This document shows, piece after piece, positions 1 through 25,552 of a DNA stretch of 25,552 nucleotides. Position numbers and translations under genes: made by a program. Origin of the DNA: an archaeon (GTDB taxonomy: Archaea > SpSt-1190 > DYHY01); the NCBI GenBank assembly GCA_043803745.1, contig JAZDJS010000001.1, positions 1 to 25,552 of the forward strand. The letters are read 5' to 3'. Below the pieces are notes generated by a model that worked only from the letters and a program-made list of their open reading frames with translations, was not told the origin of the DNA and ran no database searches. Each line of letters begins with the position of its first letter. Position 1 is the stretch's first letter.

Positions 1-944
1 TTGTACGAGTAGAGCTCGCTTTTGTCATAGGTCCCCTTCAGAATCTGACGGTAAGTGCCATTAGCAATCTTGACTCTCTCGCATTCGTGCCGCTTCGCCG
101 GGTCGCTCTCGTCATAAGTGAAAAGCTTGCTGTCGTATATCTGGTCATATTCGCGGAAAAGCTGATTCACCTTCTGGGCGATAGAGATGCTCGGATTCGC
201 ATCATAAGCTGCTACGATTTCCTTGAGTGTCTCGTTCGGTTTCGCCTCGTGTTGCCTATCCTCGACAGTACGGATGAAGATTATGCGGTTAAGGATTATC
301 TGGGCGATCTCCTCAAGATCCTCCGAGGATAGTGTGTTCCCCGGGTTCTCCTCCTTGATGGAGTAGATGAGTTTCTTTCTCCAGGTCAAGATGTCGTCAA
401 GAAGCTCCTCGCCAATCTGGACCGACATCTTCACTCTTCCGTCCGTCTCAGCCCGCTTGTCCAGTTCCCCGGTAAGGCAGTTCTCTTTCGAAAGCAGGAG
501 GATATCATCGAGTCTGCCCGCTTCCAGGTCCTCGAATTTGATCGCCTTGAAAACGTGCCTTAACAGGCTGGTCTCTTTTGTGTCGCAGATGAGTATCTTC
601 GTCTCCAGGAAATTGGAGAGAACAGCCCAGCGTTTGCCTGCGTTCCTCCCGTAGTTGAGCGCCTGCTTCACGTCCTCGTCAGTCAGGGGTCGGAGCTTCT
701 TAGCTTCTAGGAAAAACGCTATCTTCCCGTCCAGCATCGGGACATAATCGGGTCGCCCTTCCGCCTTCGAAACCTGACCGGGGAACTCCTCCGGGTTCGC
801 CGTATCCCAGCCAAGGGCGGTGAATAAGGGAAGAAGGAACGTCCTACAAACCTCATCTTCCGAATGGGTCTTTGGGCCTAAAACCTTGTACTTTTGAGCG
901 AGAGACTTAATTGCTTGCTCAAACTGGGCTTTATCCAAAGACAC
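1..944 (-). CDS. Type IIG/IIL-like restriction-modification enzyme, N-terminal part (HsdR_N-like PD-(D/E)xK nuclease domain plus helical linker); runs off the window edge
   Basis: Manual translation from GTG at 944 is open to the window end: MSLDKAQFEQ...SEDEVCRTFLLPLFTALGWD...GRPDY...FFLEAKK...QALNYGRNAGKRWAVLSNF...AQIILNRIIFIRTVEDR...YDSKLF...ELYSY. The motifs E..F..PLF..LGW, PDY, EAK, QA..Y, L(S/T)NF and R.IF.R..EDR are typical of fused REase-MTase enzymes. The MTase domain would lie outside the window. Confidence 0.85.
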   Translation of the reverse strand, partial: MSLDKAQFEQAIKSLAQKYKVLGPKTHSEDEVCRTFLLPLFTALGWDTANPEEFPGQVSKAEGRPDYVPMLDGKIAFFLEAKKLRPLTDEDVKQALNYGRNAGKRWAVLSNFLETKILICDTKETSLLRHVFKAIKFEDLEAGRLDDILLLSKENCLTGELDKRAETDGRVKMSVQIGEELLDDILTWRKKLIYSIKEENPGNTLSSEDLEEIAQIILNRIIFIRTVEDRQHEAKPNETLKEIVAAYDANPSISIAQKVNQLFREYDQIYDSKLFTYDESDPAKRHECERVKIANGTYRQILKGTYDKSELYSY

Positions 945-1032
945 AACGACCGATAGGCAAACGGATTAAAAAGACTTCTCACGAAATTTGTATAGGAACC
1001 GTCTTATTTGCTATAGCCAAATACGAGCGTAA

Positions 1033-1099
1033 CTAATAAGTAGTTGGACTTTTTAGGCAAATCAACGACTTTATGGGCAAACACTACTTATTAGGCAAA
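1033..1099. repeat. 12-bp perfect inverted repeat overlapping three imperfect 15-bp direct repeats
   Basis: CTAATAAGTAGT (1033-1044) pairs with ACTACTTATTAG (1083-1094). Direct repeats: GACTTTTTAGGCAAA (1047-1061), GACTTTATGGGCAAA (1067-1081), TACTTATTAGGCAAA (1085-1099). Confidence 0.75.
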
Positions 1100-1114
1100 G
1101 CCGAGGTTTTCTTC

Positions 1115-3004
1115 TCAGCAAATCAGGGTTCCGGGCTTTATCTGCTTCCCCGGGTGTATGAGGGAAAGCTGACCCTCCTTCTCATCCCAGGCCGCAAGGA
1201 GCATTCCGTTGCTCTCGACCCCTCGGATTTTTGCAGGCTCAAGGTTCGCGATCACTATTATCTGCTTCCCGACGAGTTCCTCCGGAGTGTAGACCGGGTA
1301 TATTCCGGAGACAATTGTCCTCGGCGCGGCCTCCCCAATGTCGAGCGCAAGTTTCAGGAGCTTGTTCGCCCCCGGGACCTGCTCAGCCGAAAGTATTGTC
1401 GCGACCTTCAGCTCCGCCTTTCTGAAATCCTCAATTGATATTTTCCCTTCCATTTTCCCTGTTTCCTCAGCTTCCTTTTTTCCGATGACTTCGATTTTCC
1501 TGAAAAGAATTTCCGGCTTGCCGAGTTTGAACTCGGATTCGTCCGAAAGGGCAAGGTCAATGCCGATTTCTTCGCCGATTCCAAGCATCTTCAGGCACCG
1601 CTCGGCCGAGTCGGGCACGAACGGCAAAAGAAGGACTGCGCAGGATTTGCAGATCTCTGCAGAGATAAAAAGGACTTTCTCGCATTCAGCCTTGTCGGTT
1701 TTCACAAGCTCCCACGGCCGTTTCTCCTGGAAATACTTGTTTGCCGCGCTCGAGAGCGACAGGACCTCCTCGAGGGCTTCCCGGAGCTTCAGCTCCCTGA
1801 AAAGCGCTTCGACTTTTCTGGCAGTCGAAGCCCGTTTCCCGAGGAGATTCTCTTCATCCCCGCCAAGACCTTCGGGTTTCTTCAAAACTCCCGAAAAATT
1901 CTTCTCGGCAAAAGTCATTGTCCGGTATGCAAGGTTCCCGAAGTTCGCTACAAGCTCGTTGTTCACCCGCTCGATAAGGACCCGTTCGGAATAGTCCCCG
2001 TCCTCGAAAGGGGATATCTCCCGGAGGAGGAAATACCTGACCGAGTCAACCCCGAACTTGCCAACCGCATCTTCAGGGGAGACGATATTCCCGATCGATT
2101 TGGACATCTTCTGCCCTTCAACCGTAATGTATCCGTGCACGAAGATTTCCTTCGGAGGCTCGACTCCCGCTGAGAGGAGCATTGCGGGCCAGTAGACTGC
2201 GTGGAAGCGGATTATGCCCTTGCCAATCACATGGAGATCGGCAGGCCAGTTTTTCTTGAACTCAGTTTCATCCTGTCCGTAGCCAATCCCGGTAATGTAA
2301 TTCCCCAGGGCGTCGTACCAGACGTAAATCATCTGGCTTGCGTCGCCGGGGACGGGAATTCCCCATCCTTTCATCCGGGCAACCGGGCGCGAAACGCTGA
2401 AATCCTCAAGGCCCGCCCTGATAAACGAGAGAACCTCGTTCTTCCTGGTTTCCGGCACTATCTTCAGCTTGTCGGATTCAATCAATTCCTCAAGCTTCTT
2501 TTGGTATTTCGAAAGCCGAAAAAAATAGTTCTCCTCGACAATCCCCTCGGGCTCCTTCAGGTGTTCCGGGCATTTCCCGTCTACGAGGTCCTTTTCAGTT
2601 ACGAAAGCCTCGCACCCGACGCAGTAGAGGCCGGAATAGCTTTTCTTGTAGATGTCCCCCCGGGCGAAGCAGGCTTTCCAGAGCGCTTCGACGCCCGTCC
2701 AGTGCCGGACCTTGTCGGTAGTCCTGATGAAATCGTCGTTCGAAATTGAAAGTAGCTTCGTCAGTCTGACGAATTCCCCCGTGTTCCTGTCAACAAGCTC
2801 CTGGGTCGGGATTCCCGCTGCCTCGGCCGAGAGGACGTTCTTCTGCGCGTTCTCATCAGTTCCGGTAAGGAAGAAAACCTCCCTTCCCAAAAGCCTCTGG
2901 AAGCGGGCAATTACATCCGTCTGTATGAACTCGAGGGCATGGCCTATGTGTGGCGCTGCGTTGACATAAGGGATTGCGGTCGTTATGTAGAATTTTCCAG
3001 CCAT
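1115..3004 (-). CDS. metG: Methionine--tRNA ligase with C-terminal OB-fold tRNA-binding (Trbp111-like) domain
   Basis: YITTAIPYVN..PHIGH, GTDE, single knuckle CVGC..CPEH, YVWYDAL, IGKGIIRFH, KMSKS; C-terminal ANLEPAKIRGVESNGMLL. Confidence 0.97.
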   Translation of the reverse strand: MAGKFYITTAIPYVNAAPHIGHALEFIQTDVIARFQRLLGREVFFLTGTDENAQKNVLSAEAAGIPTQELVDRNTGEFVRLTKLLSISNDDFIRTTDKVRHWTGVEALWKACFARGDIYKKSYSGLYCVGCEAFVTEKDLVDGKCPEHLKEPEGIVEENYFFRLSKYQKKLEELIESDKLKIVPETRKNEVLSFIRAGLEDFSVSRPVARMKGWGIPVPGDASQMIYVWYDALGNYITGIGYGQDETEFKKNWPADLHVIGKGIIRFHAVYWPAMLLSAGVEPPKEIFVHGYITVEGQKMSKSIGNIVSPEDAVGKFGVDSVRYFLLREISPFEDGDYSERVLIERVNNELVANFGNLAYRTMTFAEKNFSGVLKKPEGLGGDEENLLGKRASTARKVEALFRELKLREALEEVLSLSSAANKYFQEKRPWELVKTDKAECEKVLFISAEICKSCAVLLLPFVPDSAERCLKMLGIGEEIGIDLALSDESEFKLGKPEILFRKIEVIGKKEAEETGKMEGKISIEDFRKAELKVATILSAEQVPGANKLLKLALDIGEAAPRTIVSGIYPVYTPEELVGKQIIVIANLEPAKIRGVESNGMLLAAWDEKEGQLSLIHPGKQIKPGTLIC

Positions 3005-3109
3005 CTGGCAAAAGCCTGATTGGGTGTTTATATTTCTTAATTTCCCTAGAGCATAATAGGGGAAAACCGCACCAAAAACCCTTTTATTTGGCTGCCTACA
3101 GCCAGTTGG

Positions 3110-4183
3110 ATGCCGGCAAAGAACCTCTCAGCGGCAATTGTCTCAGCAGCAGAGGGGATCAGGAACAAGGAAATCGAGCGCAAGGCAGCCTCGGAATTCC
3201 TCCAAAGCATTTCCTTCGAATCAGCCGCCAAGATTCTCCCCGGAATCGCCCTGGAAGGCGCGCTCTTCCTCCAGGTCCCGAAGGAAAACTTCTCAGGCAA
3301 GATTCTCGGGGTTGATGGCGGGATGCTGAAGGAACAGTATCACGGCGTTGACCTAATCCTTCTCCGGGCAGTAGGAGTCCTTTTCGAATATTCCGCCGGA
3401 AAGCTCGCCAAGCACGCATACTTCCCCTCCGAAAACCCGGTTCCCGAACCGACGACAATTGTCAACGCCGAAAGCGAAATGGACTTTCTGCTCGCGGCAA
3501 ACATCCTCCGTCCCAAGAAGGAATTTGAAACTGCTCTCGCTGCAGCGAGAGAATTCCTGCCAGAAATCCTCGTGATGCACGGCTCAATCGTTCCTCACCC
3601 GGCAAACCGGGCTGGCGAGAGCAGCCCCCTGCGGCGAGAATATCTGGAAATGCTTGAGGCATACAAAGCGCTCTATTCGTTCTGCCTTGAGAAGGGAATC
3701 CTTCTCTGCGGGGTTGTCGAAGACTCCCGCGACAATGGCTTTTACCAGGCGGTTTCCGCCAATTCCCCGAAAGCACCGAAAACGAACTGCCGGGATTCGG
3801 TAATCCTCTTCGATGCGCTTGCTACGGGAGAACGGACCTGCGCCCTGAAACATTCCGGACATTCCCAGCTGGAAAACGGCCTTGGGCGACTTGCCCGTCA
3901 GGTCTCCTCATTCTATCTCAAGCCAGCCGAGTTCGATAGGCCTGTCAAGGTCGATTTCCTCTCCGAATCTTCAGATTCCAGAACTGCTGAAAAGGTTGCT
4001 AGGGCAATCTACAACACATCCAGATTCAACCGGAGCTACGGAATCCCGACGGTTACGATAGAAGCCGACGCACGCGCCAAGCTGAAAGAGGAGGACATCG
4101 AGCTAATCTTCCAGCAGATTTCCGATAGGGCTGGAGCGACCCCCCTTTCCTTGGCGCTCAGAAGGAAGAACAGGCCTTTCTGA
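3110..4183 (+). CDS. nurA: NurA-family nuclease
   Basis: ILGVDGG, RNase H-like motif ILVMHGSI, GVVEDS, D..LF..L..GERT, FYLK..FDRPVKVD, YGIP...IEADARA; adjacent to herA. Confidence 0.88.
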   Translation: MPAKNLSAAIVSAAEGIRNKEIERKAASEFLQSISFESAAKILPGIALEGALFLQVPKENFSGKILGVDGGMLKEQYHGVDLILLRAVGVLFEYSAGKLAKHAYFPSENPVPEPTTIVNAESEMDFLLAANILRPKKEFETALAAAREFLPEILVMHGSIVPHPANRAGESSPLRREYLEMLEAYKALYSFCLEKGILLCGVVEDSRDNGFYQAVSANSPKAPKTNCRDSVILFDALATGERTCALKHSGHSQLENGLGRLARQVSSFYLKPAEFDRPVKVDFLSESSDSRTAEKVARAIYNTSRFNRSYGIPTVTIEADARAKLKEEDIELIFQQISDRAGATPLSLALRRKNRPF

Positions 4184-4290
4184 GGTCGACATTCGCAATA
4201 ATACGTAAGATAGCTGCGAATACCGGTTGAGCCTGGAGCGAAATCGGTAATCCTCTGCAGAGGAATACCGGCAAAGTCCACCCGAAAAGA

Positions 4291-4298
4291 CTTTTATT
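4291..4298 (+). promoter_or_regulatory. Putative TATA box (with upstream BRE) for herA
   Basis: CGAAAAGA-CTTTTATT, 23-30 nt upstream of ATG 4321. The similar CTTTTATT lies about 25 nt upstream of nurA. Confidence 0.5.
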
Positions 4299-4320
4299 CC
4301 CGTACTTTAGCACGGAGTGA

Positions 4321-5850
4321 ATGCTGGAACTGCGGGAAATCGGAAAAGCCATTTCAAGCCTAGAGGGCCCAAGCCCTGACGGATTTTCTTTCGTTATTGA
4401 CAGGGCCGATTTCATTCCTGCAAGACGGGACCAGTTCGTTTCAGTGGAGTTCGAGGACGGGACGGTTGTCGCAAGAATAGAGAACATCAGGAAGACCAAC
4501 AAGTATTTCGCCCGTGCTGAAACCGTCAGGGAATATGGCAAGGACACGGACCTTTCAAGCCTCTTCCCGATAGATTCTTGGGAATTCCTTGTCGCGGATG
4601 CCCGCGTCCTTGGCGTCTTTGCCTCGGACGGGAAGATAATCCGCTCAACTTATCCTATTTCCCCCGGAGCAGCTGTCAAGGAAATTGAAGGCGCCCGCCT
4701 CTCCAAATTCCTGGGTTTCGAGGAGAAAGGGCTCGACATTGGCAGAGTCGAACACCACGACATCCCCGTCAAAATAAACCCGACCCGCCTCCTGCAAAAG
4801 CATCTGGCAATACTCGCGATGAGCGGAGCGGGAAAAAGCCACCTCACCCGCGTCCTTATCGAGGAGCTCCTTGACCGGAAGAAGGAGCAAGGGAGGCTTG
4901 CGGTAGTTGTAATTGACGTCCATGGCGAATATTCAAGCTTCGCAGACCCCGGCCTTTACAACGGAAGGACAACCCTTGTCGATTGCGCGAAATTCAAGAT
5001 TCCCGTCCCGGACCTCTCCGCCCGGGAAATATGCACATTCAACCCTTCGATAACGGCATCCCAAAGGCGCCTCATCAACTCTGCAATTGCAACTCTCAAG
5101 AAGAACCAAAGGGAAACAGGGAAAGCATATGAAATCTCGGACATCGTCCGGGAAATAGAAGCGGCTGAAGAGGGGAAGAAGGATTCGAAAACGGTTGCAA
5201 TAGGCTGGCTGGAGGACCTGGATTCCTCAAGGATTTTCTCCGCAACGGGATTTCCCGCAGTTTCCGAGATAATCGCCCCCGGAATCCTCACAGTCTTCGA
5301 CCTTTCCGGGATAACAAGCACGCACACCAAGCAGATAATCGTAAGCTACGTTTCCCGCAAGCTTTTCGAGCTCCGCAAGCGGAATGCCTGTCCCCCATAT
5401 GCCGAGATTGTCGAGGAAGCGCACAACTTCGTCCCCCAGGGCGAGTCGCGGGAAAACGCGGTTGCAAGGTGGATTCTTGAGGTCGTTGCCCGCGAAGGCA
5501 GGAAGTTCTGCGCATCCCTCGTCTTGATTTCCCAGAGGCCGGTCCGCCTTTCGACGACAATCCTCTCCCAGTGCAACACGCACATAATCCTCCGGGTGAC
5601 AAACCCGAACGACCTTGACCACATCGGCCAATCTTCCGAAGGAATCAGTAGCGACACACTTTCAAGCATAACGGGCCTCCGGGTCGGGGAAGCTCTCCTT
5701 GTCGGCGAGGGTGTCAACTACCCGACATTCGTCAAAATAAGGGATAGGAAAAGCCCGCCCCCGAGGCATTCCCTCGGGATTGAGGAGGCTGCCAGGGCTT
5801 TTGAGGAGCGCGCCTCAAAACGGGCGGAGGACGCGGACGCGTTCGTTTGA
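4321..5850 (+). CDS. herA: HerA helicase/translocase (HAS barrel plus FtsK/HerA ATPase)
   Basis: N-terminal beta-rich HAS-like domain, H.AILAMSGAGKS (Walker A), IDVHGEY, EEAH (Walker B), AREGRKF, ISQRP, SQCNT. Confidence 0.95.
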   Translation: MLELREIGKAISSLEGPSPDGFSFVIDRADFIPARRDQFVSVEFEDGTVVARIENIRKTNKYFARAETVREYGKDTDLSSLFPIDSWEFLVADARVLGVFASDGKIIRSTYPISPGAAVKEIEGARLSKFLGFEEKGLDIGRVEHHDIPVKINPTRLLQKHLAILAMSGAGKSHLTRVLIEELLDRKKEQGRLAVVVIDVHGEYSSFADPGLYNGRTTLVDCAKFKIPVPDLSAREICTFNPSITASQRRLINSAIATLKKNQRETGKAYEISDIVREIEAAEEGKKDSKTVAIGWLEDLDSSRIFSATGFPAVSEIIAPGILTVFDLSGITSTHTKQIIVSYVSRKLFELRKRNACPPYAEIVEEAHNFVPQGESRENAVARWILEVVAREGRKFCASLVLISQRPVRLSTTILSQCNTHIILRVTNPNDLDHIGQSSEGISSDTLSSITGLRVGEALLVGEGVNYPTFVKIRDRKSPPPRHSLGIEEAARAFEERASKRAEDADAFV

Positions 5851-6067
5851 AAAAGAAGCAGAGTTTGAAGCAAGGTCCCGAGCAGCAAGAATCTCCAGTC
5901 ACCTGCGGGGAAATGCGGATGCTTTCATCTAAGCAAAGGCATTCAGTTCGTTTCCAGGCGGGCCAGGCGAAATCCCCGGGTTTCCAGAAGGAAAGTTCCA
6001 GCCCCTCTTTTTCCGGCTTCTGGCAGATATAAACCGGAAAAATTCCCTACAAAAAACTTAAAAGCGA

Positions 6068-7753
6068 TTGGCAGAGGAAAAAATTCCTGCAAAATATTGT
6101 CGAAAGGGGCGCGAACAGAAACAAGAAATGTCTTCTTCATCTCAATCGTCACAATTAACCCAAACGCCGGCAGCATCCGGAGGCCAGGAAAGGGAAAAGG
6201 AGCATCCGAACGGGGAACAAGTCCTAATCCGGACAAAGGAAACGCCTCCGCACGCTTTCGCCAAGGCAAGATGGCCCTTCATGGGAATGACCCCGGAAGG
6301 GATGATGACAATTGATGGAATCCCGGTCAAGGAGCTTGCCAACAGGTTCGGCACCCCGGTTTACGTCCTTTCCGAGAAAACCCTCCGGGCAAGGATGCGC
6401 GCCTTCAAGGCGGCGTTCCCATACAAGAAGCTGGAAGTCCAGTATGCGGCCAAATGCAATTCAAATCTCTCAATCTTAAGAATCTGCCAGGAGGAAGGAA
6501 TCGAGATTGACGCATCAAGCGTCGGGGAGATAATCCTCGCAATCCTCGCGGACCACAAACCCGAGCAGATAACGTTCACGAACCTCTACAAGACGGCCCA
6601 GGACATCCTCTTCGCCGCAAGGGTCGGCGTCAAGGCGATAACGATAGACTGCGAAGAGGAGATAGAGCGCGTCGAGAAGGTCGGCGAATACCTCAACAGG
6701 AAAATCGGGATTTTCTTCAGGGTGAACCCCCTGATACGCCTGGGGCGCTACTCGACGCTCCACCACAAATACGGGATCCCCCTCGACATTGCAAAGCCCT
6801 TGATTGACAAGGTCCTGGCAAGCCCGCACCTCGAGCTCCTGGGCTTTCATTTCCACGGGGCATATGTCGAGAGTTCCTGGGTCTACGTCGTGGCTGCCGA
6901 GAAGTTGCTCAGGCTTGCCAAATATGTCAGGGACAAGTCCGGAAAGACGATAAAATACATCGACCTTGGCGGGGGATTCCCGATTGAGCATGACGGAAAG
7001 AGCAAGGCGTTCGACTTTTCTGTCGAGGGACCCAAGATAATTCTCAAGTTCAAGGAGCTTGTCGAAAAATACGGTTTCGCAAAAGGGCAGGAACCGACGC
7101 TGATTTTCGAGCCGGGAAAGGTCCTGGTCGGCAACGCGGGGGTCGGCCTTGCAAAGGCAGTTTCGGTCAAGCCCCTCGGGCCCAAGAAGACGGTCGTCCT
7201 CGACGGTTCGACATATGCGTTCGTCCCCGACGCCCTTTTCTACCAGTGGTATTACGAGATAATCTGCGCATCCAAGATGAACCAGAAGCACGGGGCAATC
7301 TTCGACATTGCCGGGAACACCTGCGACAGCGAGGACATCCTCGGCTTCAACAGGAAGCTTCCGGAAAGCACCGTTCCAGGAGACATTTTCTGCATAATGG
7401 ATTGCGGCTCATACAGCAACGTGATTGCATCGAATTTCAACACCCTCAAGCGGGCCCCGATAGTGATGATAACTGAAAAAGGCGAGCTCAAGCTCGTCCG
7501 GCGCAGGGAAAGGTATGCCGACATGTTCGCTCCCGAGTTGGATGTCCTGAAGATGGCGGAGCCCCATGAGCTGAAGAGCCTGACTAATCTGACGCGCCTA
7601 GGGCTTGGCAAGGACATCCTGGGAGAGGAGCAGCCGGCTCAGGTAAAGGAGGAGCATCAGCCCCTAGTTCCGCCGAAGGAGATTCCAGTTGTGAGCGTCC
7701 ATCCGCACCAGCATCCGGACCAACAGGCCCAGAAGCCGAAGCAAGCGGACTAG
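6068..7753 (+). CDS. Fold-type III (alanine-racemase fold) PLP-dependent basic amino-acid decarboxylase (Orn/Lys/Arg/DAP family); start may be ATG 6128
   Basis: FGTPVYV, YAAKCN (PLP Lys), DASSVGE, KYGI, GFHFH, IDLGGGF, EPGK, GNTCDSED, GSYS...SNFN. Confidence 0.9.
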   Translation: MAEEKIPAKYCRKGREQKQEMSSSSQSSQLTQTPAASGGQEREKEHPNGEQVLIRTKETPPHAFAKARWPFMGMTPEGMMTIDGIPVKELANRFGTPVYVLSEKTLRARMRAFKAAFPYKKLEVQYAAKCNSNLSILRICQEEGIEIDASSVGEIILAILADHKPEQITFTNLYKTAQDILFAARVGVKAITIDCEEEIERVEKVGEYLNRKIGIFFRVNPLIRLGRYSTLHHKYGIPLDIAKPLIDKVLASPHLELLGFHFHGAYVESSWVYVVAAEKLLRLAKYVRDKSGKTIKYIDLGGGFPIEHDGKSKAFDFSVEGPKIILKFKELVEKYGFAKGQEPTLIFEPGKVLVGNAGVGLAKAVSVKPLGPKKTVVLDGSTYAFVPDALFYQWYYEIICASKMNQKHGAIFDIAGNTCDSEDILGFNRKLPESTVPGDIFCIMDCGSYSNVIASNFNTLKRAPIVMITEKGELKLVRRRERYADMFAPELDVLKMAEPHELKSLTNLTRLGLGKDILGEEQPAQVKEEHQPLVPPKEIPVVSVHPHQHPDQQAQKPKQAD

Positions 7754-7765
7754 GTCAGACCGGTC

Positions 7766-8740
7766 CTATCGCTTATCAGAAATCCCCGCGACAATCAAAG
7801 GCAATGCAAGCGTTGCTTCCGCTTCAACAAACGCGCTGTTCCTCCTGTCTTTCAGCTTGTTCCAGCTGACCGCCTCGGTCGGCCGCGCCCCTGAAAGGGA
7901 GCCGTCCCCGGCAGTTCCGGTCGAAACATATACCGCATAATCAAGCCCGTTCCGGAGTATTGCCGCGCCAATCAGATGGTGTTTCGCGATTCCGCCCCCG
8001 ATTATCAGCCCGGCGGTCTTTTCAGCCGAGATTATTAGGTCATAGAATTTCTTGAGCTCCTCGGACTGGTTCACCACAAGCTTCTTTGCGCGCCCTTGAT
8101 TGTAGAAGTAGATATGGTCGCCAATTGCCCCGTCAACGAATCCGGGAAGGAAGACCGGAATCTTGTTTTTCGCAGCCCAATAAAGGAATGATTTTCCATC
8201 CGCCAATCTCTCCCCAGCCCGCCTGCAATACTCGTTCGGGACAAGGTTCTCCCCGAACTCCGGGAGGAAGGAATTGTCGAAATCCTCAAGCCAGCAATAT
8301 GCCTCGTCCGGGACGAAGACGTTCCCTATCCGGTTGAGCCCGCGCTTCTTCGTCAAAGTGTCATCCTCGTCGAATTCCCCGAGAAAAAAGTCGAATTTTG
8401 TCTTCATTATGTCCTCCTCAATAGAGCCGGTTGTCGTGACAATTGCGTCAACAAGCTTCCGCTCGCACATTGCAGCAACCACCTCCCGGAGGCCGGAGGA
8501 AACGATGTTCGAGGTTATTGACATGAAGACCGCCGCCTTTTCCTTCCTAGCTTCCTTCAGAATCTCAACTGCCCGCCCGAGCTGGGTTGCCTGGAAGCCG
8601 AGGGTTGCGGAAGCTGCGAGGAACTCGGAAACCTTCATCCCCCCCGACGGCGAAAAACCGCGGGCAGCTGGAAGCAAGTTTCTCTTTTCGGATAGTTTCC
8701 TTTTGAACGAGATGTTTCTGTCTGTTTTCTTCGGGACCAT
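7766..8740 (-). CDS. dys: Deoxyhypusine synthase (DHS family)
   Basis: GFQATQLG, TSNIVSSGLRE, GSIEED, NRIGNVFVP, DGAIGD, GGGIAKHH, DGSLSGARPTEAVSWNK (catalytic Lys), EAEAT. Confidence 0.93.
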   Translation of the reverse strand: MVPKKTDRNISFKRKLSEKRNLLPAARGFSPSGGMKVSEFLAASATLGFQATQLGRAVEILKEARKEKAAVFMSITSNIVSSGLREVVAAMCERKLVDAIVTTTGSIEEDIMKTKFDFFLGEFDEDDTLTKKRGLNRIGNVFVPDEAYCWLEDFDNSFLPEFGENLVPNEYCRRAGERLADGKSFLYWAAKNKIPVFLPGFVDGAIGDHIYFYNQGRAKKLVVNQSEELKKFYDLIISAEKTAGLIIGGGIAKHHLIGAAILRNGLDYAVYVSTGTAGDGSLSGARPTEAVSWNKLKDRRNSAFVEAEATLALPLIVAGISDKR

Positions 8741-8956
8741 GGCGCTCGTCCGCGGGGCTCGGTTTTAAGCAATTGGCCCGCCGGAAAACAAGCCTTAAAA
8801 AAGGGCTGACGGGGCGCCGCCGGTTCGGAAGCGGCTGCCTAGTCCGCGCTGATCTGCACGCCACAGCCAAGGCTGGATCAAGCCACAGCGTGAGAGTTCG
8901 CGCGGTTCAACCTGGCAAGGATATGTTTCTCTCCGGACGATGACTCAGGATAAAAC

Positions 8957-8964
8957 GTTAAAAA
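8957..8964 (+). promoter_or_regulatory. Putative TATA box of tRNA-Gly
   Basis: GTTAAAAA about 27-34 nt upstream of the tRNA 5' end. Confidence 0.5.
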
Positions 8965-8990
8965 CCTCCGAGAAGCGATTCCCCGTAGCT

Positions 8991-9063
8991 GCGGCTATCA
9001 TCTAGCCTGGTAGGATTCGAGCCTTCCAAGCTCGCAACGCGGGTTCAAATCCCGCTGGCCGCA
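8991..9063 (+). tRNA. tRNA-Gly (anticodon TCC), no intron, CCA not encoded
   Basis: Acceptor GCGGCTA/TGGCCGC plus discriminator A; anticodon arm CGAGC-CT TCC AA-GCTCG; T arm GCGGG-TTCAAAT-CCCGC. Confidence 0.95.
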
Positions 9064-9178
9064 CTCGAACCCATTTTTCGGAAGACGGGAATTCTCGCTT
9101 TCAATCTATTCCCTTCCATTTTTCAGAATTTGAAACGGCGGAGAGCGACCGGACCCCATTTGCAATAGCGCAAACTGC

Positions 9179-9895
9179 CTAGCAGTCCGAATCCGAAAGA
9201 ATCTTCATCCCTATGAACTTGCCATCCTTCATCTCGTGCATGATGCTCGCGAATCTCACTCCGCGCGCCTGCTCCAGGATTGCCGGGACGAGGAAATCCA
9301 GGTCGGGAATCCGTTTCCGTTTCAGCATCTCAGAAGGCGTCAAGAAGGCGTTCCTTCCCTCAATCTGGTTTCGAATTAACGTTCCCTTCGGGTTCTCCCC
9401 GAGATACCAGAAGCCGATGGCATGATGGACGCACCTTCCACTCTCTGTGTTCACCGTTATCAAATTCGTTATCAACCTTAGCTTCAGGTCCGCTTTGAGT
9501 CCAGTCTCCTCTAATAGCTCGCGCCTTGCCTCGTCCTCAGGGGGTTTGCCGAACTCTACCTTTCCGCCAATCATGCCAAAGTAGCCTAGAAACGGCTGCG
9601 CGTTCCTCAGCTTCAGAAGGACCTTTCCCCCCGGGCCCCTGACAAGGACATAGGCGCCCACTATGGGCGGCTCCTTTCTCTCGCCGGTTGTGCCCTCGAT
9701 TCTTCCCATCAGTTCCATTCCTTTGTCGGTAAGCCGATAGACGTCTCTTTGCTTCTCAACAATTTTCTGCGAAACAAGATTCCTCAAATGGTATGCGAAC
9801 TTGCTTGAGGGGGTGCTGCCCCGCAGCTCGTTGTAGGAGAATTCCTTCCCGGTCTTGAATTTCAGGAGCATTCCCGTTTCTATCTCACCCGCCAT
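9179..9895 (-). CDS. N-terminal winged-HTH fused to a Nudix hydrolase domain
   Basis: SYNEL..SSKFAYHLRNL...Y.LT.KG (wHTH) and Nudix box GGKVEFG..PEDEARRELLEETG. Start moved to ATG 9895 because TTTATATT lies about 25 nt upstream of it. Confidence 0.85.
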   Translation of the reverse strand: MAGEIETGMLLKFKTGKEFSYNELRGSTPSSKFAYHLRNLVSQKIVEKQRDVYRLTDKGMELMGRIEGTTGERKEPPIVGAYVLVRGPGGKVLLKLRNAQPFLGYFGMIGGKVEFGKPPEDEARRELLEETGLKADLKLRLITNLITVNTESGRCVHHAIGFWYLGENPKGTLIRNQIEGRNAFLTPSEMLKRKRIPDLDFLVPAILEQARGVRFASIMHEMKDGKFIGMKILSDSDC

Positions 9896-9981
9896 ATTCC
9901 TTCTCAGGAAGCGCCCAATATAAAGAAAAATGTAAAAAAATGTTGACAAGGAGATGAGGGCTAACTCGGAGCCCGTCTTCT

Positions 9982-10536
9982 TCATCTCCTCAGCAAATCC
10001 GATCTTGTGAGTATCCCGCTCACTCGCCCCTCTCTCGAGGAGATTAGGACTGCGGAAAACCGCTTCAAGAATTCGGAGGCGTCCTCTATTCCCGTCCCTT
10101 CCGGGACGACTGGGAAGGGCGGACCCATTATCTCAGAAGCCTGCTTCCTGGAAAGCGCCTCCCGTCCGAAGCGGACGGATGCCTCGAGGAGGACCCTTTC
10201 CGAAATGCTTCCCACCGCGACACCTCCCCGGAAAACCGGGAGCTGGGAAATCCCCCGGTCCCGCATTATCTTGATTATTCTCTCAGCCGGCGCATCAGAT
10301 TCGACGGAAACGACCCTCTTGTTCATGAACTTCTCGACGCTTCCGGTCCCGCGCCCCCGCTTCGAATCCAGGAGCTCGAAGAGGAGCTTCGCAGCGGCAT
10401 AGGAAATCCTACTTTCCCCCCGCTCAGCCTTTGAAATGACCGACTGCGGAATTCCGGAGAGTTCCGAGAGCGCTGTCTGGCTCATACCCAGGGCCTTCCG
10501 CGCACCCCTTATTTCCGAAATTTCCGGGAGAAGCAT
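9982..10536 (-). CDS. XRE-type HTH plus tandem CBS domain transcriptional regulator (COG3620-like)
   Basis: IR.ARK.LGMSQ..L...SGIPQS.ISK.ERG followed by a CBS pair (ISQLPV..G..VGSISE; PPFPVV; GILTRSDLL). Confidence 0.9.
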   Translation of the reverse strand: MLLPEISEIRGARKALGMSQTALSELSGIPQSVISKAERGESRISYAAAKLLFELLDSKRGRGTGSVEKFMNKRVVSVESDAPAERIIKIMRDRGISQLPVFRGGVAVGSISERVLLEASVRFGREALSRKQASEIMGPPFPVVPEGTGIEDASEFLKRFSAVLISSREGRVSGILTRSDLLRR

Positions 10537-10609
10537 ATTCCTTTCTGAATATTCCTATTCCTTAAAGAATTTCCGTTTTCTTTTTAACCGGCGGGTAGGA
10601 AGCCGCCCG

Positions 10610-11809
10610 ATGGCAGGAAAAACGAAGAGGAACATTGTCGTCGAGAAGCTTGCTTCGCGCCACATCGAGGACATCGCGACCGAGATGGTCGAGCGCAAGG
10701 GGATAGGGCATCCAGACAGCATAATGGACGGGATGATGGAGGAGGTTTCCCGCGAGCTTTGCAAATATTACATCAAGAAGTTCGGATATATTCTCCATCA
10801 CAACACCGACAAGGGGCAGCTCTCAAGCGGCTCATCCGCGCCGGTTTTCGGCGGAGGAAGCATTCTGAGCCCGATTAACATAGTCCTTTCGGGACAGGCA
10901 ACTGACCGGGCCGGAAACGACGAGATCCCGGTTTCCGAGCTGGCAATACAAACCGCCAGAAGCTATCTTAACAAGGCGGTTCCGAGAATGGCCAATTTCG
11001 AAGGGGCCGACTTTGAATCGAGGATTGTGATGGGCTCGACGGACCTGAGGGACAACTTCAGCAGGAAAATCCCCGGGGCGAACGACACAAGCTTCGGCGT
11101 CGGATTCGCGCCGTTCAGCAGGATCGAGAAGCTTGTGTACGAGACCGAGCTTTTCCTGAACAGCTCCAAATACAAGAGGAAGAACCCGGCTGTCGGAGAG
11201 GACATAAAAGTGATGGGCCTCCGGCAAGGAGACCGCGCGGTCCTGACAATTGCCGCCGCGCTCGTTTCCTCCGAGCTGAAAAGCCTTGAGGAATACCTCG
11301 CATGCAGGCAAAAGATTCTCAAGGATGTTGCTGCCTTTTCAAAAGAAACATCTCCCCTTAGGACCGAGGTTGTCGTCAACAATCTCGACTCCTCCAAGCG
11401 CAAGTCCGTCTACATAACAGTCACCGGAACCTCGGCTGAGATGGGCGACGCCGGAGCTGTCGGGCGGGGCAACAGGGTCAACGGCCTGATAACCCCCGCA
11501 AGGCCGATGAGCCTTGAGGCCGCCGCCGGGAAGAATCCCGTAAGGCACGTCGGGAAAATCTACAACCTCCTTGCTAACGAGGCTGCAAAGGCGATTGTCG
11601 CGGAGGTCCCGTCAATCAAGGAGTGCCAGGTGAAGCTCCTTTCCCAGATAGGAAGGCCTATTGACGACCCCCTTGTCGCGGAGCTCCAGATACTTTCGAA
11701 GAGGGAAAAGGAGGATTTCCAGCTTGCCAAGAAAATACTTGACCGGGAGCTTGCGGACATATTGTCGATAACCCAGAAGGTTGTTTCCGGGAAGCTTTCG
11801 GTGTTTTAA
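10610..11809 (+). CDS. mat: Archaeal-type S-adenosylmethionine synthetase
   Basis: [70 protein letters not shown]. Start placed at ATG 10610 with TTTTTAA at 10581-10587. Confidence 0.96.
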
Positions 11810-11837
11810 AAAGCGGCGCGCGCGCAAAACAGGGAAA

Positions 11838-12755
11838 ATGGCTGCCGAACCGGTAGAGCTTGGGCGCAAGGGGGTTTTCTATTTTCCTGGAAGGGTCAAC
11901 TCGGGCCTGATCTCCCCGAACGGAAAGCAGGGCGTGCTCATTGACAGCGGAATTGACGAGGATTCCGGGCGGCGGCTCCTTTCCGGCTGCCAGGCCAAAG
12001 GCATTGGGATTTCCGCAATACTCAACACTCACGGGCACTCCGACCATTTCTCGGGGAACGCGATAATAGTTGAACGGACCGGCGCAAAGGTTTTCGCGCC
12101 CGAAACCGATTCAGCGATAATCCGGAATCCCTCCCTTGAGCCCTATTTCCTCTGGGGGATGGCCGCCCCCCCGAAGGAAGCAAGAAACAAATTCCTGCAG
12201 GGAACTCCGTGCAAGGTCGATGAACTTGTCAGCGAGGGGAAATTTTCCGCGGCCGGATTCGAGCTTGAGGCGATTTCCCTTCCGGGACATTCGGCAGGCC
12301 AGACGGGATATCTTTTCTCGAAAATCCTTTTCGCAGGGGATGCCTTTTTCTCGGGCGAGTCCCTCTTCAAGCACAAAATCCTGTTCTGTTCGGACGTTTC
12401 CTCCGCGCTAGCATCAATAGGCAAGCTTGAAGCCCTCGTGAAAGAGGGCCGGGTCGAAACGATTGTCCCGGGACATGGGGAGCCCGCAAGCGGGAACGCT
12501 CTTGCAAAGACCCTTGGGGATAACCGCGCTTCTCTTGAGGCTGCCTCGGAGGCAATCCTCTCCCTTTTTGGGGGCGAGCCGAAGACAGACCAGGAGCTTT
12601 TGAAGGAATATTCCGACCGGGAGGGCACGGTCCTCAACTTCACGCAATACGTTCTCCATCTGACAACTTTCCGCGCCCAGCTCACGCATCTCCAGGCAAC
12701 CGGGCGCGCATCCTGCAAGATGAGTGAAAACCGGCTGGTCTGGGAGAAAAGTTAA
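11838..12755 (+). CDS. Metallo-beta-lactamase-fold hydrolase (glyoxalase II-like)
   Basis: LIDSG, NTHGHSDH, LPGHS, FAGDA, VPGHG; start at ATG 11838. Confidence 0.9.
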   Translation: MAAEPVELGRKGVFYFPGRVNSGLISPNGKQGVLIDSGIDEDSGRRLLSGCQAKGIGISAILNTHGHSDHFSGNAIIVERTGAKVFAPETDSAIIRNPSLEPYFLWGMAAPPKEARNKFLQGTPCKVDELVSEGKFSAAGFELEAISLPGHSAGQTGYLFSKILFAGDAFFSGESLFKHKILFCSDVSSALASIGKLEALVKEGRVETIVPGHGEPASGNALAKTLGDNRASLEAASEAILSLFGGEPKTDQELLKEYSDREGTVLNFTQYVLHLTTFRAQLTHLQATGRASCKMSENRLVWEKS

Positions 12756-12781
12756 AACACACCAGTTCCTTTGGAGAGAAA

Positions 12782-13273
12782 ATGGCAGTTGAGCTGGAGC
12801 TGGTTAGCATCGAGAACCCGGAAACCCATGAGGTTATACTCGGGCAGGGGAATTTTTCAGTCAAGACAATCGACGACCTTTACACAATCGTCTACTCTGC
12901 AGTTCCGAATGCAAAGTTCGGGATTGCGATGAACGAGGCAAAGCCGAAGCTTATCCGAGTTACCGGGAATGACGAAACCGCGAAAGCGCTTGCGGCAAAA
13001 GCCGCTCTCGGAATCGCTGCCGGGCACATTTTCGCGATTTTCCTGAAGGACGCATATCCGATACAGGTCCTCTCCGCCGTTCGCGCCCATCCCTGTGTTG
13101 CCGGAATCTATTGCGCAACGAGCAATCCTCTTCAGGTAATAGTTGCCAGGACGGGGCTTGGCGCATCGGTTTTAGGGGTTGTTGACGGGAGCGCTGCCGA
13201 AAGGGTCGAGACCCCCGAAGAGAAAGCCGGGCGAAGGGAAATGGTTAAAACCTTCGGATTCATGCCCAAGTGA
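12782..13273 (+). CDS. DUF355 / 'adenosine-specific kinase' family protein (PAE2307-like)
   Basis: VILGQ..F..KT.DDL, KFGIA.NEA, GND, AGH.F, YPI.VL, IYCAT.NP.QVIVA, GVVDG. Confidence 0.85.
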   Translation: MAVELELVSIENPETHEVILGQGNFSVKTIDDLYTIVYSAVPNAKFGIAMNEAKPKLIRVTGNDETAKALAAKAALGIAAGHIFAIFLKDAYPIQVLSAVRAHPCVAGIYCATSNPLQVIVARTGLGASVLGVVDGSAAERVETPEEKAGRREMVKTFGFMPK

Positions 13274-13281
13274 GATATCAG

Positions 13282-14088
13282 ATGGCGGAAAAAAAGACCA
13301 AACAGAAATTAGCTCCCAGTAAGCAGAATGACAAGATATACCTTGTCTACATGGCAGTTTCCCTGCTCGTTGTCGCAATGCTTTTCCTCCTTCCGAAGGA
13401 AGGATTCGTCTCGGACTATGCCAGATACCTGATAATCGGCATTTCCCAGACTGCAGTCGTTGCTTTTGCGGCAGTCATGGGCATCCTTGCTGTACGGAAG
13501 TTCACGCTTCAGAGCGCGATGGGATGGGGGATTTTCCTAATCTCCCTTGGCGTTGCAAGCTGGGCAATCGCGAACACAATATGGACCGTATACACCCTTG
13601 TCGGGGTTGACATGCCATACCCGTCTGTTGCCGACATATTCTATGTGGGCATAATCCCCTTAACCCTGGCCGGAGTATACACGCTTTTCCGTTCATTCGG
13701 TTTCAAGCTCGACCTGAAAACGACTTTGAAATATGCAATCCTCCCGGTTATTGTCGGAAGCGGGATTTTCTACATTTTCGTTATTGACAAGATGTTCGAA
13801 AAGGTCGGCCTTCTAATGAAGGCGCTTAACATAACATACCCCCTAGGGGACGTTCTTTTCGTTTCATTCGCCCTTTTCGTGCTTGCTGCTACAAAGGGCT
13901 CCGCAATGTTCAAACCGACCGCAATATTGCTCGGAGGCTACCTCGTATTCTCAATCGCAGATCTTGGATTCGTTCTGACAACCTCCCTCGGGACCTATTA
14001 CACGGGCTGCTGGGTAACTGGGCTCTTCACGCTCGGGTTCGCAATAGTAGGCGCGGGGCTCTATTCCTTCAAGGAAGTTTTCGACTGA
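13282..14088 (+). CDS. Polytopic membrane protein (about 7-8 TM) resembling membrane sensor domains found N-terminal to GGDEF/kinase domains
   Basis: Multiple hydrophobic segments; W...N.IW..Y, PYPSVADIFY, YPLGD, IAD..F, G.YYTG motifs. Confidence 0.7.
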   Translation: MAEKKTKQKLAPSKQNDKIYLVYMAVSLLVVAMLFLLPKEGFVSDYARYLIIGISQTAVVAFAAVMGILAVRKFTLQSAMGWGIFLISLGVASWAIANTIWTVYTLVGVDMPYPSVADIFYVGIIPLTLAGVYTLFRSFGFKLDLKTTLKYAILPVIVGSGIFYIFVIDKMFEKVGLLMKALNITYPLGDVLFVSFALFVLAATKGSAMFKPTAILLGGYLVFSIADLGFVLTTSLGTYYTGCWVTGLFTLGFAIVGAGLYSFKEVFD

Positions 14089-14089
14089 A

Positions 14090-14713
14090 ATGGCCGCGGT
14101 TAAGGGGATTGTCTTCGACCTTGACGGGGTTTACTTCCTCAAGGGCAAGGAGAATTTCATTTCGAACCTCGGCAAGGTATATGGCGTGTCCGAAACCGAT
14201 GCAAGGCGCGTATTCCTGAAAAGCAGGGAAATGAACAACCTTTACAAGGCGGGAAAGATGAACGGGGACGAGTTCTGGGCGTTCGCCTGCAAGGAATGGA
14301 AAATCAAGGCAACCAAGGAAGAGCTTGTCAGTCTCCTGATTTCCGGATACGAGGTCAACAGGGAAGCGGAGAAGATTTCCCAAACCCTGAGGACGGCCGG
14401 CTACAAGCTCCTCGTATGCACGAACAATTTCAAGGAGCGACTCGACGGGCTTGAGAAGCGGTTCGGAATCTCGAAGATTTTCGGGACAATAGTCTCTTCC
14501 CACCAGATTGGCGCGCTCAAGCCGGGGCGCGAAATATTCTCCAAGCTTGCTGAGCGAGCAAAGCTTGCGCCGGGCGAGATTTTCCTTGCCGATGACCATA
14601 AGGAGAATGTTGAAGCCGCAAAGGCGTTCGGAATCAACGCAGTCCTTTACGAGGATTTCGCTGGATTTGTCCAGAATCTGAAGAAAGCGGGAGTCAAGGT
14701 AGACCTTTTCTGA
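14090..14713 (+). CDS. HAD-superfamily phosphatase (subfamily IA, YihX-like)
   Basis: IVFDLDGV, CTNN, SH.IG..KP...IF, LADD..ENV.AA...GI. Confidence 0.9.
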   Translation: MAAVKGIVFDLDGVYFLKGKENFISNLGKVYGVSETDARRVFLKSREMNNLYKAGKMNGDEFWAFACKEWKIKATKEELVSLLISGYEVNREAEKISQTLRTAGYKLLVCTNNFKERLDGLEKRFGISKIFGTIVSSHQIGALKPGREIFSKLAERAKLAPGEIFLADDHKENVEAAKAFGINAVLYEDFAGFVQNLKKAGVKVDLF

Positions 14714-14731
14714 ATCCCAATCAGCGCAGAG

Positions 14732-14839
14732 CGAACCTGAATCTCTTGTTCGTCCGAACCGCGGGGGAGGCTTCCCCCTCAGTTTGAGGTTCCTCCTGAA
14801 CCCCCTCGATTCCGTATAACGAACCTGAATCTCTTGTTC
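14732..14839. repeat. 20-bp perfect direct repeat flanking a 68-bp GC-rich palindromic segment
   Basis: CGAACCTGAATCTCTTGTTC at 14732-14751 and 14820-14839; internal hairpin GGGGGAG-GC-TTCCCCC. Confidence 0.9.
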
Positions 14840-15513
14840 TTCTTCCCCTTGCTCTCATACCCGCTGAATTCGAGCGAGCCAATTTCTATGAGCGAGCCGA
14901 CATGGCAGCCCCCGTCCGGCTGGGCGTCGACCCCGACGATTTCCACAATCCTGACTGTCTGGAGCGCCGGAGGTAGGCCCATGGCAAGCTTGACAAGCTC
15001 GGGCCTTTTCTCAAGCTCGTTTCGGGCAATTTCATAGACCTTGACTGGAAGGTTCTGCCCAATCAGGGAGTTTGCCTTTGCGAAAATCTCCTCAAGCTTT
15101 CCCTTGTCGAACGTTTCCCAGTCTATGTCTATTCTCCCGCCGTCAACATCCAGGTTGTTCCCGGTGACGAGGACTGAGAGCTCCTTGTTCATTATTCCAA
15201 TCAGCAAATGGGCGGTGGTATGATATCTTGAGAGAATCCGCCTTCTGGCCGAATCAACTTTCCCAACTATTTCCTCTCCAACTACAAGCCCCGGCCTGTC
15301 AAGCTCATGGATTATTCTAGGTCCCTCCTTCCTGACACTCAGGACCTGGAAAACCTCTCCGTTCCTCTCAATAGTCCCTCTGTCCTCCGCAACTCCCCCG
15401 GATTTGGGATAGAAAGCCGTCCTGTCAAGCTCGATTTTGTTGCCCTCGGCAAAGACCACCTTCGCGTCGAACTCGAAAAGTTCCATGTCCTTTTGGTAGA
15501 GCAGTTCAGTCAT
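14779..15513 (-). CDS. alaX: Alanyl-tRNA editing protein AlaX-M
   Basis: MTELLY..D, LDRTAFYP.SGG...D.G, HTTAH, RIVEI.G.D.Q.DGGCHV...EIG, KGK.NKR. Confidence 0.92.
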   Translation of the reverse strand: MTELLYQKDMELFEFDAKVVFAEGNKIELDRTAFYPKSGGVAEDRGTIERNGEVFQVLSVRKEGPRIIHELDRPGLVVGEEIVGKVDSARRRILSRYHTTAHLLIGIMNKELSVLVTGNNLDVDGGRIDIDWETFDKGKLEEIFAKANSLIGQNLPVKVYEIARNELEKRPELVKLAMGLPPALQTVRIVEIVGVDAQPDGGCHVGSLIEIGSLEFSGYESKGKKNKRFRFVIRNRGGSGGTSN

Positions 15514-16205
15514 TTTCCCGGCCTCTTGAGCACAAGCTCCTCCTCCGGAGCGTCCTTTTCAAGGTTTTCAACTATTTTCCCGGCAACGAAAGAAGGATCC
15601 ATGAAATTCTCCCAATCAGCCGGCTTGCGCTCGTTATGGAAATCGGTCCGCATCCCGCCGGGATAGATGTTGATTACCTTGATTCCTTCTTCGGCTCCGC
15701 AATGCCGCAAGGATTGGGCAAACCCGGTTGCAGCGAACTTGCTCGCGGTATATGCCGGGGACCTTTTCGATTTCGCCTCAAGGCCCGCGGTTGAGATGAC
15801 GTTGACAATCATCCCACCCCCCTGTTTCTTCATCTGCAGGAAAACCGCCTTTGAAACTGCCATCAACCCGAAGACATTCACCTCGAACATTTCCCTTACG
15901 CGCGCCAGGTCAAGCTCCTCCAAATCCTGCGGAATCCAGATTCCTGCATTGTTCACGAGAATGTCGATTCTTCCGAACTTTTCAACCACCTTCTTGACAA
16001 GGGTTCCGATTTCATGCCCGTCTGTCACGTCGCACTTGACTGCGAAGGAACTTGCAAGTTCCCCTTCAACTGCTTTCAACAACTGCTCTGACCTCCCGGC
16101 AAGGACGACCCGCGCTCCCCGGGCTCCGGCCTCCTTTGCAAGGGCTTTTCCAAGGCCCCTGGACGCGCCGGTGACAATCATGACTTTTCCCTTTAGTTCG
16201 ACCAT
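15510..16205 (-). CDS. Short-chain dehydrogenase/reductase (classical SDR)
   Basis: TGASRGLG, CDVT, NNAG, YTASK. Start at ATG 16205; the stop overlaps the alaX start (ATGA). Confidence 0.92.
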   Translation of the reverse strand: MVELKGKVMIVTGASRGLGKALAKEAGARGARVVLAGRSEQLLKAVEGELASSFAVKCDVTDGHEIGTLVKKVVEKFGRIDILVNNAGIWIPQDLEELDLARVREMFEVNVFGLMAVSKAVFLQMKKQGGGMIVNVISTAGLEAKSKRSPAYTASKFAATGFAQSLRHCGAEEGIKVINIYPGGMRTDFHNERKPADWENFMDPSFVAGKIVENLEKDAPEEELVLKRPGK

Positions 16206-16408
16206 TTGCAGCCTGCTCAAGACTGACAAATTGAAAAAGCTTTCCTTTCGTTCAAGGACTGAGAGAAACAACGGATATAAACTCAAATCCCCCTTTTCGG
16301 GATGGCCGCGTCGCCCAATTCATTCCTGAAAACAGTTTCCGAAAGACGTGCCTGCAAGAAATTCTCCGGAAAGGCACTTGCCTAGAAGAACCTGCCGTAG
16401 GATAGGTA

Positions 16409-16459
16409 AGTGCAGGAGGAGGCCGAGACATCAGCCGAGGTCTCCGGCTGCACGAGGAG
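16409..16459 (-). repeat. Two downstream copies of the tRNA-Leu 3' end
   Basis: AGTGCAGGAGGAGG at 16409-16422 is identical to 16472-16485; TGCACGAGGAG at 16449-16459 matches 10/11. Confidence 0.8.
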
Positions 16460-16473
16460 CTTGAAGCGACGAG

Positions 16474-16557
16474 TGCAGGAGGAGGGATTTGAACCCACGA
16501 AGGCACTAAGCCACAGGATCCTAAGTCCTGCCCCGTTGACCGCTTGGGTACCCCTGC
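16474..16557 (-). tRNA. tRNA-Leu (anticodon TAG), long variable arm, CCA not encoded
   Basis: Acceptor GCAGGGG/CTCCTGC plus A; anticodon arm CAGGA-CT TAG GA-TCCTG; variable arm GGC-TTAGT-GCC; T loop TTCAAAT (one T:T mismatch in the T stem). TTAAAAA lies about 29 nt upstream. Confidence 0.95.
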
Positions 16558-16590
16558 TTGCTCCGTTCTTCCAGTTTTTATCCGGTTTTT

Positions 16591-16660
16591 AAGGCACTAG
16601 GCCGCGGGATCCCAAGTCCTGCCCCTTCCCGTTCGGGTTTGACCGCTTGGGTACCCCTGT
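16591..16660 (-). pseudogene. Degenerate partial copy of the tRNA-Leu 5' two-thirds (anticodon position TGG, ~12-nt insertion at the D loop, no T arm)
   Basis: Minus strand ACAGGGGTACCCAAGCGGTCAA[ACCCGAACGGGA]AGGGGCAGGACTTGGGATCCCGCGGCCTAGTGCCTT aligns with the adjacent tRNA. Confidence 0.8.
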
Positions 16661-17022
16661 ATAAGCTTCTCGGCAGGATTTTCTAACTCCGTTCCGCCTC
16701 GAACCTTATGCGCCATTCCCAAGGACTTTGCTTAAAAAATCTTTGAATATTAGCTCAGCCGCTTGTGCTCCTCAGAGCATCTCAGGTTCGTGCCTTCGAG
16801 GTACCCCCGCGTTTTTAAGTTTCTGGAGCTTCTGGAGCAAGGCACCCAATATATTAGTTTCCTCAAACATCAACGCGCCAGAGACTCATGTCCTTGCCCA
16901 AACGCAGACGTCCGAATTACCGGAAAACCAATCCGCTCCGCTAAAAGCTAGGACCTATCCCTTTCAGCAAGCCGCTGAGAACGCAAAGTTTTATAACAGA
17001 CTATAACAGATTACAGCAAGAA

Positions 17023-17256
17023 ATGAAGCTAACTACGATACAGGTGGATTCCTTGGTCCGGACGAAGCTTGAGCGCCTGAAAAACCACCCGCGGGAAACC
17101 CTTAACGACGTCGTCTCCCGACTCATCGGCGGGCAGGAGGACGGATCGCCCTCACGGAAGGAGCTTGACGAGATAGAAATCGGGCTCGCCCAGATAAGGC
17201 GGGGGCAAACTGTCCCGATTGAAAAGGCAGCGCACGAACTTGGCATCAAGCTCTGA
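17023..17256 (+). CDS. Putative antitoxin (N-terminal RHH-like DNA-binding domain)
   Basis: TTIQV....KLE.LK.HPRET.NDV..RL, acidic C-terminus; upstream of and overlapping the RelE-like gene; TTTTATAA upstream. Confidence 0.8.
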   Translation: MKLTTIQVDSLVRTKLERLKNHPRETLNDVVSRLIGGQEDGSPSRKELDEIEIGLAQIRRGQTVPIEKAAHELGIKL

Positions 17257-17518
17257 GCCAAGCGCCGGAAAATATGCAGTCGAACTGACTCGCGCGTCAG
17301 TGGATTTTCTCGCCAAACTCGACAAGGCCGATTCGGCAGCAATTCTAAAGAAGCTCAATTCAATACGGGAAAACCCTTTTCGTTTTGTCGTCCGTCTTTT
17401 CGGCAGCCGGCTCTACAGGCTGCGAATACAGGATTATCGGGCAATAGTTGACATAGTTATTGTCGCAAGACGCATACTGGTTGTGCGGATAGGCAAGCGC
17501 GAGAACGTCTATGATTGA
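17240..17518 (+). CDS. relE: RelE/ParE-family toxin
   Basis: Y.V.LT..S..FL.KLD....I.KKL.....NP....L.G..LYRLRIQDYRAI..I......V..IGKR.NVY. TTG 17240 is the likely start. Confidence 0.9.
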   Translation: MASSSEPSAGKYAVELTRASVDFLAKLDKADSAAILKKLNSIRENPFRFVVRLFGSRLYRLRIQDYRAIVDIVIVARRILVVRIGKRENVYD

Positions 17519-17522
17519 AAAT

Positions 17523-18086
17523 TCACCTTAGCTCGTTATCCAGAAAATTCTTGAACTTGTCAAGGACAATCTTCCTATGGCTCACCTTGTTCTTCTCGAC
17601 CTGGCCCATCTGCGCGAAGCTTTCCTCGGAGCCGTCCGGAACGAAAATCGAGTCCCAGCCGAAATTCGACTCTCCCCTCGGACGGACAATCTTCCCCCGG
17701 ATGCCGCCCTGGAAAACGACAACAAGGTCCTTTCCGTCCGAATACCCTAAGGTTCCCTTCACCTCGGCGGAAAAGTTCCCCAGCCGGTAGCAAAGTTCGG
17801 CAAGCCCCTCCCTGCCAATTGCGAGGAGGAAAAGCCTGACCATCGGTCCCGGCAAGCCGTTTAGGCAGGCAAGATGCAGCGAGGTGTCCTCGACGAAGAA
17901 GGCGCCCTCGACCTGGCTTTTGGCAGTCTCGACTTTCGCCCTGACAACCTCGGCAGACTCAAGCGACTGTATTTCGGGTAAGTCGATTTCCTTCTGCTCA
18001 ACGTTCCAGCCCGAAAGTATTGCCTGGGCCTCCTCAACCTTGTTCTTGCTCCCGGTAACGAAAATTATCCGCTTTTCCCGCGTCAT
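17523..18086 (-). CDS. rdgB: Non-canonical purine NTP pyrophosphatase (ITPase/HAM1)
   Basis: FVTGS.NK..E, LPEIQ, VEDTSL...LNGLPGP, FGWDSIF.P, KN.VSHR. Confidence 0.95.
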   Translation of the reverse strand: MTREKRIIFVTGSKNKVEEAQAILSGWNVEQKEIDLPEIQSLESAEVVRAKVETAKSQVEGAFFVEDTSLHLACLNGLPGPMVRLFLLAIGREGLAELCYRLGNFSAEVKGTLGYSDGKDLVVVFQGGIRGKIVRPRGESNFGWDSIFVPDGSEESFAQMGQVEKNKVSHRKIVLDKFKNFLDNELR

Positions 18087-18116
18087 AATTCACCCAGCCC
18101 GCTCCACATTAAATTG

Positions 18117-18590
18117 TTATTCCCCTTTCCGCCGCTTATTAATCAGGTCGCCGAACGTCATTCCCGCCGGAGCAGCCATCCGTTCGCTTTTCTCTGGAGA
18201 GCTCACCTTAGTTTCTTCCCCATTAGACCCCCCAATAAGGCGCACCCCGAGGACCTTTTCCAATTTCTTCGCGGTCGGGATTGATGGGATGAACTCCCCC
18301 TGCTCTATCTTCGCGACAACGGATTCCCGCTCAAGAGATTTTGCGGCAAGCTCCTTCTGCGTCAGCCCTGCTCGCTCCCTACCCTTCCTGATTATTTCCG
18401 CATAGTTGGGCGCGACTTCTGGTTCCCCGTCACCGACAGCGGGAGCCGCCCCTCTCTGTCGCTTGAGGAAAACGTCCCTGACGGGCGCCCCAAATTTCCC
18501 GCACTGCTCGCAAACCGAGAGGATCGCGCCCTCGACCGAATGCCTTCCCCGGGCGGGGCGGGAGCCGCAAATCTCGCAAAGAATGACCAT
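18117..18590 (-). CDS. mbf1: Archaeal multiprotein bridging factor 1 (Zn ribbon plus HTH)
   Basis: CEICG...VEGA.L.VC..C..FG, NYAE.IR..RE..GLTQ.ELA, IE.G...P......KLE..L, T.GD. Confidence 0.93.
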   Translation of the reverse strand: MVILCEICGSRPARGRHSVEGAILSVCEQCGKFGAPVRDVFLKRQRGAAPAVGDGEPEVAPNYAEIIRKGRERAGLTQKELAAKSLERESVVAKIEQGEFIPSIPTAKKLEKVLGVRLIGGSNGEETKVSSPEKSERMAAPAGMTFGDLINKRRKGE

Positions 18591-18739
18591 TCTCAAACAG
18601 GCCGCTTTCTTCAGATTAAAAGTTTTCCGAGACCTTCAAAAAACCCGTTTCAAAACTTTTTTAAAGGATGGATTCAGCCCCCTCGGACCCAATAAACTAC
18701 CTCCCCCCTTGGGGACGTAGAAGGGAGAGCGCATAAAGA

Positions 18740-19381
18740 ATGGTAGAAAAGAAGACAATACTGGAAGCCCTGAAGATTGTCAGGGAGAACGCGGGAAAGC
18801 GGAACTTCAAGCAGTCCGTTGACTTTACAATGAATCTCATCAACGTTGACATGAAAACCCTGAAGGTCGCGGACTCGGTCGAGCTTCCCCACGGGCGGGG
18901 AAAGGATGTCGATGTTGCGGTCCTCGCGGACGGCGACCCATCCCTTCAGGCGAAGAAGTCGGGAGCCCACACCGTCGTCACCAAGAAGGAGATTTCCCAA
19001 TATGACACGAAGAAGGTCAGGAAGCTTGCCGAGCAGTGCGAGTGGTTCATTGTCCAGGCGCCCCTGATGCAGCCCTTTGCGTCAACGTTCGGTATAATAC
19101 TCGGTCCGAGGGGGCAGATGCCCTTTCCGAAAGATGTCATTGGTCCGGTTTCCGATCCAACCCAGGTAATAACCAGGCTGAAGAGGAGCGTCCGCGTCCG
19201 CGTGAAGGACAGGCCGGTTGTCCACGCATTCGTAGGGACTGAAAGCATGTCCGACGAGGAGCTTGCCGACAACATTCAGGCGGTCTACAAGGCGGTCCTT
19301 TCGAAGCTCGACAAGGGGATACACAGCATCGGGAAGATGTATCTGAAAACGACAATGGGAAAACCCACCCAACTCAAATAG
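18740..19381 (+). CDS. rpl1: 50S ribosomal protein uL1
   Basis: KRNFKQSVD...NL, LPHGRGK, FI.QAPLM, LGPRG.MP, VGTE.M...LADNI, KTTMG. Confidence 0.96.
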   Translation: MVEKKTILEALKIVRENAGKRNFKQSVDFTMNLINVDMKTLKVADSVELPHGRGKDVDVAVLADGDPSLQAKKSGAHTVVTKKEISQYDTKKVRKLAEQCEWFIVQAPLMQPFASTFGIILGPRGQMPFPKDVIGPVSDPTQVITRLKRSVRVRVKDRPVVHAFVGTESMSDEELADNIQAVYKAVLSKLDKGIHSIGKMYLKTTMGKPTQLK

Positions 19382-19403
19382 GAAAAAAGGAGTGAATGAA
19401 ATA

Positions 19404-20273
19404 ATGGTTGTAAAAGGCATAAGAAAAAGCAAAAGCGAACTCAAGGGAAAGGGCGCACGCGTTTCCGAGAACAAGAAGAAGAAGATTGCGCAGTCAGAAG
19501 AGCTTGCGGCAAAGCTCGGCACTGCCAAGTCAATCCTTGTCGTCGAGCTGAAGAACACTCCGGGCGCGCACATTTCCCACCTTCGGAAGATTTTCGGGGA
19601 GGGAACCGAAATAGTCGTCAGGAAGAAGGCCGTAATTGAAAAGGCGATTGAGGCTGCCGCGGGGAAAAATCCGAGCTTCTCGAAGATTCTGCCATTTGTC
19701 CAGCAGGCCCAGCCTGCGCTGATACTTTCAACGGAATCCCCGTTCAAGCTTAGGGGTGCCGCGAACAGGGAGCGCAGGCCAGCTAGAGCGAAGATAGGTC
19801 AGGTTTCCGACAGGGAGATTATAGTCCTTGAAGGAGATACCGGGCTTCCGCCAGGACCGGCAATAGGCGACCTCCAAAAGGCGGACCTTCCCGCGAAAAT
19901 CCAGAAGGGCAAGATAATAATTGAGAAGAGCACCGTTGTCGCCAGACCGGGAGACGTCATCTCGAAGGAAATCGCCGACGCTCTCCTGAAGCTAGGAATC
20001 GAGCCGTTCGAAACCGACATCAACATCCTGGTTGCTCTCGAGGGAGGACTGGTCTATGGGCGCGAGACGCTTGGAATAGACGAGGCATATGTCCTCAACC
20101 AGATCATACAGGCGCACTCATGGGCATTCAACCTTGCGGTTGAGGCGGGCTATCCGACTGCGGATACAGTGGAACTGCTTGTGCAAAGAGCGGTTCTTGA
20201 AGCAGCAAGCCTTGCTTTCGAAACGAAGACTGTGCCCGGGGAGAATATTGGAGAGGTCCTGGCGAAGGCCTAG
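19404..20273 (+). CDS. rpl10: 50S ribosomal protein uL10 (archaeal P0), with a short C-terminus
   Basis: PFKL, AK.G....I....GDTGLPPGP.IGDLQK, KIQKGKI.I, L.KLGIEP, A...AFNLAV..GYPT. SD-like GGAGTGA upstream of ATG 19404. Confidence 0.93.
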   Translation: MVVKGIRKSKSELKGKGARVSENKKKKIAQSEELAAKLGTAKSILVVELKNTPGAHISHLRKIFGEGTEIVVRKKAVIEKAIEAAAGKNPSFSKILPFVQQAQPALILSTESPFKLRGAANRERRPARAKIGQVSDREIIVLEGDTGLPPGPAIGDLQKADLPAKIQKGKIIIEKSTVVARPGDVISKEIADALLKLGIEPFETDINILVALEGGLVYGRETLGIDEAYVLNQIIQAHSWAFNLAVEAGYPTADTVELLVQRAVLEAASLAFETKTVPGENIGEVLAKA

Positions 20274-20318
20274 CGACCCGGAAATATGAATAAAACAAAG
20301 TGAGGGAAGAAAGAAAAA

Positions 20319-20627
20319 ATGGAATACATATATGCGGCAATGCTCCTGCACAAGGCGGGAAAGACTGTTGACGGGGACGGAATAAAGAAGGTTCTCTCAT
20401 CGGCCGGAATTTCAGCTGACGAGGGGAAGATCAAGGCTCTTGTTTCAGCCCTTGAGAACGTCAAGATTGAGGATGCGATAAAGAAGGCGGCAGCAATGCC
20501 AACTGCATCCGCAGCACCGGCAGCCGGGGCAGGGGACCAGCAGAAGAAGGACGACAAGAAGGAAGAAGCAGACAAGGCAGCGCAGGACGAAGCAGCATCG
20601 GCAGGTCTTGCTGCGTTGTTTGGATAA
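20319..20627 (+). CDS. rpl12: 50S ribosomal protein P1 (L12p)
   Basis: MEYIYAAMLLH, KALVSALE.V.I, Ala-rich hinge, C-terminal GLAALFG. Confidence 0.97.
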   Translation: MEYIYAAMLLHKAGKTVDGDGIKKVLSSAGISADEGKIKALVSALENVKIEDAIKKAAAMPTASAAPAAGAGDQQKKDDKKEEADKAAQDEAASAGLAALFG

Positions 20628-20728
20628 ATCACCAGTCCAGCAAGCGGCTGGGCGACACGTTCCGGCTGAAAGCCAACTGTCGGGGTTCGTCCAGCGCCAT
20701 GAGTTGGAACTCTTTGGATGAGCGGCTT

Positions 20729-20762
20729 CCGGGGGCAAAAGCCCCCGGTTTTCTTTCATTTT
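20729..20762 (+). terminator. GC hairpin plus U-rich tail (putative terminator of the rpl operon)
   Basis: CCGGGGGC-AAAA-GCCCCCGG followed by TTTTCTTTCATTTT. Confidence 0.65.
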
Positions 20763-20864
20763 CCCGAGCTGAAAAAAATTTGAAATATCTTTCAGGATGC
20801 CGACAAAATACCCAAATTATATAAACACCAAGTAAGTAACTACTTTGGGGGGAATACTGGAAGT

Positions 20865-22469
20865 TTGACAAACTCTTGGTTAGCCGTGTCTTCGCCAAAT
20901 GGCGCCAGCGTTGCAAGGGGCGCCGGGATTTACATTCACGCGTACGAAAGGGACGGAACGCTCAGGCACACCCTCCAGATTGACAGCGGCCTTGCCCAGG
21001 AAAGCTCTCTTTTCGAGCCGGACCCCTTCACTTCTTACGGCTTGCCGGTCTATCAGCCCCCTGTAATAGGCTCCTTTTTCGCAACGCATTCCCACTTCGA
21101 CCATATCGGGAACACCTTGGGGGTTCTCCATAATTTTGCCAGGAACGGGCACGAACCATTTTTCCTGAGTCCCGAGGCTTACGCAGTTCTTCCGATTCTC
21201 CTTGCTGACGGACTTTCAGTTTCCCTCGGCGACAAGCAAATCGGGGACCGGGATTTCGACAAGGAAATGGCTTTCCTCAGGACCGCTTTTCCCGGTTTCG
21301 ATGCTGACGAAGGGATTGTCTGTCCCGGAGCCAAGAAGAAGGGGCCTGTCAATTTTGTCATTCTGAACAATGGGGAATCCGCACCGTTCGGCCCAGCGGG
21401 AGAATTCACAGTAACCGCTTATCGCGCAAACGGCAGGGAACATCTTCCGGGAACGAACTATTACGTCTTTGATTTCGGCGGAACCAAGATAGCAACCCTT
21501 CTCGATGTCGGGCTTGAGCTTACGTACGACCCGCAGACTGATCTGGCTGCCCAGCCCTGGCTGAGGCAAATAGCCGGCTGCAACGGGTTGATTATGGAGG
21601 GAACAACAGCTGACCGCGTCGAAAACCTTGGCCCGCGGGAAGAAAGGGAGCGCGCCCTTTCAGCTGACTTGCTTGAAACGCTGAAGACCTACGACCTTGT
21701 TGTCTATCCTGCTTTCGCCCAGGACAGGTCCGGAGATCTGCTGAAGCAAATAAAACAAACCCTTGAGGACGCCGGGCTCGGGCGGGACAAGGTCGAGATT
21801 ATTTTCGCAGCACCCCTTGCCAAGGAGTTGATGCAGACCTTCAACAGCCCGTATGGGGATTGCCTGTCCCTTCTTGAGGGAACGATACAAGACCCGGCTT
21901 GGAATTTTTCTAACAACCGCAAAGAAGGGAAGAAATACGTTGTAATCGCAACCGCAGGCTTCGGAGACTATCCAACCCCCTCATATTTCCAGCTTGAGGA
22001 AGCCCTTGCCCTTGAAGAAGGAGCAATAAGGCTTACTTCAACTTTCGCTCCCGAACACTCGGAAGTTGACAGAATCCGGAAGATTCCCGACCTTCCAGAG
22101 GGGAAGGTGCGCACAACCTCCCTAACAGGGCACCCCCCTTCAGGGAGAGATTACGACTATCTAGCGCAACTCGCAGCCCCGAAACCGGGCGGCGCATATG
22201 AGCTGGTCCACGGGGACTTCCTTGCGCTCTGGGCAATGCAGCGGAACCTCATCGAGCGGGCAGGTCCGCACAAGCTGCTGAAGCCGGCATATTACAAGGA
22301 AGGCAGGGGCATAGTTGTTCCTGCCGCCAAGGGAACTGGGGACCGCGCAATCTGCCTTGCCGACCCCTACACAAGCCTAATAATAGGCCCGGACGGATAT
22401 GTTGGGCGGGTCCTTAGGGACCGGGAAGTTCTTTCAGTTAGGAATCTGGCAAGGCGGCATCCAGGATGA
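20865..22469 (+). CDS. Divergent MBL-fold beta-CASP nuclease (no KH domains)
   Basis: IDSG, THSHFDH, HLPG, LLDVG, IMEGT, YPAFAQDR, IATAG, SLTGH, LVHGD, in the expected beta-CASP order. Confidence 0.85.
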   Translation: MTNSWLAVSSPNGASVARGAGIYIHAYERDGTLRHTLQIDSGLAQESSLFEPDPFTSYGLPVYQPPVIGSFFATHSHFDHIGNTLGVLHNFARNGHEPFFLSPEAYAVLPILLADGLSVSLGDKQIGDRDFDKEMAFLRTAFPGFDADEGIVCPGAKKKGPVNFVILNNGESAPFGPAGEFTVTAYRANGREHLPGTNYYVFDFGGTKIATLLDVGLELTYDPQTDLAAQPWLRQIAGCNGLIMEGTTADRVENLGPREERERALSADLLETLKTYDLVVYPAFAQDRSGDLLKQIKQTLEDAGLGRDKVEIIFAAPLAKELMQTFNSPYGDCLSLLEGTIQDPAWNFSNNRKEGKKYVVIATAGFGDYPTPSYFQLEEALALEEGAIRLTSTFAPEHSEVDRIRKIPDLPEGKVRTTSLTGHPPSGRDYDYLAQLAAPKPGGAYELVHGDFLALWAMQRNLIERAGPHKLLKPAYYKEGRGIVVPAAKGTGDRAICLADPYTSLIIGPDGYVGRVLRDREVLSVRNLARRHPG

Positions 22470-23674
22470 GCTCGCCCATTTCTCTTTCATTTCCAAGCCC
22501 GTCAATCAGGCTGGGCGTTTCGACAGTTCTCAGGACGCCAACGGGAGCCGTTGCCGTTGATGCGGGTCATTTTTTCGACGGCGATTTCTCCGGCGTTGAC
22601 GCAGTCATACTGACTCATGCCCACTGGGACCATGGGGCGCATCTTGCAAAAATCTTGGATGAAAGGAGAATCCCGATTTATTGCACCCCTGAAACGAGAA
22701 ACCTTCTGAGAGAAAATCCCGAAGTTTACCGGGGACGCCCCGATGAGAACGGGCACATGCTGCTCGTTGCAAAAGCGGCAATTGAGGTTGACTATCTCAG
22801 CCCGTTCGAAATCGGCAACGGAATAACTGCAACGCTCCTTCCAGCGGGCCATTTGCCCGGCTCAGCCCAAGCCTTTTTGGAATATGACGGAATGTCCGGG
22901 ATTTTCTCCGGCGACATCAACACGCAATATTTTGGGGATTTCCGAGGACGCCCGTTTGCGGGGGAAGCGCTGCATCCGAACAACGGAGAACGCAAGGTTG
23001 ATTTTGCGGTTACCGAGTGCACGCATGCTGAAAAGGACGGGATTTCCAGCAAAGCCGCCTACGAGCAATTAAGAGCCGCAATGATTGACGTCGCCGAAAA
23101 AGGCGGGCGGGCAGTAATAGCTGCGCCAAACTTCATGCGCGGGTCCCAAGCCGCATATCTTGCGAGGCAGATTCTTGACGAGGACGAAGCAGCCTTCCGA
23201 GGATATTCCTTGATTTATCCCCGTAGCAAGGGTCTTGCTTTCCTGAGGAAGTATTATCCGGAAACATATGCCGACCTTTCCGCGAAAGGACTTGAAACTG
23301 AAACAGGGAAGAAAAAGAACCTCCCGAGCGCCTGTTTTATTGTTTGCGAGGATTATTACAAGTTTGCAGGAGTCCGGAGAAATCCCTTTGCACTCATAAA
23401 CACCCGGTCCGCAGCCTGTCCGCGGAATCTAGAAGCTCTGGAATCTTCAGGCTCGTTTTACGCTGCGCCAATCCCCATCCATTCAGGGGGCCCTGAGCTT
23501 GTCGAATATGTCCGTGACTGGATAGCGCCAGGGCAGGAAGGCGCGCAAATTTTCCTCAATCACGGGAGGAGGAAACAGTTCGAGGCAATGAGGGGCCGCC
23601 TAATTGGCGAAGGATATGCCCCGGCCGCAATACACATCCCCCAAATACAGGAAACATTTGTTTTAAGGGAATAG
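22466..23674 (+). CDS. Second divergent MBL-fold beta-CASP nuclease, translationally coupled (ATGA overlap)
   Basis: VDAG, ILTHAHWDH, PIYCTPET, AGHLPGSA, FSGDI, VTECT, GGR..I, PIHS, FLNHG. Confidence 0.85.
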   Translation: MSSPISLSFPSPSIRLGVSTVLRTPTGAVAVDAGHFFDGDFSGVDAVILTHAHWDHGAHLAKILDERRIPIYCTPETRNLLRENPEVYRGRPDENGHMLLVAKAAIEVDYLSPFEIGNGITATLLPAGHLPGSAQAFLEYDGMSGIFSGDINTQYFGDFRGRPFAGEALHPNNGERKVDFAVTECTHAEKDGISSKAAYEQLRAAMIDVAEKGGRAVIAAPNFMRGSQAAYLARQILDEDEAAFRGYSLIYPRSKGLAFLRKYYPETYADLSAKGLETETGKKKNLPSACFIVCEDYYKFAGVRRNPFALINTRSAACPRNLEALESSGSFYAAPIPIHSGGPELVEYVRDWIAPGQEGAQIFLNHGRRKQFEAMRGRLIGEGYAPAAIHIPQIQETFVLRE

Positions 23675-23737
23675 TGCCCAAAATAGCACTCCAAAGTGGC
23701 TAAAATTTATAAAGCAAGAAGCGCTAAGAACTCAAAT

Positions 23738-24334
23738 ATGCCCAAACCAGCAATACCTGCAAAGGAATATACTTTCGACATCGGAGTTTTGCCAAATGAA
23801 CCGACCGGAAGGACCTCCCTTCTGGAAGCGCTCCCAGCGGACCTGCAAACACCCGGCACATACCCGATAAATATTGCTAGCCGGGGGCGAGCTCTTGGAA
23901 CCGCCACGATAAAAGTCGGACCTGAAGGTCATGCAGAAGTTTCGCTTGAAATGGAATTTGAAGAGAGGCAGGCAGATTTGGCGGCTGCTTTCGCGAAAGT
24001 GGCATATTCTGCGCATTCCAGCCTCGCTTACCTCCTTACTTCAAGCGGAGGCTGCTTGAAATTCGACGGAATTGGCAGCAGGAACTTGGGGCCGCCTTTG
24101 CTGAAGAAAGGGTCATTTTCGTTTTCAGGCGGAGCATATCCCCTCAAGTCCGCGACTTTCGAAACCCGCGCATACCGGAACGGTTCCGGGAAGAAAGGCC
24201 CTTATGCGGAAGCCAAGCTTTCCCTTGAAATGGAACTTGGAGAGGTTTCCTCCGGGGACTGGCTTGCGAAAAATCTAGCGCCCGTCCTGAACGCAGTCGT
24301 CAGCCCTTACTGCAGAATTGTCCAGAGCGAATGA
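23738..24334 (+). CDS. Hypothetical protein (no recognisable family)
   Basis: Long ORF filling the gap. TTTATAAA at 23706-23713 favours ATG 23738 over GTG 23696. Confidence 0.7.
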   Translation: MPKPAIPAKEYTFDIGVLPNEPTGRTSLLEALPADLQTPGTYPINIASRGRALGTATIKVGPEGHAEVSLEMEFEERQADLAAAFAKVAYSAHSSLAYLLTSSGGCLKFDGIGSRNLGPPLLKKGSFSFSGGAYPLKSATFETRAYRNGSGKKGPYAEAKLSLEMELGEVSSGDWLAKNLAPVLNAVVSPYCRIVQSE

Positions 24335-24409
24335 TGTCCGCTCTGGGAACCCGCCCGGGGAAAACGCAGTTTTTTTTATAAACCCGGAGCTGAAGGCTTC
24401 CTCCGGGAG

Positions 24410-25357
24410 ATGGCAGAGAAATCAGAGCAGCTCGCAAAGGCAGCTAAGGGAGCACCCGCAGGGACTCCCACAGGGACTCCCGCAAGGTTCCCCAAGGAGT
24501 TGCCTAAGAGCGTACCTAGCTACCTACCAAGCGACCCCAGGGAGCTCTACAACCTCCTGATAACCGAGAAATACAAGCGGGACGAAGCCAATTCGAAGGT
24601 CCGCGAGGCAATCAGCACCCTGAAGCTCCTCCGCGATGAGCGGGACGGGATGAACAAGGAAATTGCCGGGCTAAAGGAGCAGAGGAATTCCAGCCGCGCC
24701 CGGGGGCGTGAGATGATTAAGCAGGCAAAGGTCCTCCGGGAAATGCTCAAGGGTTTCGAAGCGCCGAAGGGGTCCTCCACTTCCCTTGGCAAGCTGATAG
24801 AAGAACTGGATTTCAAGTACCAGACAAACCCGGTTCCGTTCGAGGAGGAAAAGCGCCTCGTCAAGAAAATCGAGGAGCTGAAGAAGCTCTGGAAAGCCCG
24901 CAAATTTGTCGAAAAGAAGCGCGCGAACATTTCCTCGATTTCAACCGAGGTCGACACATTCTTCTCCGAATCGGACGAGCTCCACAAGCAGGTCGTTGAA
25001 AAGGCGGAGAAATCCGAGGGAATCCACAAGCTTTTCATTGAGAAGATCCACGAGATAGACAAGCTCCGCGCCAAATCGAACGAGGCGCACCAGCTTGTCG
25101 TCAAGTATGCGCAAGCCCTCGGCGATGCCAGGGAAATTGCGTCCGAGGAGAGGATACAGCGGCGGGCGGAGGAGCTCCTTGAGCAGGAGAAGTTCCTGAA
25201 GGAGCGGGCTGAGCAAGTCTGGGAGAAGATAGAATCGAAGATTTCTGCGCAGTCGGGGAAAAAATCGTTCAACTTCAGGGATCTTCAGGTTCTTTCAGCA
25301 GTATCGGGAGAGGATTTCAGCCTTGAGAAGGCAACAAGAGCCAGGAAGAAAAATTAA
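24410..25357 (+). CDS. Archaeal coiled-coil protein (COG1340-like)
   Basis: Repeated RD..N..V/I units, IEEL.F..QT......EEK.LV.KI.EL, S.E.H..V, A...W.K......F.DL. Confidence 0.8.
   Translation: MAEKSEQLAKAAKGAPAGTPTGTPARFPKELPKSVPSYLPSDPRELYNLLITEKYKRDEANSKVREAISTLKLLRDERDGMNKEIAGLKEQRNSSRARGREMIKQAKVLREMLKGFEAPKGSSTSLGKLIEELDFKYQTNPVPFEEEKRLVKKIEELKKLWKARKFVEKKRANISSISTEVDTFFSESDELHKQVVEKAEKSEGIHKLFIEKIHEIDKLRAKSNEAHQLVVKYAQALGDAREIASEERIQRRAEELLEQEKFLKERAEQVWEKIESKISAQSGKKSFNFRDLQVLSAVSGEDFSLEKATRARKKN
24455..24538 (+). repeat. 12-bp-period degenerate tandem repeat encoding seven Pxxx units
   Basis: CCCGCAGGGACT CCCACAGGGACT CCCGCAAGGTTC ... encodes PAGT PTGT PARF PKEL PKSV PSYL PSDP. Confidence 0.7.
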
Positions 25358-25552
25358 GGCGGTAATCTTCGACCTCGACGGAGTTTTGATTGACAGCGAA
25401 TCGATTGCGGCAAAACTGGTCCTCCGGCACGTGAAAACGGATTGCGGCTTGGCCCTTACGAAAGAGGATGCCCGGAGTTTTTCCGGCTCCGGCGACAAGG
25501 GAGTTTTGGACTATATTCATTCCAACTATGGCGTTAGGCTGGACGAGAAACG
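25323..25552 (+). CDS. HAD-superfamily hydrolase (beta-PGM/CbbY-like), 5' part; runs off the window edge
   Basis: Manual translation from TTG 25323: ...KIKAVIFDLDGVLIDSE...; open to the end of the window; not in the ORF track. Confidence 0.88.
   Translation, partial: MRRQQEPGRKIKAVIFDLDGVLIDSESIAAKLVLRHVKTDCGLALTKEDARSFSGSGDKGVLDYIHSNYGVRLDEK

Follow-up and report, generated by a model that had tools for sequence, protein, structure and literature searches.

The window analysed here is a 25,552-nucleotide stretch of an archaeal contig (JAZDJS010000001.1). Downstream of the ribosomal genes rpl1, P0 and rpl12, the last of which we take to be rpl12 from its sequence and its position behind the other two, lie two consecutive genes for beta-CASP nucleases, P1 and P2, followed by an orphan reading frame, ORF3, and a coiled-coil gene (Table 1). 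The initial annotation had described the two nuclease genes as overlapping by ATGA, and both the frames and the overlap can be read directly from the sequence, with the P2 start overlapping the P1 stop at 22466–22469. It had also placed the pair between rpl12 and a COG1340-like gene; this placement holds, the right-hand neighbour belonging to the Pfam family DUF7121.

Table 1 Features in and around the P1–P2–ORF3 locus, with positions in the window.
Feature	Position	Strand	Description
rpl12 (ribosomal stalk protein P1/L12)	20319..20627	+	left edge of variable slot
G+C hairpin with T-rich tail	20729..20758	+	terminator-like site, 8/8 G-C pairs; consensus match only
TATA-like box AAATTATATAAA	20814..20825	+	candidate promoter of the P1–P2 unit
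P1 (P1A), beta-CASP metallo-beta-lactamase nuclease	20865..22469	+	534 aa, TTG start
P2, orphan beta-CASP nuclease	22466..23674	+	402 aa, ATG start
TATA-like box AAATTTATAAAG	23702..23713	+	candidate own promoter of ORF3, judged by spacing
ORF3	23738..24334	+	198 aa orphan; 212 aa if from GTG 23696
T8 run and TATAAA	24367..24382	+	possible terminator of upstream genes and possible TATA box of the DUF7121 gene
DUF7121 coiled-coil gene	24410..25357	+	Pfam PF23435, 5.1e-19; right edge of variable slot

A TATA-like box is present where a promoter had been proposed, about 40 nt ahead of the TTG codon of P1 and separated from it by a G-run (20847–20853). P1 and P2 probably share one promoter, and the rpl1-P0-rpl12 transcript is likely to end at the upstream hairpin. 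While a gene caller starts P1 at GTG 20886, giving 527 aa, we favour the TTG because the first strand of the predicted structure spans residues 5–9. The suggestion that ORF3 has its own TATA box is borne out by a second such element. Since this box lies about 26 nt upstream of ATG 23738, and since the 198-aa form occurs in public collections, that start is more likely than the GTG, and would make ORF3 near-leaderless. Transcription is predicted to begin near 20848 for the P1–P2 unit and near 23735 for ORF3.

The locus is surrounded by housekeeping genes. An Rfam search of 20300–25552 gave zero matches, and we found neither notable flanking direct or inverted repeats, att-like repeats or CRISPR-like repeats at the locus, nor an integrase or tRNA gene near it. 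The source genome contains five beta-CASP genes in 1.2 Mb, and adjacency of two of them by chance is, as a rough inference, unlikely.

In beta-CASP proteins, motif A is an aspartate or glutamate, motif B a histidine and motif C a histidine or valine. P1 carries the metallo-beta-lactamase motifs 1–4 at D40, H75/H77/D79/H80, H193 and D214, and motifs A, B and C at E245, H423 and H449, all residues that are invariant or near-invariant across the family and superfamily alignments. P2 has the corresponding residues at D32, H51/H53/D55/H56, H129 and D150, and at E184, H339 and H366. The claim that both proteins keep these motifs is correct for the catalytic residues and the histidine at motif C, but motif B of P2 reads P-I-H-S-G rather than S-x-H, and about 45 residues ahead of it are missing. 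The reported absence of KH domains from both proteins agrees with our Pfam and NCBIfam searches, in which none was found.

An AlphaFold model of P1 built on a 35-row alignment (pLDDT 84.7), superseding a poor fold from a 4-row alignment (pLDDT 51.5), shows a beta-CASP domain inserted into a beta-lactamase sandwich (Foldseek E about 1e-19); motif 2 is followed by a helical insert, and the C-terminus is extended. Its best Foldseek matches are TTHA0252, RNase J, aCPSF1, IntS11 and CPSF73, with E-values from 1e-19 to 1e-15. P2 matches Pfam Lactamase_B (3.5e-12), has aCPSF1 as its best PDB sequence match (2xr1, 1.6e-9), and its Atlas model (pTM 0.84) superposes on Beta-Casp/RMMBL clusters with a TM of 0.83 over residues 5–401. 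Both proteins have the motifs and the fold of the subfamily. As had been remarked, the two look very unlike each other: BLASTP between them gives E 0.18, without significant similarity, and neither is a recent duplicate of the other. P2 matches canonical beta-CASP proteins, but no similarity could be detected between it and the P1 family.

Curated models capture these sequences poorly. Pfam Beta-Casp (PF10996) matches neither protein, and in the source genome it finds only the aCPSF1 gene; RMMBL (PF07521) matches only P2, at E 0.04. The Beta-Casp and RMMBL models are thus too narrow for P1 and P2. On the aCPSF1 model TIGR03675, P1 scores 19.1 bits and P2 57 bits against a cut-off of 580, and on the aRNase J model TIGR00649, for which scores near or over 400 bits are expected, P2 reaches 12 bits and P1 has no match.

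The archaeal beta-CASP groups described in PMC3553952 include aCPSF1, aCPSF1b, aCPSF2 and aRNase J, besides three unnamed ones. In a tree of 39 rows, from which aCPSF1b (restricted to Methanococcales) and the three unnamed groups were left out, the P1 family forms one clade (support 100) with two lines, A and B, while aRNase J (100), aCPSF1 (99) and aCPSF2 (98, with nine aCPSF2-like rows) form separate clades. P2 is an unplaced long branch. When checked against the ordinary aCPSF2 clade, P1 and P2 both fall outside it, as they do for aCPSF1 and aRNase J, although exclusion from the aCPSF2 clade may be an artefact of the kind that can affect long branches. A topology uniting P2 with the P1 family was not rejected by an AU test (p 0.57), so the tree is compatible with an old P1–P2 tandem duplication, a history that would accord with a heterodimer. 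Descent of the P1 family from aRNase J, raised by the HxHxDHxG wording of the motif, was rejected, as the tree places the family on the aCPSF side with support 100.

The P1 clade is small and narrowly distributed. Only five clusters or representatives among 1.84 billion match at E≤1e-30, together containing about 10 sequences, with the next matches at 1e-19; a family profile collects 1292 proteins at E≤0.001, the nearest outsiders being Pfam Beta-Casp/RMMBL proteins. Its members are confined to the Candidatus Micrarchaeum family (DPANN archaea). Its two paralogue lines differ in gene context, P1A standing behind rpl12 and P1B directly behind a NUDIX hydrolase gene, the latter arrangement being found in the source genome (G000, with a 2-nt gap), in G003 and on one metagenome contig. 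A full-text search found no paper joining 'Micrarchaeota' and 'beta-CASP'.

Comparison of the slot between rpl12 and the DUF7121 gene, whose counterparts in G001–G004 also match DUF7121, shows that its content varies. In G001, from the same genus, rpl12 (73% identical to that of the window) is followed by a P1A orthologue of 567 aa alone and then by DUF7121. The slot is empty in G002 and G004, where rpl12 leads directly to DUF7121, and in G003 it holds an unrelated 453-aa orphan. No close relatives of P2 were found in 40 other genomes or in large protein collections, its non-self matches in 36 of the 40 genomes all being ordinary frames of 410–660 aa at 61 bits or less, and ORF3 has no match in any of the 40. 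The initial proposal of a two-subunit system thus gains no support from gene conservation. A gain in G000 is preferred over a loss in G001 by a single parsimony step, a weak polarity given two genomes in the genus. P1A shares 32% identity between G000 and G001, compared with 55–78% for four neighbouring genes; it is a fast-evolving, lineage-specific enzyme.

The source genome encodes aCPSF1 on a contig other than that of P1 and P2, and aRNase J on contig C49, while a search with P2 as query found no aCPSF2-like frame. Genomes of the Candidatus Micrarchaeum family have aCPSF1 and aRNase J and, as far as the P2 query shows, no ordinary aCPSF2. A 438-aa beta-CASP protein of G004, considered as a syntenic aCPSF2, proved to be an aRNase J with other neighbouring genes.

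Among characterised enzymes, one of the closest in kind is aCPSF2 (for example Sso0386 / Saci-aCPSF2; COG1236), an archaeal beta-CASP 5'-3' exoribonuclease. P1 and P2 resemble it in their core-only architecture without KH domains, in keeping all motifs with a histidine at motif C, and in standing on the aCPSF rather than the RNase J side of the tree; moreover, no ordinary aCPSF2 accompanies the P1 family in its genomes. They differ from it in lying outside its clade, in scoring far below the 250–310 bits that aCPSF2-like proteins reach on the aCPSF1 NCBIfam model, and in length, P1 being about 100 aa longer and P2 shorter through the deletion ahead of motif B. In fold, the P1 model comes nearest to TTHA0252 of Thermus thermophilus (PDB 2dkf, 3ie1; E 1.6e-19, TM by target 0.69), a protein that also ranks high among the sequence matches of P2 (2.8e-7), whose best match in the protein-collection and canonical comparisons is the TTHA0252-type P0003. 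The P1 family has S/T-x-H at motif B, as does TTHA0252 (S378/H380, residue numbers from PDB titles), but identity is 17% for P1 and 25–28% for P2, which has P-I-H at this position; TTHA0252 and related bacterial beta-CASP RNases have 430–470 aa. The catalytic fold and motifs are also common to aCPSF1/FttA, the archaeal transcription termination factor, from which P1 and P2 differ in lacking its two N-terminal KH domains and in falling far under the TIGR03675 cut-off.

We consider, with moderate confidence, that the locus encodes two separate, likely active, co-expressed RNases, a fast-evolving P1A and, as accessory additions in the variable slot, P2 together with ORF3. A single transcript from the upstream TATA-like box would encode P1 and P2, and the ATGA overlap would couple translation of P2 to that of P1. 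Both products would act as zinc-dependent beta-CASP ribonucleases, separate and putatively active; the expectation of an RNA substrate follows the rule that a histidine at motif C goes with RNA, together with the fold neighbours. Enzymes of the P1 clade probably have an aCPSF2-like role in RNA turnover, as 5'-end-dependent exonuclease, endonuclease or both. P2 and ORF3 would be additions, known from the source genome only, and since the content of the slot varies among relatives, the trio appears to be an accessory cluster of one lineage rather than a conserved two-subunit machine. Against this reading, an overlap of exactly ATGA is more readily explained by long co-adaptation between P1 and P2 than by insertion in recent times.

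That P1 and P2 assemble into a heterodimeric beta-CASP ribonuclease in which both active sites are intact, perhaps joined by ORF3 as a third partner, seems unlikely to us, although several observations suit it. The overlap and the absence of an internal promoter suggest stoichiometric co-expression, which resembles the joint expression of two paralogues in CPSF73/CPSF100, IntS11/IntS9 and RNase J1/J2; heterodimeric beta-CASP complexes, including the solved INTS9–INTS11 and an RNJ2–RNJ1 model, appear among the fold neighbours of P1; and the AU test allows a common clade. One member of each eukaryotic pair has a degenerate active site, while the active-site motifs of P1 and P2 are both intact. 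aCPSF1 is itself dimeric, according to PMC3553952. Against a heterodimer, the same-genus P1A orthologue has no partner gene, the gene coupled to the paralogue P1B encodes a NUDIX protein and not a second beta-CASP, and P2 is a singleton without co-varying relatives that matches canonical proteins yet is undetectably similar to the P1 family. Unlike the known pairs, P1 and P2 are not conserved together. A complex prediction with both proteins supplied as alignments (score 0.13, mark 0.32) weighs neither for nor against pairing. Because the pairing is found in the source genome only, P1–P2 is probably not a fixed two-part machine. The most ambitious version, in which a small symbiont with a beta-CASP set enlarged to five genes gained a new heteromeric RNase with two live sites, tuned by ORF3, that either processes its own RNA in place of aCPSF2 or degrades nucleic acids drawn from the host to salvage nucleotides, and that evolves fast through conflict with host or viruses, strikes us as slightly more doubtful still.

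A conflict system, directed against viruses or used to compete with the host cell, we regard as similarly improbable. In its favour, what the slot contains differs in 4 of 5 genomes of the family or order, P1A diverges far more quickly than the adjacent genes, neither P2 nor ORF3 has a close relative, and beta-CASP nucleases can serve defence, as does Cas14, the type VII CRISPR-Cas effector nuclease, which is among the sequence and fold matches and is weakly similar to P1 and P2 in the nuclease core. The antiviral role raised in the initial annotation finds no backing from defence-system models, a PADLOC-DB 2.0 search at E≤0.1 leaving P1 and ORF3 unmatched and giving P2 a single negligible match (E 0.052). 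P1 and P2 reach only 17–44 bits on the Cas14 model against a cut-off of 800, Cas genes and repeat arrays are absent near them, scans with both found no relatives on viral contigs, and the housekeeping surroundings without integrase or tRNA gene also speak against this reading. The least probable alternative is that P2 and ORF3 are functionless leftovers of a mobile element or decaying duplicate, with only P1A of importance. They are missing from all relatives, their GC3 is low (7th and 5th percentile, respectively), as is their codon index (about 15th percentile), a weak signal measured against all ORFs of at least 300 aa, spurious frames included, and P2 bears the deletion and lacks the S-x-H signature. 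Both frames are intact, however, every metal ligand is kept in P2 within a confidently modelled fold, the locus lacks an integrase, att-like repeats and a tRNA target, and ORF3 combines a promoter-like box with an architecture of duplicated domains.

Archaeal RNA decay and transcription termination depend centrally on beta-CASP ribonucleases. Seen as two separate RNases, the genes described here bring to light in P1 a fast-evolving and apparently undescribed clade that escapes curated models, hosted by genome-reduced symbionts without an ordinary aCPSF2. The coupling of P1B to a NUDIX gene suggests a pathway in which conversion of the 5' end is followed by exonuclease action, and the position behind the rpl1-P0-rpl12 operon emerges as a variable slot in genomes of the Candidatus Micrarchaeum family and order. 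The P1–P2 pair is a feature of a single genome and would be of limited general importance unless a complex exists.

ORF3 has no family match among the Pfam, NCBIfam and PADLOC models, no relatives in large protein collections and no usable match in the Atlas; similarity to the 453-aa slot gene of G003 or to a 181-aa neighbour of P1B was considered and rejected. It does contain an internal duplication, an alignment of its two halves covering 38 aa at 42% (E 1e-5), and a DNA repeat at 23940–23965 and 24219–24244.

The region downstream of rpl12 proved to be as the initial annotation had described it, with two odd beta-CASP genes, P1 (also called P1A) and P2, that overlap by ATGA, retain intact motifs and lie in housekeeping surroundings. 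A TATA-like sequence (AAATTATATAAA) follows the rpl12 hairpin, and a second one (AAATTTATAAAG) lies ~26 nt upstream of an ATG in ORF3, the orphan gene 3' of P2. Since the neighbouring DUF7121 gene is arranged alike, with its own TATA-like box (TTTTTTTTATAAA) ~28 nt before the ATG, ORF3 probably starts at this ATG; the 198-aa form is present in public collections. This spacing suggests leaderless or near-leaderless transcripts in the organism, and a T8 run may act at once as terminator and as part of the next promoter. The locus matched no Rfam family, and it contains neither a tRNA gene nor any flanking repeat of note.

Features of the rpl12–DUF7121 region and of related loci
Feature	Coordinates	Strand	Remarks
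NurA and HerA-type helicase genes	3110-5850		357 aa and 509 aa, adjoining
Metallo-beta-lactamase gene	11781-12755		324 aa
rpl1	18740-19381	+	ORF
P0	19392-20273	+	ORF
rpl12	20319-20627	+	ORF
G+C hairpin with T-rich tail	20729-20758		3' of rpl12
TATA-like box	20814-20825		3' of the rpl12 hairpin
P1	20865-22469	+	534 aa, TTG start
ATGA	22466-22469		common to P1 stop and P2 start
P2	22466-23674	+	402 aa
ORF3	23696-24334 from GTG, or 23738-24334 from ATG	+	ORF
Second TATA-like box	23702-23713		5' of ATG 23738
DNA repeat inside ORF3	23940-23965 and 24219-24244		
TATA-like box of DUF7121 gene	region 24367-24412		
T8 run	24367		
DUF7121 gene	24410-25357	+	Pfam 5.1e-19
P1B, same genome	L008:1345-2889 (contig C48)	-	515 aa
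P1B neighbours	L008:2892-3719, 1012-1326, 388-936		
aRNase J, same genome	C49:74442-75770		389 bits
P1B pseudogene, same-genus genome	contig C16 ~1300-2150 (L007)		4 stops within match (3 TGA, 1 TAA)
Orphan gene, another genus of the family	L024:242-1600		453 aa

P2 is recognised by Pfam Lactamase_B (3.5e-12) and matches the solved structures of aCPSF1 (1.6e-9) and TTHA0252 (2.8e-7), and its Atlas model (pTM 0.84) aligns nearly full length to Beta-Casp/RMMBL clusters (TM 0.83). The single P1 sequence gave sub-threshold matches only. With a four-member profile of its family, 1292 proteins came up at E<=0.001, and the closest of those that are not family members bear Pfam Beta-Casp and RMMBL; a model built from a 35-row alignment (pLDDT 84.7, pTM 0.87) retrieved TTHA0252, RNase J, archaeal CPSF, IntS11 and CPSF73 at the top of a Foldseek search (E 1e-19 to 1e-15). 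Every metal ligand and beta-CASP motif residue is present, both in P1 (D40, H75/H77/D79/H80, H193, D214, E245, H423, H449) and in P2 (D32, H51/H53/D55/H56, H129, D150, E184, H339, H366); a histidine at motif C is associated with RNA substrates. Against the NCBIfam aCPSF1 model, aCPSF2-like proteins score 250-310 bits, whereas P2 reaches 57 and P1 19. Motif B of P2 reads P-I-H, unlike the S-x-H of other beta-CASP proteins, and ~45 residues are missing ahead of it; the P1 family retains S/T-G-H. No likeness between P1 and P2 was detected by BLASTP (E 0.18) or by phmmer with P2, which matched canonical proteins and no P1-family row.

The divergence noticed at first reading held up in a quick IQ-TREE phylogeny of 39 rows and 441 columns, an incomplete sample picked from our searches (7 P1-family, P2, 5 aCPSF1, 9 aCPSF2-like, 5 aRNase J and 12 database sequences). 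The tree separates aRNase J (support 100), aCPSF1 (99) and an aCPSF2 clade (98), and the P1 family forms its own clade (100, stem 1.55) with lines A (93) and B (84). P2, on a branch of 2.47, is unplaced; an AU test did not reject one clade of P2 and the P1 family (p 0.57, with long-branch attraction as a caveat), and the two may therefore share an old origin. The genome also encodes an ordinary aCPSF1, and it and four relatives each carry an aRNase J at 369-395 bits, just below the NCBIfam cut-off of 400; a 2012 survey describes aRNase J as restricted to Euryarchaeota (PMC3553952). A search of the family's four genomes with P2 as query turned up no aCPSF2-like frame.

Word-indexed searches of 5.8 billion clusters returned P1 itself only (among 8000 scored candidates), ORF3 itself only (among 316), and P2 together with 49 ordinary beta-CASP proteins, mostly at 24-34% identity. 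An exhaustive profile search gave five P1-family representatives at E<=1e-30, after which values fall from 1e-92 to 1e-19; in all, their clusters comprise ~10 sequences, every one without a name. Our genome (1.23 Mb, 51 contigs, 90% complete) is closest by far, in a P0 scan of named genomes, to Candidatus Micrarchaeum sp. (L027, 61%). Across this genome and 40 relatives, strong P1 matches are confined to it, one same-genus genome (G001) and one same-family genome (G003) (six genomes match at E<=0.01, three through ordinary genes at E 0.005-0.01). Conservation of the pair or trio was not borne out: P2 matches occur in 37 of the 41 genomes, all non-self ones at <=61 bits on ordinary 410-660-aa frames, and ORF3 matches its own genome alone. 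Within ORF3 one half resembles the other (42% identity over 38 aa, E 1e-5); searches for a family, fold or relative of the protein found none. GC3 is somewhat low and the codon index low in P2 and ORF3, a weak signal.

The interval between rpl12 and DUF7121 varies among relatives. The same-genus genome has a 567-aa P1A orthologue alone, another genus of the family (G003) an unrelated orphan gene, two relatives (G002, G004) pass directly from rpl12 to DUF7121, and G005 carries a different, non-DUF7121 gene. The space after the stalk-protein operon seems to gather lineage-specific genes. Between the two same-genus genomes identity is 32% for P1A, 78% for rpl1, 71% for P0, 73% for rpl12 and 55% for DUF7121.

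Line B is represented by P1B in our genome, by genes in G003 (L003) and on two metagenome contigs, and by a pseudogene in the same-genus genome, of which an intact, near-identical 507-aa form occurs in metagenomes (P0054). At all loci with a readable upstream side (our genome, G003 and L078, the one of the two metagenome contigs examined for gene order), a NUDIX-like gene precedes P1B, and behind P1B come a small antisense ORF and a 180-199-aa protein, which in our genome has 181 aa, is conserved and belongs to no known family. There, 2 nt separate the NUDIX-like stop from the P1B start. On inspection by eye the NUDIX box is complete. The Pfam match is weak (1.2e-4), and the L078 copy has none. 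The recurrence of this order suggests a pathway in which 5' ends are first converted and an exonuclease then acts.

Known aCPSF2 members are described as 5'-3' exoribonucleases (PMC3553952; PMC3792030). The P1 family most likely either replaced aCPSF2-like RNases within this lineage or is a lineage-specific offshoot of them. Line B would work together with the NUDIX enzyme, line A would be parked behind the stalk-protein operon, and P2 with ORF3 would be a strain-specific addition co-expressed with P1A. The initial annotation had proposed a two-subunit nuclease, for which the ATGA overlap is the one piece of evidence; the sister species carries P1A without P2, so P1A can stand without it, and a P1–P2 heterodimer is possible at lower odds, the pair being no more than a candidate system. 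The genes might likewise serve in defence, or P2 and ORF3 might be decaying, both readings being less probable than the offshoot one. The P1 family is an undescribed variant within a known enzyme kind, and a full-text search found no paper in the library covered in which Micrarchaeota and beta-CASP appear together.

Elsewhere the window encodes housekeeping proteins: MetRS, NurA, HerA, an arginine/ornithine-type decarboxylase, deoxyhypusine synthase and SAM synthetase. NurA and HerA, adjacent here, are the usual archaeal end-resection pair, and the window holds an additional metallo-beta-lactamase gene.
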